This document shows, one piece after another, positions 1 to 64,000 of a stretch of 64,000 nucleotides of DNA. Below the pieces are notes generated by a model. That model was not told the DNA's origin, searched no databases, and saw only the letters and a program-made list of their open reading frames with translations. How positions within the stretch are numbered: position 1 is the first letter of the stretch; each line of letters begins with the position of its first letter. The position numbers and the translations under genes are program-made. The stretch lies in the IMG/VR virus record IMGVR_UViG_3300029950_000012. One strand, given 5' to 3'. This stretch comes from a virus.

Positions 1-141
1 AGTTTTGGATTCTTAACATAAACATCACGGTAGTCTTGGTCGGTACCAGCGTGAACCTTTATATCAGGAACTGTATTCTTTTCTACTCTTGGAAAGCGAA
101 TCATTACTGCGGTTGCTTTCACTAAATTAATTTCGCTCATG
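1..141 (-). CDS. hypothetical protein, N-terminal part only (ORF runs off the window start)
   Basis: ATG at 141 (MSEINLVKATAVMIRFPRVEKN...) stays open to position 1. It continues the minus-strand packaging/connector gene string. Confidence 0.4.
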
Positions 142-159
142 TTAATACCTTAATGGGGT

Positions 160-188
160 GGCTGCATTAGTACATTACTAATGCAGCC
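160..188 (-). terminator. perfect 13-bp stem / 3-nt loop hairpin between two minus-strand genes (no U-run)
   Basis: GGCTGCATTAGTA-cat-TACTAATGCAGCC read directly. It lies just downstream of the stop at 195. The missing T-tract makes a terminator role uncertain; it could be an RNA stabiliser. Confidence 0.35.
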
Positions 189-194
189 TATCAC

Positions 195-554
195 TTAGTC
201 CATGCACTCATAGGTAAGTGAGGTAACCGCAACTTGGTCAGTTGGTGCGATAGTCAAAGACGAAATGATTATCTCTGTTGCTGACGTTCCTACAGTAATG
301 CCCAGTACGATCTCAGTTCCGCCAGAATTACGGAATACTGCATGATCTACTACGCCACCTACTGCGGAGGCATCCGAAGTAATAGCATTAGCTGTTGCTA
401 CGCCCGCTACACTTGCACCAAATGCTGTTGCAGCAAAATCGCACGTTGCTACTTCGGCATCACCGGATGTTTGAAACTGTAGATCACCATTATCAAGCTG
501 GTCAACTACTGCGTCAGTTACTAAATTTCGTGTCGCTAAGATGTGGGTTGGCAT
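195..554 (-). CDS. hypothetical protein (119 aa, Ala/Thr/Val-rich)
   Basis: ORF in the co-oriented string after the portal and adaptor. No recognisable motif. Confidence 0.5.
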   Translation of the reverse strand: MPTHILATRNLVTDAVVDQLDNGDLQFQTSGDAEVATCDFAATAFGASVAGVATANAITSDASAVGGVVDHAVFRNSGGTEIVLGITVGTSATEIIISSLTIAPTDQVAVTSLTYECMD

Positions 555-736
555 GGTCGTGTTTCCTCTTGTTTCTGATAGATGTACTCTCTATCACTTT
601 CGGATAACATGAAATTGCCTTTGTCGTCCTTAGCGGTAAAGAATACTGAAGGTATAGCATTCCAGTTATCAAATTTTACGTTTCCGCCACTTGCTACGGA
701 TGATCTAACAACTGAAACTTTTGCTCTGTATGTCAT
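536..736 (-). CDS. hypothetical protein (66 aa)
   Basis: ORF in the co-oriented string with a 19-nt overlap onto the next gene. Confidence 0.4.
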   Translation of the reverse strand: MTYRAKVSVVRSSVASGGNVKFDNWNAIPSVFFTAKDDKGNFMLSESDREYIYQKQEETRPCQPTS

Positions 737-754
737 AATAATTTTCCTTTAATT

Positions 755-1303
755 TTAAACGGTATCGTAATTGGTGCTTGCGAAGAAACTTTCTTGATCA
801 ACACCAGAGGCGAACCCCGGCGTTACTTCAAAGGAGGAACTTGCCAACACATTAAAGTACTGCAATATTTCTTGAGGAAACACTGCGCCTTTATCCGTAC
901 CAGGAGTAGTCTCGTAATATTTTACTTTGACTGTTCCCGCTTGGACTTCTTTTATCTGCCCTTTGGCAGAACTTTCAAAACCTGTATTTATTCCTAAGTA
1001 TAGTGCTAGTTCGAATTGACCGAATTTTGCAATCTCCGGTATCTCTGCACTATCTAATGCATCGCCCTCCCCATCGACAAGGCCGGTACGGGGAAAAGGC
1101 GCTAGTTGTGCTGAATCAGTCTTCTCCCCATCCCATGACATGTTTTTCATGGCCATGAATGCAGTAACCATCGCTCTTTTCTTCTTTGTAGTACTAAAAG
1201 AGCACCATTGGTCGAAAAACAGCGAAGTTTGGAAATAATCCTCACTTTCTTGGAATGTACCAAGAGTATTGGTACCTACTACTAAATCAATTGACTTGGC
1301 CAT
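755..1303 (-). CDS. head-tail adaptor/connector-like protein (tentative)
   Basis: 182 aa. Its start overlaps the portal stop (ATGA-type junction at 1303). The block PFPRTGLVDGEGDALDSAEIPEIAKFGQFELALYL resembles the W/F-PR-G ... IP..V..A..ELA pattern of gp6/DnaT-like adaptor proteins. Motif recalled from memory only. Confidence 0.45.
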   Translation of the reverse strand: MAKSIDLVVGTNTLGTFQESEDYFQTSLFFDQWCSFSTTKKKRAMVTAFMAMKNMSWDGEKTDSAQLAPFPRTGLVDGEGDALDSAEIPEIAKFGQFELALYLGINTGFESSAKGQIKEVQAGTVKVKYYETTPGTDKGAVFPQEILQYFNVLASSSFEVTPGFASGVDQESFFASTNYDTV

Positions 1304-2835
1304 TAGTCTTTTTCACTCTCGGTTTTTCCACTTACTTGGCTGGGTGTAGTCTTTTCACCCCCTGGAAGTTCTGTACTTTTACCCGTTATCTTCAGGTATT
1401 CTTCAATATCCCACTTTTCCTGAGGGGAAATACCAAGTAATTGACGTAATTCGTTAATAGCAGGGTCATTAGGGTGTAAAACAGCACCGGACTTAGCCAA
1501 ATCATTAAGAGCCTTGGTAATTGTCTCAACTTCGCTTAATTGAATCTCTTCCGGCCATACTTTGGGCCTTAGTGCCTCAGGAACACCGTTCATGTCCCAA
1601 ACTGGCTTCCAAAGCTGTCGATCATACCCTGCGGCTTGCTCTTTTAGGCTGGATGATACTATAAGAAGGAAATTCTTACTGTTATCCTTAGATAGTGCTT
1701 GTGTACCTACTTTACCGGAACCTAATAGCAATTGCTGTACACCAATGCCCCGAGCTAGGTCGTGGGTCATTCTATCAATAGCATTGGCAATTTCACCTTG
1801 TGAGCTGCTTTGTGCTGTTAATAGGTTTAAATCCCACTGCTGTGCTTGAGAAGGTGTTACTGCACTACTTTTATCGGTATATATCGCAGAATCCATTACC
1901 ATACCCAATTTAGGGTTACGGATGTGGTTCGTGATAAAATTCTTTAATGGGGATAGGATTTGATCCTTCTGTTCAGGAGAGATGATCTTACGCTTCTGCA
2001 TGTCATCTAGTACACTAAGTGGAGCCCGCCCCACTGGGATACCTCGAAGGTCGGTCTCAAAACCAAACCCCTCTAACTCCAAATAACGCGCTAATGTTTC
2101 CGCAGGCTTTACCAAGTGTCGGAATATCCCGAGACCTTCTGGCGAATCGGTTAGTGTATCATCCAATAAGTATACTAATTTCCATATTGGGATTTTGTAC
2201 TCTTCACTGGTAATAGGGTCACGTTGGGTTATTGCATCAATGTAACCGTCTTTATCTTGGTGCCATCGTTCTATAGTACTTTGTGGACGTGGCGCTAGGT
2301 CGAATAGTCCTATAGCACCATCCTCTCGTATTTTAGGTATCCACTGTTGCAGACTGAAGCCATGGAACCGATACATTGCACCCTTACGGACAGCATTTGC
2401 CCATGTGCGCTTCATATCTCCCATGATCGATACGGCTAGATCAGCGTACTTCTTTGCCTCCTCAGAGTCATTGGCTGGGGTAACCTGCCATTTCGCATTA
2501 GAGAGCATGTTGAGGAAATACCGGACTCCTGCACCCACAATGGAAGTGTTGATCAGTATGTTCTGGTATGTCACATACTTGGCAGCACCTGTAAGTGAGG
2601 GGTTAGCCTCGTCAGAAGCAACCCAACCTTGGTAGATAGGCGCTCCTATCGTTCCGCTAATGTCCATTGGTTCTATGCCTTGCTTCTCCAACTCAGCATT
2701 CACCTTCTCCATAGCACTGAAGTACGCTTCCTGGGAACCCTCCTTCATTACAGTGTTAACTAACGCTGCGTCGGCTTCACCCACTGATAAGCGCTGTTCC
2801 TCTGTCTGCGTAGTCGTTGTTGTCGTTTTCGTCAT
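1303..2835 (-). CDS. portal protein (by size and position)
   Basis: About 510 aa ORF directly downstream of TerL, overlapping its 3' end. ATG at 2835 (GGAAGG 8 nt upstream) is preferred over the GTG at 2862 used in the ORF track. No motif-level confirmation. Confidence 0.7.
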   Translation of the reverse strand: MTKTTTTTTQTEEQRLSVGEADAALVNTVMKEGSQEAYFSAMEKVNAELEKQGIEPMDISGTIGAPIYQGWVASDEANPSLTGAAKYVTYQNILINTSIVGAGVRYFLNMLSNAKWQVTPANDSEEAKKYADLAVSIMGDMKRTWANAVRKGAMYRFHGFSLQQWIPKIREDGAIGLFDLAPRPQSTIERWHQDKDGYIDAITQRDPITSEEYKIPIWKLVYLLDDTLTDSPEGLGIFRHLVKPAETLARYLELEGFGFETDLRGIPVGRAPLSVLDDMQKRKIISPEQKDQILSPLKNFITNHIRNPKLGMVMDSAIYTDKSSAVTPSQAQQWDLNLLTAQSSSQGEIANAIDRMTHDLARGIGVQQLLLGSGKVGTQALSKDNSKNFLLIVSSSLKEQAAGYDRQLWKPVWDMNGVPEALRPKVWPEEIQLSEVETITKALNDLAKSGAVLHPNDPAINELRQLLGISPQEKWDIEEYLKITGKSTELPGGEKTTPSQVSGKTESEKD

Positions 2836-4393
2836 CTTCTGCGCCTTCCAACACTTCCCCACCAGAAGGCAGGATCATTTGATTAGTTAACATGTCCGTA
2901 ATAGCGTCTACTGTAGGATCAATTTGGTCATCATGCTTGTGGGACATAAGCGGCGAGAACTTACGAAACTCGGCCTTATACTCAAATATCCACTCTGCAT
3001 TAAGAGGTATCCAGACGTTCCCTATGTTGATCTGAGGGACGGCTCCGTATGCTCTTGTAACCTTATCCTTAAATCGTGTGATAGCGCCTATGGGTAACTG
3101 GGTACTGTTCTTGATGTTCTGAATCAATGATGTACCAGAGGACTTCTCCTCCACCAGCACATCAGTTACCGCTATACCTCTAACATTAGCAAACCCTACG
3201 ATCTTATTCCAGAAATCAACTAATGTACTTTCTAACTCAGGTGCCTCTACTTTACCACGAAACTGGTCGAGTAGGAATATACCAAGAGTCGGGGAGTAAC
3301 CCCAAGCCTGGAACACTGTGTAATCGTTCTCCTCACCCGTTTTCTCTGCGGTGTCACAATATACCCGTATGAAGGATAGATCACTTGGCAGTACGTTCCA
3401 TAGCTTCCAGAACTGGTCTTTAAAAATGGCACCACCCTTTGGCGATGGTGATTGATGATACTGGGAGGCAGTTGTGTAAGGATCTGCTTTGTCCATCTGA
3501 TCTAGATCAGCTTGAGTGTGTTTAAAGGGCCACAATGGCCCCTCATTCAAGTCATACGGAATAGGGATGCCATGGGTGTACTCTTTTGGGTACCAGTCTT
3601 CTATACGGCCTTTAGGGATAGGCGATGGTAAAAACAAATGGTGCCACATCTCCCCGGTTCCACCCTGTAGTAAAAAGCCGGTTGGGTCGTCCTCGTGGAT
3701 ACGCTGCATGATTAATATCATGGGCGTGTGACTCTTCCTGGCAAGGCGTGAATGGAAGGTGTTCATAAAACGTTGGTTGATTTTATTACGAACCGTTTCC
3801 GAAAAAGCATCGTCCGGTTTTATCGCATCATCAATTATGAAGGCACCCTGAAACCCATCCTTAAACTTTCCGGCACGAAACCCAGTGATAGGCCCACCGG
3901 ATGCTGTTGCATAAACTCCACCACCATGCTCTGTGTACCATTTCTTTTTGGCGTTCGAGTCCATCCTAATGCGGGCCTCAAACATCATTTGGAATTCTGG
4001 TGTTTCAACAATGTCCTTAGTCTTCTGAGAATTTTCTAGTGCAAGTTCATCCGAGTAAGTGGTGTGAATAAACTTAGCACCTGGATTAATCGCTAGGCCA
4101 CGAGACATGAAAAAGATTACTGCAAGTTCTGTCTTAGTGTAGCCAGGAGGTACGTTTATTATTAGTCGTGTAATCTCACCCTTGATCACCCTGTCTAGCG
4201 TTTCAGCCATTAGGATGTGATGGGGAGATACTTGAAACTCCATCGCGTCTCTTACATTAAAAAAATACCTAGCATAGGCTAGGTTGTCAGTAAGTAGATG
4301 GTGCCGGAGCATTCGGATTTCGTTGGGCGTCCATATGACATCCCCGTCGTCCGTAATGTCAGACTGTTGATCTGGTGTCCATATAGCGCCCAT
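2777..4393 (-). CDS. terL: terminase large subunit
   Basis: 538 aa. Walker A-like PPGYTKTE, Walker B FQGAFIIDDA, coupling motif MQRIHEDD, linker SQYHQSPSP, and nuclease Asp motif VYCDTAEKTGEENDYTVF. Confidence 0.9.
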   Translation of the reverse strand: MGAIWTPDQQSDITDDGDVIWTPNEIRMLRHHLLTDNLAYARYFFNVRDAMEFQVSPHHILMAETLDRVIKGEITRLIINVPPGYTKTELAVIFFMSRGLAINPGAKFIHTTYSDELALENSQKTKDIVETPEFQMMFEARIRMDSNAKKKWYTEHGGGVYATASGGPITGFRAGKFKDGFQGAFIIDDAIKPDDAFSETVRNKINQRFMNTFHSRLARKSHTPMILIMQRIHEDDPTGFLLQGGTGEMWHHLFLPSPIPKGRIEDWYPKEYTHGIPIPYDLNEGPLWPFKHTQADLDQMDKADPYTTASQYHQSPSPKGGAIFKDQFWKLWNVLPSDLSFIRVYCDTAEKTGEENDYTVFQAWGYSPTLGIFLLDQFRGKVEAPELESTLVDFWNKIVGFANVRGIAVTDVLVEEKSSGTSLIQNIKNSTQLPIGAITRFKDKVTRAYGAVPQINIGNVWIPLNAEWIFEYKAEFRKFSPLMSHKHDDQIDPTVDAITDMLTNQMILPSGGEVLEGAEDDENDNNDYADRGTALISG

Positions 4394-4492
4394 GGTGTTA
4401 TTTCCTTCTTGGCTCTGTTATTAATACACCCGGCTTCTGCTCGGTACCTTTTTCTTTTTCTTCTTTTGCTTTTTCCTCTTTACCACTCGACA

Positions 4493-4954
4493 TTATAAAT
4501 CATCCTCGTGTATTCGTGTTTGCATTACTACTATAGGAGCATCCTTATCTAGACGTTTTATCATAGTGTCCATGAATCGTTTATTCATGTTCACCCTGTC
4601 ATCATGTATATCATCTACAATAAGAATCGTAGGCTTTGCATTGCCCATGCCTCTTATGTTCTGACGCCTCCATTCCTTTTCAGTATTCGCAGGTGCCGGG
4701 GCTTGATGATATTGGCTTGACCAAGTACCCTCCATTTGTTTGCGGCGTTCCTCGGGGTCTATCTTCCCTATGATCTCCAGAAATTCATCCTTAGTATTAT
4801 TACCCCAGTCCCATACTACAGTTTTCTCTGACCCCTCCTTAGCAGGATCAACTCCTACCATTGTAGGTACTTGGTCAAACACGTCAGTGATCCTTTTGGC
4901 AAATTCTTTTTGGCGATCTTTAGTTAACGGGGTACTTTGTGTAATAGTAGGCAT
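4493..4954 (-). CDS. TerL-derived fragment ORF (Walker B to motif III block at the C-terminus, linker-like block upstream of it)
   Basis: TILIVDDIHDDRVNMNKRFMDTMIKRLDKDAPIVVMQTRIHEDDL parallels TerL AFIIDDAIKPDD...NQRFMNTFHSRL...PMILIMQRIHEDD. SSQYHQAPAP parallels TerL SQYHQSPSP but lies N-terminal to the Walker B block, which is the non-native order. Confidence 0.6.
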   Translation of the reverse strand: MPTITQSTPLTKDRQKEFAKRITDVFDQVPTMVGVDPAKEGSEKTVVWDWGNNTKDEFLEIIGKIDPEERRKQMEGTWSSQYHQAPAPANTEKEWRRQNIRGMGNAKPTILIVDDIHDDRVNMNKRFMDTMIKRLDKDAPIVVMQTRIHEDDL

Positions 4955-4956
4955 AT

Positions 4957-5349
4957 CTATTCCTGTAAGCTCGGCTTGTCATCTAGTATAGGATAAAGAA
5001 TGAAACATGGTGTCATAGGACAAAGGCGGGGAAAGTATAAATCGAAATGCGCTATGTTCACATCGTACATTATAAGCGCACCTTGAAACCCTTGCCCTGC
5101 TCTGCGACCTGCTTGGTGACCCGAGACAGGACGCCCCGCCAACATAACTCGAATCGCTCCTTTATGTTTTGTAATAACAGTATTCACTTTCGTGGCATGA
5201 GGGTTGATCATCTCTTTCAACTCATGCCTTAGTGAGTCTACTAGCGTAGTCTTTTGTTTCTCCGTTGCTACTACCACTAGGAACCAACATGAAGGGTTCT
5301 TAAACATCTCGCTAGTAATGTAATCGCTGATCTCTTCTAAATTTCGCAT
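4957..5349 (-). CDS. TerL-derived fragment ORF (N-terminal ATPase-like part)
   Basis: GRPVSGHQAGRRAGQGFQGALIMYDV parallels TerL GGPITGFRAGKFKDGFQGAFIIDDA. The upstream VVVATEKQKTT sits where the Walker A would be. The ORF stops shortly after the Walker B-like strand. Confidence 0.5.
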   Translation of the reverse strand: MRNLEEISDYITSEMFKNPSCWFLVVVATEKQKTTLVDSLRHELKEMINPHATKVNTVITKHKGAIRVMLAGRPVSGHQAGRRAGQGFQGALIMYDVNIAHFDLYFPRLCPMTPCFILYPILDDKPSLQE

Positions 5350-5882
5350 TAGTATCTCGAATCAAATTTCTTTTGAAACAGTCGCACTTCTTTACTTGTC
5401 AGCGGCTGCACTTTTTGTACTGTTAATTCCCCACTCACCTGCACATTGCGTTTCTTCGAGTGAACATATTCCGCGATCTGTTTCGCTGCGGCTTGTGACT
5501 CTTGTAATGTTACCGGGGCTTCCTCATACTCATTTTCGATCATATACACCAAATCCTCCCAATAATGAGAGTGAGATGGGGGTGCGTCGTCCTGGTAATG
5601 GTCTTGTATCAATTTCAGGTGCGTATAAATGTTCGAATTCCGGCGCGGGTCGCGTCCTGACATGATCGTTGCAAGAAACTCTAATGGCATGGGGGTGCCG
5701 GTCTCCTCACACATATCAAACACTTTCTTCTCTACATCGTCCATCGCTTCTCTATCCACACTCTGTATGGAACTATCAAGCGCGGCGTCAGCGGACGCGG
5801 GGGCTGTAGCCTTTCTGCGTCTTCGCTTTTTGGGCTTCTCCGGTTCTTCTTTAATTGTCTTCTTACGTCGTCTGATTGCCAT
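5349..5882 (-). CDS. terminase small subunit candidate (position-based)
   Basis: 177 aa and first gene of the minus-strand packaging string. Strongly basic N-terminus (RRRKKTIKEEPEKPKKRRRRK). No family motif recognised. Confidence 0.45.
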   Translation of the reverse strand: MAIRRRKKTIKEEPEKPKKRRRRKATAPASADAALDSSIQSVDREAMDDVEKKVFDMCEETGTPMPLEFLATIMSGRDPRRNSNIYTHLKLIQDHYQDDAPPSHSHYWEDLVYMIENEYEEAPVTLQESQAAAKQIAEYVHSKKRNVQVSGELTVQKVQPLTSKEVRLFQKKFDSRY

Positions 5883-7325
5883 CTTTTAGCCAATTTAGCG
5901 AATGTATTTACCAAAAGTGTAACACAGCCTTGAAAAAGTGCAAAATTGGGTTATATACCACTTTCTTGGTGGCGAAGCGGATGGGGTGTTTTAGGTGTTA
6001 GTATAGTAGTATTTAGAAGGGGGGTGCTGGTGCCCTGGGGGTGGGATTGTTTGATTGAATTTGCGTATATAAGTACTACAGTATTAATGATTGGTGTTAT
6101 TTTTTAAAAATTATTTTTGTATATACGAATTCGTGTATGTAAGTACTATAGGGGGGTTCCCGTGACTAAACGTGACTGGGTAGTCATATCTAGTCTTGTA
6201 CGAAATATAGTTTTTGTGAAGTGAAACCCCCCAGATCCCCCCTACCCCCTTCCGTAAAATCGCGTTTGGCCCTTGAGTGACCGTACACCCCTATCAATCC
6301 ATCATCTGTATGTATCTATCATTCTCTCAACCTCCTCAATGTGTGATTACATTATGGCTTAGTACTACACTATTGTCAATCATTCATTTAGTATCAATCC
6401 TCTTTATGTATGTGTATGTCTATCCCCCGTCTCAGTACACACATAGTACTACAGTAGCATTCAGCACGTCAATGATTCATTTCATTTATTACTATACATA
6501 CTCTGTACATACCTATACTGTACAGACTCTTTACACAAGGGGGTGGATACAATGAAGCGACTGCATATCAAGTTATTGGTACACATGGGTACAATACACG
6601 ACGCGGATACAATAGAGCGCGTGTACAAGGGAAGCCGGGTAGATAAGCACATAGTCAGTGTAGATCTATCACTGGACGACGTGGCACACTTTGAGCAGAC
6701 TATACATGACACCGGTATATTAAAGATTACAGGGGGGATTGAATACGAGTAGTGTACAGGGTCTGTATATAATCACTGTACAGGGGGTGTATATAAGGGG
6801 GTGCTACATAGAGACCCCTTTTCCTCTAAAGTTAGGTAGTACAGGGGTATATAGAGCGTGAGGTAACGCTTTGTACTACAGGGGGCCAATTTCTACAGCT
6901 AATTGTATCCATACCATGTGCATAAAGCATACAGAGTATTGATGTAACCACCTTTTTATAGCGTATTTCGCGTTTTTTGTCACGTTGCATCGTTTTTTCC
7001 ATTTTCCATTTCCCCCTACACGTATAAAAAATAAAAAGCTTGTATATATTTTCTTTTTGGCGACCTAAATAAAAGTACTACACTATTACATTTACACAAC
7101 TTTACTATATCTCAAAAACACAAAAAACAGGACAATAGAACATAAACTAAGATATAACCTATAAAAATAGGGCTTTAGTTGAAATAAACAACATTTCAAA
7201 CGTGACATAGTACTTTCACACTTATATGCGTAAAACGCTCAATACCCTGGTATACCAAGCTAATATGTGTATAATCAACATTACTAAGTTAGAACAACCC
7301 CCGAAACCTTTATTATATAAAGAGT
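5883..7325. promoter_or_regulatory. divergent control region dense in short repeats; candidate early-promoter cluster, origin or genome terminus
   Basis: About 1.4 kb with no convincing ORF apart from 6552-6752. It has AGTACTAC(A/T)(G/C)TA motifs at 6071, 6141, 6361, 6445 and 7074, and (T)GTACAGGGG-TATATA units at 6752, 6775 and 6837. There are G6 and C6 tracts at 6019, 6151 and 6228-6250, and AT-rich runs at 6095-6125 and 6960-7200. Confidence 0.6.
6552..6752 (+). CDS. hypothetical protein (66 aa)
   Basis: ATG preceded by AAGGGGGTG 7 nt upstream. It sits inside the repeat-rich control region, so the coding status is uncertain. Confidence 0.3.
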   Translation: MKRLHIKLLVHMGTIHDADTIERVYKGSRVDKHIVSVDLSLDDVAHFEQTIHDTGILKITGGIEYE

Positions 7326-7342
7326 ATGTACACAATGATATT
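7316..7342 (+). repeat. left copy of direct repeat TATAAAGAG-nn-TGTACACAAT
   Basis: tataaagagtatgtacacaatgatatt read directly. It overlaps the start codon at 7326. Confidence 0.8.
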
Positions 7343-7682
7343 GGACAACCTCACACGCCAAACAATAGAATCACACATAAAAGCGAAACTAAGACATTAT
7401 GTAGGGGTGCAAAAGAACGATAACGCGAAACGTGGGTTTATGGGTACCAGGGGCGTTAGTATGCAAACGAGTGCCAAGCATGGCATCCTATACAGTGTAA
7501 TAGTGACGTGCAAAGGTGAAAGTTCAATGAGAGCATGTCAGAAAGGGCTAGGTGCATATAAGAAAGTGAACGAAGCAATATTTGCATGGAACTACGCGCA
7601 AACTTTGCTTTTCGGTACCAAGGCAGAAGTACAACCCTTTATAGCAGGCGAACCAAGGCCAAAACGAAGAAAGCGAAATTAA
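7326..7682 (+). CDS. AP2-like DNA-binding domain protein (tentative)
   Basis: 118 aa. TRGVSMQTSAKHGILYSVIVTCKGESSMRACQKGLGAYKKVNEAIFAWNYAQTLLFG resembles the RGV...(W/Y).(A/V).I...LG.F...eEA..AYn.AA..lfG pattern of phage AP2 domains. Basic tail PRPKRRKRN. Confidence 0.4.
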   Translation: MYTMILDNLTRQTIESHIKAKLRHYVGVQKNDNAKRGFMGTRGVSMQTSAKHGILYSVIVTCKGESSMRACQKGLGAYKKVNEAIFAWNYAQTLLFGTKAEVQPFIAGEPRPKRRKRN

Positions 7683-7685
7683 TTG

Positions 7686-7713
7686 TATAAAGAGCTTGTA
7701 CACAATTCATATT
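7686..7713 (+). repeat. right copy of direct repeat TATAAAGAG-nn-TGTACACAAT
   Basis: tataaagagcttgtacacaattcatatt read directly. It overlaps the -35 of the next early promoter. Confidence 0.8.
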
Positions 7714-7771
7714 ACTGTATTATTAAACACATACCAACAAGCAACCAACGCAACACGCGGAGCAAATCAAA
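7696..7771 (+). promoter_or_regulatory. early promoter + A/C-rich leader + conserved SD box (cassette copy g)
   Basis: TTGTAC-16 nt-TATTAT, then a G/T-poor leader ending CCAACGCAACACGCGGAGCAAAtcaaaATG. Confidence 0.6.
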
Positions 7772-8038
7772 ATGACAAACACACAAGCAAACATTGTTAC
7801 AAACGCACAACAAGAACTACGAGACAGCGATGCAACACGAGGACTAGACGTCAATCAGTTAGGCGCATTAGATAAGTGCGTTAAAGCGCTCATCATGCAA
7901 GAGCGTTGCACACTAACTTTCGGAGCGTACAAGAACGATTACAAGGTTAGCGAGATAAATATAGAAGAGCAACGCATAGTACTTAGAGATAGACGCGGAG
8001 GTACGCGACTAACCGATTTTTCAGAATTAGACGGTTAA
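7772..8038 (+). CDS. hypothetical protein (88 aa)
   Basis: ORF starts exactly after the conserved leader/SD box. Confidence 0.6.
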   Translation: MTNTQANIVTNAQQELRDSDATRGLDVNQLGALDKCVKALIMQERCTLTFGAYKNDYKVSEINIEEQRIVLRDRRGGTRLTDFSELDG

Positions 8039-8300
8039 CAATTACATACAAGGGGTGTATACAACACCCCCTTAGCTTCGCCACCCAATAGGATACAGAC
8101 CATGTACAGATTATTTTTAGTTATACCGTTAATTTTTGTTGTGGTTTACATCTTACCATTGGTTGACGTGGCTACTACACTCACAAACGCGCTCAACGGG
8201 GTTTAAGTGTTTGATACGGGTTGGACGTTGGTTTTAATATTCGGGGGCGTACTGTTCGTTGACGCCATTGCAAACGCAATACTATATTAAGGGTTATATC

Positions 8301-8525
8301 ATGGCTAAGTATACAAAATTAAAGATTGTAGCAAACGAAGGATTAGATAACGAAGTAACACTTATACAACGAACGCAGAACACTTTTTGTGTGTTCTATG
8401 GGGACGTTGAGTTTCCACATAGTCACGTTGTAGAACGGGGCGATTATGCGCGGGCTATGCGAGAGTTTAGCGAGTGTGTTGCACATAGCGCCAATTGTAT
8501 GGGTAACAACATTAAATTGAATTAG
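8301..8525 (+). CDS. hypothetical protein (74 aa)
   Basis: Internal ATG (MAKYTKLKIV...) preferred over the TTG at 8259 used in the ORF track. Confidence 0.5.
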   Translation: MAKYTKLKIVANEGLDNEVTLIQRTQNTFCVFYGDVEFPHSHVVERGDYARAMREFSECVAHSANCMGNNIKLN

Positions 8526-8528
8526 CGC

Positions 8529-8606
8529 TTGCGTGTATCTTAGTACTGTATTATATTTAACGCACTGAAACAAAACACACCAACGCATAGCGCGGAGCAA
8601 ATTATT
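8529..8606 (+). promoter_or_regulatory. early promoter + leader + conserved SD box (cassette copy a)
   Basis: TTGCGT-17 nt-TATATT, ACTGAAAC, then CCAACGCATAGCGCGGAGCAAAttattATG. Confidence 0.6.
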
Positions 8607-8885
8607 ATGCCTAGACCTATCCTTGTTAAAGTTGTATCAATCGAAATCGCAAACACTCCTGTAGAACATGCATCATATCTTTATGAGTACAGCCGCAACG
8701 CTACCAAGGTAGCAGGCACAAAAGAAGTAAAAATGAGCTATGCAATGTTTGTCCGTTATGTTGAAAACTTCTACATGGGTAATGACAACGCTAAACACTT
8801 ATCTTATTACCGCGAAGTGTTATCAAGTATTAACGAACATTACTCTGATATTGAAGGCGCTATACTTATTTTTCAATTCCGTTAA
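8607..8885 (+). CDS. hypothetical protein (92 aa)
   Basis: ORF starts right after the conserved leader. Confidence 0.65.
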   Translation: MPRPILVKVVSIEIANTPVEHASYLYEYSRNATKVAGTKEVKMSYAMFVRYVENFYMGNDNAKHLSYYREVLSSINEHYSDIEGAILIFQFR

Positions 8886-8892
8886 AATAAGC

Positions 8893-8963
8893 TTTACAGG
8901 GGGTTATTAGTCCTATACTATTAACCCACTGAAACGAACAACGCAAAGCGCGGAGCAAACCAA
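8893..8963 (+). promoter_or_regulatory. early promoter + leader + conserved SD box (cassette copy b)
   Basis: TTTACA-17 nt-TACTAT, ACTGAAAC, then CAACGCAAAGCGCGGAGCAAAccaaATG. Confidence 0.65.
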
Positions 8964-9092
8964 ATGATTAAACGTGACACTCGCAAAGATACATTGTTAA
9001 TCAAAGTTGTTGATACATTCCGCGACGGTGAGTTGTTAAGTTCTACAGTTACATTTTTTGGCCTATTCACATTCAACAATAAGCGAGCTTAA
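8964..9092 (+). CDS. hypothetical small protein (42 aa, below the ORF-track cutoff)
   Basis: ATG sits at the canonical distance after the conserved SD box of cassette b (MIKRDTRKDTLLIKVVDTF...). Confidence 0.45.
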   Translation: MIKRDTRKDTLLIKVVDTFRDGELLSSTVTFFGLFTFNNKRA

Positions 9093-9095
9093 GCC

Positions 9096-9257
9096 ATGCA
9101 TACTGAATACACAACCAACCTAGTACTACAGCAGCAAGCACCTATAAAGGCCGCGTTCGTTAACCCTAACAAAGTACACAAGACCAACACACAAAAGCGC
9201 CTAGACGCCATTCTAGCCAGCGACACCACTAACCCTAACACATGGATGATAAAATAA
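9096..9257 (+). CDS. hypothetical small protein (53 aa)
   Basis: Fills the gap between 9092 and 9259 in the co-oriented string (MHTEYTTNLVLQQQ...). No clear SD. Confidence 0.3.
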   Translation: MHTEYTTNLVLQQQAPIKAAFVNPNKVHKTNTQKRLDAILASDTTNPNTWMIK

Positions 9258-9258
9258 C

Positions 9259-9504
9259 ATGGCCACTACTACACAAGAAAAGTTTGCACGCTCTCAACGT
9301 AAACGCGATAGCTTTTTTGATGCATACCTTAACGGAAACAAGATGACAGCCCATGCCATTGTTAGTGCAATGACCAAATACGAAATTTATCAATTGTGTA
9401 TGGATACATCAAACCGATTCGAAACCAACATAGAGACCGGCACAAGTTTTGAGCATGCACGTTGTCACACATTCATACAAAACGTTTTAACGGGTGATTC
9501 ATGA
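9259..9504 (+). CDS. hypothetical protein (81 aa)
   Basis: ORF in the co-oriented early string. Confidence 0.55.
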   Translation: MATTTQEKFARSQRKRDSFFDAYLNGNKMTAHAIVSAMTKYEIYQLCMDTSNRFETNIETGTSFEHARCHTFIQNVLTGDS

Positions 9505-9923
9505 GATACGTTAGCAGTGCAAGCCTATCAATCCACCATACCACCACCCGACAAGTCAAAGGCGTTCGTGTGTGCGTCAAATATACCCTACAAGAGACGT
9601 TTAACAAGATCGCTCACCATATGCTTATGCAAGGCAAGCGAAGCATGGACTATACAGGAACCGTCTGTAAGTATCGTGGGGATATGGGGCTAAAATGTGC
9701 AATTGGTACACTAGACCCTTTCAGCCTGCTAGTGGAAACCGATAGCGTTTGTGACGAATATAATTTAGAGATCCTTGCACGCCTTGGTTACCCTGTTAAC
9801 GCTAAAGCACAAGAAGTATATGAACGACTACAGTATGTGCATGATGAAGTAATGCCGCAAGATTGGAAAGCAACGCTTAAGGCACTAGCATTTATTTGGC
9901 ACCTGGAATTTATAAACCGATGA
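9501..9923 (+). CDS. hypothetical protein (140 aa)
   Basis: ATGA overlap with the upstream gene. Confidence 0.6.
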   Translation: MRYVSSASLSIHHTTTRQVKGVRVCVKYTLQETFNKIAHHMLMQGKRSMDYTGTVCKYRGDMGLKCAIGTLDPFSLLVETDSVCDEYNLEILARLGYPVNAKAQEVYERLQYVHDEVMPQDWKATLKALAFIWHLEFINR

Positions 9924-10996
9924 AACGTAGCTACGTAGAAAAGATAACCATAGTACTATCTGGTCAATACTCAAATAGTATAAAAATTGATGCCTTGCAT
10001 GAGTTAATTACATTCGTGGCCAATGAAAAAGAATCACACGCCCAGATTAAACGAGGCATAACCGCTTTAATTAAACAAATCATTATAGCATTAACCCCAC
10101 CCCCCATATTTGAAGGACGTGAAAACGTGAGTAATACAGTAGATACGCTAAACGAAATACTTAAGCAACGTACACTATCAGCCAATGAGAAAATTGACCA
10201 ATTAAGCAAAGTAGCGACCCACATTGAAACCAACGCCAATATAGACAATGACTATTCGCGAAACACTCATAGAATCGCAAAAACTGATTTAATAACCCAC
10301 ATTAAAATGCTGTTAAAAGGTAATGTACCTACAGCAACACCTCAAGGACACAAAAACGTGAGTACTACAGTAACCGCACTAAACGAGATATTAACAAGCG
10401 TAGCCAACACAAAAGAAAAGTTAGTTGCGTTGACTCAACTAAAAGCAAAGGTAGACAGTAATAAAAAAGCAGCTACAGAAATAAGAGAGGACAGCTCTAT
10501 ATTAGTACAGCAAGTATTTCAACTGCTAACAACGTTTCATGCTTTTAACATGGCTAACATCCCAACACCAAAGACACCAACAACGCGAACTACTGTAGCG
10601 CCCTTGGACTTAAGCAAAGCAGCATTCGAAGCACATTTCACAGAGCAAAAATTGATTGTAGGGGATGTTATAGAGTTAACCAGTGTTTGCAGTGCAATTA
10701 CTGACATACCTAAACACTTCTTACTAAATGGGCCTAAAGGTGATTGGTCTATGGGTCGTGGTACTGTTAAGTTTACGGGGGAGTTAATCCACCTTATAGG
10801 GGATTATGTTGTTATTGATATATCAGATAGCCTATTGGCAGGCTATCGCGTTACATGTATGAAAGTAAATGACAAAACGCGAAAGGTAGAATTCTTTCAA
10901 AGTAAAGACAGCGAGCCTTATATAAAGGACGTGTATTTAAAAGGAAGTATGAAAGTTGAAAAGAAAACCGAAATAGTATTGACGCCCCTAACCTAG
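9920..10996 (+). CDS. hypothetical protein with an internal sequence duplication
   Basis: ATGA overlap start at 9920 is preferred over 9896. Two blocks share ...NVS(N/T)TV(D/T)(T/A)LNEIL.... Confidence 0.6.
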   Translation: MKRSYVEKITIVLSGQYSNSIKIDALHELITFVANEKESHAQIKRGITALIKQIIIALTPPPIFEGRENVSNTVDTLNEILKQRTLSANEKIDQLSKVATHIETNANIDNDYSRNTHRIAKTDLITHIKMLLKGNVPTATPQGHKNVSTTVTALNEILTSVANTKEKLVALTQLKAKVDSNKKAATEIREDSSILVQQVFQLLTTFHAFNMANIPTPKTPTTRTTVAPLDLSKAAFEAHFTEQKLIVGDVIELTSVCSAITDIPKHFLLNGPKGDWSMGRGTVKFTGELIHLIGDYVVIDISDSLLAGYRVTCMKVNDKTRKVEFFQSKDSEPYIKDVYLKGSMKVEKKTEIVLTPLT

Positions 10997-11051
10997 TACT
11001 ATACTATTAACGGACTGAAACAAATAACCAACGCATAGCGGAGCAAACCAC
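10979..11051 (+). promoter_or_regulatory. early promoter + leader + conserved SD box (cassette copy c)
   Basis: TTGACG-17 nt-TACTAT, ACTGAAAC, then CCAACGCATAGCGGAGCAAAccacATG. Confidence 0.65.
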
Positions 11052-11246
11052 ATGGCTAGTATCATTAAGCAAATAAATCTTATCAAATTCTCAACTATGG
11101 AGGCAGGCGAAAAAATCGTTAGCCTTCACAATGTTTTAAACACAATTAATATCGAGAAAATGGGTACTGATAACGCGGCTAAATTTGAAAGTTTATGTGG
11201 TATCGCTTCACTCGCTAAAAAATGTATTCGGGAGCTGTCACAATGA
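11052..11246 (+). CDS. hypothetical protein (64 aa)
   Basis: Starts after the conserved leader. Confidence 0.6.
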   Translation: MASIIKQINLIKFSTMEAGEKIVSLHNVLNTINIEKMGTDNAAKFESLCGIASLAKKCIRELSQ

Positions 11247-11638
11247 GCCAACGTAGAGAGATTTTGGTTCCTATGAAAAAGCCCACTAAAAAGTTTAAGG
11301 CTAACTATAAGCAACAATTGGACGATGGTATATTTGAGAAAATCGGTGACTTGCATTATAAAAAAGTATTTGGAAAGGTAGCCATTTTTAATATTGATGC
11401 GCCGAAAGTTGTTAAGTTCTTTTTACAAGAAAATGATAATGAAGAGGTGTTTCTGCTACACTTCGCAAGTGGTGCAAAGATTTGCAGCCTAACACCAACA
11501 AAGCTTAAGTATTGCCGTTCGTATGTGTCCATGAAAGACCGCACAGCCGCGAAGCTTGCAATATTCGATATAATCAACAGGGTAGGACTTGAAAAGGTGC
11601 TACAACAATTTGACAGCTTACCAGTGGTGAACACATGA
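11243..11638 (+). CDS. hypothetical protein (131 aa)
   Basis: ATGA overlap start (MSQRREILVP...) preferred over 11222. Confidence 0.6.
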   Translation: MSQRREILVPMKKPTKKFKANYKQQLDDGIFEKIGDLHYKKVFGKVAIFNIDAPKVVKFFLQENDNEEVFLLHFASGAKICSLTPTKLKYCRSYVSMKDRTAAKLAIFDIINRVGLEKVLQQFDSLPVVNT

Positions 11639-11763
11639 CCGAAGAGGAGATAAAAACCGCACAGGATTGGTATGTAAACAAAGGTTATGACCTTATTACC
11701 ATAGCGCAACATTTTGATGTATCAGTATGGTTTCTAAAATCCAAAATTAGAAAAGGTGTTTGA
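11635..11763 (+). CDS. hypothetical small protein (42 aa), possible helix-turn-helix
   Basis: ATGA overlap with the upstream gene. ITIAQHFDVSVWFLKSKIRK looks HTH-like. Confidence 0.4.
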   Translation: MTEEEIKTAQDWYVNKGYDLITIAQHFDVSVWFLKSKIRKGV

Positions 11764-11765
11764 AT

Positions 11766-11885
11766 ATGAACGTCGAACTAATTGCACAAATGTTTTTTGT
11801 TCTAGCAATAGCGCCCGGTTTAGTTGGCGGGTTAATTCACATAGCAATTAAAGTTAAGGCAGGCCAATGCTTAAGAAGTTTCTAA
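11766..11885 (+). CDS. hypothetical small membrane protein (39 aa)
   Basis: One hydrophobic span, MFFVLAIAPGLVGGLIHIAI. Short, so confidence is low. Confidence 0.3.
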   Translation: MNVELIAQMFFVLAIAPGLVGGLIHIAIKVKAGQCLRSF

Positions 11886-12133
11886 GTATATTTAAAATAA
11901 AGCACGTTGAAAAGTGGGCGCAAGTATTAACAGATTTATTCTATTGCGTTTATGTCATTGCGTTTGTTCGAATAGGAATGAATGCTATTGACTACTTTAG
12001 TACCACTGGACACGAACACCCCTTCTTATTTATCATTGGCGTACTGTTCACACTAACAGTTACAGCGGTGGGTTCTAAGCTTTTAGAATTAGGTTCTGTT
12101 TTCACAATTAGAAAGATCATAAAAGTAGTATAG
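11867..12133 (+). CDS. hypothetical membrane protein (88 aa)
   Basis: Two hydrophobic segments (LFYCVYVIAFVRIG, FLFIIGVLFTLTVTAVG). Confidence 0.5.
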   Translation: MLKKFLSIFKIKHVEKWAQVLTDLFYCVYVIAFVRIGMNAIDYFSTTGHEHPFLFIIGVLFTLTVTAVGSKLLELGSVFTIRKIIKVV

Positions 12134-12145
12134 TATCTACTTGCA

Positions 12146-12176
12146 ATAGGGGAATAGTAGTGTATTATTCCCCTAT
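12146..12176 (+). other. 10-bp perfect hairpin after gene 11867-12133
   Basis: ATAGGGGAAT-(11 nt)-ATTCCCCTAT read directly. No T-run follows. Confidence 0.4.
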
Positions 12177-12252
12177 CACTCTGATAAAGGGAGGCGAGGA
12201 GGTGCCTGCTATTTGAGCAACTAAATTAATTCAATTCTTTTTATCAATTCGC

Positions 12253-12332
12253 TTGTGTTAGTCCTATAGTCTGTTAATATTACCACATCGAAACAAAACA
12301 ACGTACCAACGCATAGCGGAGCAAAAAATACC
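12253..12332 (+). promoter_or_regulatory. early promoter + leader + conserved SD box (cassette copy d)
   Basis: TTGTGT-16 nt-TAATAT, ATCGAAAC, then CCAACGCATAGCGGAGCAAAaaataccATG. Confidence 0.6.
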
Positions 12333-13253
12333 ATGGCTAAGAAATCATTTGTTAAAAAAGATGTTTACCAAGAAGTTACCAACAAGATCATTGCGAAACT
12401 CGAAGCTGGAACCGTTCCATGGGTTAAAGAGTGGGACAACCAAGGCAACAATCTTTCAAAACCCCTACCTTACAATTTCGACTCCGGCAACATGTACAGT
12501 GGAATGAATATTTTATCATTGTGGATGAGTGAGGAAGAGAACCAATTTACTTCCAATGCCTGGATGACATTCGCACAAGCCAAGAAGAAAGGCGGCAACA
12601 TAATCAAAGGGCAAAAGGGAACGTCTCTATTCTTTTTTAAGTTTGTCGAGAAGGTTTGCGCGGACACTGGGACAGATAAGTCCTACGCAATGCCTAAGCC
12701 CTTCACAGTGTTTAACCTAGACCAGATTGAAGGTATCGAGTTGCCAACGTGTGAGGAGCAACCACAGCCCCATAATGGGCCAATTAATACTGGCGTGTTA
12801 CTCTCTTACATGATCGATCAAGGCATTAAGCTAACAGACGGCAAAAACACTGCTTACTACTCCCCAACTGTTGACCGCATAGGAATGCCACCCCGCGAAC
12901 AGTTCCACAGCGAGAGCGCCTATTTTGGGACTCTGGCGCATGAATGCATACACTCGACTGGACACAAGAAGCGTCTAGACCGATTCAGCAACATAACCGA
13001 CATACTTGACACCGTACCAAGCCCTAAGAAAGAATATGCATTTGAGGAATTGATTGCAGAACTAGGCGCGGCTTTCCTTTGTGCTGAAACCGGAATACAA
13101 AAAGACAATGAACAGACAGCCGCATATATTGGCCACTGGTTAAAGTGTCTTAAGTCCGATAAGAAGTTTATTGCACAAGCCGCAAGCCGTGCATCAAAGG
13201 CGACTAAGTATATAAACGAAGCCGCAGAAATTAAACTAGAAAAGGCCGCATAA
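12333..13253 (+). CDS. ardC: ArdC-like antirestriction protein (ssDNA-binding N-domain + zincin metalloprotease)
   Basis: 306 aa. The N-terminal VPW...PYN..SG..YSG.N.L pattern matches ArdC-N/DUF1738. The C-terminal HECIHSTGH...RLDR is an HExxH zincin as in ArdC. Confidence 0.8.
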   Translation: MAKKSFVKKDVYQEVTNKIIAKLEAGTVPWVKEWDNQGNNLSKPLPYNFDSGNMYSGMNILSLWMSEEENQFTSNAWMTFAQAKKKGGNIIKGQKGTSLFFFKFVEKVCADTGTDKSYAMPKPFTVFNLDQIEGIELPTCEEQPQPHNGPINTGVLLSYMIDQGIKLTDGKNTAYYSPTVDRIGMPPREQFHSESAYFGTLAHECIHSTGHKKRLDRFSNITDILDTVPSPKKEYAFEELIAELGAAFLCAETGIQKDNEQTAAYIGHWLKCLKSDKKFIAQAASRASKATKYINEAAEIKLEKAA

Positions 13254-13498
13254 TGGCAAACCAGAACCAAGCAGCAAAGGAAAGATACAAGGCGCAGTTT
13301 GTCGCCTTGTACGGGGGAGGGTTTGAAATTATGACCCGCCAGCAAAAACACCACGAATGGGAGAGCGCAATGAACATGCGACGGTCGTTAGGTGTAAAAA
13401 CGTGGGTTAGCCCCTACAAGCCAATTAGAGCTAAACCGAATCATAACAAGTTTGGGCCTAGCACTCTTCCACTCTCTCGCCTCCCATTATCAAGGTGA
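13253..13498 (+). CDS. hypothetical protein (81 aa)
   Basis: TAATG junction with ardC. Confidence 0.5.
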   Translation: MANQNQAAKERYKAQFVALYGGGFEIMTRQQKHHEWESAMNMRRSLGVKTWVSPYKPIRAKPNHNKFGPSTLPLSRLPLSR

Positions 13499-13541
13499 TA
13501 GGGTTAATATACTGTAGTACTTTTAATAGGTCAAGTACAAA

Positions 13542-13745
13542 ATGGATATGATTGTATTGTTTGTTTCAGGGAATGAAGGTATTGGTAGCGACTATGCAAT
13601 CATTCCGTCAAATAAATTTGAGTTACAAGACGCAGCTAAAAAACTACGCGCTGATATGAGCGTTCGAAAATTCGAGCAGGTAAATTATTTTAATCTGCCT
13701 GGGCGTGTATCTGAAATTAAATATAGTAAATGGTTAACGTTATGA
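13542..13745 (+). CDS. hypothetical protein (67 aa)
   Basis: ORF in the early string. Confidence 0.5.
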   Translation: MDMIVLFVSGNEGIGSDYAIIPSNKFELQDAAKKLRADMSVRKFEQVNYFNLPGRVSEIKYSKWLTL

Positions 13746-13954
13746 GTGGCCCTTTAAAGTTTATTAGTATTAGGGTAATAGGAAAGCGAAGGGGCGTAGA
13801 TCTTGTAGTGTTTCCAAATATAGGCAGCTCTATAAAATTGCATGGTGTCCTTAATAGCGGTGATAGCTTTCGCCCTGAAACAATAGCGGATTGTGACGCC
13901 TTAATTGAACAGATAACCCGGATAAAAGAGGAGCTAAAGAAATGCGAAAATTAA
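13742..13954 (+). CDS. hypothetical protein (70 aa)
   Basis: ATGA overlap start preferred over 13730. Confidence 0.5.
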   Translation: MSGPLKFISIRVIGKRRGVDLVVFPNIGSSIKLHGVLNSGDSFRPETIADCDALIEQITRIKEELKKCEN

Positions 13955-14247
13955 GAGCGGCAGGAATGCCACTACATGGGCGTAGTAGTGTAAGCCAAAT
14001 GCTAGTATCTATTCGTGATGGCGAAGTTAGCGAGATAACCGCAAAGGCTTGGATTAAAAACAGTATTACTTATAGGGCAAAGTCCATGCCCGCACGTATG
14101 GCCAAACGTACTGCTATTATTGTAGGTTGTGCCACTACGTTAGACGATGGCTTTGTATTGGACTTGATTTGCCTCGTACTAGATCAGATGGAAAGCGCGG
14201 AAGTAAAAACCCTGAATCGTAAAAAAGTTAAGGAGGTGTTGAAATGA
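13942..14247 (+). CDS. hypothetical protein (101 aa)
   Basis: ORF in the early string. Confidence 0.5.
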   Translation: MRKLRAAGMPLHGRSSVSQMLVSIRDGEVSEITAKAWIKNSITYRAKSMPARMAKRTAIIVGCATTLDDGFVLDLICLVLDQMESAEVKTLNRKKVKEVLK

Positions 14248-14543
14248 GCATAAAAAGCCGAAATGCAGTGATAACCAAGATACTATATGAGTGTCAATTT
14301 AACGTAGGCAAGGCAAAATTTGTAAATGTACAGCGTTGCAGGTCTCCCTTCCAATTCTTTGCAACTGCTAAGTATGGCAGAGAAGGGCAAAAATTAGATA
14401 AGCCTCGTGTTATGCTTTTCACTGTAGAGATAACCAATATAGTCGGAAGGTCTAACGATATTGTAAAAAGTGTATTGGTATTCGAACGACACGAAAAGGT
14501 AAACTTTGATAATGACGACAACACGAACAGCGCTAATACTTAA
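14244..14543 (+). CDS. hypothetical protein (99 aa)
   Basis: ATGA overlap with the upstream gene. Confidence 0.5.
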   Translation: MSIKSRNAVITKILYECQFNVGKAKFVNVQRCRSPFQFFATAKYGREGQKLDKPRVMLFTVEITNIVGRSNDIVKSVLVFERHEKVNFDNDDNTNSANT

Positions 14544-14703
14544 CCTAGAAGCCATTATAAAACTATACGAGTTTCCGCCAGGGGGAAGTGGTTCTGTTAC
14601 TATTAGTTTACACACCATGCAAGAGATAATCGAGGTTTTGAAATTCGATGAGCATAATCAGCAAAGAACTACGAAAGAAGAAACAAAAAAGCCTTGTACG
14701 TAG
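14506..14703 (+). CDS. hypothetical protein (65 aa)
   Basis: ORF overlaps both neighbours, so the boundaries are uncertain. Confidence 0.35.
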   Translation: MIMTTTRTALILNLEAIIKLYEFPPGGSGSVTISLHTMQEIIEVLKFDEHNQQRTTKEETKKPCT

Positions 14704-14845
14704 ATGTAGAAGGCTAAAATCCAGAGTCTTGATACTTGAGGATGTTGTGAAAAATCAAAAAATTACAATCGCCAGGTTAGAAGAGGAAGCGCTACAAATA
14801 GAGTATGATAGTATTGATGACTTCAACGCTAGAACTGTGTTTTGA
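14648..14845 (+). CDS. hypothetical basic coiled-coil protein (65 aa)
   Basis: RRCRRLKSRVLILEDVVKNQKITIARLEEEA heptad-like segment. Confidence 0.4.
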   Translation: MSIISKELRKKKQKSLVRRCRRLKSRVLILEDVVKNQKITIARLEEEALQIEYDSIDDFNARTVF

Positions 14846-14865
14846 AAGCCAAAAAGCGCACCCCA

Positions 14866-15021
14866 ATGGTAAAGCTTAAGGCTAAACTAAAACGCCGTGA
14901 ACGTAGGATAAGCGACCTTAAATACAGAATATCCAGAGTAAAGGTAGTACTAGAAAAAGCTGAAAGGAGGGCGCAAGACTGGCAAAATGAACATGATATA
15001 AAAATGGGTTATTGGCGATGA
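14866..15021 (+). CDS. hypothetical basic coiled-coil protein (51 aa, below the ORF-track cutoff)
   Basis: MVKLKAKLKRRERRISDLKYRISRVKVVLEKAERRA resembles the preceding ORF. It ends in an ATGA overlap with the next gene. Confidence 0.35.
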   Translation: MVKLKAKLKRRERRISDLKYRISRVKVVLEKAERRAQDWQNEHDIKMGYWR

Positions 15022-15323
15022 GTAAAAAAGAGAAGATAAAACAACGCCGTTCACAAATGCTAGTACACTCTTATATCTATTATCAATTGAATCAGAGTGT
15101 GGTTACAGATGACACTTGGCAACGATGGGCCAATGAACTAGTCAAGTTGCAAAAGTCTAGACGTGGGCCGGTTAAGATCAATTGGTATGACGAAGCGTTT
15201 GCAGACTGGGACGGCTCAACGGGTTGTCACTTGCCTAAGGACTTTTGGGTTCATTCAATTGCAACAAGACTATTGACACAACTTGCACCACCTAAACTTA
15301 AACGACGGAGACGGAAAAAATGA
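15018..15323 (+). CDS. hypothetical protein (101 aa)
   Basis: ATGA-coupled start preferred over the TTG at 15012. Confidence 0.55.
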   Translation: MSKKEKIKQRRSQMLVHSYIYYQLNQSVVTDDTWQRWANELVKLQKSRRGPVKINWYDEAFADWDGSTGCHLPKDFWVHSIATRLLTQLAPPKLKRRRRKK

Positions 15324-15586
15324 ATATTGAACCAATAATGATATTGTTAGCAAAGTCTTATATAGTAATTGCGGTTTTGCTTTTCGTAGGGTTCCATTGT
15401 AAGAACTTAAGAAAATCAAAAAGAAGTTACATTGCACAGCAGATTAAGCGCGGAAATACAAAGGCAGTAAACCAAGTACTCGCACGACCATCAACATTTT
15501 ATGTCGCGTATACCTTTTTTGCATTAACTGTATCAATGATATGGCTATTTCGTGCAAACTTAGTAAATCAGTTATTGAAATTTTAA
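15320..15586 (+). CDS. hypothetical membrane protein (88 aa)
   Basis: ATGA overlap. Two hydrophobic spans. Confidence 0.55.
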   Translation: MNIEPIMILLAKSYIVIAVLLFVGFHCKNLRKSKRSYIAQQIKRGNTKAVNQVLARPSTFYVAYTFFALTVSMIWLFRANLVNQLLKF

Positions 15587-15641
15587 TTAATAGTAGTATA
15601 GTAGTTACAACTTCAACGCAAACAGCGGAGCAAAAAATATT
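15575..15641 (+). promoter_or_regulatory. early promoter + short leader + conserved SD box (cassette copy e)
   Basis: TTGAAA-16 nt-TATAGT, then CAACGCAAACAGCGGAGCAAAaaatattATG. Confidence 0.55.
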
Positions 15642-16082
15642 ATGTCAGGTATCAGACAGTTAGTTAATATCACTTTCACAGCAAAGACCGGATTATCCCA
15701 TACTGAGTACACAAGCGGAACCACTGCACAAATTCTGTATTACTGTGAAAATATAAATCAATCCTTTGCATCCACTTCTGAATATGAAGTTATTGGAACC
15801 GACCATGAGGACTACAACAAAATAACACAAGCCGAAGTTTGCATATTGGATAGTGAGCCCCCAAAGCATGACATTCCAGATGAACAGTCACGAGTACAGT
15901 TAACGCACCTTAGTGGGCGCACAAGTAGTATAGTAATACCAAACCTAGAAAGGTCTAAGTATCTAACGGTTTCGGGTTCTATGCCACACCATTCACAGTT
16001 TTTGCCTAAGTCTAATAAAGACTGTCAAACACTTATTGATTTTCTAGAACATGTTAAAAATACTTTGCCAGTAGGTGTCTAA
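15642..16082 (+). CDS. hypothetical protein (146 aa)
   Basis: Starts after the conserved leader. Confidence 0.6.
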   Translation: MSGIRQLVNITFTAKTGLSHTEYTSGTTAQILYYCENINQSFASTSEYEVIGTDHEDYNKITQAEVCILDSEPPKHDIPDEQSRVQLTHLSGRTSSIVIPNLERSKYLTVSGSMPHHSQFLPKSNKDCQTLIDFLEHVKNTLPVGV

Positions 16083-16339
16083 TGAGCGGTAGAAGAAAGA
16101 ATCCACATGTTAGCGGTAGAAGTATGCTACATGCAAAATCTGGTTTAATGCTTCACGAGGTATGGAAGGTTAAGGCGGACGGTAGCTTAGGTAACCACCC
16201 ACAGTTCTACGTTTTGTTCTGTAGTGATCAAGGCCACGACCACAGCGGCTTAAACGTCGGAGACCTGTACAGCAGAGGCACCGGCACAACGGCAACAGTT
16301 AATAATAATTTTGTAGAGGTGAAAGGAAATGTTCGGTAA
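16082..16339 (+). CDS. hypothetical protein (85 aa)
   Basis: TAATG junction. Confidence 0.55.
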   Translation: MSGRRKNPHVSGRSMLHAKSGLMLHEVWKVKADGSLGNHPQFYVLFCSDQGHDHSGLNVGDLYSRGTGTTATVNNNFVEVKGNVR

Positions 16340-16709
16340 GGATAAAAGCCATATACCCGCAGCAAGAGACAGCTATGGGAGAATGATACAGAATAATTTT
16401 AGGGGTCACCCCAAGGCAAAGATAGGTCATCCCGACGTTTACCGAATCATGCCGTCAAAAGATGGGGGCTTTCGTATGATGATGAATGAGCAAGTCCCAA
16501 GCCGAATGGGTGTACAAGCAGAAACAGAATGCAAAGTTATCTGGTTTACTGGGGATGAGTTCGCGCATTTAGTAGAACACGCTAAGCCCTATATGGAGGT
16601 ACACGCGGCTAAACGCAAGAAAGCCGACGCCATACTAGCCAAAGCCATGGAACACGTCTCCCCTGAAGATCTGGAGCTTCTAAAAGAACTTGGACATAAC
16701 ATCTCATGA
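16329..16709 (+). CDS. hypothetical protein (126 aa)
   Basis: ORF in the early string. Confidence 0.55.
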   Translation: MFGKDKSHIPAARDSYGRMIQNNFRGHPKAKIGHPDVYRIMPSKDGGFRMMMNEQVPSRMGVQAETECKVIWFTGDEFAHLVEHAKPYMEVHAAKRKKADAILAKAMEHVSPEDLELLKELGHNIS

Positions 16710-17041
16710 AACAAAATATAAAAAATTTCTTAGCCTTAAAAGTAGATGACTTAAATTTTCGTGATATGCTTGGCGTATTAAAATTAGATCAAGGTATTAC
16801 GTTAAAAATAGTAAATGGCTGTGTGTGGCTAAATGGATGTACAGAGGATGTACAGTTAAGACCTAATGAGGTTATGGTTCTTTGGCACGTAACCAACCAT
16901 ATTAAGTGGTCGAAGGATGAGAGCGACCGAAAAGCACAGATACTAAAAAGCCTGATAGATGACATCGAAGCATGGGACGAAGAAGAGCAGGAACTTTTAG
17001 AACAACATTACAAAGAAAAGTATTGTAATACTAAGTTATAG
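16706..17041 (+). CDS. hypothetical protein (111 aa)
   Basis: ATGA overlap. Confidence 0.55.
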   Translation: MKQNIKNFLALKVDDLNFRDMLGVLKLDQGITLKIVNGCVWLNGCTEDVQLRPNEVMVLWHVTNHIKWSKDESDRKAQILKSLIDDIEAWDEEEQELLEQHYKEKYCNTKL

Positions 17042-17104
17042 TGTTATAGTAACCCCACTGAAACGAAACACACATTGTACCAACGCAACGCGGAGCAAAT
17101 CAAC
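17023..17104 (+). promoter_or_regulatory. early promoter + leader + conserved SD box (cassette copy f)
   Basis: TTGTAA-16 nt-TATAGT, ACTGAAAC, then CCAACGCAACGCGGAGCAAAtcaacATG. Confidence 0.6.
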
Positions 17105-17782
17105 ATGAACACATTTGTAAAAGTACTACTAACAAACGAATCTCTAGAATTAGGAACCAAAGGGGCTTGGTTACAGAACAATCGCACCATTGAGATATTC
17201 CTACAGCGTCAAGGTTGCGCCCGTTCATTTTATTGCTATCACCCTGAATTTGCAATTGAGCTAATGACATGGCAAGGCACCGACCAATTTTGTTTGAAGA
17301 TGGGAAAGGTCTTTAATACTTATTATTCATTTGCTGAAGCCGTGAAAGACATTCCCGAAATACTAAAGCGCCAGGGCATTAAACGTACTGTAGTAATTAA
17401 CTCCCAAATTATGGATTATATGTATGGTATGGATATGTACCCGTATCAAAACGACGACCGTATAATCTCCCCTTTCTTTTACTGTGAATACAGCGACACA
17501 ATCCGCACCGTTAAAGAGAACTATTGTTTACTTAGTTTCGGAAATGGAAAGTTTGATAAGCGTAACTATATTGTTGATTATGCAGAAGGAGCCGCACGCC
17601 ATTTAGGCAACTTTGAAAAAGCGATCAGTACGGGCTTCCATGCTTGTGACATGAAGAAGGGGCAAAGCTACTGCAAGCGACGTTTGGCATGGTTAGCGGG
17701 TGAATACGCCATATCAGAATTTGAGGGCAACATACACTTAGCCTTTGTTAATAAAGACATGACCAGGATAAAAAGACCATGA
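17105..17782 (+). CDS. hypothetical protein (225 aa)
   Basis: ATG at 17105 sits at the canonical distance from the conserved SD box. The ORF-track start at 17075 lies inside the leader. Confidence 0.6.
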   Translation: MNTFVKVLLTNESLELGTKGAWLQNNRTIEIFLQRQGCARSFYCYHPEFAIELMTWQGTDQFCLKMGKVFNTYYSFAEAVKDIPEILKRQGIKRTVVINSQIMDYMYGMDMYPYQNDDRIISPFFYCEYSDTIRTVKENYCLLSFGNGKFDKRNYIVDYAEGAARHLGNFEKAISTGFHACDMKKGQSYCKRRLAWLAGEYAISEFEGNIHLAFVNKDMTRIKRP

Positions 17783-18189
17783 ATGACGAAATGAGAAATA
17801 AAATTAGAAGGGTCGCTGAATTAGAAATAATGGCGGACGTTGACCTGCGAGCAAAGGGCGTGCTAACTAAAGTAAGACGCCCCTTCTATCAGTCTCTATC
17901 GTCTAATTGGGAAGCAGCGAACGCTAGAAAGGAAGTAGCAAAAACAAAAAGTGACATTCTTCTTGTAATGCGCACCACAGTACAGGACTTAACAGAAGCG
18001 GACGTGAGCGAGTTAACCACCCAAGCGCTAAGAATGAATAGATACTTATTCACAGTCGCCGCCGTATTAGAACAAAACTTAAAAGTAGTAAAGATTCAGG
18101 TTAAACTATTTTACAAGTTCACCCCAAACCAATGGGAACATTATGTCAAAGCCGTTAATACACGATTTTCAAAAACTCTCACCGTCTAA
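17779..18189 (+). CDS. hypothetical protein (136 aa)
   Basis: ATGA overlap. Confidence 0.55.
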   Translation: MNDEMRNKIRRVAELEIMADVDLRAKGVLTKVRRPFYQSLSSNWEAANARKEVAKTKSDILLVMRTTVQDLTEADVSELTTQALRMNRYLFTVAAVLEQNLKVVKIQVKLFYKFTPNQWEHYVKAVNTRFSKTLTV

Positions 18190-18484
18190 AGCAAGCAACT
18201 GGCTATCATGCCCCGGAACATTAGAAATGAAACATTCAAAAAACAAGCCGCCAAAAAAGCCCGTATATTTTTTACTAGTTTTACCAAGGGGAGGAACCGG
18301 GCGGGAGATTTGCGCCTTTAGTTCTAATGCAAAACGCAACGCCTATGCAAATACACGAGGTGATAACGTACTAACAATAGTTGTCGCCCGTAAAGGCAAC
18401 ACTAACATTACACGAATGAGTAATGAAGATTTTAACGATTGGCTAGAACTAGCAGAACACTATATCGATGAAAAGTTAGGTTAA
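18143..18484 (+). CDS. hypothetical protein (113 aa) whose N-terminus resembles the DUF2800 nuclease N-terminal motif
   Basis: LSPSKASNWLSCPGT compares with IGPSAAKRWMNCTGS of the 33972 nuclease. 47-nt overlap with the upstream gene. Confidence 0.4.
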   Translation: MSKPLIHDFQKLSPSKASNWLSCPGTLEMKHSKNKPPKKPVYFLLVLPRGGTGREICAFSSNAKRNAYANTRGDNVLTIVVARKGNTNITRMSNEDFNDWLELAEHYIDEKLG

Positions 18485-18500
18485 CCAGGAGACTAGCGCC

Positions 18501-18836
18501 ATGTTGAAAATGCATATTAGCCAATTTACCCAAGTAGAAGTGACTAGAAACAATGTAAACGAAAAGTCCAAACGCGAAGTGTATCTTACAACGGCGTTAG
18601 GCTTTGAAGGTACCAACATTGAAACGCTAACAGATAAAGTTATTGAGTACTTTAATGTACCTCGTGACATGTTAAGCGTAGACCACTACCCAAACTGCGG
18701 TAAGTATTGGGTCACCTTTAGAACCTATACTAAAGCAAACGCCAACCACGTTAACGAGTGGCCCACTTACTCTAAACGGTTTACTGAGCGCGGTATCATG
18801 TTGCACAGAAACTTATTTATAGTAGTAGCAAGCTAA
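18501..18836 (+). CDS. hypothetical protein (111 aa)
   Basis: ORF in the early string. Confidence 0.5.
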   Translation: MLKMHISQFTQVEVTRNNVNEKSKREVYLTTALGFEGTNIETLTDKVIEYFNVPRDMLSVDHYPNCGKYWVTFRTYTKANANHVNEWPTYSKRFTERGIMLHRNLFIVVAS

Positions 18837-19087
18837 TGACTTGGTATAGGAAGAAAAGTCCTTACACCGTTTGGGTTCGTGTGTTTCAACCCAAGGCGGG
18901 GGGCGGGGAGTACATAGGGGGCATTTGGCGAGTACCACGAAAGATGGCTAGATCTGGAACTCTCTATGTTATCCACCATTACGAATTGCATCAAGTGTTT
19001 AAGGATGCGGACGGAATTTATATAAGGTTGATAAAACGTGAAACGAAGGAAGAACTTTGGAAGTATAAAGAACGCCCACGTAATTGA
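18836..19087 (+). CDS. hypothetical protein (83 aa)
   Basis: TAATG junction. Confidence 0.5.
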   Translation: MTWYRKKSPYTVWVRVFQPKAGGGEYIGGIWRVPRKMARSGTLYVIHHYELHQVFKDADGIYIRLIKRETKEELWKYKERPRN

Positions 19088-19346
19088 GCATTTGCTAAAT
19101 GATTACAAGGGTAAAATTGATTTACTGACTTGGCTCATTGACCATGGCAGCCCGAGATACCAATTGATAACAGTTGGTATAGTACTAAAAACAATCCGCC
19201 GTAAAATTAGTAAAGAGGTATTAGGTTATGCAGACCCATTGGAACAAACGAGGAGTCACGTTGTTCGAAGTGCTAGTAGTCATCTTCACATTGTTAATAA
19301 TAACGATAGTAGGCCATTGCGCAAACGAGGGAAGCCTAAGCAATGA
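19038..19346 (+). CDS. questionable ORF (102 aa) overlapping both neighbours
   Basis: GTG start inside the previous gene, and the 3' end overlaps the prepilin-like gene by 118 nt. If it is real, the start is probably downstream (TTG near 19092). Confidence 0.25.
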   Translation: MKRRKNFGSIKNAHVIEHLLNDYKGKIDLLTWLIDHGSPRYQLITVGIVLKTIRRKISKEVLGYADPLEQTRSHVVRSASSHLHIVNNNDSRPLRKRGKPKQ

Positions 19347-19647
19347 CGCTGTTGATAGCATGGTCTGTACTGGGCGTGGTACGTGCGCACCTATTAAGGC
19401 CATAGCTCTAGACAGCGAGCTTGTGATGGTTGCCGGTTGCCCTGATTTGCAGCTACTTAGCATCCAATTAGAGGTTAATGGCTTCTATGACACCAGCGTT
19501 GTGCTGGAAGGCTGTACAGAGATAGAAGACCCGAGCAAGGTGTTACTATTGCGTGATGATGGTTTGTTCTCACAGGTTAAATACAAGGGCAGGAAGCTAT
19601 ACATGCCTTCTGTTCACTTACCAACTGATTACCAGGGTACACCATGA
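19228..19647 (+). CDS. prepilin-type (type IV pilin / pseudopilin-like) protein
   Basis: The N-terminus MQTHWNKRG|VTLFEVLVVIFTLLIITIV fits the class III signal: a short basic leader, Gly at -1, Glu at +5, and a hydrophobic helix of about 20 aa. AAAGAGG SD lies upstream of the ATG. Confidence 0.6.
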   Translation: MQTHWNKRGVTLFEVLVVIFTLLIITIVGHCANEGSLSNDAVDSMVCTGRGTCAPIKAIALDSELVMVAGCPDLQLLSIQLEVNGFYDTSVVLEGCTEIEDPSKVLLLRDDGLFSQVKYKGRKLYMPSVHLPTDYQGTP

Positions 19648-19823
19648 CCCCGGTAATGGTGCTAGTCTCTAAAATTCTGTTAATGATGATTGTAATTTTA
19701 ATCATAGGCGGACTTATCTACGAATGGACAGTGCGAATTCTCGACAGCAGAAGAGCAAGAGCAATTAAAAAGTGGGAAGCAGAACGCCACGACCCCAGCC
19801 CAAAGGAGCAAAGAAAAAAATGA
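19644..19823 (+). CDS. hypothetical small membrane protein (59 aa, below the ORF-track cutoff)
   Basis: ATGA overlaps at both ends. One TM span (ILLMMIVILIIGGLIY) followed by a basic tail. Confidence 0.45.
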   Translation: MTPVMVLVSKILLMMIVILIIGGLIYEWTVRILDSRRARAIKKWEAERHDPSPKEQRKK

Positions 19824-20473
19824 AAGACGTTAGCAGCATTACAGAGATACTAGCAGGACTGAGAGACATTCCAGATGCAACTCTTAATATGAGTCGCCGA
19901 AACTGTCACGTTAAAGGCTTATATAGCATAGTGCTACACAAAGATGAGGATACAGGACAACTAACCCGCATGTTCATGGCAGAGCCCCGCCATACCTTGC
20001 ATATGAACCTAAACGTTATGAATAGCATGTCACTAGGCATTCACAGCCACCTTTATGACATTGACTTGATTAGGCTTGTTGGTAACCCTATTAACCTTAT
20101 ATACCAAGAGAGCGAAACGGGAATTGTCACTAGGGAATATTCTTTTGAATCCCTAGTGACAGGGGGTAGAGGTGCAAGGTATGAAAATAAGCAGAGCATT
20201 TTACGTTTGGTGGAATACGACCAATTCCGAATATCCTCCTTAAGCTCTGATATTTTACACACCATCTATGTTCCTGAAAGTCAAAGGGCGTGCTGGATTG
20301 TAAAGGAGGGGTTAAAGGTTAGTACTACAAACCGATTATTCAACAACATGGAAAACATGGAATGTATTGGGCATGAGACTTTCTTACCTCACCTCTATGT
20401 AAAAGATAACCCTTCTAATTTTATACGCAGCTTTGTTCGTGAGTTCTTCGATAGCACAAGGAATTTACACTAA
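19820..20473 (+). CDS. hypothetical protein (217 aa)
   Basis: ATGA-coupled ATG (MKDVSSITEIL...) preferred over 19772. The His-rich segment GIHSHLYD hints at a metal site, but no family was recognised. Confidence 0.55.
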   Translation: MKDVSSITEILAGLRDIPDATLNMSRRNCHVKGLYSIVLHKDEDTGQLTRMFMAEPRHTLHMNLNVMNSMSLGIHSHLYDIDLIRLVGNPINLIYQESETGIVTREYSFESLVTGGRGARYENKQSILRLVEYDQFRISSLSSDILHTIYVPESQRACWIVKEGLKVSTTNRLFNNMENMECIGHETFLPHLYVKDNPSNFIRSFVREFFDSTRNLH

Positions 20474-20667
20474 TGGGACGCCGACAAAACGACGGAAGTA
20501 ATGACTGGATTGGTATATTGATTTCAGTTGCCATACTAGGGGTGCTTTGCATAGCAACTGCCCCCGCGTATATAGAGTGCAAAACCAAAGGGGGCCGCGT
20601 TATGCAAAGTCTATTTTCCGTTGAGTGTATAAAAGATGAAAAGATAATTGAATTGGAGTTTGGATGA
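20473..20667 (+). CDS. hypothetical membrane protein (64 aa)
   Basis: TAATG junction. One TM span (WIGILISVAILGVLCIATAPAY). Confidence 0.5.
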   Translation: MGRRQNDGSNDWIGILISVAILGVLCIATAPAYIECKTKGGRVMQSLFSVECIKDEKIIELEFG

Positions 20668-21176
20668 TGGCAACCTTATATGTTTTAGCAATTATTGCAT
20701 GCTCTATTATAGCAACTGCTACTATAGTAACTTATAACATTCTGTATAACCCACCGAAGCCAAAGGTATTCTTCACTTATATAAGGGAAAACGGTGTTGC
20801 AAGGATGGGGGTAACCAATTGCCCAGAACATGCAGAGAGAAATAGAGGGAGAACAAAGCGGTATTATGACGACCTGATTGCAAACCACCCAATGCCGCCA
20901 TGCAACCCACCACGAAAACAGGTATCAGCCCCTAAAGTAGTACAAGAGTTAGTTGTTAAACTATCCCTAGATGATAGCGAAATACTAAAGTGGTTAGAAA
21001 GTGAAGAAGGCGCTAAAAGAGTTATAAAGAGTATAATACAAAGCAAGCCCCGAACAGTTGTAGACCATAGTGCGATGATGGAAAAAGCCACTGCCACAAC
21101 TAGTATGCACCAACCTACAGATGTTATGGAATGGCACAAAGAAGCGCTAAAAACCATGGAGAAAAAAGATGGATAG
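20664..21176 (+). CDS. hypothetical N-terminally anchored membrane protein (170 aa)
   Basis: ATGA overlap. N-terminal TM span LYVLAIIACSIIATATIV. Confidence 0.55.
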   Translation: MMATLYVLAIIACSIIATATIVTYNILYNPPKPKVFFTYIRENGVARMGVTNCPEHAERNRGRTKRYYDDLIANHPMPPCNPPRKQVSAPKVVQELVVKLSLDDSEILKWLESEEGAKRVIKSIIQSKPRTVVDHSAMMEKATATTSMHQPTDVMEWHKEALKTMEKKDG

Positions 21177-21438
21177 CATAGGACGTAAAAAAGAGTTTGA
21201 AGAATGGTTGGAAGGTAAGCCACAAGTAATACTTGATCTAGCAGAGAAGCTAGAGCCCTGGAATAGATACAGGGTAAAGAAGACAGGACAACACTGTCAC
21301 TTAATTTCCTATTTTGAAGATGGTACTGTTACCATTAACATCTATGGACATGACGACGAAATCAGAGACGCAATGTATAAGACGATGCCTATACATGTAT
21401 TTGGGATTAAGCCGGAAGATTTAGAAATAATAGAATAA
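21169..21438 (+). CDS. hypothetical protein (89 aa)
   Basis: ORF in the string. Confidence 0.5.
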   Translation: MDSIGRKKEFEEWLEGKPQVILDLAEKLEPWNRYRVKKTGQHCHLISYFEDGTVTINIYGHDDEIRDAMYKTMPIHVFGIKPEDLEIIE

Positions 21439-21443
21439 AAGTA

Positions 21444-21471
21444 TTGTAGTACTAAAGCAGGTGTGTATAAT
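21444..21471 (+). promoter_or_regulatory. sigma70-like promoter
   Basis: TTGTAG-16 nt-TATAAT read directly in the intergenic gap. Confidence 0.5.
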
Positions 21472-21503
21472 GTCCCTATTCCTTGAGAACACAGGACAAC
21501 ATT

Positions 21504-21632
21504 ATGAAGTCACACACAAACACTGAAAAATGTATAAAAGAAATTGAAGTTAAGATGCTTTTAGGTACAATGAACGTCCAAGCCGCACTAGCGGAATTGA
21601 GAATATTAGGGGAGTTTAGAAATGTCAGATAA
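21504..21632 (+). CDS. hypothetical small protein (42 aa)
   Basis: First ATG downstream of the promoter. Overlaps the next start by 11 nt. Confidence 0.3.
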   Translation: MKSHTNTEKCIKEIEVKMLLGTMNVQAALAELRILGEFRNVR

Positions 21633-22002
21633 CAAAGTAAGACGCCGAAGAAAAAAGAAAGTTGCTCCTAAGGTTGAAGTGGTTCTCGAAGCAGTTTCAT
21701 TAAAGAAACAAAATTCCGGCGCACCAATTCAAGAAGGCTCAATCCGCCAACGTGTTTTGAGTATGATACAAATGAACATGAGCAATGACGATATTGTTGC
21801 CATGATAAATGAACAGACACCAGAAAGTGCGTTTAACCCAAGCCAATGCACTTGGTACCGTTCACAGTTTGCAAAGTCATTAAAAGAGAATGAGCAATTG
21901 CAGGAGTGGCAGCATCCTACACAATCCGCAACTTTTAAGGAATGGCACTACAGCCTTCCATGGGATGAGATTAACGAATTTTTAATGTCTAAAGGAGAAT
22001 AG
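21622..22002 (+). CDS. hypothetical protein (126 aa)
   Basis: GGGGAG SD upstream. Basic N-terminus. Confidence 0.55.
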   Translation: MSDNKVRRRRKKKVAPKVEVVLEAVSLKKQNSGAPIQEGSIRQRVLSMIQMNMSNDDIVAMINEQTPESAFNPSQCTWYRSQFAKSLKENEQLQEWQHPTQSATFKEWHYSLPWDEINEFLMSKGE

Positions 22003-22006
22003 AGCA

Positions 22007-22567
22007 ATGTCAGAATTTGCAAAGTTTATAGAAAACCTATTTAGTAACACGCCAGAGCAAATAAAGCCAGATGCTGTACTAACCCGAGAACAACTGCTAG
22101 AAGTTTACAACCCTACTGATTTTATGCCTATTACACTAAAGCATTTGATTGAGTTAATGGTTGCAGCAGATAAGCACATGGATTTAGCTGATAAGTTTGT
22201 TATGCCCCAGCACAAGAATGACAAAGAAGGGTTAATAAAAGCAATCGGCGAAATGCGAGACTGGGCAAAGGTAACCATGGAATTCCACAGCGCAATACTA
22301 AAGGTTGATTGTGATGAAGGCATGTGGTTTAACTCTATTGCCCGTTGTATAACCATTGTTAATCTGCAAGGGATGTTTGGTAGTGCAAAACGAAACCAGG
22401 CCACTTATACAGCTTTTGCAGAACAGGCGACGGGTATCGATGATTGTAGTTGTAACTCGTGCAAATTTCGACGGGGTGAGGCCCCACTACCAAGCGGAAA
22501 AGGTCTAGAGGGCTTACTAGCCGCTTTGGACGAAGCATTAGAAAAGAAAGATGGTAGAGAACATTAA
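22007..22567 (+). CDS. hypothetical protein (186 aa)
   Basis: GGAGAA SD upstream. Confidence 0.55.
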   Translation: MSEFAKFIENLFSNTPEQIKPDAVLTREQLLEVYNPTDFMPITLKHLIELMVAADKHMDLADKFVMPQHKNDKEGLIKAIGEMRDWAKVTMEFHSAILKVDCDEGMWFNSIARCITIVNLQGMFGSAKRNQATYTAFAEQATGIDDCSCNSCKFRRGEAPLPSGKGLEGLLAALDEALEKKDGREH

Positions 22568-22607
22568 AACTGTAGTAACATAAACCCCCTTATTTGGAAA
22601 AAATATT

Positions 22608-23528
22608 ATGACGGCTAGAATCAAAATAGATATGAGCATGGAAGAGATAGTTTCTGTTATGTGTGAAGGCAACCCCGGCGGAATGTCAGCGATTATGTCT
22701 TTGTTAAAAGATACAAAAAAGATCGACCCGCAAGAATTCATGGAGGGCTTTGGACACATCTTGTTTTTAGATACCATGCAAATTTACGGCTCACATATTT
22801 ACATTTTGTGGAACGATGTTTGTAAACGTGATTCAATGGCGTTCATTGCTTTGATTCGTGCGGCACAACTTGGTTTTACTCCTGTAAGTGACATTGTTAA
22901 TCTTTCTAATAGCATTGGTGAGATTAATATGCCACACCTTATCTCACAGGTGCAAGAGCGCTTAGAAGACTTTAAAAAAGCCCATGTAGAGGCAGCGGTT
23001 GCCCACCATACAGAGCAACACCCAGACCCTTTCCTGGCTTGTCATGACGAAACAATGGAAAGGATAGGATGCAATAGAGACGGAACTAAAAAAGAGTCTG
23101 TTAACCCAGACCCTGCGGATACTGTAGACCCTGCACAGGAGTTAGACGACCCTACTCCAACACGTAGACCAAATTACCCCGGTTTGGTTTTTCTAGAGCT
23201 AGTGATGGAAGAGGAGGGGCTAAGCGAAGTGGACGCTGCTGAGAAAATGGGCGTTTCTAAACGGTTCCTTAATGCAGTACTAGAAGGCAAAGCACCAATC
23301 AATAAGTCAATGGCCCAAGCTATGGCTGACTATACTAAAACTTCTGCCGATAGCTGGTTAAACATGCAAATAGCAACTGACCGATGGGACGAAGAAAATG
23401 TTCATATCGCAATTAATGAAGCAGCGGACGACACCACTTATGCACTAGAAGCAAAATTAGATGCAGCGATAGACGCGGATGATTTTGGGTTTGAAGAACA
23501 TTCACCAAAAGAAAAGGTTGACAGCTAA
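22608..23528 (+). CDS. two-domain protein with a C-terminal HigA/XRE-type HTH domain
   Basis: The C-terminal PGLVFLELVMEEEGLSEVDAAEKMGVSKRFLNAVLEGKAPINKSMAQAMADYTKTSADSWLNMQIATDRWD follows the HigA antitoxin pattern (pG.iL.E...g.s...lA..lgvs...ln.il.Gk..it..mA..la...g.s...WlnlQ...dlw). The N-terminal ~190 aa are unassigned. Confidence 0.6.
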   Translation: MTARIKIDMSMEEIVSVMCEGNPGGMSAIMSLLKDTKKIDPQEFMEGFGHILFLDTMQIYGSHIYILWNDVCKRDSMAFIALIRAAQLGFTPVSDIVNLSNSIGEINMPHLISQVQERLEDFKKAHVEAAVAHHTEQHPDPFLACHDETMERIGCNRDGTKKESVNPDPADTVDPAQELDDPTPTRRPNYPGLVFLELVMEEEGLSEVDAAEKMGVSKRFLNAVLEGKAPINKSMAQAMADYTKTSADSWLNMQIATDRWDEENVHIAINEAADDTTYALEAKLDAAIDADDFGFEEHSPKEKVDS

Positions 23529-23546
23529 ATAGTACAGTAGTAATAT
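23518..23546 (+). promoter_or_regulatory. near-consensus sigma70 promoter upstream of terD
   Basis: TTGACA-17 nt-TAATAT read directly. It overlaps the last codons of the upstream gene. Confidence 0.65.
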
Positions 23547-23631
23547 ACACCCAGATTAGAAGAACGGTTAAGGGGAGTGACCGGATACACCCCCAATTAA
23601 ATGCAGTAACTTAAAATTAATAGGAAAAATT

Positions 23632-24219
23632 ATGGATTTTGCAATCGTACCTAAAGGCCAAAAGTTTGATTTCTCTCTTGTATCTAAGCAGACTACATTA
23701 GCTAAGCTATATGTTGGTGCTGGTTGGGACATGGCCCAAGAAGGCGCTGATGTTGATTTGGATTTGGTAGCTGTTCTGTTGACTGATGGCAAAGTAACAA
23801 ATAAAGACCATCTGATTTACTTCTCTAATCGTGTTAAGTCTCAGTCTCTTGGTGTGTTTCTCTCTGAAGACAATGTTACAGGCGAAGGTGATGGGGATGA
23901 TGAGTCTATCGTAATTGACTTTGCTAACTTACCTACCGGCGTTAACGGTATCGCTCTTGGATTAATTTGTTACACTGGCGGCATTACCTTGCCGGAAACT
24001 GTTAACACTCACCTACGTATTTGTGATGGCGATAATGAGCAGAGTGAACAGGTAGCGGATGTTGAAATCGAAGGCGCAACTGCGGGCTCTACTGTAGTAC
24101 ATGGCATGACCGTTTCAATGAACGCTGAAGGTCATTGGATAGTAGAGAATGTTGATACTTTCCATAATTGCGGAAATGGTATCGGCGCTGTACAAGGATT
24201 CGGTCAGCTATTTACTTGA
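23632..24219 (+). CDS. terD: TerD-domain stress protein
   Basis: 195 aa. GAGWD...DLDLVAVLL...SEDNVTGEGDGDDESIVIDF contains the Ca-binding GDN.TGEGDGDDE signature of TerD/TerZ/TerE proteins. Confidence 0.85.
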   Translation: MDFAIVPKGQKFDFSLVSKQTTLAKLYVGAGWDMAQEGADVDLDLVAVLLTDGKVTNKDHLIYFSNRVKSQSLGVFLSEDNVTGEGDGDDESIVIDFANLPTGVNGIALGLICYTGGITLPETVNTHLRICDGDNEQSEQVADVEIEGATAGSTVVHGMTVSMNAEGHWIVENVDTFHNCGNGIGAVQGFGQLFT

Positions 24220-24370
24220 CTGATAAGAAGACCTTCGCCAGGGGTTGCCCCCGGTGTGAGAGTTGAAGGAGGTTTCAACCCATTTGCTACGATATGGAAT
24301 GGTTTTAAAAGCTTCCTACAGTTAATACTCCACACGTTAGCGAAAGTTCTGGATTAACCATAAAAATAAA

Positions 24371-24400
24371 AAGCCCTGTTCGCACACGCAGGGCTTTTTT
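24371..24400 (+). terminator. rho-independent terminator 18 nt upstream of the terC start
   Basis: AAGCCCTG-(10 nt)-CAGGGCTT followed by TTTTTT. The RBS CAGGAG and the ATG follow immediately. Confidence 0.75.
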
Positions 24401-24417
24401 ATGTCAGGAGAAACACA

Positions 24418-25272
24418 ATGTTAGAATTAATATTTATTATCTTTGTTGCAATAATGATTACCATCGAATGGGCGTACCATCGTGAACACCCAAGTACTTT
24501 TAACTCTGCTTTAGCTTTTACCGGCGCATACATTGGCGCGGCTTTCATTTTCTCTGGTGTCGTTGCAGGGCTAAGAGGGCATGAAGCTGCTGGTATGTTC
24601 TTAATGGGCTATACGCTTGAAAAAATGCTGGCGTTCGATAACCTATTCGTATTCAGTATTATACTAACCTACTTTAAAATAGGCGCGTTAGAGAAACACA
24701 AAGCCCTACACTATGGCATTATTGGCGCTGCTGTTTTCCGTCTAATCTTCACTGTGATAGGTGTTGAGTTCATGGAGTACTTCGGCCCCACATTCGACTT
24801 AGTGTTTGCTGCAATGATTCTGTACTCGGTTTATCTAATGATGAGTGCGAGTGATGAAGACGACGCAACGAACTATGATGAATTGTGGTGGGTCATTAAT
24901 ATCAGAAAAGTATTCCCGACCATTTCTATATTCTGGCTTGTAGTAATCATTATAGAGATAAGCGACGTGTTGTTTGCCTTTGATAGTGTACCCGCCGTAA
25001 TCGCCGTCACTAAAGACCCCGCACTGATTTACTTTGCAATGATGTTTGCTATATTAGGGCTACGCCAAATGTACTTTGTAATAGACGCCATGAAAAATTA
25101 CATGCGCTACATTGATACGGCTATATATTGTATCTTGGTTTTCATCGCGATTAAGCTAGTCGCAAGTGGTTTGTTTGCCTTCCATATGAATGAGTTGTAT
25201 AGCTTAGCGATTGTTGCTACTATACTACTTATTGGGGCTACTGCTTCACTGGCAAACCCAAAAGAAAGTTAA
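24418..25272 (+). CDS. terC: TerC/Alx-family integral membrane protein
   Basis: 284 aa and multi-pass. YTLEKMLAFDNLFVF and the repeat SDVLFAFDSVPAV match the duplicated E..LS.DN.FVF core of the TerC family. Confidence 0.85.
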   Translation: MLELIFIIFVAIMITIEWAYHREHPSTFNSALAFTGAYIGAAFIFSGVVAGLRGHEAAGMFLMGYTLEKMLAFDNLFVFSIILTYFKIGALEKHKALHYGIIGAAVFRLIFTVIGVEFMEYFGPTFDLVFAAMILYSVYLMMSASDEDDATNYDELWWVINIRKVFPTISIFWLVVIIIEISDVLFAFDSVPAVIAVTKDPALIYFAMMFAILGLRQMYFVIDAMKNYMRYIDTAIYCILVFIAIKLVASGLFAFHMNELYSLAIVATILLIGATASLANPKES

Positions 25273-25279
25273 ATCATAG

Positions 25280-25308
25280 CCCTAGTGCAATTCCGCACTA
25301 GGGTTTTC
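25280..25308 (+). terminator. rho-independent terminator after terC
   Basis: CCCTAGTGC-aattcc-GCACTAGGG followed by TTTTCT. Confidence 0.7.
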
Positions 25309-25321
25309 TAGGAGAAAGGTT

Positions 25322-25558
25322 GTGTCTAAGAAAACTTACACATGGTTATGGTCACTAGAAAAAAGCAAAGAATACAATCTAATTGATGGCGAAAAGAAAC
25401 TGACCCGCCGTAAAATATTTATGTACAGCAAGGGGAATACCGAAGTAACGTATTCATATTGTAGACGCTGGCTCCATGCTTGGAATTTAGGTGGCGAACT
25501 GCGTGTAACTTTTCTAGGCATCGAACGCCATAGAAAAAACTTTAAGCCAAGGTGGTGA
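25322..25558 (+). CDS. hypothetical protein (78 aa, GTG start)
   Basis: AGGAGAAAGG SD 4 nt upstream of the GTG. Confidence 0.45.
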   Translation: MSKKTYTWLWSLEKSKEYNLIDGEKKLTRRKIFMYSKGNTEVTYSYCRRWLHAWNLGGELRVTFLGIERHRKNFKPRW

Positions 25559-25559
25559 C

Positions 25560-25676
25560 ATGAGAACTCCAGAAAAGAAAGGTTGGCCTGATGTGGTGTC
25601 TGAAATTGTCCATTGGGTTGGGGGGATTTGCCTCTTTGCTCTTTTCATTATCTGGTCTACGGGGGGTTTTAGATGA
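25560..25676 (+). CDS. hypothetical small membrane protein (38 aa, below the ORF-track cutoff)
   Basis: Fills the gap and ends in an ATGA overlap with the next gene. TM span GGICLFALFIIW. Confidence 0.35.
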   Translation: MRTPEKKGWPDVVSEIVHWVGGICLFALFIIWSTGGFR

Positions 25677-25957
25677 AAAAGTTATTAGAGCTAGTAGCGC
25701 TTTGTAAATGCAGTGTGTCTATAGTAGTTAATGACCACAAAGATAATTACCAAGGTGTGGAAGCATACATAAGCGATCTAAGAACAATCTATGAGGAGGA
25801 GATTGAGGAAGAGATATTAAATGGCATGATTGCAAATGATACTATAGTCTGTTTGCGTGTGTATCCCGATACTCCTGTAGGTTTTAATGTCGCTTACCAT
25901 TATGATGTTGATATATTAATGGATGAAATGATAAAGCACCTAAAAGAAGAGGGTTAA
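25673..25957 (+). CDS. hypothetical protein (94 aa)
   Basis: ORF in the string. Confidence 0.5.
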   Translation: MKKLLELVALCKCSVSIVVNDHKDNYQGVEAYISDLRTIYEEEIEEEILNGMIANDTIVCLRVYPDTPVGFNVAYHYDVDILMDEMIKHLKEEG

Positions 25958-25976
25958 AGATGCTTGGGGAAACTGT

Positions 25977-26177
25977 ATGAAAAAAGAATGTACACTATGC
26001 CATAAGGAAAAAGAAGCCGCCGCATTTAGGAAGAAAGTTTCTAGAGCGGATGGGCTTTCCTCTGCGTGCAAGGTGTGTCTAAAGGTTTATGACACTAAAA
26101 GAAATGAGACGCTGAAGCAACGTGATAACGGCCTAACCCCAAAGGGCCACAACTGGCTAAGCGTTCCTATAATATGA
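25977..26177 (+). CDS. small zinc-ribbon protein (66 aa)
   Basis: CTLCHKEK...F.....ADGLSSACKVC is a CxxC...CxxC pattern like the zinc loop found at the N-terminus of some phage homing endonucleases. No nuclease domain is present. Confidence 0.5.
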   Translation: MKKECTLCHKEKEAAAFRKKVSRADGLSSACKVCLKVYDTKRNETLKQRDNGLTPKGHNWLSVPII

Positions 26178-26434
26178 GACTTAGCAAAATTGAAGTAGGT
26201 CATTATAAAGTTACAGGCACTGACCTAGAAGTAATCCGTTATCAGAAGTATAATGGACATGCCCACCGTGACCACTGGAAGTTAGTCACACCTGCGGGTA
26301 AAGTAAGACCTGAATATGTCCACCATACGGCAAGGCTTTTAGAAGACGTTAAGATCTGGTTATTCCAGAACTGGGCGGGTTCTATGGCCAATGCTGTTGT
26401 CAAAAATAAAGTTCGTAGGAGAAAAAGAAGATGA
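26174..26434 (+). CDS. hypothetical protein (86 aa)
   Basis: ATGA overlap. Basic tail. Confidence 0.5.
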   Translation: MRLSKIEVGHYKVTGTDLEVIRYQKYNGHAHRDHWKLVTPAGKVRPEYVHHTARLLEDVKIWLFQNWAGSMANAVVKNKVRRRKRR

Positions 26435-27135
26435 GTGCAGAAATACGACTACGGTTAATTCAAATGCTTTTAGGGCAAGAGCTAAGGACTAACGAAACAG
26501 CAAAGATTATTCTTAATGCTGAAGAGCTAGATATAGTACTTGTGTCCATGCAAGAAACGCACAAGTACCCCTCTACAGTACATAAGCTTAGCCAACGTGT
26601 TGCCAGTGCAGAAGCTGCACAGCACAAGGCGGAAGACGCATTCGAGAAACAAAAGTTTGATCTGTTAGACGCAAATCCACAATGGGGTGAAACAAACGAA
26701 CGCCTAGCCTCTCGTATCGGTGAGTTAGCGGATAACCTCTCTAATGCTTACAAACGTGTTAATGAAGCGGATGAGCGTACTAGGATTGTACAGGACTCGC
26801 TGTTAAAATATCAGCATATTCACTTGGAGTTAAATAACAAACTTAAGCATGACAAAGCCCACGTTTCAGCCATGGGTCGCCAGAACCAAGCTATTACTAG
26901 TAAGCTACAGTTAATGCAGAAGACTCTCGACACCCAAGCGTTTAAGTTTAGTAATGCAATGGGTGGTAAGGATAAGATCATTGATGCGCTACTACAAGAG
27001 AAGCTTAAGTTGCAAGTGTCTTTTGGTTCTGGTGAAGAGGTTGTACTAGACACCCAAACGTTTTCTGATCAAAACATTAAGTTAAACCTAACCTATAACG
27101 AACCTGAACCAAAGGAAGATGAAGATGGTATCTAA
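26431..27135 (+). CDS. hypothetical coiled-coil protein (234 aa)
   Basis: ATGA overlap. Long heptad-like, Glu/Lys/Gln/Leu-rich sequence. Confidence 0.55.
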   Translation: MSAEIRLRLIQMLLGQELRTNETAKIILNAEELDIVLVSMQETHKYPSTVHKLSQRVASAEAAQHKAEDAFEKQKFDLLDANPQWGETNERLASRIGELADNLSNAYKRVNEADERTRIVQDSLLKYQHIHLELNNKLKHDKAHVSAMGRQNQAITSKLQLMQKTLDTQAFKFSNAMGGKDKIIDALLQEKLKLQVSFGSGEEVVLDTQTFSDQNIKLNLTYNEPEPKEDEDGI

Positions 27136-27844
27136 AATTAAGCCGAAGATAATCCATAACGATCTAATCATGCAGGAATTTGAAGTGTTCCTAAAAGAAC
27201 AAGTGGATGTTGCAACCATTAACGATGAAACGAGAAACGCTTTACAGGTCGCTTTCTTCTTTGGCGCTTTTGCTACTGCAAAGTATAATATGTTCACAAG
27301 CTATGAAAGCCAAGAACAGTACGCCCCAGTTGGAAAGGCCTTGGCTGATGAATTGATTCTATTTGGTCAGCAGCGCGGGTTGCTAGAAGCTGAGATGATG
27401 GAGGAGCCCATGATAGGCACAGGTGACTTCTCAGAAATAGCTACCTTACCTACAGAGGACGACGCTATTTATGAAATTTGTGCAGATGGTGCGCCTAGTT
27501 ATGTCCTTTATAACGAAGAGGACGACGTGTATATATTTGAAGTTGACGGCAAAGCATTAGCGAAAGGTCGTGAATACATTATGGAACATTTCGACGCATG
27601 GCGTCCTTGTGTTGAAAACTGCCAAGATGCTGCAACGTTAATACCAGATGGCTTTAAAAGTATTGATAGTGCGCCTAAGGATGGTACAGGTATTACAGTA
27701 ATAACTAAAATACCTGAAATCGGTGAACAGCTCCTACATTTCCGCGCATACTATGATCGTGTTAAAGGACATTGGATGGGTGTTATCAGCGGTGATACTG
27801 ATCGTAAAGTATTCCCAGTTGCTTGGAAGGAGATCCAACATTAG
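27119..27844 (+). CDS. hypothetical protein (241 aa), DUF551-like C-terminus (tentative)
   Basis: The C-terminal IDSAPKDGTGITVITK...HFRAYYDRVKGHWMGV...VAWKEI resembles the W/I....P.dG..vlv...a.y....g.W pattern of DUF551. Confidence 0.5.
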   Translation: MKMVSKIKPKIIHNDLIMQEFEVFLKEQVDVATINDETRNALQVAFFFGAFATAKYNMFTSYESQEQYAPVGKALADELILFGQQRGLLEAEMMEEPMIGTGDFSEIATLPTEDDAIYEICADGAPSYVLYNEEDDVYIFEVDGKALAKGREYIMEHFDAWRPCVENCQDAATLIPDGFKSIDSAPKDGTGITVITKIPEIGEQLLHFRAYYDRVKGHWMGVISGDTDRKVFPVAWKEIQH

Positions 27845-28046
27845 CGGTACATTTGCGGAGGTGACCTTAACAGTCACCATTCCGCTCTCTCAACCATGGG
27901 CAGATAACGAATCTGCTGGCGTAATACGCAACAGGGCAAAGAGACAAGCGACCGAACAACTACAACGCGCTCTTCAAAATGATAAAGTGAAAGGCGTAAT
28001 TAAAGATCAAGCTGTAGTAATGATATACAGCACAACGGAAGAATAG
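27840..28046 (+). CDS. hypothetical protein with a non-AUG start (ATT at 27840 or GTG at 27861)
   Basis: The frame is open from 27723, but that part overlaps the upstream gene. AAGGAG at 27827-27832 lies 7 nt before the in-frame ATT. There is no in-frame ATG near the 5' end. Confidence 0.35.
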   Translation: MSGTFAEVTLTVTIPLSQPWADNESAGVIRNRAKRQATEQLQRALQNDKVKGVIKDQAVVMIYSTTEE

Positions 28047-28048
28047 AT

Positions 28049-28618
28049 ATGAACGTTAACTGTAATGCGGAGCCAATGGGTGATGGACGTAACATTTGTC
28101 GCCCTTGCGGACTTCAGTGGAATGATAACGAGGGTGACAAATGCCACCGCACTGAACAGAATGTACAGAAGTACGTTATTGTTGATGTAATACTAAAAGA
28201 AGTACAAGATGTATCAGTTGATCAGTTCCAAAAGATAAACCCGTTACATATTGTCAGAAACAATACGCCAGATGCCCAGCATGGTTTCCTTGAAGCGGAA
28301 GAAACTATTTCTGAAAAGACTGTGATTGATCTTGAGTATTTTACAGGTCAAGAAAATGGTCAATGTGGTGGCATGTACCTTGGCTATAATAGTGTAGTAG
28401 CAAGTAAGCTAGGTTTCATGTTCGAGAACTTTAGAAAGCAGCGTACAGCCTTTACCCATTTACAAGATGAATCACGTTACCATGCGAATGAAGCAAAGGC
28501 CGCCAACGCCCGAGTTGAAGCACAAGTGAAAACAGAAGTGCTAATTAAGGAAGCGCCCTTTTGGCGTCGGTCAGCGTTTGCAATTACAGGTAATACAGAA
28601 TGGCTAGTGAACCGATAG
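28049..28618 (+). CDS. hypothetical protein (189 aa) with an N-terminal Cys cluster
   Basis: CNAEPMGDGRNICRPCGLQWNDNEGDKCH suggests a zinc site. Confidence 0.5.
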   Translation: MNVNCNAEPMGDGRNICRPCGLQWNDNEGDKCHRTEQNVQKYVIVDVILKEVQDVSVDQFQKINPLHIVRNNTPDAQHGFLEAEETISEKTVIDLEYFTGQENGQCGGMYLGYNSVVASKLGFMFENFRKQRTAFTHLQDESRYHANEAKAANARVEAQVKTEVLIKEAPFWRRSAFAITGNTEWLVNR

Positions 28619-29013
28619 ACGGTTCTTTTACTGTAGTAGATGAGAAGGTGGTGGGGGTTAGTCCAACCCCGCTCGCCGACTTCACTCCGCAGTATGATGA
28701 ACTTGGAAGACTAAAACCTTTTAAAGAAATTAGCATTTCAGAGTATTACTTAGCTGAACAGTATGATTCGCAGGGTGTGGATTATGTTATTCAAATGAAA
28801 ATGAAAATGGGAGGGTTTATCTTTGTTGAGCAAGGTGGCCGCCTCCACTTTTGCGGCAGAGTAGAGAGGTACCAATGTCACAGAACAATGAACCTAGTGG
28901 TAAGGCAGTACATCGACGTAGACGACGCCGAAAAAATCCCGCTAAGCGCCAAACAGCTCGGGACATTAGTGAAGCACAGTCAAAGGCAGCTCCCGCCTAC
29001 CAGGAAGCCTTAA
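28600..29013 (+). CDS. hypothetical protein (137 aa)
   Basis: ORF whose last ~45 codons overlap the next gene in another frame. Confidence 0.45.
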   Translation: MASEPIDGSFTVVDEKVVGVSPTPLADFTPQYDELGRLKPFKEISISEYYLAEQYDSQGVDYVIQMKMKMGGFIFVEQGGRLHFCGRVERYQCHRTMNLVVRQYIDVDDAEKIPLSAKQLGTLVKHSQRQLPPTRKP

Positions 29014-29147
29014 CGGAGTTGCTGGACACAATACCTAAAGGCTATGAGGTGTTCATAGACAGAAAGCAGGGACGTATAACGGCTATTAAATATGGGGGAA
29101 TGTTTCCCTCTACCGTCGTTTACCAAGGATTTGGCAAGTGGGCCTAA
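28875..29147 (+). CDS. hypothetical basic protein (90 aa)
   Basis: ATG with GAGAGG SD (MSQNNEPSGKAVHRRRRRRKNPAKRQ...) preferred over the TTG at 28851. Confidence 0.45.
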   Translation: MSQNNEPSGKAVHRRRRRRKNPAKRQTARDISEAQSKAAPAYQEALTELLDTIPKGYEVFIDRKQGRITAIKYGGMFPSTVVYQGFGKWA

Positions 29148-29198
29148 TCTAAGCTATGATTATAAGCCATACACACACACATACGTAAAGGTGAAGTA

Positions 29199-29390
29199 AT
29201 GAATGAAGTAATGCATAAGTCCCTTCAGAACGCAGAGAAACAAGCAGAGGGGGTACTTAAGGCCGCTGTACAGATGGTAGAAGCCCAATTTGTTCCAGGG
29301 TACGCCATGAAGAACCCCTCCATTGTTACCGCCATGGTCAAGACGCTAAACATCTTCGTAACAGCAGAAATAAAAAGCCAACAACAGTAA
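29199..29390 (+). CDS. hypothetical protein (63 aa)
   Basis: AAAGGTGAAG SD upstream. Confidence 0.5.
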   Translation: MNEVMHKSLQNAEKQAEGVLKAAVQMVEAQFVPGYAMKNPSIVTAMVKTLNIFVTAEIKSQQQ

Positions 29391-29406
29391 ACCTTAGGTT
29401 ACCCCT

Positions 29407-31848
29407 ATGTCTAATAAGAAAGTCAGGGTTGCTTTTGGGCGCACCGTTAAAAGCAATCGCATAAGAAATGAACGGTTGACAATGGGACAGCTATATGACC
29501 TATTCGAAAAACCGGAAGTACGGGAAAAGAAAGACGGTAAATATTTTATATTCGCAAGCTTCTCAGACACCAAACGTAATGTCCAAACGGTTGACAAATA
29601 CTATGGTGCCACACTTGATTTGGATGATACCGATTTAAGTAAAAAAGAAATTCGCGAAGTGTATGGAAAATATAATTGCTTTATTTATTCTACCCACTCT
29701 CACATGACAACCCAGTATGATGAGAAGAAAAAAGAAGATGTTTATAAAGGCAATCGTTACCGCGTAGTTATCCCTTATAAGAAACCTGTTAGTAATGCAG
29801 TACATGTAAATGCAATGCTCAGTCTCATGGTTATGGCGGATGCTGTAGGAACGGATTTATCAGCCAAAGCTTTATCACGCCCCATGTACCTTCCTGCTTT
29901 TCAAAAGAAGATGAGGAAGAAATTCTATACATGGCGAAATGACCAAGCGAAACTATTCAACGCTGAAAAGATAAAGCTCACAGGGGAACAAGAGTTTTTA
30001 CTACAGGAACTGCAAGAGTCAATAACTGAAAGGGTAGACATTACCACTAAGGTTGCAGATGGCGATCGTAACAATTCATTAGCCAAAATAGCCGGTAAGT
30101 TTATTCACGAGGGTATGACTCTCGAAGATACCATGAATGCTGTTAAGGCTTTGAACATTACCCAGTTCAACCCGCCAAAGAAAGACAGTGAAGTAGAAAC
30201 CACAGTTAACTCTATTTGGAAATCGCACATTAGAAATAATGGTGATGACGATTGGAGTGGTGAACAGATTTTAGATATTGTTAAGAAAACGCCAAGCATC
30301 CTTTTAGATGATGTTCCCCATTATTTAAAAATGTTAGCTATGGGTGAGATAAAAGGGAAAGTCACGACCCTTGAAAAAGCAGCCATACTAAAAGGAATTA
30401 AAAAGTCTGCGGGCGATGTGACCATTTCTGATTTAAAAACAGAGTGCAAAGCAATATCACGCAACATAAAATCAGACAATGAGAATGGAACCGCAATATT
30501 AGGGGAAGGGTTAGAAAAAGCGATTGACTCAATGAGGGAACAATTCGACGGTGTGTTCTTTGTCGCAGGTATGAATAAGATGGTAAATTTCCATACCGGC
30601 ATAGAAATGAAGATTGAAGCGTTTGATCGTGTTAATAACAGAATTAGAAAACAGGGAGTAGGGCAGGGAACCCCATCTACAATACTACAGTCAATAAGAG
30701 CAATTAAGACTGTTGATGTTATGCAATACGTACCAGGGTATGACAGGGTATTTAAAACGCCTCGTGGGGCTAGGGTACTAAACACTTACTTTGCACCTGA
30801 GATAGAGGAGGAAAAGGGAAGCGTTAAAATAATGCTAGACCATTTCAAATACCTATTCCCAAACCGCAAAGAAAGGGAAATTATTTTAGCCTTCATCGCA
30901 TATCATGTGCAGAAGCCAGGACTTAAGTTCAAATGGATGCCAGTAATAAGAGGTAATAAGGGTATTGGTAAATCTCTATTAGCTGATTATCTTATTGGGC
31001 CGTTACTTGGTGAAGACAATCTAAAAACACTGGATACAACGGAAAAGGTCTCAGGTCGTTTTAACGATTGGCAGACAGGTAGCCAGTTAGTAGTACTACA
31101 GGAGCTGCACACAGGGGCTAATGCGAATAAGCGTAGTGAACTAACAGAGCATATCAAATCCTTTATAACAGATAGAACCGTTTCTATTGAACGTAAGGGC
31201 ATAGATATTCAACAAATGCCAAACACTACCAACATGTTAGCTTTTACGAACCACGACGAGAGTGTTTATATAACACCAGATGAACGTCGGTTTTGTATGT
31301 TTCATATTAAGGCAACAAAAAAGTCACCAGCATACTATGACAGGCTTGTAGCATTTTTTGAGGAGGAACTGCCAGCCATTCGGTATTACTTCCTTAATAG
31401 AAGACTTAAAAATATAAACCCAAATAGCCTTCCTGTAACTCGCTATACACAGAAGGTCATGATGGACTCTCAAGATTCTGAATCCCGCGCCATACTAGAA
31501 ATGGTTAAAGATAAGAGAGGGATAATTAATTGTCACGCTGCATTTAGCTGGTCAGCAGTATGTGAACTAACCGGCAACTATAAAAGAAGTGCAAACCTAC
31601 AGAAAGATAACGACGTTGACATACCTGCACGTAACAGCGCACAGGGCAAACGTTTAGCCAGTGCACTAACCAATGCAGGGTTTGAGGAATATGGAGCGCC
31701 AGGGTATAAGATGCTGCTGGATGGCAAAAGGGAAACTGTATTTAAGCATAAGTCTTTTAAAGTGAATTCTAGACGGAAGGTACTTATGGAAGTTAAAGAG
31801 GCGAAGATTTCTGTAGATAGAAGGATGGAGGGAGAAGATTTTGAATAA
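29407..31848 (+). CDS. DNA primase / SF3 helicase (P4/D5/VirE-type primase-helicase)
   Basis: 813 aa. The C-terminal P-loop GNKGIGKS and Walker B VVLQELH match P4/D5-type proteins. The N-terminal primase part is assigned from architecture only. Confidence 0.8.
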   Translation: MSNKKVRVAFGRTVKSNRIRNERLTMGQLYDLFEKPEVREKKDGKYFIFASFSDTKRNVQTVDKYYGATLDLDDTDLSKKEIREVYGKYNCFIYSTHSHMTTQYDEKKKEDVYKGNRYRVVIPYKKPVSNAVHVNAMLSLMVMADAVGTDLSAKALSRPMYLPAFQKKMRKKFYTWRNDQAKLFNAEKIKLTGEQEFLLQELQESITERVDITTKVADGDRNNSLAKIAGKFIHEGMTLEDTMNAVKALNITQFNPPKKDSEVETTVNSIWKSHIRNNGDDDWSGEQILDIVKKTPSILLDDVPHYLKMLAMGEIKGKVTTLEKAAILKGIKKSAGDVTISDLKTECKAISRNIKSDNENGTAILGEGLEKAIDSMREQFDGVFFVAGMNKMVNFHTGIEMKIEAFDRVNNRIRKQGVGQGTPSTILQSIRAIKTVDVMQYVPGYDRVFKTPRGARVLNTYFAPEIEEEKGSVKIMLDHFKYLFPNRKEREIILAFIAYHVQKPGLKFKWMPVIRGNKGIGKSLLADYLIGPLLGEDNLKTLDTTEKVSGRFNDWQTGSQLVVLQELHTGANANKRSELTEHIKSFITDRTVSIERKGIDIQQMPNTTNMLAFTNHDESVYITPDERRFCMFHIKATKKSPAYYDRLVAFFEEELPAIRYYFLNRRLKNINPNSLPVTRYTQKVMMDSQDSESRAILEMVKDKRGIINCHAAFSWSAVCELTGNYKRSANLQKDNDVDIPARNSAQGKRLASALTNAGFEEYGAPGYKMLLDGKRETVFKHKSFKVNSRRKVLMEVKEAKISVDRRMEGEDFE

Positions 31849-31864
31849 ATAATTAATTAAAAGG

Positions 31865-31893
31865 TTTACACCTAAGAAGTACTGTAATACTAT
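31865..31893 (+). promoter_or_regulatory. sigma70-like promoter (TGTAATACTATAGC type)
   Basis: TTTACA-17 nt-TACTAT. The -10 region and leader are nearly identical to the copy at 42552-42580. Confidence 0.6.
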
Positions 31894-31944
31894 AGCATCT
31901 CTTTCGAAGACAACGTTAAACATTAAGAACTTGGAGAAACACAA

Positions 31945-32601
31945 ATGAGTAAGTTAACACTAGAACAAATTGCGGCCATTACGATTGGTGATTTAATCAA
32001 CATCGCGGTATCATCGGTTTCCGGTAGTACTGCTGCTGAAGAAACTGAAACTAAAACTGAAAAGCCTGCTAAAAAAGCGAAAGCGAAAAAAGCGGAAAAA
32101 GTAGAAAAGAAGCCAGCTAAAAAAGCTAAAAAGGTTTCTAAAGTCGCTCTTACCAAATTGCATAAAGAAGCAAAAGCGGAAGAAGCTGATGAAGCCAAAT
32201 CCGCACTAGCAGTGTTTGACGCAAAGAAAGTCGCAGATGTTGATGAAGATGATTATCCAGCATTGGCAGTATTGTTGCAGCAAGTGATCGACGGCGAATA
32301 CGAAGAAGAAGAAAAGGACGAAGAAGAAGAAGAAGAAGAAGATGACGACGAAAAAGAAGAGGCAGATGACGAAGAAGTCAACGCTGAAACTCTTACCGCT
32401 TTGATCAACGAAGGCTTAGAAGACGAAGACCTCGAAGATGAAGTTATCGACGCAATCAAAGGCTATAAGCTTAAGCCTGCGAAGAAAGATAAAAAAGTGA
32501 CGTTAAAGTCTGTTGAAAAATTGTCTGACGAAGACATTGAAGAGTGCTACACAGAAGTACTCGACATCGTTGAGCCAGAAGATGAAGAAGACGACGATTA
32601 A
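31945..32601 (+). CDS. bipolar Lys/Ala-rich and poly-acidic protein (218 aa)
   Basis: KPAKKAKAKKAEKVEKKPAKKAKKVSK block followed by EEEEKDEEEEEEEDDDEKEEADDEE and further D/E runs. The (GAA)n-type tract at about 32296-32350 is coding. Confidence 0.6.
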   Translation: MSKLTLEQIAAITIGDLINIAVSSVSGSTAAEETETKTEKPAKKAKAKKAEKVEKKPAKKAKKVSKVALTKLHKEAKAEEADEAKSALAVFDAKKVADVDEDDYPALAVLLQQVIDGEYEEEEKDEEEEEEEDDDEKEEADDEEVNAETLTALINEGLEDEDLEDEVIDAIKGYKLKPAKKDKKVTLKSVEKLSDEDIEECYTEVLDIVEPEDEEDDD

Positions 32602-32604
32602 GCA

Positions 32605-32633
32605 TTGCTTTATCTAAAATAGTGTATTACTAT
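32605..32633 (+). promoter_or_regulatory. sigma70-like promoter at the head of the ORF-free structured locus
   Basis: TTGCTT-17 nt-TACTAT read directly, immediately after the stop at 32601. Confidence 0.5.
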
Positions 32634-32763
32634 TGTTGAACTTGCTAAGGGAACCCCAAGCTCCCTTAGCACTATAACCGAAACCCTTCTCTATGTTGAA
32701 GATGCTCGATACGTCTTTTCATTAGAGTCATAGAGAAGGTGAGTAGGCCAAGTGTTTATTTGG

Positions 32764-32831
32764 AAGGGGTTAGCTCAATGGTAGAGCCCTGGCCAAGGTC
32801 AAAGACGGGGGTTCAATTCCCTTACCCTTTC
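32764..32831 (+). tRNA. tRNA-like element 1 (tRNA-Gly(GCC)-related sequence, non-canonical anticodon arm)
   Basis: Acceptor AAGGGGT/ACCCTTT with a G.U at the third pair. D arm GCTC-AATGGTA-GAGC. T arm GGGGG-TTCAATT-CCCTT. Only 19 nt lie between the D and T stems (CCT-GGCCA-AGG), so there is no 5-bp stem with 7-nt loop. About 68 nt long, with no encoded CCA in register. Confidence 0.45.
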
Positions 32832-32951
32832 CAAATAAGCATTTTAACTCAACCAATGTAAGTTGGTATATTAGGGCATGTCATCTGACACCTAACCGAG
32901 TAAAACGACTAGGGGTATCCCCAGTCAAATAAATTAAAAGTGTTCATTCAG

Positions 32952-33022
32952 ATGGGGTATAGCGACAACGGTAGAGCACCTTAGTACAAGGCGGATGGAG
33001 GGTTCGACTCCCCAGCCCTATC
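32952..33022 (+). tRNA. tRNA-like element 2 (non-canonical D, anticodon and T stems)
   Basis: Acceptor ATGGGGT/GCCCTAT with a G.U at the third pair. D region AGCGACAACGGTAGAGC. Anticodon-position hairpin CCTT-AGTAC-AAGG. T loop TTCGACT closed by only 3 clean pairs. Confidence 0.4.
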
Positions 33023-33138
33023 TGAATGAGCATTTAAAAGAATTTCCTGTATAGTACTAGTGTAACGACTGGGAGGGCGCGGGACGCAATGTAGCATCGG
33101 GGTTGACTGACGTTCTGCCTGCTACACTTTTGATTGAC

Positions 33139-33174
33139 TATTCTCTCAGACCTAGCGCTAGGTCTGAGAGAATA
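33139..33174. repeat. 36-nt perfect palindrome
   Basis: TATTCTCTCAGACCTAGC|GCTAGGTCTGAGAGAATA read directly (18-nt arms, no spacer). Confidence 0.9.
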
Positions 33175-33294
33175 TGTGAGGGCTGTTACCCTTGCGGTCA
33201 ATTACGAGTAAGGACGATAAGAATTAAAAGTTTTACCAGTAGACTTAAATTAAATTTTAGCGTCTGCAATCGTAGTTTACTGGTAGATTAAATA

Positions 33295-33343
33295 TGGATG
33301 GTTAGAGTTGGTAGCTCTTAGGTTCGATTCCTAAAACCATCCA
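33295..33343 (+). ncRNA. tRNA-like element 3: acceptor + D-like hairpin + T arm, no anticodon arm
   Basis: TGGATGGTT pairs with AACCATCCA (9 bp). D-like hairpin GAG-TTGGTAG-CTC. Perfect T arm TTAGG-TTCGATT-CCTAA. Only about 49 nt, with nothing between the D-like and T arms. Confidence 0.5.
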
Positions 33344-33779
33344 CCGAATAGGAGTCCTTCGCCTCAATCGGCTTAGGGAAATATACTGTAGTAACCAGCG
33401 CTTCGGGCGGGTTGCCATAGGGCTAGTTGGAAATCTAAGCAGCTCCACCGAATAGAACAAGTGGCAGTCAATTGACTTTATAATCGAAAATTGGGGAAAG
33501 CTGCACACTTGTTCTTCCTATCCTCTGAGGGGTGGACGCAAGCACCTAGACCGGCGTTCGGAAGCGGCCTAGTAGTAAAGGGTACAGTAAAAGCCTTGTA
33601 CTTCCGATAGCAAATAAGAGGTTAGGTGAATCGTTTACGTCAGGTTGCGAGAACCCTTATAAAGTGAGTGCATTCAATCACTCCAACCGTATTTCTTAAT
33701 GGGCCGGTATTAACTGGAATAGGCGCTAGTTAATTCCTATAAAGAGAGTAGCTAACCTTACTACTCCGGCCCCACCTAT

Positions 33780-33838
33780 AAGAGGAAGGTACGTGGATTG
33801 TCAAACGCCATGCGCCATGTATTGACCTCCTCTTTTTA
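33780..33838 (+). terminator. long interrupted helix followed by a U-run (possible 3' end of the structured RNA)
   Basis: AAGAGGAAGGT+ACGTGG pairs with CCATGT+ACCTCCTCTT (16 pairs, one bulge, one 4-nt internal loop), then TTTTT at 33833-33837. Confidence 0.4.
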
Positions 33839-33903
33839 CTGTGTGACTCTCCTCCCGAAAGCCGTCTCTTTTAGCGTTGATGGTGAGTAGGGACTTTTTT
33901 CTC

Positions 33904-33932
33904 TTTACTTCCTTAAAAGACTGTAGTACTAT
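33904..33932 (+). promoter_or_regulatory. sigma70-like promoter for the replication operon
   Basis: TTTACT-17 nt-TACTAT read directly, 40 nt upstream of the 33972 start. Confidence 0.55.
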
Positions 33933-33971
33933 AAAACCTCAATTTTGTAAAATATTTTTTGAGGCACTTTT

Positions 33972-35240
33972 ATGGCACATAGTAGAATAGGGCCAAGTGC
34001 TGCTAAGCGATGGATGAATTGCACAGGCAGCATAGACCTTATACAATTCCTTAGATCACAAGAAAAAATACCCCTGAAGAGTCCTACAAACAAGGCTTCG
34101 GAACTGGGTACCGCTGTCCACTATGTGGGTGAGCAAGTCCTACTAAAAACACGTCGCGTTAACCAGTTTAAAAATATTCCTGTTAAAGTTGATGAGATGA
34201 AGTTTCCTGTGTTGCTGTCCCAAAAGAATTTGGATGATGCACAGGCTTACGTAAGCTTCTGTAGGAAAGCAAAGGAGCAGCACCCTGGTAAGATGGTAGT
34301 CGAAGAGACTTACGACCTTAGTAAGGTGTATGACGCCCCAATAGGCGGCACGACTGACTGTAGTATCGTTGGCAGAGTGCTACAAGTAATTGATTATAAG
34401 AATGGAGCCTTTCCTGTTTACGCAGAGGGCAACCCACAAATTATGATCTATGGCTTAGGTGCCTATTATAAATATAGAAAGGTGAAAAAGATTCGCAAAA
34501 TTCGCCTTGTTATATTCCAACCAAACGCCCGTGATAAACATGGCCCCGTTCGTGAACACACAATGCACCTTCATGAATTATTGAAGTGGGAAAAAGAGGA
34601 ATTAATCCCTGCACTAGAAACTATCAAAAGTGGTAAAGGTGTGCTAATACCTTCCCGCGAAAACTGCATGTTCTGTGAAGCTAAAGGGTTTTGTAAGGCT
34701 CTTAAAGAACAGAAACCAAAACTTGTCAAGGATATGATTGTAAGTTCTTCGCTTATACCAATGCTTGATTCAGGTAGTTTGCCAAACCCAGAAGAGTTAA
34801 ACGAAAAAGAATTGATAAGTGTTTTACAAAACGCCGATCATGTAATAGAATTTTACACAGCTTGTAAGAAACTTGCCAAATCGAAACTTGAAACCAACAA
34901 GACTGCCTTACCTGGCTTCGGACTAAGACCAAACCTTGGGAACCGTAGTTACCGATCTGACAAGATTCTTACAAGCACCCTAGAGGAGTACGACGTATCC
35001 TTAAGGAGTATAAAGGTAGCAGCCAGCGAACGCTTCATGACTGTTCCCGAATTAGAGTCGTATGTAAGTACTACACTAGAATGGGATAAGGATGATGTTG
35101 AAGAGTTCATGGATAAAGTTACTACAAGAAAGGTATCTAGCCACGCGCTAGTCCCTGTCTCTGAGGCAGCAAATGATTTTGCCGAAGCGATGAAATCTAA
35201 TCCGAAAATCAGAAAACGACGTAAAAAGGTAATAAGTTAA
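33972..35240 (+). CDS. PD-(D/E)XK exonuclease, DUF2800/Cas4-like
   Basis: 422 aa. N-terminal GPSAAKRWMNCTGS, core GGTTDCSIV...VIDYKNG, and C-terminal Cys cluster CMFCEAKGFC. Confidence 0.75.
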   Translation: MAHSRIGPSAAKRWMNCTGSIDLIQFLRSQEKIPLKSPTNKASELGTAVHYVGEQVLLKTRRVNQFKNIPVKVDEMKFPVLLSQKNLDDAQAYVSFCRKAKEQHPGKMVVEETYDLSKVYDAPIGGTTDCSIVGRVLQVIDYKNGAFPVYAEGNPQIMIYGLGAYYKYRKVKKIRKIRLVIFQPNARDKHGPVREHTMHLHELLKWEKEELIPALETIKSGKGVLIPSRENCMFCEAKGFCKALKEQKPKLVKDMIVSSSLIPMLDSGSLPNPEELNEKELISVLQNADHVIEFYTACKKLAKSKLETNKTALPGFGLRPNLGNRSYRSDKILTSTLEEYDVSLRSIKVAASERFMTVPELESYVSTTLEWDKDDVEEFMDKVTTRKVSSHALVPVSEAANDFAEAMKSNPKIRKRRKKVIS

Positions 35241-35241
35241 T

Positions 35242-36090
35242 ATGGCTAATCCATTTAAAGTTCTACTTGGTTCTAAAGGTTCTCCGGTACGTTCTTCATT
35301 CATGTTCGTTCGTGAATTGCAAGAAGATGAGCATGGAAATAAAAAGTGTAAGACTGGTATCCTACTTCCCAAATCCGACACTGCCACTTTTAAAAAGATG
35401 GTGAAAGCAGTTAACGCTGCGGGACAAAAGAAGTTTGGTTCGAAGTTCAATGTTAAAACCACTAATAAAAATGTGCCATTTCGGGACGGTGATAAACTTG
35501 CCAAAGATCCTGACAGTTCGGTGGGCAAAGAAGCCAAAGGGCATTGGGTTCTAACTGCTATTGGGTATAAGCTACCTGATATTCAAAACCGTAAAAATGA
35601 AAAGATTATTGATGACGACGAGATTGAAGAAACAGCCCGCTCGGGTAACTACTTCCTAATCAGCGTTACTTTTAAAGGTTTTGAGAAAGGCGGTAATTCT
35701 GGCGTTCGAACTGAATTAAATAACATCATGTATGTCAAAGAGGGCGAAGCTCTTGATGGTTCAATGAGTGGTGAAGATGAATTCCGTGAACACGCCATGG
35801 ATGATGACGAAGAGCTGGATGAAGACGGAATGAAAGCGCTTTTCAAGAAGGCAAAGAGTGCCGACAAGAAAGCCGCTAAAAAAGCGTTAAAGGAAACGGG
35901 TGAATCCTCAATTGGTGAAGTTGATGAAGAGGATTACGAAGACCTAGCTGAAGCACTTCGTGAAATAGTTGGCGAGGAAGAAGAGGACGAAGAAGAAGAG
36001 GATGACGAAGAAGAAGAAGAAGAAGAAAAGCCTAAAAAGAAAAAGAAAAAGTCTTCTGACAAAAAGTCCTCTCGCCGGTCTCGCCGTTAA
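35242..36090 (+). CDS. DUF2815-type phage ssDNA-binding protein
   Basis: 282 aa. FRDGDKLAKD...GHWVLTAIGY...SGNYFLISVTFKGF pattern, then a poly-acidic tail and a KKKKKK...RRSRR end. It sits between the nuclease and the polymerase as in the known module. Confidence 0.7.
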   Translation: MANPFKVLLGSKGSPVRSSFMFVRELQEDEHGNKKCKTGILLPKSDTATFKKMVKAVNAAGQKKFGSKFNVKTTNKNVPFRDGDKLAKDPDSSVGKEAKGHWVLTAIGYKLPDIQNRKNEKIIDDDEIEETARSGNYFLISVTFKGFEKGGNSGVRTELNNIMYVKEGEALDGSMSGEDEFREHAMDDDEELDEDGMKALFKKAKSADKKAAKKALKETGESSIGEVDEEDYEDLAEALREIVGEEEEDEEEEDDEEEEEEEKPKKKKKKSSDKKSSRRSRR

Positions 36091-36112
36091 GTTGCTAGTG
36101 TAAAATTAAAAA

Positions 36113-36139
36113 AGCCGGTACTCTTGTACTGGCTTTTTT
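36113..36139 (+). terminator. rho-independent terminator
   Basis: AGCCGGTAC-tctt-GTACTGGCT followed by TTTTT. Confidence 0.75.
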
Positions 36140-36152
36140 ATGCTTAGGATTA

Positions 36153-38213
36153 ATGAAAATGAAATTGAACCCCAAAAGATATGAAGATCAAGTTTTCGTA
36201 GATATAGATTTCGAAACGAGGTCACTTGCCAACATCAAGGATGTGGGGGCAATGAAGTACGCCGAACACCCATCGACACAAATGCTTATTGTGAGTTGGC
36301 AGTTTAGCAACAGTGACAGGAAGTATAGTTGGAACCCTTTTACTAGCAGGAGAAAGGCACCAACTGCACTACTAAGGGCCATACGTAGAAAGGAAGTTTT
36401 CCTACGCGCCTTTAACAGTGAGTTTGAATTTTGGATATGGAACCTTGTTTGTGTTCGCCAATTCGGTTGGCCGGAAATGAAAAACAATAGGTTCTATGAT
36501 GCTATGGGCCAATCGGTTGCTTCTGCTTTCCCTGCCAATCTGAATGACGCCGCGTTGCGCTCTCGTGCTGCACACCTAAAGAATGAAGATGGAAAGGATT
36601 TAATACAGTTCTTCAGTGTACCTATAAAGGACACTACAGTATTTCGTGATCCTCGAATGTTCAAAAAGGAGTTCAAACAGTTTGTAGCTTATTGTGATGA
36701 TGACGTTGCCGCGCAAAAAGCAGTATGTAATGCCACACCTGTACTAAGCCCAGCAGAACAAGACGTGATGTTCCTCACTGAAAAGATGAATGAGCGGGGC
36801 ATACCTATTAATGTTGAGTTCGTTCGCAGTGCATTGAACATGGTTAATATTGCACAACGGCGAATGGATAAACGTGCAAGGGCTATACTAGTAGAAACAG
36901 GTTGTCGTGGTGACTTCCATTCCCTTAGTCAAAGAGATGCTGTAAGGAACTGGGCGAAAAAACGGGGGCTCGACATCCCCAACATGCAAAAGGAAACCAT
37001 TCAAAACTTTATTGACGAGGATATTATAAGTGATCCCTTGGTTAAAGAAGTTTTACAAATGCGCCTCCAACACGCTAAGACTAGTACTGCAAAGTATAGG
37101 ACTATGCTTGCGCAAACTGACGTTAATGGTTTTATTCATGGTTTTATTAAGTATCATATCGCTAAGACTGGTCGTTGGGGCGGTCGTGGTATGCAGATAC
37201 AGAATTTCCCCAAGCCTGGAAAGTCATTACCTAAAACTCCAAGTGACTGGAAAGAATATGATAAAGTTATTGACCAGATCGTTAAAGCGATTGAAGACGA
37301 AGATGTAGATTGGCTGTTAGAATACCATCCCGACATAATGGAAATACTTGCTGGCTATTTGCGTGCTGCGATTCAAGCGCCAAAGGGTTACAAGTTTGTC
37401 AGTGCGGATTATGGCCAAATCGAAGCGCGGGTTGTTCTATGGATTGCCGGTTCCAAAAATGGCATGAAAGATTTTGGTGGTGATGGAAAAGTATATGAAG
37501 CAATGGCCGCTTCCATATATGGTCTGAACATAAAGAAGATCACCAAAGATAGTATCCACCGCTTCATAGGTAAGCAGACTGTACTAGGCTCCGGCTTTGG
37601 AATGGGTTGGGAAAAGTTTATCACATCTTGTTGGGATGTTGCACAGGTTCGCGTAGATAAGAAAACAGCACAGAAGGCGATAAATGGTTACAGGGAACGG
37701 TACTTTGAAGTAGTAGCCCTATGGAAAGCAGCAGAAAAAGCAGCCATGGAAGCTGTTCGCCGCCCCGGTAGAAGGGTAAAGGTTAACAAGTTTGTATCAT
37801 ACAAGATGCGTGGCAAGCATTTGTACTGTAAGTTGCCTAGTGGTCGTGAATTATGTTACCCTTTTGCATGTATTAAAGATGCGAAGTACTTTAAGACTAC
37901 AAAACCTCAACTACACTTTGAAGGAAAAGATTCTAAGACCCAACAATGGTCTTTGATGAAAACCTACGGGGGTTCATTAGTAGAGAACTTTGTACAAGCA
38001 ATCGCAAGAGATATAATGGCCCATGGAATGTTCAACGCTGAAAAAGCAGGGTACCCCACAATATTCTCAGTTCACGATGAAGCTGCTGCACTTGTTAAGA
38101 AGAAGTTCGGTAGCGTTAAGGAATACGAAAAACTCCTTTGCATCCTTCCACGTTGGGCTAAAGGCTGTCCAGTTGTCGCAGAAGGTTGGCAAGGTAAATA
38201 CTACAGGAAATAA
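36153..38213 (+). CDS. family A DNA polymerase with 3'-5' exonuclease domain
   Basis: 686 aa. ExoI DIDFETRS, motif A SADYGQIEARV, motif B IGKQTVLGSGFGMG, motif C SVHDEAA. Confidence 0.9.
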   Translation: MKMKLNPKRYEDQVFVDIDFETRSLANIKDVGAMKYAEHPSTQMLIVSWQFSNSDRKYSWNPFTSRRKAPTALLRAIRRKEVFLRAFNSEFEFWIWNLVCVRQFGWPEMKNNRFYDAMGQSVASAFPANLNDAALRSRAAHLKNEDGKDLIQFFSVPIKDTTVFRDPRMFKKEFKQFVAYCDDDVAAQKAVCNATPVLSPAEQDVMFLTEKMNERGIPINVEFVRSALNMVNIAQRRMDKRARAILVETGCRGDFHSLSQRDAVRNWAKKRGLDIPNMQKETIQNFIDEDIISDPLVKEVLQMRLQHAKTSTAKYRTMLAQTDVNGFIHGFIKYHIAKTGRWGGRGMQIQNFPKPGKSLPKTPSDWKEYDKVIDQIVKAIEDEDVDWLLEYHPDIMEILAGYLRAAIQAPKGYKFVSADYGQIEARVVLWIAGSKNGMKDFGGDGKVYEAMAASIYGLNIKKITKDSIHRFIGKQTVLGSGFGMGWEKFITSCWDVAQVRVDKKTAQKAINGYRERYFEVVALWKAAEKAAMEAVRRPGRRVKVNKFVSYKMRGKHLYCKLPSGRELCYPFACIKDAKYFKTTKPQLHFEGKDSKTQQWSLMKTYGGSLVENFVQAIARDIMAHGMFNAEKAGYPTIFSVHDEAAALVKKKFGSVKEYEKLLCILPRWAKGCPVVAEGWQGKYYRK

Positions 38214-38217
38214 GATT

Positions 38218-38814
38218 ATGTCAAGTGACCCAATAGAAACAAAAGAAACAGCAGTACCAGTACCTGATAAAGTACGCGCAGCTAAAAAGAAAAGGCATCC
38301 CCTGCTTTGCAGTTGTGATGAATGTTCTGTAGTAGTAGGTAGGACAAAGGAGCTAAACCCTATTGCGGTAGAAGAACCACAACCGCAGGAGATACACCCC
38401 AGCCACTGCTGTTGCTCTGTTTGTAAACCAATGATGCTGTCTAATAGTGGTACTGAACTGGAGATGTCAGAAATCGAGATTAAAAGTGGAGATACTGTAA
38501 CAATGTCAGATATATATACGCCTACGCTGGACGGGCTATCAGTATCTGAAAAAGAGGTAGGAAAGCATTACAACATCGTCCTTTATCGCTATTTAACAGA
38601 TGAAGAAATTGAATCAAGAACTGTTAAAATAAAGCTCGACCCATATCGCCTAGCAGAACACTACACTTTCAGTAGCTCCGCAATGGAACACATTTTCAAG
38701 AAGTCGATACGCAACACCTCTAAAGGTGCGACTGAAGAAAAAGTACTTACTGAAATTATAGCAACTGCTAAGCGTCAACTTGAAATACTAGAAGAAAGGA
38801 AATTAAACCTGTGA
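38218..38814 (+). CDS. hypothetical protein (198 aa), DUF3310-like C-terminus (tentative)
   Basis: ATG at 38218 (MSSDPIE...) just after the polymerase stop is preferred over 38023. The C-terminal GKHYN...DPYRLAEHY...AMEHIFKKSIRNTSKG...TAKRQLEIL resembles DUF3310. Two Cys pairs lie N-terminally. Confidence 0.5.
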   Translation: MSSDPIETKETAVPVPDKVRAAKKKRHPLLCSCDECSVVVGRTKELNPIAVEEPQPQEIHPSHCCCSVCKPMMLSNSGTELEMSEIEIKSGDTVTMSDIYTPTLDGLSVSEKEVGKHYNIVLYRYLTDEEIESRTVKIKLDPYRLAEHYTFSSSAMEHIFKKSIRNTSKGATEEKVLTEIIATAKRQLEILEERKLNL

Positions 38815-39053
38815 ATATTAAAGAAGAGTTTAAAAAGCTAACAAGTTTCAAGGCCAAGGCTACCGCAGTGGGCATAGCAGTAGCTGTAGTAGTTATAATA
38901 CTGTCGGGGCTTTGGACTGTTCGTTGGGTCGTGATCAACTTCAATGCTGTTACCATTCACAAGTCAACCTATAAGGTACCAGAGTATGACCGCGTTTGTC
39001 TTATAGTATCCAACTCTGAAGACCTGTCTGTAGATTGTTGGAGTGAGAAATGA
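38811..39053 (+). CDS. hypothetical membrane protein (80 aa, GTG start)
   Basis: GTGA overlap. TM span AVGIAVAVVVIILSGLW. Confidence 0.45.
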   Translation: MNIKEEFKKLTSFKAKATAVGIAVAVVVIILSGLWTVRWVVINFNAVTIHKSTYKVPEYDRVCLIVSNSEDLSVDCWSEK

Positions 39054-39466
39054 GAAGGATAAAAGCGGCGTTTCAATTAGAACGTTTCTCCGGTCGCTAT
39101 AAAGTGTATTCCCAAATGTTTAATCAGGAACAGGAAGCCGCAGGGGAAAAACCCTTCATCAAATTACTATATGTTGATGCAGAAGAAACAAAGGGTCTTG
39201 ATTTCATAGCCGTTGAAGTCGAACTAGGTTTACGTATGGAGGGTGAAAAGATATGCCCTCCTGCAATAGGATCAACATGGGTGCATTCTAACAAAAATGT
39301 CTACGAAGTGATGCTTATCACTAACCAAGAGTCAACTAACCCAATGTACATGCCTACTGTAGTATATATGAATGCAGACACTGGCAGTACCTGGACACGC
39401 CCTTTGCATGATTGGTACAGAAGCATGACTTTATGTGACTTCAAGTATAAAAAGGAGGAGTTTTAA
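39050..39466 (+). CDS. hypothetical protein (138 aa), DUF1653-like C-terminal half (tentative)
   Basis: ATGA overlap. GSTWVHSNKNVYEVMLITN...PTVVYMNADTGSTWTRPLHDW resembles the DUF1653 pattern. Confidence 0.5.
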   Translation: MRRIKAAFQLERFSGRYKVYSQMFNQEQEAAGEKPFIKLLYVDAEETKGLDFIAVEVELGLRMEGEKICPPAIGSTWVHSNKNVYEVMLITNQESTNPMYMPTVVYMNADTGSTWTRPLHDWYRSMTLCDFKYKKEEF

Positions 39467-39810
39467 TGTCCGAATCAAAAGCTGCACAACTGAAAAAGAA
39501 AAAAGGGGAGCGTAAAAGGCTTCTCGAAGAAGAGCGGGCAATTCAGGCAGAGTTAGATGCGGGGGTAGAGGAGCGTAAAGAAGCGCGTAAGGAAGTAACC
39601 GCATGTAGGTTAGTTGTCGAAGGGCATATACTTTCCTTGCGTATTGCTGGTAGTGATATGAGTGGCATCATTTCTAAACAGCAAACCTTTACCAAGTTCG
39701 ACCGTTACAAAGAGTTTCAAGAGGAGTTGCTAAATAGAACGGATGAGTTACTAACCGCAGCAACGGAACACAACCAAGCTATACAGAAGGTTAAAGACCT
39801 TGGCGGCTAG
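39466..39810 (+). CDS. hypothetical coiled-coil protein (114 aa)
   Basis: TAATG junction. Confidence 0.5.
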   Translation: MSESKAAQLKKKKGERKRLLEEERAIQAELDAGVEERKEARKEVTACRLVVEGHILSLRIAGSDMSGIISKQQTFTKFDRYKEFQEELLNRTDELLTAATEHNQAIQKVKDLGG

Positions 39811-40147
39811 GCGCGAAAGTTCTATAGAAACTTCGTTTAATACTGAGGCGGCAAAGAACTTCTTCCTCAGTATTAAACTTATTGCTAATAGCAGAAATGG
39901 CTTCCCTGATCGAACGTGTTTCGGTAAGGGAGGCCATATCTTTTTTGTAGAATTGAAAAGACCTAAAGAAGACCCAAGGCCAAATCAGTATTACTGGCAC
40001 CGATTACTAAAACGAATGGGGTTTAGATGTTATGTCTGTAAGACAACGGACGAAGCGAAGAAAATCTTTAAACTTGAGCGGCGATACCAAATGGATTCCT
40101 CATCAATACCAACTAAGCGCCATCGCAAGAGGGTTTCGACAAAATAA
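39800..40147 (+). CDS. VRR-NUC domain nuclease
   Basis: GFPDRTCFGKGGHIFFVELKRPKEDPRPNQYYWHRLLKRMGF shows the D...ExK...Q..W pattern of VRR-NUC. TTG start. Confidence 0.7.
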   Translation: MAARRESSIETSFNTEAAKNFFLSIKLIANSRNGFPDRTCFGKGGHIFFVELKRPKEDPRPNQYYWHRLLKRMGFRCYVCKTTDEAKKIFKLERRYQMDSSSIPTKRHRKRVSTK

Positions 40148-41531
40148 GTTAGCGTACTTTCTAGATCCTGGCTTAGGGAAGACCACTATAATACTACAGT
40201 TATACAAGATGCTAAAGCAGTATGGTAAAGCGAAAGGCATCCTGTTAATTGCACCTATTCGTGTGATGGAATTAGTGTGGCCTTTGGAGATTCAGAAATG
40301 GCCCAACTTCCGCCACATAAAAATCAACATCATGCATGGCCCAAAGAAAAAGCTAGACTACGACGCAGATATAAACATCATTAACCCTGCGGGTCTCCCC
40401 TGGCTTAAAACACAACTGCACAACGTACGTGTTAAGAAGTGGCCATTTGATATGATGGTAGTCGATGAAAGCACAATGTTTAAAAATTATGACAGTGCTA
40501 GATTCATGCTACTACAGAACTACTTTACTAAAAAGATGTCTCGCCGGTACATTCTAACAGGTACGCCAATCCCTAATGGTTACATGCAGTTATTCAGCCA
40601 ATTCAAGATTGTTGATGAAGGGCGTTCTCTTGGTAAAAACATAACTGACTTTAGGTACCATTACTTTAAACCTGTTGGCCCACCTCAGTATAGGCAGTTT
40701 AAGTTACGCGATGGTGCAGACAAAAAGATTAATAAAAAGATAGCGCGTTATGTCTGTAGAATGTCAGCAGAAGAGTATTTGAAACTTCCACCAATATCTA
40801 TTAATACTATAAAAGTAGATATGCCTAAAAAGGCGATGAAACAATATGAGAAATTACGTGATGAACAGTTCTTGCAAGTTGGTATCAAAGAAATCTATCC
40901 GCCAACCGCTGCAAGTCTCGGTCAAAAGCTCCACCAGATCGCAAATGGCAACCTATACGAAAACTGGGATGTACTTGAGAAAGGGAAAGTACCTTCCGCA
41001 GCAAAGCGACCCTATATTAAGTTTCACAATGCCAAGATCGATGCACTTAAGGAACTTCAGACAGAACTACAAGGTAAACCTCTCTTTGTCGCGTACTGGT
41101 ACCACCACGATCTTATTACACTCCAAGCGGCGTTTCCTAAAGCCATCATCATTAATTCTAAAACCACATCTAAACAAGCGGCAAAGATAGAACGCGATTG
41201 GAATGCCGGAAGGATACCAATGCTAATAGCACAGCCCGCATCTGTTGCCCATGGGCTTAACTTTCAAAAGGCCGGAGGCGATGTTGCATGGTACTCATTA
41301 GTATACGACTTCGAACTTTATGATCAGTTTATCAAAAGGTTATGGAGACAAGGCGCAATTGATAAAGTTATGGTACACTTCTTAATGACCCGAGGCACTA
41401 TTGATGAAGCAATATTCGAGAAGCTAATGGGAAAGAAAGTAGTACAGGATGACTTTTATGAAGTTATGAGAGTTTATCAACGCCAACTTAAAAAGGATAT
41501 GGACTATGAACAAAGTAATAGAGCGGCTTAA
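40032..41531 (+). CDS. SNF2/DEAD-like helicase
   Basis: 499 aa. Motif I LDPGLGKT, motif II MVVDESTMFKN, and the C-terminal lobe IAQPASVAHGLNFQ. The start is uncertain because it overlaps VRR-NUC by 116 nt. Confidence 0.8.
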   Translation: MSVRQRTKRRKSLNLSGDTKWIPHQYQLSAIARGFRQNKLAYFLDPGLGKTTIILQLYKMLKQYGKAKGILLIAPIRVMELVWPLEIQKWPNFRHIKINIMHGPKKKLDYDADINIINPAGLPWLKTQLHNVRVKKWPFDMMVVDESTMFKNYDSARFMLLQNYFTKKMSRRYILTGTPIPNGYMQLFSQFKIVDEGRSLGKNITDFRYHYFKPVGPPQYRQFKLRDGADKKINKKIARYVCRMSAEEYLKLPPISINTIKVDMPKKAMKQYEKLRDEQFLQVGIKEIYPPTAASLGQKLHQIANGNLYENWDVLEKGKVPSAAKRPYIKFHNAKIDALKELQTELQGKPLFVAYWYHHDLITLQAAFPKAIIINSKTTSKQAAKIERDWNAGRIPMLIAQPASVAHGLNFQKAGGDVAWYSLVYDFELYDQFIKRLWRQGAIDKVMVHFLMTRGTIDEAIFEKLMGKKVVQDDFYEVMRVYQRQLKKDMDYEQSNRAA

Positions 41532-42222
41532 AGAGCCGTCCAGTTGGGCAGGACTAGCAATCCTAGCCTTGGTAGCATTACAAATTATACCGGCAGAACA
41601 AGGCATTATGCTTTTAGATGTTGCCAATAGTGGAGGGTTAACAGCAATAGCAGAAGTAGCCCAACCCGCTGCGGAAGTATTAGCACCTGTAGCACAGGAA
41701 ACCAATTGGCTTAAGATAGGTCTTAATGTTCTTGGTATTGCGTCAGGTGTTGGTGCTTTGGGATCAATGATATTACCGGAAGGGAGGAAAGTAGTACTAG
41801 CATTATTGATGTTGCCTACTATGCTCTTATTCTCCGGTACTGCTACTACAGTAGAAGCAGCTACCTTTTCGACGCTTAGTTGGGAGTTACCCACCGAAAG
41901 GATAAATGGAAAACCCTTAGCAGGAAACGAGATAGGTGGCATACTGATACACACCACACATCCAGACGGGACAATAACGGTCTATGACGAAACGGATGGT
42001 AGCGCAACTGAGTATATCTTTACGCCCACTGTTAATGGCGTGTATCGTTTTACTGTTCAAGTGTATGATAAGACAGAGCCTAACGTGGTACGAGGGATAA
42101 TGTCTAAACCAGTAGCAGGGTTATACGATGAGGGAGTCAGTCCACCAGCCCAAATGCCGCTTACAATAAGGGTAACTTGTGATGTTGTTACTAACTGCGA
42201 TTTTGAAATATTGAATGAGTAG
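41506..42222 (+). CDS. membrane-anchored protein with a C-terminal FN3/Ig-like domain (238 aa)
   Basis: Several N-terminal hydrophobic spans. The C-terminal LSWELPTERINGKPLAGNEIGGILIH...YRFTVQVYD looks like a fibronectin type III fold. Confidence 0.5.
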   Translation: MNKVIERLKEPSSWAGLAILALVALQIIPAEQGIMLLDVANSGGLTAIAEVAQPAAEVLAPVAQETNWLKIGLNVLGIASGVGALGSMILPEGRKVVLALLMLPTMLLFSGTATTVEAATFSTLSWELPTERINGKPLAGNEIGGILIHTTHPDGTITVYDETDGSATEYIFTPTVNGVYRFTVQVYDKTEPNVVRGIMSKPVAGLYDEGVSPPAQMPLTIRVTCDVVTNCDFEILNE

Positions 42223-42242
42223 CTAAAGTAATGTAGTAAAAA

Positions 42243-42266
42243 GGCAGCCTTCGGGTTGCCTTTTTT
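42243..42266 (+). terminator. rho-independent terminator
   Basis: GGCAGCC-ttcg-GGTTGCC followed by TTTTTT. Confidence 0.8.
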
Positions 42267-42305
42267 ATGCGCAAGTGTTTATACTGTAGGAGGAGGAAAC
42301 AAATT

Positions 42306-42563
42306 ATGGCACTAAACGGATTCGATGACGGCAGTTTTAACCATGGCCCCTTAAAAGAGGTCAGTAAATCTAACATAACAAGCGAAGAGTTAGCAGGAGA
42401 TGTAGAGGCGTTCCTAGCCCAAGGTGGAAAGGTAACCTTAGAAGCCCCACAACAAGCAGTACCATGGCATGAAGCAAGAGATTACATAAAGGCCAATAGG
42501 GACAAACTAATGGAGCCACTGAACAAACCTTACGATATTACATCAAAAGGCTATACAAAATAA
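42306..42563 (+). CDS. hypothetical protein (85 aa)
   Basis: ATG with a GGAGGAGG SD (MALNGFDDG...). The ORF-track start at 42267 lies inside the terminator T-run. Confidence 0.55.
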   Translation: MALNGFDDGSFNHGPLKEVSKSNITSEELAGDVEAFLAQGGKVTLEAPQQAVPWHEARDYIKANRDKLMEPLNKPYDITSKGYTK

Positions 42564-42580
42564 AAGTAATGTAATACTAT
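42552..42580 (+). promoter_or_regulatory. sigma70-like promoter (TGTAATACTATAGC type, second copy)
   Basis: TATACA-17 nt-TACTAT. AAGTAATGTAATACTATAGCGACCTCTT compares with AAGTACTGTAATACTATAGCATCTCTT at 31877. Confidence 0.5.
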
Positions 42581-42627
42581 AGCGACCTCTTAACCAAAAA
42601 CACATTAAATTTAAAGGAACAATAGAA

Positions 42628-43101
42628 ATGACAGAAGCAGCCCCCCGCAAAAAGCGAGTAAGTATCGCTTCTACTTGTAAAGAAATGATCATCGCTGACA
42701 AAACAACCAAAGCCATCCTAGTTAAGCTAATGAAAAAGTTTGGCCCAGGCACTGAATTGGATAAATCCGAAGAGCGCCTTGCTGACAGCATTAAGTATTA
42801 CACCACACAGCTATTCAGCTTCGGTCAAATTAACGAAAAAACTAAGTACCGTCATCTTCAAAAGATGGGTCGCGGTAAAGGGGAAGGCAAATCAAAAGTA
42901 GAAGAAGAAGAAGCCAAGCCAAAAGTGAGCCGCAAGAAGAAAGCAGAGCTAAAGTCAGACGCAGTAGCAGCAAAGGCGAAGGCGAAGGCGAAGGTAGAAG
43001 CCGTCGAAGAAAAGCCAAAGGCGAAGGTAAAAGCCAAGTCGAAGAAAGCCGCCCCGGTCAAGAAAGCTGGGCGCAAGAAGAAGAAATCAGCCGCGAAGTA
43101 A
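42628..43101 (+). CDS. histone H1-like Lys/Ala-rich DNA-binding protein (157 aa)
   Basis: The C-terminal AAKAKAKAKVEAVEEKPKAKVKAKSKKAAPVKKAGRKKKKSAAK is typical of H1/HC2/AlgP-type tails. Confidence 0.6.
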   Translation: MTEAAPRKKRVSIASTCKEMIIADKTTKAILVKLMKKFGPGTELDKSEERLADSIKYYTTQLFSFGQINEKTKYRHLQKMGRGKGEGKSKVEEEEAKPKVSRKKKAELKSDAVAAKAKAKAKVEAVEEKPKAKVKAKSKKAAPVKKAGRKKKKSAAK

Positions 43102-43287
43102 TTGATGGTGTTGTTTATCTGGTGGGGGAAAATGCTCTTGGCCCCCATGGTGTTCTTACTAGAGTAACAGTTGTTAGTACAGCTTCATGGGTGTCAGGTT
43201 TTACCACTTGTGGGCCAAAAGGTAAAGAACGTGCTAGAATGAAATTAATTTCATACATTGCACACAAGAATTACCAGGACTAGCACG

Positions 43288-43569
43288 ATGGCAAACGTTA
43301 AAAATATACCTCCCTATGATTCCAGTAGGGAGGTTCCTCTCTCTTCAATTGAAGAAGGTCATGCATGCCTTTTGAAAATCAAAGGCACACATTCTCTTTA
43401 CATCGTAGGCAGGATTGGCAATACACCATTAGTATTGGATTGTCCAGATCACCAGCCAAATAAAAATATACTGATAATGAACTTAAACTCGGGAAGGATT
43501 GTAAATAAGCATCCTTTACAAGTGGTCGTCCCTGTCCACTGTAAGATGATAGTTCGTAATAAGGCGTAG
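43288..43569 (+). CDS. hypothetical protein (93 aa)
   Basis: Last plus-strand ORF before the convergent junction. ATG at 43288 preferred over the TTG at 43258. Weak SD. Confidence 0.4.
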   Translation: MANVKNIPPYDSSREVPLSSIEEGHACLLKIKGTHSLYIVGRIGNTPLVLDCPDHQPNKNILIMNLNSGRIVNKHPLQVVVPVHCKMIVRNKA

Positions 43570-43577
43570 GTATTACT

Positions 43578-44081
43578 TTATTGAGAACGTCGCTCCAACT
43601 GTAAGTGACCAAGATCTAAGAAGGGTTTCTTATTCAGTGCCAACATTCGGCGTGTGTATCGCTGTGATTCTTTTTTAACGTCATTGATCCGGGTTAAAGG
43701 CTTGTCCCAACACCCGCCCCAAATCATTTCTACCTTGTGTTCTATGCATGCCCTTTGGAACGCTTCGATAATGGGGAAGTAATACTCGTGAACCCAAGTA
43801 CCCCCATCCGGCCCATAAGCCATAAAATCGATTGCTAAGCGCTTCTGGTGCATACTTATACCTGTACCAGTGAAATTGCCTATCCTCAGTCCCTTGGGTA
43901 TGCCATTGAGCTTAGACTTGTTGTTCCGGTAGATCTTCAACTGTTCTTCGTCTGTACGCAGTCCTGATATAATGGCAATGTCATAAGGGGTATATGTCAA
44001 CGCTGTTTGTGCAACTTTTGCCATTTGGTGATCGACTGTAGAAAGTATCTGTATGGAACGTTTGCCGTAGCGGAAGCTCAT
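43578..44081 (-). CDS. endolysin, peptidase M15 family (L-alanyl-D-glutamate / VanY-type)
   Basis: 167 aa. SGLRTDEEQ, SMHQKRLAIDF (H..D zinc ligands) and DLGHLQL (third ligand His). Confidence 0.8.
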   Translation of the reverse strand: MSFRYGKRSIQILSTVDHQMAKVAQTALTYTPYDIAIISGLRTDEEQLKIYRNNKSKLNGIPKGLRIGNFTGTGISMHQKRLAIDFMAYGPDGGTWVHEYYFPIIEAFQRACIEHKVEMIWGGCWDKPLTRINDVKKESQRYTRRMLALNKKPFLDLGHLQLERRSQ

Positions 44082-44082
44082 A

Positions 44083-44361
44083 TCAAGACCCTTTGTTCAT
44101 TAACTCTCGTAGACCCACGAATAGCGCTGTACCAACGCCGCCTATGACTGTCAAGATAGCAGCAGTAAAACCGATTGTTCTTAAGCTTTTTGCTGACTCA
44201 CGAAGATTACGAAGGTAGGAGAAGTCTTGTTGTAATTTGATGGGGTCACTTGAATCAATGCCGCAACGAGTGAACGCTCTCATTACGGTCTTTTCCATTA
44301 TCTCCTCTAATTCCGCCTTAGTTAAAGCTATCTGTACATTCTCTTCATTCAATGGGGGCAT
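44083..44361 (-). CDS. tail-anchored membrane protein, holin candidate (92 aa)
   Basis: Single C-terminal TM span IGFTAAILTVIGGVGTALFVGL. Directly upstream of the endolysin. Confidence 0.45.
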   Translation of the reverse strand: MPPLNEENVQIALTKAELEEIMEKTVMRAFTRCGIDSSDPIKLQQDFSYLRNLRESAKSLRTIGFTAAILTVIGGVGTALFVGLRELMNKGS

Positions 44362-44435
44362 TAGGCTACATCCGGTACGTGTATTTAATTTATACTAACC
44401 ATAATAGCCCAACCCTTCCCATTTGCCCAGCTACT

Positions 44436-44813
44436 CTATTGCACTCCAATGTAATGCGCGGCGGGTATAAGTGTTATTGCAAGACAAAGGAAAGTTAATG
44501 TACCACTGATCACAAAGTAAATTCGCTTAGGCATCTTCCATCCCCTATACTCCCAACCTTTAAACCAACCCTTCTTAGTTCCCCACTTATCACACGCTAC
44601 ACAATAAGTAAAGTCCATGAAAGGCGTTCGTAACGTTCGCAAATTCATACAGTCTAAACGTGTTCGGGGCTCCTCCATTAGTGGGATGTAAACACCCACC
44701 CCATTATCCTTATTCTCCTCTGCAACTTCCCTGTCATCCTCCCTGCTTTTACACAGCAGGGGTTTTGAGTTGCGTTTGATCATAGCCTTAATTTCTTCTT
44801 CGTGATTTTTCAT
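44436..44813 (-). CDS. tail-anchored membrane protein (125 aa)
   Basis: Single C-terminal TM span IYFVISGTLTFLCLAITLIPAA. Cys/Trp-rich middle part. Confidence 0.45.
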   Translation of the reverse strand: MKNHEEEIKAMIKRNSKPLLCKSREDDREVAEENKDNGVGVYIPLMEEPRTRLDCMNLRTLRTPFMDFTYCVACDKWGTKKGWFKGWEYRGWKMPKRIYFVISGTLTFLCLAITLIPAAHYIGVQ

Positions 44814-44828
44814 TTACATACCTTAATT

Positions 44829-47800
44829 TTAAATTGGAATATCAACTCTCATATATGCTATCCAAGTCTCAGTTGAATAGTAACCTGTCTTAACATCATA
44901 CCCCCTAACTTCAAGCCTTAACACAAAGTTATCGCCGGGGGCAAACAAGTCTGCTGTCTTTGTATTATCGGTGTCATGGTTTGTGTCTCCATTCGCATCC
45001 TGAGTCCCATCAAACAGCATCGTTATGTCCTGTCCTTCTCCCGGTATATATGTTCCTAGTGCAAGAGCGTTTGATTCATCCAGCGTATCAACATCAACGC
45101 CAGGATTAGCAGCACGCCACACAACACCCCTTCTTATAAACCTTCCTTGGTCAGAACCATACAGGCTCTTGCTGTAGAAGTAGTGGGTGTTTTCAGCATC
45201 TGTTGCGCCTATCCCTAGCAGTGCGCTAGTATCATTATTATAGTACTTAACTTCTATAAAGTCTGATCCTATAGTAGGTTTATTTGAGTTCCCCCTACCA
45301 TATATGTTCATCTCGCCACTTGCAGGAAAAGCTTGCTGATCTATGACCCTACGTCTACCCGCCCACGTTATAGGCAATATTTCTTGGGTGTGGATATATC
45401 TATTAGCATCCACCACGTCAACGTCAGCAAGGTTTGCAGTTAGCTCTTTAAAAGACTGGGATACATACTCAGGCATGTTCCTTATACTAACTGCAAAATC
45501 AAACTGGTTTAACGGCCTAAGACCTATATCATTAGAAGTGAAGTCTTGGTATATAGGATCAGAGGTTGATATACCCCCAAAGTCAGAAGCGCCTAACAAA
45601 CCTATTCTATTAACAGGGCTGACTTGAACCTCATCATTCTCATCAACGTAAGTAGTACCATTTAAAGGTAGTGTAGAGATATGGGATAGGTCTATCATCC
45701 AAATGTTAGAACCTATAGGCCACGAATACATCTTACTGCCAAAGACGGTTCTATAGAAATCAAATGTCACATCTGAGTTACCTTCCTCGTAGTCTGTTAT
45801 TTCTCGTATCCATATAAACTCATACTGGGAGGCATCTGCATTCGCTATAACGCATAAATTATAGGTATCCAAACCTCTATAAGTCTGATCAAAACTAGGG
45901 TTTATCGACCCTGGTTTAGTTGACAGAGTAATAGCCCCATTCACAGGGGGAGCTGAAAAGTCATCGTCATACAATACTCCGATAGGAACACCAAACTCAT
46001 CCACACCTGGCTCCTTTCTAGTACAGGTGACCTGAGTATTACCAAAGACTAGCCAGCTCCCATTTAAGGGGACTTCACTTTTCGCGTCTATAACTTGTGT
46101 AGTTACATGCTTAGTAGGGAAATGGCGTTTAATCCCTTCTACCCCTCCATCTCCTGTAGTAAATACATACTTGGGTGTGGCCATGTTAGGCGTTTCAAAT
46201 AATGGTAGAACATGCACCTTATCATCGCGTGCCATGAATCGAGGAACTTCTATAAATACTATACTAGAGTCTGGTGGGCCACCAACGACTACAGCAGGGT
46301 CTATTTGTATAGTAACGCCAGTAGTAGTACCAAATACCAGGGTTCCCAAACCATCTAACACAGCATCAGCAGGGGTTGATATATGCCAAGTCGCTTTTAA
46401 GTTCTCTATATCCTGCACAAAGCTATCTGTAATATTATTTACCCAAGTAGTACCACCAATCTCTACACTTCGGATATAGTTTCTCTCGTAATAGATTGGT
46501 TCTCCTACAGTACCAAGGTTAACAAGATCGATTATTATAGTTAATGACTTAGTAGCTGTAGCCTTATGATCAATCTGAACTTTCCTGACATCGCTACCAT
46601 TAAACGCAGGGGTGTTACAGGTACCAAATAAAGGTGCTTGCTTAACTCCACTGCCTCCATAACTGCTAAATCCTAAAAAGTCTCCGTCATCTCCCCCTAA
46701 CACATCAATTATTATATCGCCGGTTATTACAGTAGAATCACCATCTGGGTAACCTATGTCCGGGTCTCCTGCATTGCCCAAGATGTCAGAATCAAAAATA
46801 CTTGAATCCTCTCGGAACGCATCTTCAACAACGTTCGCAACTATTACTTCGCTGTTAGCATCGCCGTAATTAACTGTTTTAACCCGAGCAACAAAGTCAA
46901 CAAGTCCAAGAGGTGACCAGTTGATTACTATAACATCCCCTTTCTTTATATCAAATGCTGCTCTTGTAAGTGTAACTTCCATTGGCTTAGGTGCAGAAGC
47001 CAGCATGCGCATTTCACGCCAAGCCACCTTTTGCGCAACAGTTTCATTAAGCAACATCTTGTATGGCATTTCTAAACTGTTGATGTTACCAATAGATTGC
47101 ATGGCCGCGTTGTTAAAAGCTACCGCAATCTGAGGAGTATAGTTTCGCCTTCTGTCAATGTAGGCAACTTTGAATTCAGTGTTAACTGTATCCGCAGACG
47201 TTTGGGCCAATTGATTAACAGTCTTTATTAGGTCATCTGTGAAACTCGTACGTACAAAGCTCGGGTCTGTCTCTACTCCTGTACTATCCCCTGTAGTGTT
47301 ATTCTTTAGGTCATCAAGTTCCCAGTCATCACGTAGTAACCGCAAAGACAACTTACCTGTATCTCTGTCAGTTTCTATTATTCCGTTTATGTGCTTTAGT
47401 ATTTCATCCTTTATATTATTCATGGTTGCTTTTTCATGCAACTGTATTGATATTCCAAAATTGGCATTAAACAGAACAACGCCAATAGTTAAAAAACTAA
47501 TATCATCAATAGAGGCAGCGGGGATAGCAGCCCCGAACAAAGGACTGGTTAATAACTCGTACAGTACAAAAGCTGGGTTTGCATCATACCTAGCGCGTGA
47601 ATCCCCATCTGTATATGCGCCATCATTAATAGAGAAGTAAGGATCACCACCAACGCCCGCAAAAGGGTTAGGCAATCTTTCTAGTTCAAACTTCAACTGC
47701 CTTACAGAACCATTAGTCCCCCACATTCCATATATAGAAGCCCACGACACGTTCCTAAGAGCCCAAAACCTAGTTGGCTCATACACGTTAGCCCTACCTG

Positions 47801-48356
47801 AAACGTTTTGCATGGAAGCGTTGTTCCAATCCTCCCCATTATCCAAGAGTGAATCAGGGTGTCCTCGGTTAAATCTAAAAACTAGATCTGGGCCGCCAGC
47901 CCTAAACCCATATAAGTCTGGGTTTCTGAGGTTAAAGTATTCATTCAAGAACGGCCTATGTGGGATAAAGTGTGTCGATATTTGTTCAGGTGTCATGTAC
48001 CCGATATGGTCAGCATCCGCAAAGACTAGATAGTTATCAGATATAAAGGAAAGCATCCTAACGTCAGAGCCATAGCAGAAAGTTACTCCTATACTAAGCC
48101 CATAGTGGTACCCAGCCAATTGATCCTCTATGTAGAAAGGTACTGTCACTAACGCTCCCCTCTCTATTACATTAGGTGACTCATGTAGTACAGTACCTGC
48201 GATGTATGGTATTGCCCTGCCAGCATCCGCAGTAGGAAACTTAAACTCACCTTCGCCTAAAGGCTTTAGCGATGCATTAGGTGACGCAGCAACTGCCGCT
48301 TGTGCAACTGCCACAGCCACAATAACTATTACTATGTATATTAAAATTGTACCCAT
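44829..48356 (-). CDS. tail tip / host-specificity protein (gpJ-like central fibre)
   Basis: 1175 aa and the largest post-tape-measure ORF. It follows a DUF2163-like protein as in lambda/GTA-type tip modules. N-terminal hydrophobic segment. Confidence 0.65.
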   Translation of the reverse strand: MGTILIYIVIVIVAVAVAQAAVAASPNASLKPLGEGEFKFPTADAGRAIPYIAGTVLHESPNVIERGALVTVPFYIEDQLAGYHYGLSIGVTFCYGSDVRMLSFISDNYLVFADADHIGYMTPEQISTHFIPHRPFLNEYFNLRNPDLYGFRAGGPDLVFRFNRGHPDSLLDNGEDWNNASMQNVSGRANVYEPTRFWALRNVSWASIYGMWGTNGSVRQLKFELERLPNPFAGVGGDPYFSINDGAYTDGDSRARYDANPAFVLYELLTSPLFGAAIPAASIDDISFLTIGVVLFNANFGISIQLHEKATMNNIKDEILKHINGIIETDRDTGKLSLRLLRDDWELDDLKNNTTGDSTGVETDPSFVRTSFTDDLIKTVNQLAQTSADTVNTEFKVAYIDRRRNYTPQIAVAFNNAAMQSIGNINSLEMPYKMLLNETVAQKVAWREMRMLASAPKPMEVTLTRAAFDIKKGDVIVINWSPLGLVDFVARVKTVNYGDANSEVIVANVVEDAFREDSSIFDSDILGNAGDPDIGYPDGDSTVITGDIIIDVLGGDDGDFLGFSSYGGSGVKQAPLFGTCNTPAFNGSDVRKVQIDHKATATKSLTIIIDLVNLGTVGEPIYYERNYIRSVEIGGTTWVNNITDSFVQDIENLKATWHISTPADAVLDGLGTLVFGTTTGVTIQIDPAVVVGGPPDSSIVFIEVPRFMARDDKVHVLPLFETPNMATPKYVFTTGDGGVEGIKRHFPTKHVTTQVIDAKSEVPLNGSWLVFGNTQVTCTRKEPGVDEFGVPIGVLYDDDFSAPPVNGAITLSTKPGSINPSFDQTYRGLDTYNLCVIANADASQYEFIWIREITDYEEGNSDVTFDFYRTVFGSKMYSWPIGSNIWMIDLSHISTLPLNGTTYVDENDEVQVSPVNRIGLLGASDFGGISTSDPIYQDFTSNDIGLRPLNQFDFAVSIRNMPEYVSQSFKELTANLADVDVVDANRYIHTQEILPITWAGRRRVIDQQAFPASGEMNIYGRGNSNKPTIGSDFIEVKYYNNDTSALLGIGATDAENTHYFYSKSLYGSDQGRFIRRGVVWRAANPGVDVDTLDESNALALGTYIPGEGQDITMLFDGTQDANGDTNHDTDNTKTADLFAPGDNFVLRLEVRGYDVKTGYYSTETWIAYMRVDIPI

Positions 48357-49276
48357 TACAAACTACCCCATGTAGCGCCGTTCAATGTGGAGCCTACTGG
48401 ATTCTTAGTAGGCAAATCGGGAAACCCTAAATAGTTAATACTGTTACCATACGAACCAGTAGGGTCTTGTTCTGCAAATAGTACATCAGCAGCAGGAAGG
48501 ACAAAGTTGTCTGCACATATCGTCCGCTCCCCCTGACATCCAGGGGCAAGAGATACCACACTCCCTATCATTAGTACAGGAATAGGTACTAGCAATGACA
48601 GCTTGAGGTTAGCCGTATCTTGCCCTATCACAGTTGCAAACTCTTGGCCTAATCGCATTGTACCCCCAAGATGTGCGTCATCGTGTATCCCCTCAAAACC
48701 GCCAGGGAATACAGGCATCGCATCTAATACTACTGTAAGACCCTTATCCTCAATAGCAGTTATCACTGCTGTCTCTTCATACAAAGCCCTATCCAATCTA
48801 CAGAACTGATCATAGATTGTGTGGTTGCAACGTGATTGATGTGTCATTCTTAAAATGAAACGATCTAGAAAGTTTGATATAGAGTTAGTAATGATTTGTG
48901 CATTAGTGTCATCGCGCCAAGTTACAGTCTTAACAACACCTGTATAGATCTCCCGCTTTTCGTCATCAGGGTCAAAGGCATGATACCTTGTAATAGTAAA
49001 TGTAACACTGTCCAATGGTATACGCTCAAAAAAGAAAAGGGCTAAAGGGTTGTCCCTGTTAACTTCTATAGGCAGCTCTTCCCCCTCTTCAGTGTTGCTT
49101 GTATTAATGTCCCCCCTCTTCATAAAGGTGGGAAGGTACACATCACCATTATAGGATACCGGCTCTTGACCTGAGGTATAAGTATACTTGGTACCATTCC
49201 CTTGATACGTGAACAGGTATAGTTCTATAGGACTAAACAGCCCTGTACTACTTGTCTCTGCTGCTATGAATGTCAT
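48356..49276 (-). CDS. tail tip protein, DUF2163/BR0599-like
   Basis: 306 aa. N-terminal SPIELYLFTY....YTYTSG...V.YNG..Y.P and central C.H.....FCRLD match the DUF2163 + BR0599 pattern (recalled from memory). Confidence 0.55.
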   Translation of the reverse strand: MTFIAAETSSTGLFSPIELYLFTYQGNGTKYTYTSGQEPVSYNGDVYLPTFMKRGDINTSNTEEGEELPIEVNRDNPLALFFFERIPLDSVTFTITRYHAFDPDDEKREIYTGVVKTVTWRDDTNAQIITNSISNFLDRFILRMTHQSRCNHTIYDQFCRLDRALYEETAVITAIEDKGLTVVLDAMPVFPGGFEGIHDDAHLGGTMRLGQEFATVIGQDTANLKLSLLVPIPVLMIGSVVSLAPGCQGERTICADNFVLPAADVLFAEQDPTGSYGNSINYLGFPDLPTKNPVGSTLNGATWGSL

Positions 49277-50940
49277 ATTATATTCACCAATGGTATGGAT
49301 ACTGTTGATTTATTTGGGGACTCATGCTTTATTTCTATGTCATCGTCATTGAACCGTACAAGGTGCATAAAACACACCATCTGTACATCATCAGCAACGA
49401 CTAACGATCTAGTTAGTGCCGGTACAAATGATATGTCCTTTTGATTGAGGAGGGTTGCTATAGCATTATGTACTGTACCGTCTGTAAACTGAAACTGAAT
49501 ACCGTATGTTCCGGCGTATTCCTCAATACCGTTTAGTCCATCCGCTGTTATTATTGTAGAGCCAATATCAACAGTCAGGGTGCCTATCACGATGTCGGGC
49601 CTGTGAGAAGGTAAATAGAACCCCCCAACTCTTCCCCTCATGTAGTAAGTGAACCTTTTAAACAAAGTTATCTGGCTAGTGTCCTTAGCAGTGTAGTTAA
49701 GAGTGTAGTAATCCCTAACCTTAGCAGCCAGTAAAACCATGTCCACGTTACCAGAATCATGATCGTTGAAAGCCCTCGTTGTCAGAGAGCCAGCTTTTAC
49801 ACCCGAGAACACTCTATTTAAGAAAGGCCAAACCAAATATCCATCTAGCGTTTCCCATCCTGCATCTGTGAAGGTTGTCATAAGTGGAGTGTCCCACTTA
49901 TAATAAGTGGATGATTCAACCTCTAAAGAGATAGAAACTACGTCATTCGCTCCATAAGACACTTCCGGCTTTTCCCTGAGGAAGCCCGTTATCATAGGCA
50001 TTACCCAAGCGCTATCTGTTATTTGTATAGTAGTAGGTGTAATAGTTGTAGTCGTTGCCTCAACTTGCGTTATAGTGACAACTTCGTCAGCAGCTTTTCT
50101 GTTGTATACAAATAATGAGTCATTCACCTGTACATCCCAATCGTCACTACCGAAAGGTAATACCGTTGACGCTGGCCCAAGATTTGAAACAGGCAATGCT
50201 TCCCGCCACATTGGAAAAGAGAAGTGATCCTTTTCACTATTACGCAAAACTGCTAAGAACCTGCTTGCTTCTGGCCCATCCAACATCCAGTTAAACTTTG
50301 CCGTCAGTCTAGGGTGCTGGCGTACCACACCCCTAAACTCTGTAGTATATGTAGTAGCTATGCGTGACAAGTAGCCTAGCTTTTCTATCATAGGGAACTC
50401 GGGTACCGATGTCTGTGTGGAGGTACGAACACCCGTTACCATTAGTACAGTAGTAGCACCATTGGTAAACGTCCAAGTAATGCTAAACGCTATGTCATCA
50501 TCCCCATCCCCCGGTATGGTAACTAGCTGGGCTGTTGATGAAAGACGGTCTATTGTTTCTCCGGGGTTAATTCCTACTAATACTATGGTAGGGTCAGAAA
50601 TTACTATAGTAGCTACTGTAACCTCATTGCTGTGAAGAAACCTGTTGTATAGGATAAATCCATATGCAGTGTCATTTAAAACGGAACCCACATTAAGTGC
50701 TTGAGGATCTGCTTCAACATAGTTGTATACTATTTCAGATAAGCCACCTGAGATAACGCCTGCCAATACATCAGGTGCTATAGCTATTACATTATGAACC
50801 CCCGTCGCAGTAGCACCTATAATACCATGAGACTTTCCATGCAAGGTGTCAGCCCTCCTACCATCTGTATACATGGTAGGGGTATAAGTAAGCGCATGGA
50901 GTGACAGCGTGGTGGCTAAAGATCCAGTAAAGGTAGCCAT
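49273..50940 (-). CDS. tail tip/baseplate-hub-associated protein (555 aa)
   Basis: ATGA overlap with the downstream gene. Position lies between the distal tail genes and the gpL/J-like genes. Confidence 0.55.
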   Translation of the reverse strand: MATFTGSLATTLSLHALTYTPTMYTDGRRADTLHGKSHGIIGATATGVHNVIAIAPDVLAGVISGGLSEIVYNYVEADPQALNVGSVLNDTAYGFILYNRFLHSNEVTVATIVISDPTIVLVGINPGETIDRLSSTAQLVTIPGDGDDDIAFSITWTFTNGATTVLMVTGVRTSTQTSVPEFPMIEKLGYLSRIATTYTTEFRGVVRQHPRLTAKFNWMLDGPEASRFLAVLRNSEKDHFSFPMWREALPVSNLGPASTVLPFGSDDWDVQVNDSLFVYNRKAADEVVTITQVEATTTTITPTTIQITDSAWVMPMITGFLREKPEVSYGANDVVSISLEVESSTYYKWDTPLMTTFTDAGWETLDGYLVWPFLNRVFSGVKAGSLTTRAFNDHDSGNVDMVLLAAKVRDYYTLNYTAKDTSQITLFKRFTYYMRGRVGGFYLPSHRPDIVIGTLTVDIGSTIITADGLNGIEEYAGTYGIQFQFTDGTVHNAIATLLNQKDISFVPALTRSLVVADDVQMVCFMHLVRFNDDDIEIKHESPNKSTVSIPLVNII

Positions 50941-50943
50941 TAA

Positions 50944-51999
50944 TTAAACCTCTTTTAGGACGGCATAGCCATAATGCCCTGAGTCAAATTGAGAATCCTC
51001 AGGATAGAATGCAGAGGTTGTGGTTACGTCATCCCTCTTAGCTATATCCGTAGAAGTGGATTTCTTTATAAAGGGAAATACCACATATGTATCACCCCCT
51101 ATAATGATTTCTGCCTCTGCTGTAAGACTAAATAAGGATACCACATACGTTTTTTGCATATTACCAATATGTCTATATCCCTGCACAGACCCCTCTTCAT
51201 ACCATAGCCACTGTGGCTGTAATAAGAACACATTTCCTGTTGCTAAGTTTGGGTTATATTCCATCGCCCTGTTTATAAGAGGGTAGTCAAATGCTCCTAT
51301 GTGGGTGATAGACTGTGTGTGACCCCCTTTGGCAAACCCTTGCCAGTTATCCGCGTCTCCTGGCTGTTCACAGTTAACAAAGAAATTAGCAGGGCTTTCC
51401 AATCCTGTAGTAAGGTCATGAGTAATTGTCTGTACATGGTGCCCTAGGCCATGTGCATTTGACGCAGTAGCATTAATCCCGGCCTTTACCGTCTCACCAC
51501 TAGTGGAAGCACCAAAGTAAAACCCACCTACCCATGTGCCGACTTTTTCTAGAAAGCCAAAGGTCAAGTGTTGGTAAACGCCGCCTATCCTAACAGAAAC
51601 CCAAACTCTCTCTTCGCTAGTAAATATCTTGTAGTTTACTGTCTGATCCACAGCACCATGAAATAATGCACATGCCCAAGGGTCATTAGCATTCCCTGTA
51701 GGCCCATCAGTTTGTCTAGCTGTCCATGAGGCACCCAGATTGTCATACCCCATTCCTCCTCTTATACCAAAACCGCTACTAGCATTAAGGGCGTTAGTTT
51801 CTTCAGTTAGGAATAAGTTATTAATTGCTGATATAAAAGTGACAGTTTCTAACGTTGTCGCTTTCTGCATAGTTATTCTACTGCCTGTGCCTTCTACTAC
51901 ATCCTCTAATATAGACCACGTTGTCTCAGCCGCGATCTCATCAGTTATTACCGTTAGAGCTGCGCCAAAACTTGCGCTGTTCCCGCTTAAGAATCCCAT
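50944..51999 (-). CDS. tail protein (351 aa)
   Basis: ATG at 51999 with a GGAGG SD 7 nt upstream and a TAATG junction, preferred over 52023. Confidence 0.55.
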   Translation of the reverse strand: MGFLSGNSASFGAALTVITDEIAAETTWSILEDVVEGTGSRITMQKATTLETVTFISAINNLFLTEETNALNASSGFGIRGGMGYDNLGASWTARQTDGPTGNANDPWACALFHGAVDQTVNYKIFTSEERVWVSVRIGGVYQHLTFGFLEKVGTWVGGFYFGASTSGETVKAGINATASNAHGLGHHVQTITHDLTTGLESPANFFVNCEQPGDADNWQGFAKGGHTQSITHIGAFDYPLINRAMEYNPNLATGNVFLLQPQWLWYEEGSVQGYRHIGNMQKTYVVSLFSLTAEAEIIIGGDTYVVFPFIKKSTSTDIAKRDDVTTTSAFYPEDSQFDSGHYGYAVLKEV

Positions 52000-52922
52000 T
52001 ATATAGCCTCCATTACATACCAAGAATCAACGCCGCTAGTGAGGGGGTGTCGAAATGCGTGATACGTTATACCCCCTGCGACTATAGTATCTCCATTTGA
52101 TATAGGAGAAAATCCACCTATCCTGAAAAACCCATCTAGTGTTATAGTAATGCCTAGATCAAATTCAAGGACAAAGGAAGTTATGGGGTATACCGTCCAC
52201 ACTTCTCCTATGCCTGTTCTTTTATTACTAAAGAAGCTGGCGGGGTAAGGGTACGTTTGGTTTAACGCTGTCTCCCCCATGGTATAAGGGAGGTTATCCG
52301 TATGAGCAATTGCAGCACAGCTAGTTTCATTTATAAGAAAACATTTCAGTAGATTTGACCCACTGTTATATGCTATCCCCCCTAGTACCGAATTACTGGT
52401 AGCAACGGTAAAATTACCATTGTTTATGTACACGCCACCTATAAGGGCTGGGTACGCATACTCGTCTATTCCAACATTCGTTAGAGGGGTGCCGAAGGAA
52501 AGGGGAAAGGCTATGTCATCTATATGTACTACAATATTAATCCGAGTACCTGTAGCGGACACATAGAGTTTCATGTTAGAAGTACCCAGTGGTATGCATG
52601 GCCATATGTCACCACCCCCTCTATGCTCCTGGTCATCATAATCCTTTCCAGAGTCATAAGAGAATAATATACTAGCCATCAAACCGTACTGGGCTCCTAT
52701 TGGATTACTCTCCGTCTGAACGGCTATGTAGATCTTATGGTCAGCGTCAAGACCTACCGACTCTAGTATAACCCTCCTTTCAGTGTTGCCTGTTACAGGA
52801 GGGATGTAATCCTCTCTTGGGTACACTTCTGTCCACCCTTCTGCTACTGCCATATCGATCACTTTATTAAATACTTCTTTATGATCTGAGTAAGGCGCTC
52901 CACTACCATTAAAAAATGTCAT
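51999..52922 (-). CDS. distal tail protein candidate (307 aa)
   Basis: First gene after the tape measure. Position-based call. Confidence 0.5.
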   Translation of the reverse strand: MTFFNGSGAPYSDHKEVFNKVIDMAVAEGWTEVYPREDYIPPVTGNTERRVILESVGLDADHKIYIAVQTESNPIGAQYGLMASILFSYDSGKDYDDQEHRGGGDIWPCIPLGTSNMKLYVSATGTRINIVVHIDDIAFPLSFGTPLTNVGIDEYAYPALIGGVYINNGNFTVATSNSVLGGIAYNSGSNLLKCFLINETSCAAIAHTDNLPYTMGETALNQTYPYPASFFSNKRTGIGEVWTVYPITSFVLEFDLGITITLDGFFRIGGFSPISNGDTIVAGGITYHAFRHPLTSGVDSWYVMEAI

Positions 52923-52926
52923 CTAT

Positions 52927-55770
52927 TTATACTCCTAGCGCTGCTTTAAATGCGGCTTTGTCTGTACGAATTGTGTTTATCATAACTCTTTTACCAGCCG
53001 CTGTACCTAACGCCGCTATCATTGAGTCAACATCCACGACGTTGATAACGGCAACATCCCCACCTCCGGCCTGTTGTTGTACTTCCCCACCGATAGTACC
53101 TGTTTTTGCAGAACTATCCTCAGAAGTACTAACACTGCCTCCACCAGCCAAACGAAGAGTCTCCCCTCTGTTCATCCGTTGTAGCATGGCCTCATTCTCT
53201 TTAGCAGCCTTCGCATTTACTACGAATTCGCCATTACTAAGCATAGCAGGAATATCATCTGACCTCGACCCTCCCGGCCCACGTACACGCCCACCATCTG
53301 CGAACACGTTACTGGAAGCAAAAGCCATTAACGCTATCACCGCAGCAAGGCCCGCAGCAGCAGAGGCACCAAATGTAGCTCCCGCTTGTGCAGTTGCCGC
53401 AGGTAGAGCAGTTGTCAAAGTGGCAGTGTTGTTTGCCGCTACTACTGCTGTAGTAGAGGTGGAGACAGCCGCAGCCGTAGCACCTTGTGCAACAGTGATT
53501 GCCTGCATCCCCGTACCAAACAATTGTGCTTGTACAAAGTTTGCAGCTTGCTCGATACCAATCTGAATAACAGCGCTCAATAACTCTTGAGTAATAGTTG
53601 AAGCTGCATTTCGCATTGTATCACTAAAGTTTTCACCATTGACAATTGCTTGGGTTAACGCATCCCCAATGCTTTCCTTAAAGGCAAGACCCGCAGCACC
53701 AAAGGCACCTGTTAAGGCTGCTTGCATCGATTCAGTTTTACCAATTACTTCTTGCAGTCCTACTACAATAGCATCAGTAAAGGAGCCCTCCCCTTTTGAC
53801 ACCGCTAATTCAGCTTGTGCTACTTGTAGCGCGTGCATTCCAGTAGTCATTTCATTAACTGAAATGAGCCCTTCCGCACGCAAAGCAATCAACGCTTTCT
53901 CTTGAGTGATTAGCTCCTCTTGAGGTTCACGCAGATCTCTTAGTATAGTATTATACTCGCCCATTGTCTGGTTAGCTCTTAACTGCACTTCAACCGCAGC
54001 TAATTGAGATTCAGACAAACGGAATTTAGTTTTTTGGTTTATCCTTTCAAGCTCAATTGCAATCTCTCTTTCTTTACTAGTCCTACCAAGCACCTCCGCT
54101 TCTTTAGTCAGGTTGGCCAAATAGGTATCAAACGCTTTACTTGATATACCATCACGTGCTTCTTTGTCCCTCTTAAGTTTTGCGATTTCCTCGGCCTGCT
54201 TTTGCTCAGCTTCTAACTCAGACTTACGGCGAGCTTCTGAGACCTTTAACGTTTCTGCTGTGATCTTATCAACCGCAGTCCCTATATAGTCAAAAGTAAT
54301 ACTATCGACAAAGGTTTTCTGAATTGCTGTACCAAGACCCGCAGCAGCACCTGTGAACTTATTCTCTATCCTTCCAAGATCCGCTTTGCTAAACAGATCT
54401 AATCCTGCTAAATCTCGAACGAAGTTGATACCGTCAATTGAAAAGTTGATTAGCTTCTCAATATCACTAATGGAACTGTTCACCATTAGAACAAATATAT
54501 CACCCAGTGCAGAAGGAAGACCTGCGAGGGTTAATGGAATAGCCTTGCCTAATGCTACAAAGATACCAATGACTCCATTCGCTCCTATTCTTGCTGCATT
54601 GATCAATGCGTCAGGGGTTGTACCAATGATCTGTATAAGAGCTTCCATAGTGCCCTTGACAGTGTTTACTACAGTATCAAAAGCTTCTCCTACGAACTGC
54701 CCCACAAATGCGAATTCAGTTTGTATTACGTTAACAGTAGCTGTAGCAGCATCACCCAAGGTTATGAGTCCATCTCCACTAATGGATATTTCGTCTCTGA
54801 AAGCAATCAGGTAACCAATAGCCGCAGCGATACCAACCCCTAGTACTACAAAAGGATTCGTTGCTAATACAAAAGTCAGTCTCTGTACGCCCTTAATGGC
54901 AGCGCCTACGCCTTGCTTAGCAAATATAATGCTAAGAGTTATGCCCGCAGCTTGTGCGCCATTGGTTAACTGGTCAAGGTTATCTGATAAGAATATTATA
55001 GTTTTAGCAAGTGTCTCTGTAATACCATGTGCTGTACTAAACCCACCTACTGCCTGTAGAACATTGTTTCGTAATACATCAAATGCTTGGCTAATTGTAG
55101 GAATGGACTTTAAGAAATCTTCATCAAGACTTTTGCCCGCTTCTCTAAATGCTACAATTATCTGCTTAGAGGTGATTAACCCCATCGCGGCGTATTCCCT
55201 TAACTCACCACGTCCAACCTCGAAGCTTTCCGCTATTACATCCGCAACTTTTGGCAATTGCTCTAAAACTGATCTAAGCTCATCGCCCCTCAAAGTTCCG
55301 CTCGCCATACCCTGTGAGAACTGTATAAGAGCATTTCCGGCTTCTGTTGCTGTTGCACCTGATAACGCTACCGCTTTGTTTAACGATTCAGTAAAGCGAA
55401 GAGTCTCAGCTTGTGATAAGCCAAGGTTCTTAGTAGCCGCAGCAGTACGCGCATAAACAGTAGCGGTTGTTTCAAAGCTTTGACGGGTTAAATTCGATAT
55501 GCGGAATAGCTCGCCGGTTACAGCGGTCAGCTCTTCCTGATTATCGGTAACAGTTCGAATTCTGTTTTGTAGTGTAGTATATGAATCTGCAAGGTCAGAG
55601 AGTTTCTTGATACCAACACCAGCACCCGCAAAGAAAAAGACGGTATTCATAGCCCGTCTTAAGCGGTTCGCTGTCATCTCAAGAGAGTTTAACCTTCTCT
55701 CAACTACCCGAGTGCCGGTAACAGCAGCACTCGGGTCTATTGTGATTCTAATTCTAAATTCGTTTGACAT
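52927..55770 (-). CDS. tape measure protein
   Basis: 947 aa. Long helical, Ala/Gly/Leu-rich sequence with hydrophobic central segments. It lies immediately downstream of the G/GT chaperone pair. Confidence 0.85.
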   Translation of the reverse strand: MSNEFRIRITIDPSAAVTGTRVVERRLNSLEMTANRLRRAMNTVFFFAGAGVGIKKLSDLADSYTTLQNRIRTVTDNQEELTAVTGELFRISNLTRQSFETTATVYARTAAATKNLGLSQAETLRFTESLNKAVALSGATATEAGNALIQFSQGMASGTLRGDELRSVLEQLPKVADVIAESFEVGRGELREYAAMGLITSKQIIVAFREAGKSLDEDFLKSIPTISQAFDVLRNNVLQAVGGFSTAHGITETLAKTIIFLSDNLDQLTNGAQAAGITLSIIFAKQGVGAAIKGVQRLTFVLATNPFVVLGVGIAAAIGYLIAFRDEISISGDGLITLGDAATATVNVIQTEFAFVGQFVGEAFDTVVNTVKGTMEALIQIIGTTPDALINAARIGANGVIGIFVALGKAIPLTLAGLPSALGDIFVLMVNSSISDIEKLINFSIDGINFVRDLAGLDLFSKADLGRIENKFTGAAAGLGTAIQKTFVDSITFDYIGTAVDKITAETLKVSEARRKSELEAEQKQAEEIAKLKRDKEARDGISSKAFDTYLANLTKEAEVLGRTSKEREIAIELERINQKTKFRLSESQLAAVEVQLRANQTMGEYNTILRDLREPQEELITQEKALIALRAEGLISVNEMTTGMHALQVAQAELAVSKGEGSFTDAIVVGLQEVIGKTESMQAALTGAFGAAGLAFKESIGDALTQAIVNGENFSDTMRNAASTITQELLSAVIQIGIEQAANFVQAQLFGTGMQAITVAQGATAAAVSTSTTAVVAANNTATLTTALPAATAQAGATFGASAAAGLAAVIALMAFASSNVFADGGRVRGPGGSRSDDIPAMLSNGEFVVNAKAAKENEAMLQRMNRGETLRLAGGGSVSTSEDSSAKTGTIGGEVQQQAGGGDVAVINVVDVDSMIAALGTAAGKRVMINTIRTDKAAFKAALGV

Positions 55771-55778
55771 AACCCACC

Positions 55779-56557
55779 TTATTTGTCTTTCTTAAAAGCC
55801 TCCTGGTAGGTGGAGTCGAGCGCAAACATGGCCTCTGTGAATATCTCTACAAACTCAGGATCTAGTTTTTTATATTGGGTAGCATAATACTGTATTTTGT
55901 CCCACGGTATCGCTCCACCCTCGTATCTCCTGCAAGTCATTAAGTCAAAGTAGCTACTTAAATAAAATGATTCTACTACAGTCTGGTAAGGCTGCTCTAA
56001 ATACCAATCCGGTAGATCCCTCCCTTTGGCAATCGCCGCTTCTACCTGAAAGCCATCCTTGGCAAATTTGATTTTATACTCAAGCAGCTCTTTTAGTTTT
56101 TTAGGTACTCCTCTTTGTCTTCTTCGGAAATCACTTCTTCAGGCAAGGCAACAAACGTTTTTGGTTCCGCTGCAATACCCCGAATTTTATCAAATACCCA
56201 ATTGGGTAGCTCACTTAAGAACTCCTCACAGTCCTCAATAGAGAATGGAACCTCCCCCATTACACCTTCTTTGTTTTCCCCTGGCATGTGTTCCCAACCA
56301 ACAATAACGTACCCTGGATAGATAGCTTTATCATCCCCTCGCATTACATCAAGACCATAGTTACCAGCAGCGTGGAGAGTGCGATTTCGTTTCGCATTTG
56401 TCTTCGCTTGCTTTTTTAAGGTTCTGAAGTAAGGCACATTGGTTTCTTGTGCAGGGGCTAAGATAAGCGCTGTCTTAGCGCCTATCTCAGGAAGTGCCAT
56501 TGTGAAACGTGAATTTGTATCGACTACTAATGATTTTAAATTTCCGAACTTAGACAT
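55779..56557 (-). CDS. tail assembly chaperone GT-type fusion via programmed -1 frameshift
   Basis: The -1 frame after the slippery heptamer stays open for 105 codons (LKELLEYKIKFAKDGFQVEAAIAKGRDLPDWYLEQPYQ...YQEAFKKDK) and stops 9 nt before the tape measure ATG. There is no other ORF in this 320-nt gap. Confidence 0.65.
56093..56557 (-). CDS. tail assembly chaperone (gpG-like, zero-frame product)
   Basis: 154 aa and acidic. It lies between the major tail protein and the tape measure, and ends ...EYLKN directly on the slippery site. Confidence 0.7.
   Translation of the reverse strand: MSKFGNLKSLVVDTNSRFTMALPEIGAKTALILAPAQETNVPYFRTLKKQAKTNAKRNRTLHAAGNYGLDVMRGDDKAIYPGYVIVGWEHMPGENKEGVMGEVPFSIEDCEEFLSELPNWVFDKIRGIAAEPKTFVALPEEVISEEDKEEYLKN
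56096..56102 (-). other. -1 ribosomal frameshift slippery heptamer A AAA AAC
   Basis: The minus-strand reading CTA AAA AAC TAA fits X XXY YYZ in the zero frame, immediately before the stop. Confidence 0.65.
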
Positions 56558-56598
56558 AGTGTTACCTTTAATTTAATTTAATTTAATGTACTTACTAT

Positions 56599-58083
56599 TT
56601 ATAGAAATGGGTTTGCTGGGTCGATAGGTAGAGCATGGTTGAAGATTGTAATGCCTATAGATGTATTAAAGGCATCATCAGCGTAAGCCTCACCTGTAGT
56701 ACTAATAAGCACAGTTTCATTTACTGGGAATGATCGAGCCCCACCACCAAGAGTCAATGAAGGAATATCGAAAGCGATCGTACCATCATCATTTGTTAGA
56801 CGGAAATCTAACGAAACAGTAGCGTTACTTCGAATTCGCTCAGCTACTACAGAGTTTGAGAAGATCATTTCGGCTTCGAAACCAATCTCCAAGTTACCCG
56901 CGTTGATGTACTTAGCACCTGTTACACCCAAAACGTTCTCAGGAGTTACGTTGTTGTTGATTGTAATGCTTAACGATTTAAAGTCAGAAGTAAGACCTGT
57001 ATCATCAACATCAGCAACACGAATACGGGCGATGTCCGCAGAAGTGTTGAATGCAGTAGTGTACTGAGGATCAGTAGGAGTTGCTGCATTAGTTGCACGA
57101 CCTGCAACATTCACAGGGGGTGCAGTATCTGTACCGATGAAACCAGGAGCAAGCGTCGCTTTATCTGTCAAAGGTGTTTCGAATGTAAGCTCATTACACA
57201 AGTTGCCTCGTGCATACTCATACATAGGAAGGTCACCCGCATCAAGAGTAGCGTATTCTAATTCGAACTGATAAGAGCGCTCAATATAATTTGGATTATC
57301 CGTAGGGACGTTACGAACGAACTTACCAAAGTACATGTCTATCAATTGCGAAGCGTCAGCTTCTGTAGTAAACGTAGTGAGAGCTTTATCAAACGTTAGA
57401 ACATTTGCGGCTACACTAGATACTCGAATCAACCCGCTGTTATCTGCTGCTGCAAATTGGTTGGCTGCAAGGAACCCACCAACATGAACACTCTGACCGG
57501 CAACTAATCCCAATAGTGTAAGGTCTTGGGAAGTAGTAGTAAGGTTGTTAGCATCCAATACATCAAGATCACCTACTGCGAATCGATGTCCTACAACTTC
57601 TACTAAAAAGTTTTCAGTAACATCTGTTAACGCCGCAATAGTAATACTGGTATCAACAGTAACCGCAGTAACAACATGCAAACCATTGTCTGCTGTAGCG
57701 GTAAGACCTGTAACACGTACCAAAGTGTTGACTATAATATTACTAGTCTCTGCCATGGTAACAACGCCGGTCGCAACGTCGGTTGCAGTAAGAATATCCC
57801 CGCCGCTAAATGCAGAGAAGCAAAACCCTTCAATAAAGTCCTGTAGTGAACTCATTGTCAAATCTGCATTGATCTCTACTGAGGATTCAATGTTAGTGAT
57901 GGTTCCCTTTCGTCGCTGTCGATTTTTTGAAATCGGATTACGTGCAACTGTTGAGATATTCGCCCCAAAGGATGAAATATCGTTAGGCTCCAATGTAAAC
58001 CAAGAAGGTGACGCGAACAGATTGCCCAGCGTTTCCTCAATGGAGTATTGTAGGTTGGTGTTATTCGTTAAACTTCTTGGCAT
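56599..58083 (-). CDS. major tail (tube) protein candidate (494 aa)
   Basis: Directly upstream of the chaperone pair. Large, Thr/Ala/Val-rich. No sheath or baseplate genes are present, so a T5-like long tube protein is the most plausible call. Confidence 0.6.
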   Translation of the reverse strand: MPRSLTNNTNLQYSIEETLGNLFASPSWFTLEPNDISSFGANISTVARNPISKNRQRRKGTITNIESSVEINADLTMSSLQDFIEGFCFSAFSGGDILTATDVATGVVTMAETSNIIVNTLVRVTGLTATADNGLHVVTAVTVDTSITIAALTDVTENFLVEVVGHRFAVGDLDVLDANNLTTTSQDLTLLGLVAGQSVHVGGFLAANQFAAADNSGLIRVSSVAANVLTFDKALTTFTTEADASQLIDMYFGKFVRNVPTDNPNYIERSYQFELEYATLDAGDLPMYEYARGNLCNELTFETPLTDKATLAPGFIGTDTAPPVNVAGRATNAATPTDPQYTTAFNTSADIARIRVADVDDTGLTSDFKSLSITINNNVTPENVLGVTGAKYINAGNLEIGFEAEMIFSNSVVAERIRSNATVSLDFRLTNDDGTIAFDIPSLTLGGGARSFPVNETVLISTTGEAYADDAFNTSIGITIFNHALPIDPANPFL

Positions 58084-58095
58084 TGCTTTTACCCC

Positions 58096-58500
58096 TTATT
58101 TGATTTCATAATATTGGAACTGGACTGTCACTGAGACCCTTCGCCAATTGTTTTTAGTGCCTTCTGGCATTATATCACCATCATTGAACACCACACCACC
58201 AATCGTCTCGCCCTCAAAAAGGTCTCGTATACGTTCTGCGTATACATCTTCGTTATATTCCCCTGTGCGGGGCTGTCCATAGACCTCTACAACTAGTAAC
58301 TGTCTGCGGATATAACGTCTCTTACCCTTACTGTTTAGCGACTCCTGGCCCCCCGGTAAACCCTTTATAGTTAAGCGTACCCAGTTGCCCGATTCAGGCT
58401 CTGTAAAGTCATCGTCTTCAAGGTCATATGGTGTTTCATCACCCCAGTCATCAACAAATGTATTATAGACGACTTGACGCGCTTCGTTAAGTGTGGTCAT
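58096..58500 (-). CDS. tail terminator / neck protein candidate (134 aa)
   Basis: Position just before the tail tube gene. The pattern ...NWVRLTIK...RRQLLVVEVY resembles DUF4128/gpU-like terminators (from memory). Confidence 0.5.
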   Translation of the reverse strand: MTTLNEARQVVYNTFVDDWGDETPYDLEDDDFTEPESGNWVRLTIKGLPGGQESLNSKGKRRYIRRQLLVVEVYGQPRTGEYNEDVYAERIRDLFEGETIGGVVFNDGDIMPEGTKNNWRRVSVTVQFQYYEIK

Positions 58501-58889
58501 TGGCTAAATCTCCTCCCTCGTAGGGACAGTATGGCAGTTATTATAGATAATTGCACAAACCCTGCGGGTGCTTGAGCCGACCACCCCTTATTCAGAAGAG
58601 AGATATAGTCCACATTGTTAGTAATGTAGAGTGAGCCCATAGGTAGCTTGTATCCACGCAACGTACTGAAGCCCGAGCTTTGTATGGAGGAGTTAAGACT
58701 CTTACCGTAAACGCCAGCTTCTCCCTCAAATGATTCACCAATAGAAGGAACCCAGTTAGTAATAGCATGTGCAGTATCCTCTGGCGTCGTCTCGGTAAGA
58801 GTCAACGCTACTTGTTCCGTTACAACTACGGCGACCTTCTCAATGAATCGATTAAGGTCGCCAATTAGTAGTGCAGTTTGTTTAGGCAT
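58497..58889 (-). CDS. HK97 gp10-like neck/tail-completion protein candidate (130 aa)
   Basis: ATGA overlap. ITNNVDYISLLNKGWSAQAPAGFV resembles v.YA.y.E.G....a.pf of the gp10 family. Confidence 0.45.
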   Translation of the reverse strand: MPKQTALLIGDLNRFIEKVAVVVTEQVALTLTETTPEDTAHAITNWVPSIGESFEGEAGVYGKSLNSSIQSSGFSTLRGYKLPMGSLYITNNVDYISLLNKGWSAQAPAGFVQLSIITAILSLRGRRFSQ

Positions 58890-58920
58890 AGTCCTTCCCT
58901 TCTACTTTGACCCTTACAAT

Positions 58921-58949
58921 AAAAAAGGGACTTTAGAAGTCCCTTTTTT
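58921..58949 (-). terminator. bidirectional rho-independent terminator
   Basis: AAAAAA-GGGACTT-tag-AAGTCCC-TTTTTT read directly, downstream of the capsid gene pair. Confidence 0.8.
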
Positions 58950-58953
58950 ATGA

Positions 58954-59232
58954 TTAATCCTTTTTCTTCTTTCGCCGAGAGGGCTTGTCTTTCTTTCCCT
59001 TCTCAACCTCTACTACAGGAACAGGAGATTTACTCGCCTTTTGTTTCCGAGCCTTTAACTCATCTTCGCTGATAAGTTTACGGGTTCTCAACATCACTTC
59101 CATTTTACGCGGAGTAATAGCAATGTTCTTATATAAGAAAGGGACGCCAATCGCATATTCTTTACCGGCATACCGAAGGGCTTTACCTGTAAATAGCTTC
59201 ATTCCCTTTATGAATAATACTGTCTGTCTCAT
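58954..59232 (-). CDS. hypothetical basic protein (92 aa)
   Basis: ORF between the capsid gene and the terminator. Lys-rich C-terminus. Confidence 0.45.
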   Translation of the reverse strand: MRQTVLFIKGMKLFTGKALRYAGKEYAIGVPFLYKNIAITPRKMEVMLRTRKLISEDELKARKQKASKSPVPVVEVEKGKKDKPSRRKKKKD

Positions 59233-59252
59233 TGGGTACCACCTTTAAATAG

Positions 59253-59276
59253 GTTACCCCACCGAAGTGGGGTAAC
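59253..59276 (-). other. 10-bp hairpin with tetraloop downstream of the capsid gene
   Basis: GTTACCCCAC-cgaa-GTGGGGTAAC (TTCG loop on the transcribed strand). No U-run. Possible attenuator or mRNA stabiliser. Confidence 0.5.
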
Positions 59277-59296
59277 TCACTATACTACTTTATTTA

Positions 59297-60256
59297 TTAC
59301 GATGTTGCTGCTGGAATGTAAGTTCCAAGATCAACCGCAATTTGCTTAACAGCATAAGCCATACCGATTTCGATACGATCAGATTCAATTGCTTCCATTC
59401 GGAACTTCTTGATACGAGAACCGTAAGCAGAAGCGCCGTATAGACCATCCCAGCTAAATGTGTAACCAGCCGACGCTGTCATTAAGCCAGGGTTACGGTT
59501 AGAGTAACAGATCAAACAACCATGCTTGTTGGCGATGAATGAGATTACATCCGTTGCGCCTTCTTTTGCTGTGTTCTGAATTGCATTTAGTACAATAATG
59601 CGTTCCATCTCGAACAACTCTGCAAGCTGTTGATGCTTAGTGATTGCGATACCTGAAGTCTGACCAGCTTTAATACGGTCAACTACGTCAGGGTGATTCT
59701 TAAGCTTGTTGTAAACGTTACGGCCTAAAACCATAGTGTTTGCAATCTTGCCTGTTTTTTCTAACATGTCAGTAACGATTTCTTCAATGTCAGTGATAGG
59801 ATCACTTGCGTCATCCTGCCATCCAGTTGCAACCGTTGCATCAGTTCCCCAATTACCGGCAGAGAAGAAGTTTGCACACCAGTTAGCTTCACGGAAAAGA
59901 TTCGCTTTATCAGTAACGAATGTTACAGCTTCACGATCCAAAGCTAATGGAGAATCTTGGTTGGCACGACGTTGATCATCAATGTCATGGTGGAAGCCAT
60001 AGACTTTACAGAAGTAGTTATCCTGCCCTAGTTTGTAGCCGCTACCTTTGGTTTCTGTACCAGGGGCGCGTTCTTCCATCTCATTACGAAGGAAGTCACC
60101 TTGGTCATATGTATAGAACAAATCGCTTTGCATCTGTACAGGGATGTTAGGGAAAATACTATCCGTCTGAAACATTGATTGATCTTGGATAAGAGCAATG
60201 GATATATTGCTCAAAGGTTTGTTGATATGCACATCACTAGCTAATGGTGTAGGCAT
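59297..60256 (-). CDS. major capsid protein
   Basis: 319 aa. Follows the protease-scaffold-decoration order and is followed by two strong hairpins, which fits a highly expressed late gene. The fold is not verifiable here. Confidence 0.7.
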   Translation of the reverse strand: MPTPLASDVHINKPLSNISIALIQDQSMFQTDSIFPNIPVQMQSDLFYTYDQGDFLRNEMEERAPGTETKGSGYKLGQDNYFCKVYGFHHDIDDQRRANQDSPLALDREAVTFVTDKANLFREANWCANFFSAGNWGTDATVATGWQDDASDPITDIEEIVTDMLEKTGKIANTMVLGRNVYNKLKNHPDVVDRIKAGQTSGIAITKHQQLAELFEMERIIVLNAIQNTAKEGATDVISFIANKHGCLICYSNRNPGLMTASAGYTFSWDGLYGASAYGSRIKKFRMEAIESDRIEIGMAYAVKQIAVDLGTYIPAATS

Positions 60257-60319
60257 CTTTCTTATTCCTCAAAAATTTATAATTTGGTTAAATATTACAG
60301 TTAATAAAAAAGCTGCTTA

Positions 60320-60721
60320 CTATAGGACGTGTGGGCTAATCAACAGGATGGAACCAATCTCATCGATCACTCCACCATCTTCAACGATACCACGAACAAC
60401 ATCGCCAACACCGGCCACAACCGCTCGACCCGACGCATCAGATGTTACGTTTTGTCCAGGGGTCACAGTGCCACCAAGCAAAATCTTACTAATACCCTGA
60501 ACCTTTACAGGGGCTGCTTGATCTGCTGCGGGCTTAGAATCCAAAACGCCATAAGCGAGAAGACCTGCACCACAACGAATCATTGTCGGTACTGCTGTAG
60601 TACCACCAGCAATTACAAAACGTTGAAAACCGCTAGTAGCGCCGGTACCTGTCAATGTGTCACTAGACAAATCGGTAGTGATTATTTTAGTGACTTTTAC
60701 TAAGTTACCTTCTAAAGACAT
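60320..60721 (-). CDS. DUF2190-like capsid decoration/cement protein
   Basis: 133 aa, Gly/Ala/Val-rich. ...GTVTPGQNVTSDASGRAVVAG...VRGIVEDGG... resembles the DUF2190 pattern. Directly upstream of the capsid gene. Confidence 0.55.
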   Translation of the reverse strand: MSLEGNLVKVTKIITTDLSSDTLTGTGATSGFQRFVIAGGTTAVPTMIRCGAGLLAYGVLDSKPAADQAAPVKVQGISKILLGGTVTPGQNVTSDASGRAVVAGVGDVVRGIVEDGGVIDEIGSILLISPHVL

Positions 60722-60782
60722 GATAAAACTCCAAATAAACTAATTCTGTTTTACTACGGTATGTTAAGTACTGTAGTGGCTA

Positions 60783-61916
60783 TTAAGCAAGCTGCTTATA
60801 AAGAGCTTCACCTTCTTTCGTGTTTAGGACGGCATCATAAGCAACAGTGAAAGTTACACCATGCTTATCTTGATGGGTCTTGGCCATTGCATCAAGCTCA
60901 TCATTTGCATCAGTAACTGACTTTTCAGTAGTTACACCTTCAATATTGAATGCTTTTTTCATGCCGACGTTTTGAGCGGTAACAATTTTCATTACTTCAT
61001 TTTTAACTGTTACATCGCTAATGGTATCAACAGCTTTTAGCAAAGCAACCTTATGCTCTTCAGCGCCAGGAACGTGACTAAGCTCAACACCAACACGAGA
61101 TTTATAAAGCGAAGTAAGCTGTGAAGCTTCTAGTGCTTTATTAGTAGTAACCATCGCATCCATATTCTTGGCCATGGCCAACATTGCAGGATCACAAGAC
61201 TTACGGAACTCGATACCTTCAAGGTTAGTGAATACAACGGGGTCTTCAGACGTAGCGGCTTTTACCAATGCGTCACGACCTTCAGTTTCCATTTCTTGGA
61301 ATATTGCTTTGTTAGTATCATTCAATGTGGCGTAATGAGATTTATGTAGGTCAGTCATTGAGGCTAGTGCAGTAAGTACTGCCACTTGCTTAGTTAACTC
61401 TAAAACCTTTTTGCCGTCATCAGTCACTTTATCATCTGTTTTAGACATTTCTATATCCTTCTTTGGGATTGTGGCTGGAACAGCCTCGGTTGATTTATTT
61501 AATTCTTGAACTTCTTTTGCAAATTTTCTAATACGAAGAGCCCCACTTTTATTAAGTGCGGTAAAATCCTCTTCGCTCTTCTTCATATCTTGAATGGTAG
61601 CACCAAATGACTGTAGTACCTCACCAAATGAAGCGGTAGGATCATCGTACTTCGTGATATTCCAGATGATGTCATAAGCAGCATCTTCAAATGCGTCAGT
61701 GTAATCCCACATCTTGTAGATAACACTTCGAATACTTTCCTGCACTTCCATATTTTCAACAGCGGCAAGAAAGAGATTTTTTGCAAGCTCTTCGTCGTTA
61801 CCTGTTTTAACCATGGCAACTGTAGAACCCGTTTGGGCTCCAATGGGAACACCCGAAATTTCCTTCAATACCAACTTGCTTGCTACCTGTTTGTTTGTAT
61901 TACCGTCAGCACGCAT
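60783..61916 (-). CDS. scaffolding protein candidate (377 aa)
   Basis: Acidic, helical, Ala/Glu/Lys/Leu-rich, and located between the protease and the decoration/capsid genes. The N-terminal LKEISGVPIGAQTGSTVAMVK resembles the E(I/V)S.V..(P/G)A......K strand of prohead proteases. Confidence 0.5.
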   Translation of the reverse strand: MRADGNTNKQVASKLVLKEISGVPIGAQTGSTVAMVKTGNDEELAKNLFLAAVENMEVQESIRSVIYKMWDYTDAFEDAAYDIIWNITKYDDPTASFGEVLQSFGATIQDMKKSEEDFTALNKSGALRIRKFAKEVQELNKSTEAVPATIPKKDIEMSKTDDKVTDDGKKVLELTKQVAVLTALASMTDLHKSHYATLNDTNKAIFQEMETEGRDALVKAATSEDPVVFTNLEGIEFRKSCDPAMLAMAKNMDAMVTTNKALEASQLTSLYKSRVGVELSHVPGAEEHKVALLKAVDTISDVTVKNEVMKIVTAQNVGMKKAFNIEGVTTEKSVTDANDELDAMAKTHQDKHGVTFTVAYDAVLNTKEGEALYKQLA

Positions 61917-61921
61917 TGCTT

Positions 61922-62344
61922 TTACTCCACATCAATCCAGGCAGCAGCACCACCTATTGAAAAATCTTTATACTCACCAGACTTAAACTTGGCAAGCGTT
62001 TCGTCATCTGAGACATAAACAGTCACGAGAACACCAGATTTACCCTTGGTGTCAATATCCAGACTCTTGGCTAGATCCAATGATAGTGGATAAGCGAAGC
62101 GAACGCTACCCATGGGCTCCCCTTCATGGCACGCCTTCATTACAGTTTCTTCCTGCATGAACACATTCCAGCCTTCAAGAGCCACTTGCTCGGGTATATG
62201 CTGGTTGTCAGTGTCGAAGTAGTCCTCACCATTGCTTTTGCAGACCTGGCCCCACCCAAACACTAAACGTAGCTCAGAATCGATTTTATCGACTCTGGAC
62301 AGGGTTACACTACCCTCTTTATGCATTTTGACTAATTTGGACAT
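61922..62344 (-). CDS. XkdF-like prohead protease domain protein
   Basis: 140 aa. LRLVFGWGQV...GEDYFDTDNQHI...EGWNVFM....MKACHEG.PMGSV...FKSGEYKDFSIGG follows the XkdF (peptidase S78_2) pattern as recalled. Confidence 0.5.
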   Translation of the reverse strand: MSKLVKMHKEGSVTLSRVDKIDSELRLVFGWGQVCKSNGEDYFDTDNQHIPEQVALEGWNVFMQEETVMKACHEGEPMGSVRFAYPLSLDLAKSLDIDTKGKSGVLVTVYVSDDETLAKFKSGEYKDFSIGGAAAWIDVE

Positions 62345-62365
62345 TATGTCCCTCCTGTTGATACA

Positions 62366-62394
62366 ATTCTAATCTACTAATTGCTTTTTGTAAA
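62366..62394 (-). promoter_or_regulatory. sigma70-like promoter upstream of the protease/scaffold/capsid genes
   Basis: On the minus strand, TTTACA-17 nt-TAGAAT, 21 nt upstream of the GGAGGG SD and the ATG. Confidence 0.5.
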
Positions 62395-62402
62395 ATCTTA
62401 TG

Positions 62403-62768
62403 CTATCTGCCTTGACAAACGAAGGTAGCCCCCGCAGGATCTCGGGCCGGAACACCTGCAATTTCCCAAGTTTCCTCTTCAATGAAGATGGTATCCCCTA
62501 TCATGGGTATCTGGCCCCCTTCGATCAGAGCAGCCATTAGAGTTATCTTTCTATCCCTACGCTTGATAGAAGTGCCGTTAAGCTCCAAGTCAGTATAGGA
62601 CTCAATAAACCCCTCTGCACCATAAGCTGTTTCTGTGGCATCGAGCATCTTTGTTCTATTGGCCGGGTCTCTGCCACCTGACACAACTTTGGTAAGGACA
62701 GCAGGGAGCAAGTTTCCTTTCATCGCATCCCCTACCAATCCTGCAATATCCGTATCAAATAAATTCAT
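62403..62768 (-). CDS. hypothetical virion-module protein (121 aa)
   Basis: ORF in the late string. The C-terminal GDTIFIEEETWEIAGV...FVCQGR is faintly like head-tail joining proteins. Confidence 0.45.
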   Translation of the reverse strand: MNLFDTDIAGLVGDAMKGNLLPAVLTKVVSGGRDPANRTKMLDATETAYGAEGFIESYTDLELNGTSIKRRDRKITLMAALIEGGQIPMIGDTIFIEEETWEIAGVPARDPAGATFVCQGR

Positions 62769-62773
62769 GTGTT

Positions 62774-63133
62774 CTACCTCTGCTTGTAATTGACGCCAAA
62801 GGATCGTTCATACTTCCGGCCTTGTGGCGATGTGGTGAAATTCACTTTACCTTCCATGACAATTCCCGCTTGATCAAACTCAGGGTCATCCTGATTGAGT
62901 ATGTCTATCGAAGCCCATACAACAATCTTTTTACTTGTCACATCTAAAGAGACAGGGTTGTCATCTCCTACGCCATCAAACTTCCACCCTAGTCCAGTAG
63001 TTAATACAGTAAGTACAACTGTAGGCAGCTCAATGACCTCTGTATCTTCTAACTGACCTGTTAGGTTCAAAAGAAAATCGGTATAGTCGCCAGGATCTGG
63101 CGTCTCTTCTGCTGTAATTAGATTAGTTGTCAT
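62774..63133 (-). CDS. hypothetical virion-module protein (119 aa)
   Basis: ATGA overlap with the upstream gene. Confidence 0.45.
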   Translation of the reverse strand: MTTNLITAEETPDPGDYTDFLLNLTGQLEDTEVIELPTVVLTVLTTGLGWKFDGVGDDNPVSLDVTSKKIVVWASIDILNQDDPEFDQAGIVMEGKVNFTTSPQGRKYERSFGVNYKQR

Positions 63134-64000
63134 AAGTCCACTGTCCTAGATTTATTTGAGGTGAAAATGATTTCTCTTGAACCCGCAGTAGGATATTCAA
63201 TAATCCTTCCATTAGGTGTTGTAATTTCGTAGTCATCACGCCCTTTCACTTTTGCGTTTCCTGCCTTAACTACTCCTGTCACCTCGAAGATGAATCCGGC
63301 AAAGGATGTGACTTTTGCATTACCTGCTTTAACCACCCCCGTTGCAAACTTCGAGTTACTTACTGCTGCGTTGCCTTCAACCTTAGCATTGTTAGCTTTC
63401 ACTACTCCTATTGCATCATGTTCTACATTAGCATTACCAATGATCTTGGCGTTACCTGCTTTTACAATGCCATTTGCAGCTAGGTTAGAATCTGCGTTAC
63501 CTACAATCTTAGCACTATTTGCTTTAACTGCACCAAAGGCAAACTTACCTTGTCCAGCATTACCAACGATCTTAGCATTGCCAGCTTTTACCACACCATC
63601 TGATTGTCTTTCAACACTCACTAAGGATACGACTTTAGCATTGCCCGCTTTAACTGCACTAACTGTAGTCTGTATGATTCGATCAGCAAGGCTAACAACC
63701 TTTGCATTGCCCGCCTTAACAACAGCATCATCGCTTCTGACTGTTCGTAGTGCATCACCAGTAATAACTGCATTGCCTGCTTTTACTACCCCGTTCGAGA
63801 CGTGTTGTCCTGCGGTAGATGAGTTACCTACAATTTTAGCATTACCTGCCTTTACTACTCCTGTGCTTGAATGGTCAATGTTAGATGCACCAACTACTTT
63901 CGCATTACCTGCCTTAACCGCTCCTGAGGCGTTAGTGACATTATTGACAGCAGCGTTACCTACTATAGTAGCATTACTTGCTTTAACCGCGCCACCAGAC
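63130..64000 (-). CDS. repeat protein with at least 12 tandem degenerate GVVKAGNAK(I/V)VG units; N-terminus lies beyond the window end
   Basis: The frame stays open from 63130 to the window end. The ORF-track Met at 63621 is an internal GTG. The repeat is visible at DNA level as recurring gcattacctgctttaac / gcattgcccgccttaac. Confidence 0.6.
   Translation of the reverse strand, partial: SGGAVKASNATIVGNAAVNNVTNASGAVKAGNAKVVGASNIDHSSTGVVKAGNAKIVGNSSTAGQHVSNGVVKAGNAVITGDALRTVRSDDAVVKAGNAKVVSLADRIIQTTVSAVKAGNAKVVSLVSVERQSDGVVKAGNAKIVGNAGQGKFAFGAVKANSAKIVGNADSNLAANGIVKAGNAKIIGNANVEHDAIGVVKANNAKVEGNAAVSNSKFATGVVKAGNAKVTSFAGFIFEVTGVVKAGNAKVKGRDDYEITTPNGRIIEYPTAGSREIIFTSNKSRTVDL

What the first reader, a model, noticed from the sequence alone, without database searches (positions are those of the whole stretch)
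32605..33838. ORF-free 1.2 kb locus that looks like a dedicated, highly structured RNA gene
A 1.37 kb stretch lies between the K/E-rich gene (stop 32601) and the replication operon (start 33972). It has no ORF with a start context. This is the only such gap inside an otherwise tightly packed, ATGA-coupled gene string.

The stretch has its own promoter-like site, TTGCTT-17-TACTAT at 32605-32633. It ends in a 16-pair interrupted helix plus U-run at 33780-33838. A separate promoter at 33904-33932 then restarts transcription for the nuclease gene.

In between I can read a chain of strong helices:
- 9 bp at 32644/32662
- 11 bp at 32685/32729
- two 15-bp helices that close tRNA-like modules
- a 36-nt perfect palindrome
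- a 14-pair helix at 33454/33501
- a GC-rich 7-bp helix at 33701/33766 that encloses a 7-bp hairpin
- an 11-mer, CCACCGAATAG, repeated at 33341 and 33445

Large ornate RNAs such as GOLLD and ROOL are known to sit in phages next to or around tRNAs, so this could belong to one of those classes or to a new one. I cannot assign a class from memory.
Basis: partly seen in the sequence, partly recalled or inferred. Interest (0 to 1): 0.85.

Follow-up and report, generated by a model that had tools for sequence, protein, structure and literature searches.

The report
Phage array of non-decoding tRNA-like RNAs
The gene-free 1.4 kb stretch is a real, conserved RNA-coding locus of a marine phage, but it is a string of about fifteen small folded RNA modules, five of them tRNA look-alikes that cannot read codons, and not one giant RNA; modules are swapped, gained and lost between close relatives.

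Summary

The RNA-gene reading is supported by comparison with nine related loci from ENA/Logan metagenomes. Paired positions change together: 27 of 35 double substitutions keep pairing against the 89%-identical relative L212, and module alignments are 94-97% paired.

The "one large ornate RNA" reading is not supported. Rfam 15 gives no GOLLD, ROOL, tmRNA or YrlA hit. The locus is modular. It holds five tRNA-like elements without a 7-nt anticodon loop, or without an anticodon arm. Two of them are closed by a conserved 21-bp helix with invariant G.U pairs. It also holds conserved hairpins, two loop-E-type hairpins and a candidate pseudoknot.

Relatives carry 390-1370 nt versions. tRNA-like interiors are swapped between 99%-identical phages. 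A canonical tRNA-Pro sits at the same locus in one relative.

Best reading: a processed polycistronic ncRNA operon that yields tRNA mimics. The function is inferred (decoys for a tRNA-binding host factor) and untested. This is a new variant of a known kind.

The parts
32605..32633 (+). P1, a promoter-like site (TTGCTT-17-TACTAT) directly after the K/E-rich gene stop
   Evidence: Sequence. A site of the same form sits at the same position in the relatives. Examples are TTGCAT-17-TACTAT in L212, TTGCAG-17-TACTAT in L013/L014, and TTGACA-17-TAAAAT or TAGAAT in L056/L057/L058/L213. It is below the threshold of the consensus scan. Transcription was not tested.
32643..32671 (+). 5' hairpin, 10 bp, with a C-rich loop (ACCCCAAGC)
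   Evidence: z -4.24. Two compensatory pair changes against L212 and none broken. Analogous hairpins with C-rich loops occur in L003 and L013/L014.
32678..32747 (+). 5' loop-E-type hairpin: CC-GAAA-CC...GG-UGAGUA-GG, with an inner hairpin whose loop is UCGAUAC
   Evidence: z -2.92. The GAAA/RAGUA internal loop and the GCUCGAUAC apex are conserved in L212, L056, L057, L058 and L213. The flanking C-G pair changes to U-A in L212.
32750..32844 (+). M1, a tRNA-like cloverleaf (core 32764-32831) closed by a 21-bp helix. Its 'anticodon' arm is a 4-5 bp stem with a 4-nt loop. It has a G3.U70 pair.
   Evidence: Rfam tRNA 44.9 bits, with 3 nt where the model expects 6 in the anticodon loop. ARAGORN gives no call. 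z -4.67. Covariation and three invariant wobble pairs are seen in alignment A4. The interior is replaced by a different tRNA-like sequence in L212 inside the same stem.
32852..32926 (+). Three short hairpins between M1 and M2
   Evidence: z -2.69. About 90% identical in L212, with one compensatory change.
32938..33035 (+). M2, the second long-stem tRNA-like module (core about 32951-33022). It has a 5-nt 'anticodon' loop and a G3.U70 pair.
   Evidence: z -5.74. 85.7% identical to L013 2647-2763, although that phage is only 55% identical in the nuclease protein. It is absent as a clean indel in L212 and is flanked by UAAAAG on both sides in the window. CM R2 scores it at 107 bits on + and 31 bits on -.
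33040..33124 (+). Conserved segment without a confident fold
   Evidence: z +0.49. Alignable with L212 throughout. Role unknown.
33126..33209 (+). Y-shaped element: a long hairpin containing the perfect palindrome 33139-33174, plus a side hairpin
   Evidence: z -7.31. L212 keeps the same three-helix shape, with 7 compensatory and 5 single pair-keeping changes. Its long hairpin is imperfect there, so the perfect palindrome is specific to the window.
33232..33287 (+). Hairpin D: a stem of about 11 bp with an invariant loop motif AGCRUCUG
   Evidence: z -4.70. Seven sequences are 93.9% paired, 7 of 10 stem pairs are double-changed, and 0/500 shuffles reach the covariation score. CM R1 finds it only in the close clade.
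33296..33346 (+). M3, a mini tRNA-like element: an 8-bp acceptor stem, a D-like arm and a T arm (UUCGAUU), with no anticodon arm and the 3' tail ACCG
   Evidence: z -3.40. Weak tRNA-Sec match of 18.8 bits. L212 has the same element, with the acceptor stem changed from GGAUGGUU/AACCAUCC to GGGUCUGU/ACAGGCCC and the tail ACCGAAUAG retained.
33351..33450 (+). X, a 100-nt cloverleaf-like module ending GCAGCUCC-ACCG
Evidence: Homologous to part of the group B loci, where L058 has GGGGCU.../...AGCUCCA and a covarying T-like arm. It is absent in L212. Its own fold is not significant, z -0.83.
33454..33515 (+). S, a stacked three-helix hairpin with the invariant core CAAUU...AUCGRAAAUUGGGGAAA
   Evidence: z -4.49. 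Four sequences are 96.5% paired, against at most 50% for slid controls. 11 of 22 pairs are double-changed, and 0/500 shuffles reach the score. One further compensatory change is seen in L212.
33546..33607 (+). PK, a candidate H-type pseudoknot. S1 is 33546-33553/33565-33572. S2 is UCGGAAG 33558-33564 / CUUCCGA 33601-33607. An inner hairpin lies between them.
   Evidence: Read from the sequences. S2 is invariant. S1 covaries across CACUG/CGGUG, CAUUG/CAAUG, UAGACCG/CGGCCUA and UAGAUCG/CGAUCUA. Only four distinct sequences are available. MFE folding cannot show a pseudoknot. Tentative.
33615..33698 (+). Hairpin-like insert specific to the window
   Evidence: Absent as a clean indel in L212. z -1.23.
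33701..33776 (+). T5, a two-armed element closed by GGGCCGG/CCGGCCC, with the 3' tail CACC
   Evidence: z -2.70. Conserved in L212, with 2 compensatory and 4 single pair-keeping changes. It is less tRNA-like than M1-M3.
33780..33839 (+). Terminator-like interrupted helix plus U-run
   Evidence: z -2.56. The base of the stem and the U-run are conserved in L212 while the apex varies. There is no counterpart in L003.
33853..33893 (+). 3' loop-E-type hairpin (CCC-GAAA-stem-GAGUA-GGG), followed by a U-run
   Evidence: Same consensus in L212, L013, L056, L057 and L058, with stem covariation. It always lies just upstream of P2.
33904..33932 (+). P2, the promoter-like site for the nuclease/SSB/PolA operon (TTTACT-17-TACTAT)
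   Evidence: Sequence. Conserved in L212, and as TTGCTT-17-TAGTAT in L056. It marks the end of the RNA unit.

Best explanation
SHOWN
- The gap 32602-33971 is a conserved non-coding RNA locus on the + strand of a roughly 74-kb tailed phage. It lies between the primase/K-E-rich genes and the nuclease-SSB-PolA operon.
- It is a tandem array of about fifteen independently folding modules.
- Five modules copy the shape of tRNA but cannot decode. M1 and M2 are cloverleaves with 4-nt and 5-nt 'anticodon' loops. Their acceptor stems continue into a conserved helix, 21 bp in all, with invariant G.U pairs. M3 is an acceptor/D/T 'top half'. X and T5 are looser cloverleaf-like elements.
- The remaining modules are conserved hairpins (5' hairpin, D, S, a Y-shaped element), two loop-E-type hairpins at the two ends, and a candidate pseudoknot.
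- Modules behave as cassettes. They are inserted or deleted cleanly at A/U-rich or repeated junctions. The tRNA-like interiors are exchanged inside their conserved closing helix between otherwise near-identical phages.

INFERRED
- The array is transcribed from P1 to the terminator at 33780-33839 as one precursor.
- Host tRNA- and rRNA-processing enzymes (RNase P/Z on the tRNA-like elbows, RNase III or E on the long helices and AAAAG|U linkers) cut it into small stable RNAs.

MOST SPECULATIVE
- The tRNA-like products act as tRNA mimics. They would occupy or divert a host factor that recognises the tRNA elbow and acceptor end, for example a tRNA-directed defence nuclease or nucleotidyltransferase. 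The rapid cassette turnover would then reflect an arms race.

CONFIDENCE
- About 0.85 that this is a functional modular ncRNA locus with non-decoding tRNA-like RNAs.
- About 0.5 for the precursor-and-processing step.
- About 0.25 for the decoy function.
For: Not coding
- No ORF over 68 aa, and no gene called in the gap in the window or in any close relative.

Strand
- Whole-locus MFE is -452.7 kcal/mol on + and -408.6 on -.
- CM R2 scores the long-stem modules at 92-117 bits on + and 24-40 bits on -.
- The wobble pairs are invariant.

Stability
- Ten of sixteen segments have z <= -2.5.

Conservation and covariation
- Window against L212 (primase 89% identical; RNA locus 78% identical where alignable): 153 pairs unchanged, 27 compensatory, 20 single pair-keeping and 29 broken. 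27 of 35 double changes keep pairing, against 6-10 in slid controls.
- S: 96.5% paired, 11 double-changed pairs.
- D: 93.9% paired, 7 double-changed pairs.
- Long-stem module: 97.3% paired, 7 double-changed pairs.
- Loop-E hairpins. Group B X region.

tRNA-likeness without decoding
-.

Same locus holds true tRNAs in relatives
- tRNA-Pro(TGG) in L013/L014.
- tRNA-Pro plus a tRNA-like element in L076.

Cassette behaviour
- L013 and L014 are about 99% identical except for the tRNA-like interiors and the tRNA-Pro stems, which differ by compensatory changes.
- Between the window and L212, the M1 interior is swapped, and M2, X and 33615-33698 are clean indels.
- M2 is 86% identical to a module in a phage whose nuclease is only 55% identical.

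Promoter-like sites
- Conserved at both ends in the relatives examined.
Against: - No expression or processing data exist. Promoters, terminator and cleavage sites are sequence inferences, and neither promoter-like site passes the consensus scan.
- L003 has no terminator before the nuclease gene, so read-through into the operon is possible.
- Only ten loci (six or seven truly distinct) are known. No member was found in IMG/VR, the JGI metagenomes reached through the nuclease, or the GTDB genomes. Covariation statistics therefore rest on few, related sequences.
- X, PK and the 3' loop-E hairpin are not more stable than shuffles.
- No phage gene for an RNA-binding or RNA-modifying partner was recognised.
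- Nothing links the locus to a defence system. The long closing helix would hinder RNase P.
Confidence: 0.6

Rival explanations
1. One reading: one large ornate RNA with a single global architecture. It would be a GOLLD or ROOL relative, or a new class of that type, with tRNA-like parts embedded in it.
For: The unit is 1.2 kb, runs from promoter to terminator, sits in a phage and is rich in helices. The two loop-E hairpins at the ends could hint at end-to-end organisation.
Against: No GOLLD, ROOL or other large-RNA hit even at E<=10. A relative has a 390-nt version with only four modules. Module order differs between clades: hairpin D comes before the tRNA-like element in one and after it in the other. 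Whole modules come and go between 89%-identical phages. No long-range helix is supported by covariation.
Confidence: 0.08
2. A decaying tRNA gene cluster. On this reading the tRNA-like elements are pseudogenes with no function, and the rest is intergenic filler.
For: Relatives carry a true tRNA-Pro at the same locus. ARAGORN rejects all elements in the window. The second module, M2, fails the Rfam tRNA model.
Against: The non-decoding shape is itself conserved. M2 and its L013 counterpart keep the same 4-bp stem and 5-nt loop. Stems keep pairing through compensatory changes. The closing helix, with its invariant G.U pairs, has no counterpart in tRNA genes. Non-tRNA modules such as S and D have invariant loops and covarying stems.
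Confidence: 0.07
3. A long structured 5' leader, or cis-regulatory RNA, of the nuclease-SSB-PolA replication operon. It would work for example by attenuation or as processing-dependent control, and would not be a set of trans-acting RNAs.
For: It lies directly upstream on the same strand. L003 has no terminator between the RNA modules and the nuclease gene. In the window, a terminator-like element followed by a second promoter could form an attenuator arrangement.
Against: A separate promoter-like site P2 is conserved immediately before the operon. In L013/L014 three protein genes, two of them on the opposite strand, separate the RNA locus from the nuclease gene. In more distant relatives the tRNA/tRNA-like genes sit after SSB. 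tRNA-like cassettes are not a known leader design.
Confidence: 0.1
4. A DNA-level element: a replication origin or protein-binding region, in which the palindrome and hairpins would act as cruciforms or operators. The idea comes from its place inside the replication module.
For: It lies between the primase-helicase and the nuclease/SSB/polymerase genes. It contains a perfect 36-bp palindrome.
Against: There are no iterons. Only two-copy repeats of 12-14 nt were found. There is no AT-rich unwinding region, since GC is 0.38-0.50, at or above the flanks. GC skew follows transcription and does not switch here. Folding and CM scores favour one strand. The G.U pairs are conserved. The palindrome is imperfect in L212 while the RNA-type Y shape is kept. 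A DNA role for the palindrome alone cannot be excluded.
Confidence: 0.05
5. Y-RNA-like RNAs. The long-stem tRNA-like modules would bind a host Ro60 (Rsr) ring protein and tether it to an exonuclease, as Yrn1 and YrlA do.
For: The design is the same as that described for D. radiodurans Yrn1: a long stem continuing from the acceptor position and a shortened anticodon loop (PMC4201824). YrlA-type RNAs are known in phages. A weak YrlA match of 23.7 bits, E 0.66, occurs in relative L057.
Against: No TROVE/Ro60 gene is found among all window ORFs of 300 aa or more. The GNCGAAN0-1G motif is absent from the closing helix. The window has no YrlA hit even at E<=10.
Confidence: 0.07

Closest known systems
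Phage tRNA gene islands with co-transcribed small stable RNAs. The example is the phage T4 tRNA region with its species 1 and species 2 RNAs (own knowledge, not checked here).
   Same: A cluster in a phage genome in which tRNAs or tRNA-shaped RNAs and other small structured RNAs lie head to tail. They are presumably made from a common precursor by host RNase P and other processing enzymes. A canonical tRNA-Pro occupies the same locus in relatives.
   Different: In the window none of the elements can decode. Two are locked in a conserved 21-bp closing helix. The accompanying motifs (S, D, loop-E hairpins, PK) match nothing in Rfam 15.
Bacterial and phage Y RNAs (YrlA, Rfam RF02553; D. radiodurans Yrn1), as described in PMC4201824.
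   Same: Non-decoding tRNA mimics with D- and T-like arms, a long stem and a shortened anticodon loop. They are known in phages.
   Different: There is no neighbouring Ro60 gene, no GNCGAA motif and no CM match. In YrlA the long stem leaves from the anticodon side, whereas here it continues the acceptor stem.
tmRNA tRNA-like domain and tRNA-Ala minihelices.
   Same: A 'top-half' tRNA mimic without an anticodon (M3). The acceptor ends resemble GCUCC-ACC(A). G3.U70 is present in M1, M2 and two orthologous modules. That G3.U70 is the alanine identity mark is established knowledge.
   Different: ARAGORN and Rfam find no tmRNA, and no tag reading frame is evident. The 3' ends read ACCG or are buried in a helix. 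Charging was not tested.
GOLLD (RF01998) and ROOL (RF03087) large phage-associated RNAs.
   Same: Phage context, proximity to tRNAs and kilobase scale.
   Different: No CM match at any threshold tried. The organisation is modular and variable, not a conserved global fold.
Phage-encoded tRNAs that counter tRNA-cleaving defence systems, for example T5 tRNA variants against PARIS or retron effectors (own knowledge; the commentary PMC11455837 is listed).
   Same: tRNA-shaped phage RNAs under apparently rapid diversification. Stems of tRNA-Pro and whole tRNA-like cassettes differ between 99%-identical phages.
   Different: Those are functional, decoding tRNAs that replace cleaved host tRNAs. The window's elements cannot decode, so they could act only as decoys or in another role. 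No defence link is shown.

Membership tests
GOLLD / ROOL large RNAs (Rfam) | Match to the family covariance model at or near the gathering score | tested here: not met
   cmscan of the whole window at the gathering threshold, and of 32300-34200 at E<=10, gave no hit to either family. Relatives gave none either.
GOLLD / ROOL large RNAs (Rfam) | A conserved global multi-domain architecture shared by members | tested here: not met
   Locus length ranges from 390 to 1370 nt, and module content and order vary among relatives.
Canonical (decoding) tRNA | Cloverleaf with a 5-bp anticodon stem and a 7-nt loop, recognised by tRNA finders | tested here: not met
   ARAGORN finds 0 genes in the window. 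M1 scores 44.9 bits in Rfam tRNA but has a 4-nt loop. M2 has a 5-nt loop. M3 has no anticodon arm.
Canonical (decoding) tRNA | Acceptor stem, D arm with GG and T arm with a UUCRANU loop (the tRNA elbow) | tested here: met
   M1, M2 and M3 have these elements.
YrlA / bacterial Y RNA (RF02553; PMC4201824) | Encoded within about 4 kb of a Ro60 (TROVE) gene, on the same strand | tested here: not met
   Every window ORF of 300 aa or more was scanned or had precomputed Pfam hits, and none is TROVE. The last 10 kb or so of the contig, and the host genome, were not examined.
YrlA / bacterial Y RNA (RF02553; PMC4201824) | GNCGAAN0-1G motif near the 5' end (the putative Ro60 contact) | tested here: not met
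   The 5' strand of the closing helix is AAGUGUUUAUUUGGAAGGGG. Only the unrelated loop-E hairpins contain NCCGAAAG.
YrlA / bacterial Y RNA (RF02553; PMC4201824) | Match to the Rfam YrlA model | tested here: not met
   No hit in the window at E<=10. The best hit in any relative is 23.7 bits against a gathering score of 69.
YrlA / bacterial Y RNA (RF02553; PMC4201824) | tRNA-like domain joined to a long stem; binds Ro60 | not testable with these tools
   The shape resemblance is present. Binding needs an experiment.
tmRNA | tRNA-like domain plus tag reading frame and pseudoknots, detected by ARAGORN or the Rfam tmRNA models | tested here: not met
   No tmRNA call. No Rfam tmRNA hit is listed.
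Replication origin | Iterons, an AT-rich unwinding element and a strand-skew switch | tested here: not met
Structured functional ncRNA (general) | Base pairs maintained by compensatory substitution in relatives | tested here: met
Structured functional ncRNA (general) | Stable transcript of defined ends | not testable with these tools
   No expression data are available.

The most novel reading that the evidence does not exclude
The long-stem tRNA-like modules are a swappable RNA decoy system. A conserved 21-bp closing helix would serve as a fixed scaffold for processing, stability or recombination. Different non-decoding tRNA mimics would be exchanged into it between phages to neutralise tRNA-directed host immunity, such as anticodon or acceptor-end nucleases and nucleotidyltransferases. 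This would be an RNA-based anti-defence cassette array, with modules S, D and PK as further undescribed functional RNAs.
Probability: 0.2. Interest if true: 0.85.

Novelty: new variant of a known kind. Interest (0 to 1): 0.62.

Why it matters
Phage tRNA genes are usually read as codon-usage helpers or as spare parts against tRNA-cleaving defences. This locus shows a phage lineage maintaining tRNA-shaped RNAs that cannot decode. Their pairing is kept through compensatory changes. They are held in a conserved helix and exchanged like cassettes between near-identical genomes.

If these RNAs are expressed, they are a compact natural set of tRNA mimics whose targets could be found by pull-down. The targets might be RNase P, the CCA-adding enzyme, AlaRS, Ro60-like proteins or defence nucleases.

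The locus also adds several RNA motifs with covariation support that are absent from Rfam 15: S, D, the paired loop-E hairpins and a candidate pseudoknot. Finally, it is a caution that a kilobase of dense helices in a phage is not necessarily a single giant RNA.

Tried and rejected
1. DNA similarity to 50,697 GenBank phages: no match to the locus or to 24 kb around it.

2. Pattern scans gave only chance matches, mostly inside coding sequence.
- PK, S core, long-stem flanks and the group B hairpin D in IMG/VR (inspected). The 80 listed loci of the 111 hairpin-D pattern matches were screened with CM R1 and none matched.
- The group A hairpin D pattern in GTDB genomes (inspected).

3. A JGI metagenome scan with the nuclease alignment found only relatives of 44% identity or less, and these lack the RNA modules.

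4. Origin of replication: rejected.

5. attP/integration site: no integrase was recognised among the large ORFs, and the full cloverleaves with covarying stems are not what an attP core needs.

6. Integron attC or MITE reading of the long-stem modules: no RYYYAAC/GTTRRRY cores and no consistent target-site duplication (sequence).

7. Antisense targets: the invariant loops of D and S have no complementary site elsewhere in the window.

8. tmRNA reading of X and of the 265-nt framed element in L015: no ARAGORN or Rfam support and no convincing tag frame.

9. Partner proteins: the K/E-rich neighbour and nine other small neighbours have no informative Pfam or PHROG family.

10. MAFFT could not align the swapped interiors (L014 in A2), so pair counts for the long-stem module use four sequences only. 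L014 and L057 were instead recovered independently by CM R2.


Full report
CONTEXT

The window is 64 kb of a 74-kb metagenomic contig (ENA ERZ23496371, scaffold_68). NCBI lists it under a 'Thalassobium sp.' MAG.

It is a tailed phage. It has a Mu-type portal, a terminase, a tape-measure protein, a tail tube protein and an E-type capsid protein. It also has a PriCT/DUF5906 primase-helicase, a DUF2800 PD-(D/E)XK nuclease, an Enc34-type SSB, a PolA, an SNF2 helicase, ArdC and TerC/TerD. No GenBank phage is similar at the DNA level.

THE OBSERVATION

The gap 32602-33971 has no ORF over 68 aa and no called gene.

Ten of sixteen segments fold better than dinucleotide shuffles:
- 5' hairpin, z -4.2
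- 5' loop-E hairpin, z -2.9
- M1, z -4.7
- the three short hairpins between M1 and M2, z -2.7
- M2, z -5.7
- palindrome element, z -7.3
- hairpin D, z -4.7
- M3, z -3.4
- S, z -4.5
- T5, z -2.7
- terminator, z -2.6

The + strand folds 44 kcal/mol better than the - strand.

KNOWN FAMILIES

Rfam 15 gives one hit in the whole window: tRNA at 32764-32831, 44.9 bits. In that alignment the anticodon loop has 3 nt where the model expects 6. ARAGORN finds no tRNA or tmRNA. At E<=10 nothing else of note appears. There is no GOLLD, ROOL, tmRNA or YrlA hit.

RELATIVES

The locus is absent from IMG/VR, from the GTDB genomes, and from the JGI contigs reached through the nuclease. Relatives were found through proteins in ENA/Logan assemblies.

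- L212: primase 89% identical.
- L003-L012: nuclease 64% identical, and all ten have an identical RNA region.
- L013 and L014: 55%.
- L056, L057, L058 and L213, called 'group B' here: the nucleases of L056-L058 are 53-55% identical; L213 was reached through its primase, 46% identical.
- L015, L075, L076, L077 and the JGI loci L024-L028: 38-45%.

In every relative down to about 53% identity, the interval after the K/E-rich gene is gene-free and holds recognisably homologous RNA modules. At 42-44% the interval holds small protein genes instead. In L076 a tRNA-Pro(TGG) plus a long tRNA-like gene sit after the SSB gene, and others at that distance also carry long tRNA-like genes there.

ANATOMY OF THE WINDOW LOCUS, + STRAND

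In order along the strand:
- P1, a promoter-like site.
- A 5' hairpin.
- A loop-E-type hairpin (CC-GAAA...RAGUA-GG) with a conserved UCGAUAC apex.
- M1.
- Three short hairpins.
- M2.
- A conserved unstructured segment.
- A Y-shaped element containing the 36-nt palindrome.
- Hairpin D, with the invariant loop AGCRUCUG.
- M3.
- X.
- S, with the invariant core AUCGRAAAUUGGGGAAA.
- A small hairpin.
- A candidate pseudoknot, PK.
- A hairpin insert specific to the window.
- T5.
- A terminator.
- A second loop-E-type hairpin.
- P2, the promoter-like site of the nuclease operon.

M1 and M2 are cloverleaves with normal D and T arms. Their 'anticodon' arms are a 4-5 bp stem with a 4-nt loop (M1) and a 4-bp stem with a 5-nt loop (M2). 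Their acceptor stems run on into a helix, 21 bp in all. M3 is an acceptor/D/T 'top half' with no anticodon arm. None of these can decode.

COVARIATION

The long-stem module was tested on four sequences (window M1 and M2, L013, L003). It is 97.3% paired, against 39-61% for slid controls. Seven pairs changed on both sides. Three wobble pairs are invariant, including G3.U70. A covariance model built from these four sequences recovers two further modules that were not in the training set: L014 at 40.7 bits and L057 at 29.8 bits. It scores the + strand far above the - strand.

Other modules:
- Hairpin D, seven sequences: 93.9% paired, and 7 of 10 stem pairs double-changed.
- S, four sequences: 96.5% paired, and 11 of 22 pairs double-changed.
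- The 3' loop-E hairpin keeps the same structure consensus in all five aligned loci; the 5' one keeps its GAAA/RAGUA loop and apex in the window and group B.
- The group B counterpart of X folds with 11 double-changed pairs.

The best single test is the window against L212. The RNA locus is 78% identical where it can be aligned. Of the predicted pairs, 153 are unchanged, 27 are compensated, 20 are kept by a single change and 29 are broken. Thus 27 of 35 double changes keep pairing, against 6-10 in slid controls. Some of the broken pairs are alignment artefacts at indel borders.

The palindrome is imperfect in L212, but the Y-shaped fold is kept with 7 compensatory changes. It is therefore best read as an RNA element.

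PK rests on four distinct sequences and is tentative.

MODULAR TURNOVER

Length ranges from 390 nt in L003 to 1370 nt in the window. L003 has only a 5' hairpin, one long-stem module, D and PK. Hairpin D precedes the tRNA or tRNA-like element in the window, L212 and L013/L014, but follows it in group B.

Between the window and L212:
- The interior of M1 is replaced by a different tRNA-like sequence inside the same closing helix. ARAGORN calls it an off-register 'tRNA-Ala', and Rfam scores it at 43.7 bits with a shortened anticodon arm.
- M2 is a clean indel, flanked by UAAAAG.
- X is a clean indel, flanked by the two copies of TCCACCGAATAG.
- 33615-33698 is a clean indel.

L013 and L014 are about 99% identical across the region except in three places. 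The long-stem interior is wholly replaced. The tRNA-Pro stems differ by compensatory changes. The next tRNA-like element also differs.

M2 is 86% identical to the L013 module, although the nuclease proteins of the two phages are only 55% identical. That points to module transfer or very strong constraint.

WHAT IT IS NOT

- It is not one globally folded giant RNA, for the reasons above.
- It is not a decayed tRNA cluster, because the non-decoding shapes are themselves conserved and compensated.
- It is not an origin. There are no iterons, no AT-rich element and no skew switch.
- It is not a YrlA-type Y RNA by the family's own criteria. There is no Ro60 gene among all ORFs of 300 aa or more, no GNCGAA motif and no model match. 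The design does resemble Yrn1 as described in PMC4201824.
- It is not a tmRNA.

MECHANISM

Shown: a conserved, strand-specific, modular set of RNA structures that includes non-decoding tRNA mimics, bracketed by conserved promoter-like sites.

Inferred: transcription from P1 to the terminator, followed by processing at the tRNA-like elements and A/U-rich linkers by host RNase P/Z/E/III. This is by analogy with phage and cellular tRNA operons (established knowledge).

Speculative: the mimics engage a host factor that reads the tRNA elbow and acceptor end. The cassette turnover suggests conflict with tRNA-directed defences. The G3.U70 pair in M1, M2 and two orthologous modules is the alanine identity mark (established knowledge). 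However, the 3' end is buried in the helix, and G3.U70 is absent from L212's cassette and from M3, so charging is only a lead.

LIMITS

- There are no expression data.
- Few independent sequences are known.
- The host is unknown. The contig's 42% GC does not fit the Rhodobacteraceae label.
- The remaining 10 kb or so of the contig was not examined.

Noticed in passing
L013 2660-2990 versus L014 3310-3640: Two phage contigs are about 99% identical across the region but differ in three places. The interior of the long-stem tRNA-like module differs entirely. The tRNA-Pro(TGG) anticodon and T stems differ by compensatory changes. The following tRNA-like element also differs.
   Followed up: partly
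L015 3826-4092: A roughly 265-nt AU-rich element lies after the SSB gene of a 44% relative. It is framed by a tRNA-like acceptor stem (ACUUGGA/UCCAAGU), a T arm and UCCA. It contains GAAUUGGGGAAG, which resembles the invariant core of module S. ARAGORN makes no tRNA or tmRNA call, and the fold has z -1.45.
   Followed up: partly
L056 521-616, L057 1016-1114, L213 8509-8608: Group B tRNA-like genes have normal acceptor, D and T arms and an encoded CCA. They carry an insertion of about 26 nt in the anticodon loop that forms a hairpin with the conserved loop CANNCAUCA. ARAGORN gives inconsistent calls for them: a 4-base anticodon, Gly(ccc) and Gly(gcc).
   Followed up: partly
L076 4453-4529 and 4633-4718; L024 3914-4008; L025 2495-2605: In more distant relatives a tRNA-Pro(TGG) and/or long tRNA-like genes (87-111 nt, some ending in CCA) lie after the SSB gene, not before the nuclease gene. 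The association with odd tRNA-like genes is therefore older than the window's locus.
   Followed up: partly
window 31945-32601: The K/E/D-rich low-complexity protein directly upstream matches no Pfam or PHROG family, yet a counterpart keeps its place before the RNA locus in the relatives. In group B the -35 of P1 lies inside its last codons.
   Followed up: partly
window 33050-33059 versus 33924-33933: TATAGTACTA is an inverted copy of the -10 region of P2. On the - strand it reads like the same -10 box, but no -35 was seen. An antisense promoter is possible.
   Followed up: no
window 12333-13253 and 23632-25272: The phage carries an ArdC-N plus zincin metallopeptidase (anti-restriction type) gene. 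It also carries adjacent TerD-like and TerC-like genes.
   Followed up: no
L003 8153-9300 and L005 versus L004: Downstream of SSB, L004 has PolA. L003 and L005 have different genes there, including a SASA-domain protein. L003 also contains a run of N at about 8813-8932. This is either a variable region or a scaffolding artefact.
   Followed up: no
L013 3304-5050 / L014 3958-5704: In these relatives three small genes are inserted between the RNA locus and the nuclease gene. Two are on the opposite strand (126 and 177 aa) and one is on the same strand (122 aa). None has a Pfam hit on record.
   Followed up: no

Follow-up and report, generated by a model that had tools for sequence, protein, structure and literature searches.

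Between positions 32602 and 33971 (plus strand) of the window, which is the whole 64-kb stretch of viral DNA analysed here (64,000 nucleotides of IMG/VR record IMGVR_UViG_3300029950_000012), lies a 1370-nt segment that is free of ORFs and within which gene callers place no gene. It is bordered on one side by a 218-aa ORF downstream of the primase and on the other by the gene for a DUF2800 exonuclease. This places it inside the replication module, between the primase and the exonuclease/SSB/PolA genes. A perfect 36-nt palindrome is also present in this segment. The segment folds densely, with the make-up of a large modular structured RNA that carries an island of tRNA-like elements. In the 64-kb window, local inverted repeats that reach 17 nt number just 12, and three of the top five are found here. 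Six related contigs have motifs and covarying hairpins and helices in common with the locus, and the order primase-side ORF, RNA, DUF2800 exonuclease is kept across a small clade of marine siphovirus-like phages. No Rfam family matched the 1.37-kb locus (GOLLD, ROOL, YrlA and tmRNA were all negative). The locus belongs to a previously uncatalogued large RNA family in the replication module of marine phages.

All of the real relatives are ENA and Logan contigs that were found through homologues of the exonuclease. The GenBank phage collection gave no match with blastn or megablast, and only chance matches were returned from IMG/VR (DNA patterns and exonuclease protein and profile searches), from JGI metagenomes and from GTDB genomes. 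The RNA is absent from L011, L012, L030 and L100–L102.

No Ro60, RtcB, RNA ligase or CCA-adding enzyme was found among the 34 distinct ORFs of the window that were scanned. Thirty of these, including all of the neighbours of the locus, were compared with Pfam and four tail-region ORFs with PHROGs only; the scan covered the larger ORFs of the window, beyond which the contig has a further 10 kb.

Conserved elements of the locus RNA

The 5′ core block (32678–32747, plus strand) consists of CCGAAA, a helix with GCTCGATAC, and GAGTAGG. It is common to L027–L029 and is conserved with covarying pairs. The same three contigs share a core hairpin (33457–33515, plus strand) with the conserved loop AUCGAAAAUUGGGGAAA. 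The hallmark of the family is hairpin Hc (33232–33287, plus strand), which has the conserved loop AGCGUCUGCAAU and a covarying stem in which compensatory double changes are seen at 8 of the 11 pairs (six sequences). Hc always adjoins a tRNA or tRNA-like element. Close to it in the window is a mini tRNA-like element, ‘Y’ (33296–33345, plus strand), comprising acceptor, D-like hairpin and T arm, lacking an anticodon arm and ending ...UCC-ACC; it scores only 18.8 bits with the tRNA-Sec model and has counterparts in L009 and L010. The suggestion made from the letters alone, that the two larger tRNA-like elements upstream are modules of a larger RNA, is borne out by the covarying Hc stem and the 5′ core block in related loci. 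These two elements, the stalked modules described below, sit in the variable part of this ~ 1.3-kb modular structured RNA locus. In L003, the RNA is a minimal form of 390 nt. A long-range pairing of the 3′ strand of the first stalk with 33577–84 was considered and rejected, as the relatives give it no support.

Giant phage RNAs with linked tRNAs, GOLLD among them, have already been described; both GOLLD and ROOL are large, ornate RNAs of phages and prophages that lie near tRNA islands. Our locus resembles GOLLD (RF01998) and ROOL in being a large structured RNA of a phage that contains tRNAs or is associated with them, a likeness of kind and not of membership. Searches with the covariance models of the two (the conserved 3′ domain of GOLLD and the ROOL core), run at the gathering score and at E = 10, returned no match in the window locus, in L009 or in L027–L029. 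The core motifs here differ from theirs, and the embedded elements are mostly non-decoding; in terms of the same comparison, the tRNAs and tRNA-likes occupy the variable part of our locus. To our knowledge, a conserved stalk beneath embedded tRNA-likes has not been described for GOLLD.

Two tRNA-like heads on 21-bp stalks

Stalked module 1 (32750–32844) and stalked module 2 (32938–33035), both on the plus strand, are each supported by repeat search, by folding and by model R1. Each is made up of a stalk and a head. The stalks are continuous 21-bp helices with zero mismatches in both the repeat search and the MFE folds (32750–70/32824–44 and 32938–58/33015–35), in which a 14-bp leader–trailer extension runs unbroken into a 7-bp acceptor stem. 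In stalk 1, the 5′ strand of the extension, AAGTGTTTATTTGG (32750–32763, plus strand), is partnered by CCAAATAAGCATTT (32831–32844, plus strand), and covariation supports both strands. The sequence-only reading had described helices of 15 bp at these places; these are real and are longer than was supposed. Stacked on the 5-bp T stem, the stalk forms a helix of about 26 bp.

Head 1 (32764–32831, plus strand) is a tRNA-derived cloverleaf in which the acceptor, D arm and T arm are intact. It scores 44.9 bits with the Rfam tRNA model RF00005 against a gathering score of 29 and is negative in ARAGORN. The acceptor is formed by 32764–70 (AAGGGGT) and 32824–30 (ACCCTTT), and its third pair (3:70) is G.U (G32766.T32828). 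In the anticodon region, the MFE fold and the Rfam tRNA alignment favour a 4-bp stem, UGGC/GUCA, with the 4-nt loop CAAG, occupying the normal 27–31/39–43 register. An alternative fold has a 3-bp stem, CCU/AGG, and the 5-nt loop GGCCA. The arm is 3 nt short in either fold, in agreement with the ~ 3 nt said earlier to be missing from the stem. The residual loop holds both GCC and CCA. Among annotated phage sequences, the closest is the tRNA-Pseudo-CCA/Trp of a Rhizobium phage (annotated ‘tRNA-OTHER’), which lies in a tRNA cluster and is 79% identical over 55 nt; its anticodon region is ~ 3 nt longer than that of head 1 in the alignment. Model R1 matched this sequence at 20.8 bits and at the head positions alone (20–90 of 112). 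The derivation of head 1 from a Gly-GCC tRNA, previously called clear, is not established and could not be confirmed, the best annotated relative being a Trp/CCA pseudo-tRNA.

Head 2 (32952–33022, plus strand) is a degenerate tRNA-like cloverleaf and a paralogue of head 1. Its acceptor pairs 32952–58 (ATGGGGT) with 33015–21 (GCCCTAT), and again the third pair (3:70) is G.U (G32954.T33019), so that the G.U reported at this position in both elements is read directly. The two heads share a direct repeat, GGTAGAGC, in their D regions (32780–87 and 32970–77); their T loops are GGTTCAATTCC and GGTTCGACTCC, and the T arm of head 2 carries GGGTTCGACTCCC. A hairpin of 4 bp with a 5-nt loop, CCUU/AAGG, replaces the anticodon arm of head 2. 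The short hairpins proposed for the anticodon position thus hold for element 2, whereas that proposed for element 1, CCU-GGCCA-AGG, is only the alternative fold. The acceptor–D connector of head 2 is 3 nt, the D stem just 2 bp, and there are two mismatches in the T stem. The Rfam tRNA model did not match head 2, even in a 116-nt search, and its sole Rfam match was to the 3′ end of tmRNA (T arm and 3′ acceptor) at 8.2 bits against a gathering score of 47. Head 2 is judged to be tRNA-like by eye and from its paralogy with head 1, every formal tRNA model having failed.

ARAGORN found no tRNA and no tmRNA in the 64-kb window, and neither head has a canonical anticodon arm (5-bp stem, 7-nt loop). 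Where a tRNA would have a single-stranded discriminator, a 3′ CCA and an unpaired leader, the acceptor runs into 14 more base pairs. The bases that follow the acceptor strand vary (CCA in module 1, CTG in module 2 and CCC in L009), so that CCA is not conserved, and the discriminator position is C, not A. An ordinary tRNA or tmRNA is rejected on the grounds that ARAGORN is negative and the Rfam tRNA model passes head 1 alone, with a shortened loop; neither program folds the elements as ordinary tRNAs, the outcome that the first reading had named as a check on itself. The two elements are paralogues, RNA domains derived from tRNA and incapable of decoding.

The tRNA-like domain of tmRNA resembles the heads in having a G3.U70 acceptor and a T arm and in having no anticodon arm. 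In tmRNA, by contrast, the 5′ and 3′ ends are free, with CCA, there is a tag reading frame, and the rest of the RNA joins the domain on the anticodon side and not on the side of the acceptor. A proposed role of the modules as handles for AlaRS through G3.U70 is not upheld: it needs a free 3′ end, and the helix is continuous, the discriminator is C and there is no conserved CCA. Dimerisation by kissing of the loops, whose palindromes are GGCC in head 1 and GUAC in head 2, was also rejected, as these are not conserved (GUAU in L009 and GACG in L010).

Conservation of the stalk

We compared five modules from four phage genotypes (the window, L009, L010 and L003). The three related metagenomic genotypes have the same stalk beneath three further head types. 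The four stalks of full length give 84 pair cells, every one a standard pair (16 of them G.U, with 0 mismatches), and in the five-module alignment, 98% of the stalk cells are paired, with compensatory double changes at five stalk pairs. The covariation score of the stalk, 0.296, compares with a shuffled mean of 0.148 and was reached by none of 500 shuffles; sliding the partner strands as a control lowers the pairing to 40–65%. The orthologue of module 2 (L009 2663–2760) is 86% identical, and the stalk changes between orthologues are all compensatory. The D arm is poorly conserved between them, element 2 losing D-stem pairing and L009 losing GG.

The length of the stalk is constant at 21 bp, about two helical turns, in four of the five modules. 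Pairs 3, 6 and 17 (G.U, U.G and G.U, the acceptor G.U included) do not vary in any of the five, and the base of the stalk, AAGUGUU/AGCAUUU, and the A-rich linkers flanking it are nearly invariant. G-1 is paired with C73 in all five modules, leaving no bulge at -1. Since the comparison covers only five modules from four phage genotypes, part of this conservation is shared descent. The stalks are real and selected. Both extensions and the G.U pair had been expected to persist in relatives if they mattered, and they do. The argument for a shared blueprint and against random decay is likewise strengthened, in that the extension, the G.U and the stubby hairpin recur in three more modules with compensatory changes.

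Head types and exchange of modules

Each of the five modules folds into a stalk and a four-way junction that includes a T-arm-like hairpin. In the anticodon position, four have a stubby hairpin of 4–5 bp with a loop of 3–5 nt, which recurs among unrelated head types; in the head of L003, head X, the hairpin is longer and the D stem is absent. No tRNA match was found for the heads of L009, L010 and L003 in 116–131 nt searches at E = 10. The near-identical phages L009 and L010 are 99–100% identical for 145 nt upstream and ~ 70 nt downstream of a stalked module that has been swapped. The breakpoints of the replacement are at the stalk base, and stalk and head are replaced whole. Stalk plus head is therefore a discrete unit that is exchanged wholesale between related phages. 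Head X, which is stalked in L003, is found in L028 without a stalk and followed by CCA, and the tRNA-likes of L027–L029 end in ACCA. Non-decoding tRNA-likes are present in all seven genotypes, some of which also have an adjoining canonical tRNA-Pro or tRNA-Val.

It is necessary to consider whether the modules are decaying tRNA pseudogenes or an element acting at the DNA level, with no RNA function of the heads. In the DNA-level version, the inverted repeats would serve as recombination sites, would bound a small mobile cassette as its terminal inverted repeats, or would belong to a replication origin within the replication module. Such an explanation might draw on the drifting D arms, on the abundance of pseudo-tRNAs in phage tRNA clusters (the closest relative of head 1 being annotated tRNA-Pseudo) and on the swap just described, with breakpoints at inverted repeats resembling recombination at conserved flanks. 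The position of the locus between primase and exonuclease/SSB/PolA genes and its 36-nt palindrome would also suit it. The character of the stalks argues the other way. Their irregularities, at six independent positions, are G.U in 16 of 16 cases and never A.C, as expected of a plus-strand RNA and not of DNA hairpins or terminal inverted repeats. There is also a strong strand asymmetry in both folding energy and model score. The plus-strand folds of the two modules are more than chance would give: module 1 has an energy of -40.8 kcal/mol (z = -5.4) and module 2 one of -40.4 kcal/mol (z = -5.5), values that none of 200 shuffles reached; minus-strand folds of the modules give -28 kcal/mol (z = -2.1 to -2.4). 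Model R1 gives 87–121 bits on the plus strand and 16–33 bits on the minus strand (93 against 29 bits for module 1 and 109 against 28.5 bits for module 2). A dispersed mobile element was rejected, as R1 finds no copy beyond the locus in 171 kb of the window and related loci. The compensatory nature of every stalk change between orthologues and the recurrence of the shortened anticodon hairpin in unrelated head types point the same way, and we regard decay or a DNA-level role as quite improbable. All of the irregularities are G.U, and in folding and in model score the plus strand far surpasses the minus. The stalked modules are therefore an RNA-level feature, acting as RNA of the plus strand.

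Possible tethered display or release of the heads

Larger RNAs that contain a tRNA mimic are already known: tmRNA, Y RNAs, mascRNA and plant-virus TLS. The helix of the modules is unbroken through -1/+1 and 73/74, a conserved CCA and a 7-nt anticodon loop are both lacking, and maturation of the heads into free tRNAs is therefore improbable. More likely, they would remain tethered, each on a rod of fixed length. We tentatively favour, at a little short of even confidence, the reading that the heads are tethered, non-decoding tRNA mimic domains of a new modular phage RNA, their function being inferred. What they would present is the ‘top half’ of a tRNA, that is, the acceptor/T-arm stack and the D/T elbow, and they may act as binding sites or sponges for a factor, of the host or of the phage, that reads it. 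The poor conservation of the D arm between orthologues weakens the case for an intact elbow as a functional surface. On the stalk, the invariant wobble pairs and the nearly invariant base AAGUGUU/AGCAUUU might together serve as a recognition surface. Alternatively, the heads may be docking and folding modules of the large RNA. Of the decoys for tRNA-targeting nucleases that were first proposed, ones for anticodon nucleases are unlikely given the missing anticodon loop; the heads may be decoys or sponges for factors that read the acceptor, T arm or elbow.

The mounting of the heads on stalks looks like an undescribed mode of tRNA-mimic display. With its conserved helical mount, differing non-decoding heads and exchange of whole units, the locus is a compact case for comparative analysis. 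If the heads are tethered mimics, they show the use of tRNA shape by phages without translation and could help to explain the association of large phage RNAs with tRNAs; a ~ 95-nt construct or the full 1.3-kb RNA would then lend itself to structural and pull-down work.

A bolder form of this reading, which we think unlikely, treats a giant phage RNA as a scaffold and the stalk as its universal ‘socket’, whose interchangeable anticodon-less, tRNA-shaped heads would sponge or mislead host readers of the acceptor/T-arm/elbow half of tRNA. Heads would be swapped between phages under diversifying selection, giving a changing panel of tRNA mimics, and candidate targets would include tRNA-directed immune effectors or toxins, RNase P, CCA-adding enzymes and modification enzymes. 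If true, the RNA would be a device for anti-defence or host takeover with no described phage precedent.

The stalks might instead be processing cassettes, a reading we find rather doubtful. Here, the stalk would be the substrate of a double-strand RNase (host RNase III or a phage nuclease) that frees tRNA-like RNAs of ~ 70–95 nt, which RNase P, exonuclease trimming and CCA addition may follow; cleavage would also punctuate the long transcript. The products could be charged, given the Ala-like G3.U70 pair and the His-like G-1:C73 pair. A length of about two turns, constant at 21 bp in four of the five modules, is that of a dsRNA substrate of at least ~ 20 bp, and the near-invariant stalk base and A-rich linkers are what a recognition or cleavage site would show. 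The stalkless head X with CCA in L028 and the ACCA ends in L027–L029 make released forms plausible, and the canonical tRNAs of the same islands must be processed. The details of the modules fit less well. The bases that follow the acceptor strand (CCA, CTG, CCC) show no conserved CCA or discriminator, position +1 is A and -1 a paired G, a poor context for RNase P, and a cut by RNase III within the stalk would leave a paired extension. A parallel for such release is mascRNA of MALAT1, with its counterpart in NEAT1, a tRNA-like cloverleaf inside a long ncRNA; RNase P and RNase Z cut the cloverleaf out, and CCA is added to it. Its anticodon arm is a reduced one that plays no part in decoding. The mascRNA acceptor stem is lengthened by leader–trailer pairing (PMC8457004), as in our modules. 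This eukaryotic extension is short, with a bulged A at -1 for RNase P, whereas that found here runs for 14 bp without a break or a bulge and has invariant wobble pairs. A bulge at -1 was needed for efficient processing of extended-stem substrates by the eukaryotic enzymes (PMC8457004), and the modules lack it. Were the stalks processing sites, they would represent a new maturation route for tRNA-like RNA in phages. For the stalk base taken by itself, a cleavage site fits its near-invariance equally as well as a binding site.

Finally, the modules might be tethers of the Y RNA kind, the stalk binding Ro60/Rsr or a similar ring protein and the head recruiting a second factor. The Y RNAs (YrlA, RF02553, and Yrn1 of Deinococcus radiodurans) do combine a long stem with a tRNA-mimicking domain that has no functional anticodon loop, and in bacterial and phage Y RNAs, this loop is off-size or absent. 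Such RNAs occur in phages too, and their tRNA-like part is read by tRNA enzymes (PMC4201824). We consider this explanation highly improbable. YrlA is circularly permuted relative to the modules: its order is T arm, closed acceptor stem-loop and D arm, and its long stem leaves from the anticodon side, the reverse of the acceptor-side stalk seen here. Rfam YrlA had no match down to E = 10 in the module regions of the window, L009, L010 and L003, and its only match, of 23.7 bits in L028, is a chance overlap of two adjacent tRNAs. YrlA is encoded beside Ro60, and no TROVE domain was found among the 30 window ORFs scanned against Pfam. By eye, no GNCGAA(N)G motif was seen. Membership of the YrlA/Y RNA family is thus rejected on model score, topology and the lack of a Ro60 gene among the scanned ORFs; the modules, two in tandem, are in addition internal domains of a much larger RNA, unlike Y RNAs. 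One point of likeness is that the tRNA-like domain of D. radiodurans Yrn1 has the same orientation as the heads described here (PMC4201824).

Two stalked tRNA-like modules

Elements 1 (32764–32831) and 2 (32952–33022) lie in a locus of 1370 nt without a called gene (32602–33971), with an acidic ORF of 218 aa on one side and the exonuclease gene on the other. Direct reading of the sequence bears out the 7-bp acceptors, the D region GGTAGAGC, the TTC(A/G)A T loop and the G.U third acceptor pair (G32766.U32828 and G32954.U33019) that the sequence-only reading had described in both. That reading was also right that the acceptor helix runs on into the flanks, but its 15 bp were too few; mismatch-free helices of 21 bp are found at 32750–70/32824–44 and 32938–58/33015–35. 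We call the 14-bp extension plus acceptor the stalk, the tRNA-like element the head and the two together a stalked module. The helices are not chance features, since plus-strand folds of module 1 (32750–32844) and module 2 (32938–33035) have z = −5.4 and −5.5, with 0 of 200 shuffles folding as well, and local inverted repeats of at least 17 nt are scarce (12 in the whole window, three of the best five being within the locus). Between the modules are three small hairpins (32846–32937) that also fold well (z = −3.7); the last (32906–32927) reads as a terminator-like site on the minus strand.

ARAGORN, a check that had been proposed with the original description, found no tRNA or tmRNA across the 64 kb and so calls neither element. 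Element 1 scores 44.9 bits against the Rfam tRNA model (gathering score 29), in an alignment that keeps the anticodon stem in normal register with a loop of 4 nt instead of 7, and the MFE fold is concordant with this. The non-standard anticodon arm claimed for element 1 stands in that 3 nt are missing in either fold, but the 3-bp stem with a 5-nt loop is an alternative to the 4-nt loop favoured by MFE and Rfam. For element 2 the tRNA model gave no match, even when the search was confined to 116 nt; a faint resemblance (8.2 bits) to the 3' end of tmRNA was limited to its T arm and 3' acceptor. A 3-nt connector follows the acceptor of element 2, its D stem has 2 bp and its T stem contains two mismatches. 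The stalk, CAAYGGTAGAGC block and T arm that the two have in common clearly point to element 2 being a paralogue of element 1.

Head 1 has its closest database relative at 1494–1564 of a Rhizobium phage locus (B1VFA, MT770738.1 44477–44547), where this relative is annotated tRNA-OTHER / tRNA-Pseudo-CCA and ends a Met-Asn tRNA cluster. Sister phages share this gene, which in one of them is annotated as tRNA-Trp.

Relatives of the locus

There were no true homologues in public phage genomes, IMG/VR, JGI metagenomes or GTDB genomes. Relatives were found via exonuclease homologues and their contigs, and all of the sequences are metagenomic assemblies. Six further genotypes have a non-coding locus at the same position: L003–L008, mutually identical at the locus (390 nt), L009 and L010 (about 790 nt each), and L027, L028 and L029 (720–925 nt). 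The distant relatives L011, L012, L030 and L100–L102 have ORFs there instead.

Searches with blastn and a covariance model of the stalked module built here (R1) located modules in three of these genotypes, giving a set of five from four genotypes only. The module at L009 2663–2760 is 86% identical to element 2, that at L003 5689–5788 has the stalk of element 1 with a different head, X, and that at L010 3311–3405 bears another, Z. Folded independently, all five give a stalk of ~21 bp that ends in a four-way junction, one hairpin of which resembles a T arm. The anticodon position is occupied in four by a stubby hairpin of 4–5 bp with a 3–5-nt loop; in head X the hairpin is longer and the D stem absent.

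The stalk is conserved as plus-strand RNA

All 84 pair cells of the four full-length stalks are standard, 16 of them being G.U or U.G, with no A.C or other mismatch. In the alignment of five sequences 98% of stalk cells are paired and five pairs show changes on both sides. Three wobbles do not vary in 5 of 5 modules: stalk pairs 3 (G.U), 6 (U.G) and 17 (G.U, which is the acceptor 3:70 pair). The extension helix and the acceptor G.U are both kept in relatives, a comparison that the original description had called for. None of 500 shuffles reached the covariation score, which is double their mean, and sliding the partner strand by 1–3 columns lowers pairing to 40–65%. Between element 2 and its L009 orthologue, all six stalk differences are compensatory. 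R1 scores 87–121 bits on the plus strand and 16–33 bits on the minus strand, where folds are worse by 12 kcal/mol. The exclusively G.U irregularity of the helix and this strand asymmetry argue for a plus-strand RNA structure under selection, rather than a DNA hairpin, terminal inverted repeats or an origin structure. The same two features make it improbable that the modules are decaying pseudogenes, or a cassette or origin acting at the DNA level.

Stalk pair 14 (32763:32831 and 32951:33022), just below the acceptor, is G-C in all five modules. Formally it is G-1:C73, the bacterial tRNA-His identity element, beside an Ala-like G3.U70; its presence probably just follows from the helix being continuous.

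Exchange and possible function of the modules

In L009 and L010 the 145 nt upstream of the module are 99% identical and the ~70 nt downstream 100% identical; the stalked module in the middle has been exchanged as a whole, with breakpoints at the stalk base. The phages come from different samples, are otherwise near-identical and bear unrelated heads on stalks that differ through compensated changes, so the replacement was a recent one. The tRNA-Pro just downstream differs at several paired positions. Head X is stalk-borne in L003 and recurs in L028 without a stalk and followed by CCA. R1 found no stalked module outside the locus in 171 kb of window and related loci, and the stalked unit is thus exchangeable yet confined to it. 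The modules are tRNA-derived, non-decoding, stalk-mounted RNA domains, exchangeable units in a larger structured phage RNA.

Because the helix is continuous through −1/+1, G-1:C73 is paired in 5/5 modules and CCA is not conserved, we infer that the heads most likely stay tethered. They would then display the acceptor/T-arm/elbow half of a tRNA on a rod of fixed length, the stalk, and may serve as mimic domains or docking modules; we favour this reading tentatively, at somewhat below even confidence. Its main rival makes the stalk, of about two helical turns, a site of processing by RNase III or a similar enzyme, whose cleavage would release tRNA-like small RNAs. In favour of this rival are a stalk base that hardly varies and the occurrence of the same heads in free format, and we consider it rather unlikely but a serious contender. 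Scanning of window ORFs turned up no protein partner.

Other parts of the RNA

The locus as a whole is predicted to be a conserved, modular RNA. A covarying hairpin, Hc (33232–33287 in the window), has the loop AGCRUCUGYRWU in 7/7 genotypes on a stem of entirely variable sequence, with compensatory double changes at 8 of 11 pairs, and adjoins a tRNA or tRNA-like element in every case. With L027–L029 the locus in the window has in common a 5' block with covarying pairs (CCGAAAGC, next a helix holding GCUCGAUAC, and after it GNAAGUAGG) and a core hairpin with the loop AUCGRAAAUUGGGGAAA. The point at which the tRNA-like island is inserted in the core differs by clade.

Non-decoding tRNA-likes occur in every member of the family. 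A mini tRNA-like without an anticodon arm (33296–33345) has an 8–9 bp acceptor, a D-like hairpin, a good T arm (TAGGTTCGATTCCTA) and the end ...TCC-ACC-g, and reaches no more than 18.8 bits with the tRNA-Sec model; its homologues at about L009 2914–3001 and about L010 3557–3655 end in GTCCACC too. The sister-clade tRNA-likes (L027 521–616, L028 1016–1114, L029 531–605) have free ends (...ACCA) with Hc directly after, and 16–31 nt replace the normal anticodon loop (27–31 nt inserted in L027 and L028); one of them is reported by ARAGORN as 'tRNA-???', its anticodon being 4 nt long. These tRNA-likes too are non-decoding, in a format unlike that of the stalked modules. Canonical tRNA-Pro or tRNA-Val stands beside the tRNA-likes in L009, L010 and L028.

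Relation to known RNAs

In kind, the locus is like the large phage RNAs GOLLD and ROOL, which are associated with tRNA islands; the GOLLD linker sometimes contains tRNAs. The modules recall mascRNA (an embedded tRNA-like with leader–trailer pairing), Y RNA (a long stem with a tRNA mimic) and the tRNA-like domain of tmRNA (G3.U70, no anticodon arm). Membership in each of these families was put to the test, and none held. A Y RNA-like tether failed on model, topology and gene neighbourhood alike and is very improbable. No genotype matched an Rfam family at the locus, which appears to be an uncatalogued large phage RNA family, and we found no description in the literature of a bulge-free conserved stalk with interchangeable anticodon-less tRNA-like heads in phage RNA. 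The modules would be an instance of tRNA mimicry embedded in a larger ncRNA.

Source phage and further repeats

The window is from a siphovirus-like phage contig of 74 kb from a marine metagenome (ENA ERZ23496371 scaffold_68; bin label at NCBI 'Thalassobium sp.'). It has phage-typical structural genes (portal, terminase, capsid, tape-measure, tail) and a replication module of primase/DUF5906, DUF2800 PD-(D/E)XK exonuclease, Enc34-type SSB, family A DNA polymerase and SNF2 helicase. The phage also encodes an anti-restriction protein of ArdC-like type that contains a zincin peptidase domain (12333–13253), together with TerD (23632–24219) and TerC (24418–25272) homologues upstream of this module. 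The window's longest local inverted repeat, of 24 nt and 88% complementary (34860–34883 / 34953–34976), falls within the exonuclease coding sequence.

Inside the locus, the 12-mer TCCACCGAATAG occurs twice, 104 nt apart (33340–33351 and 33444–33455), each copy closing a structured module; the module between them folds no better than shuffles (z = −0.7). The second copy reads GCTCCACC, resembling a tRNA-Ala or tmRNA 3' end. A perfect 36-nt palindrome, TATTCTCTCAGACCTAGC|GCTAGGTCTGAGAGAATA, at 33139–33174 in this ORF-free region is the window's sole fully (100%) complementary inverted repeat of such size, and may act either as RNA, in a hairpin of great stability, or as DNA, as a protein-binding site.
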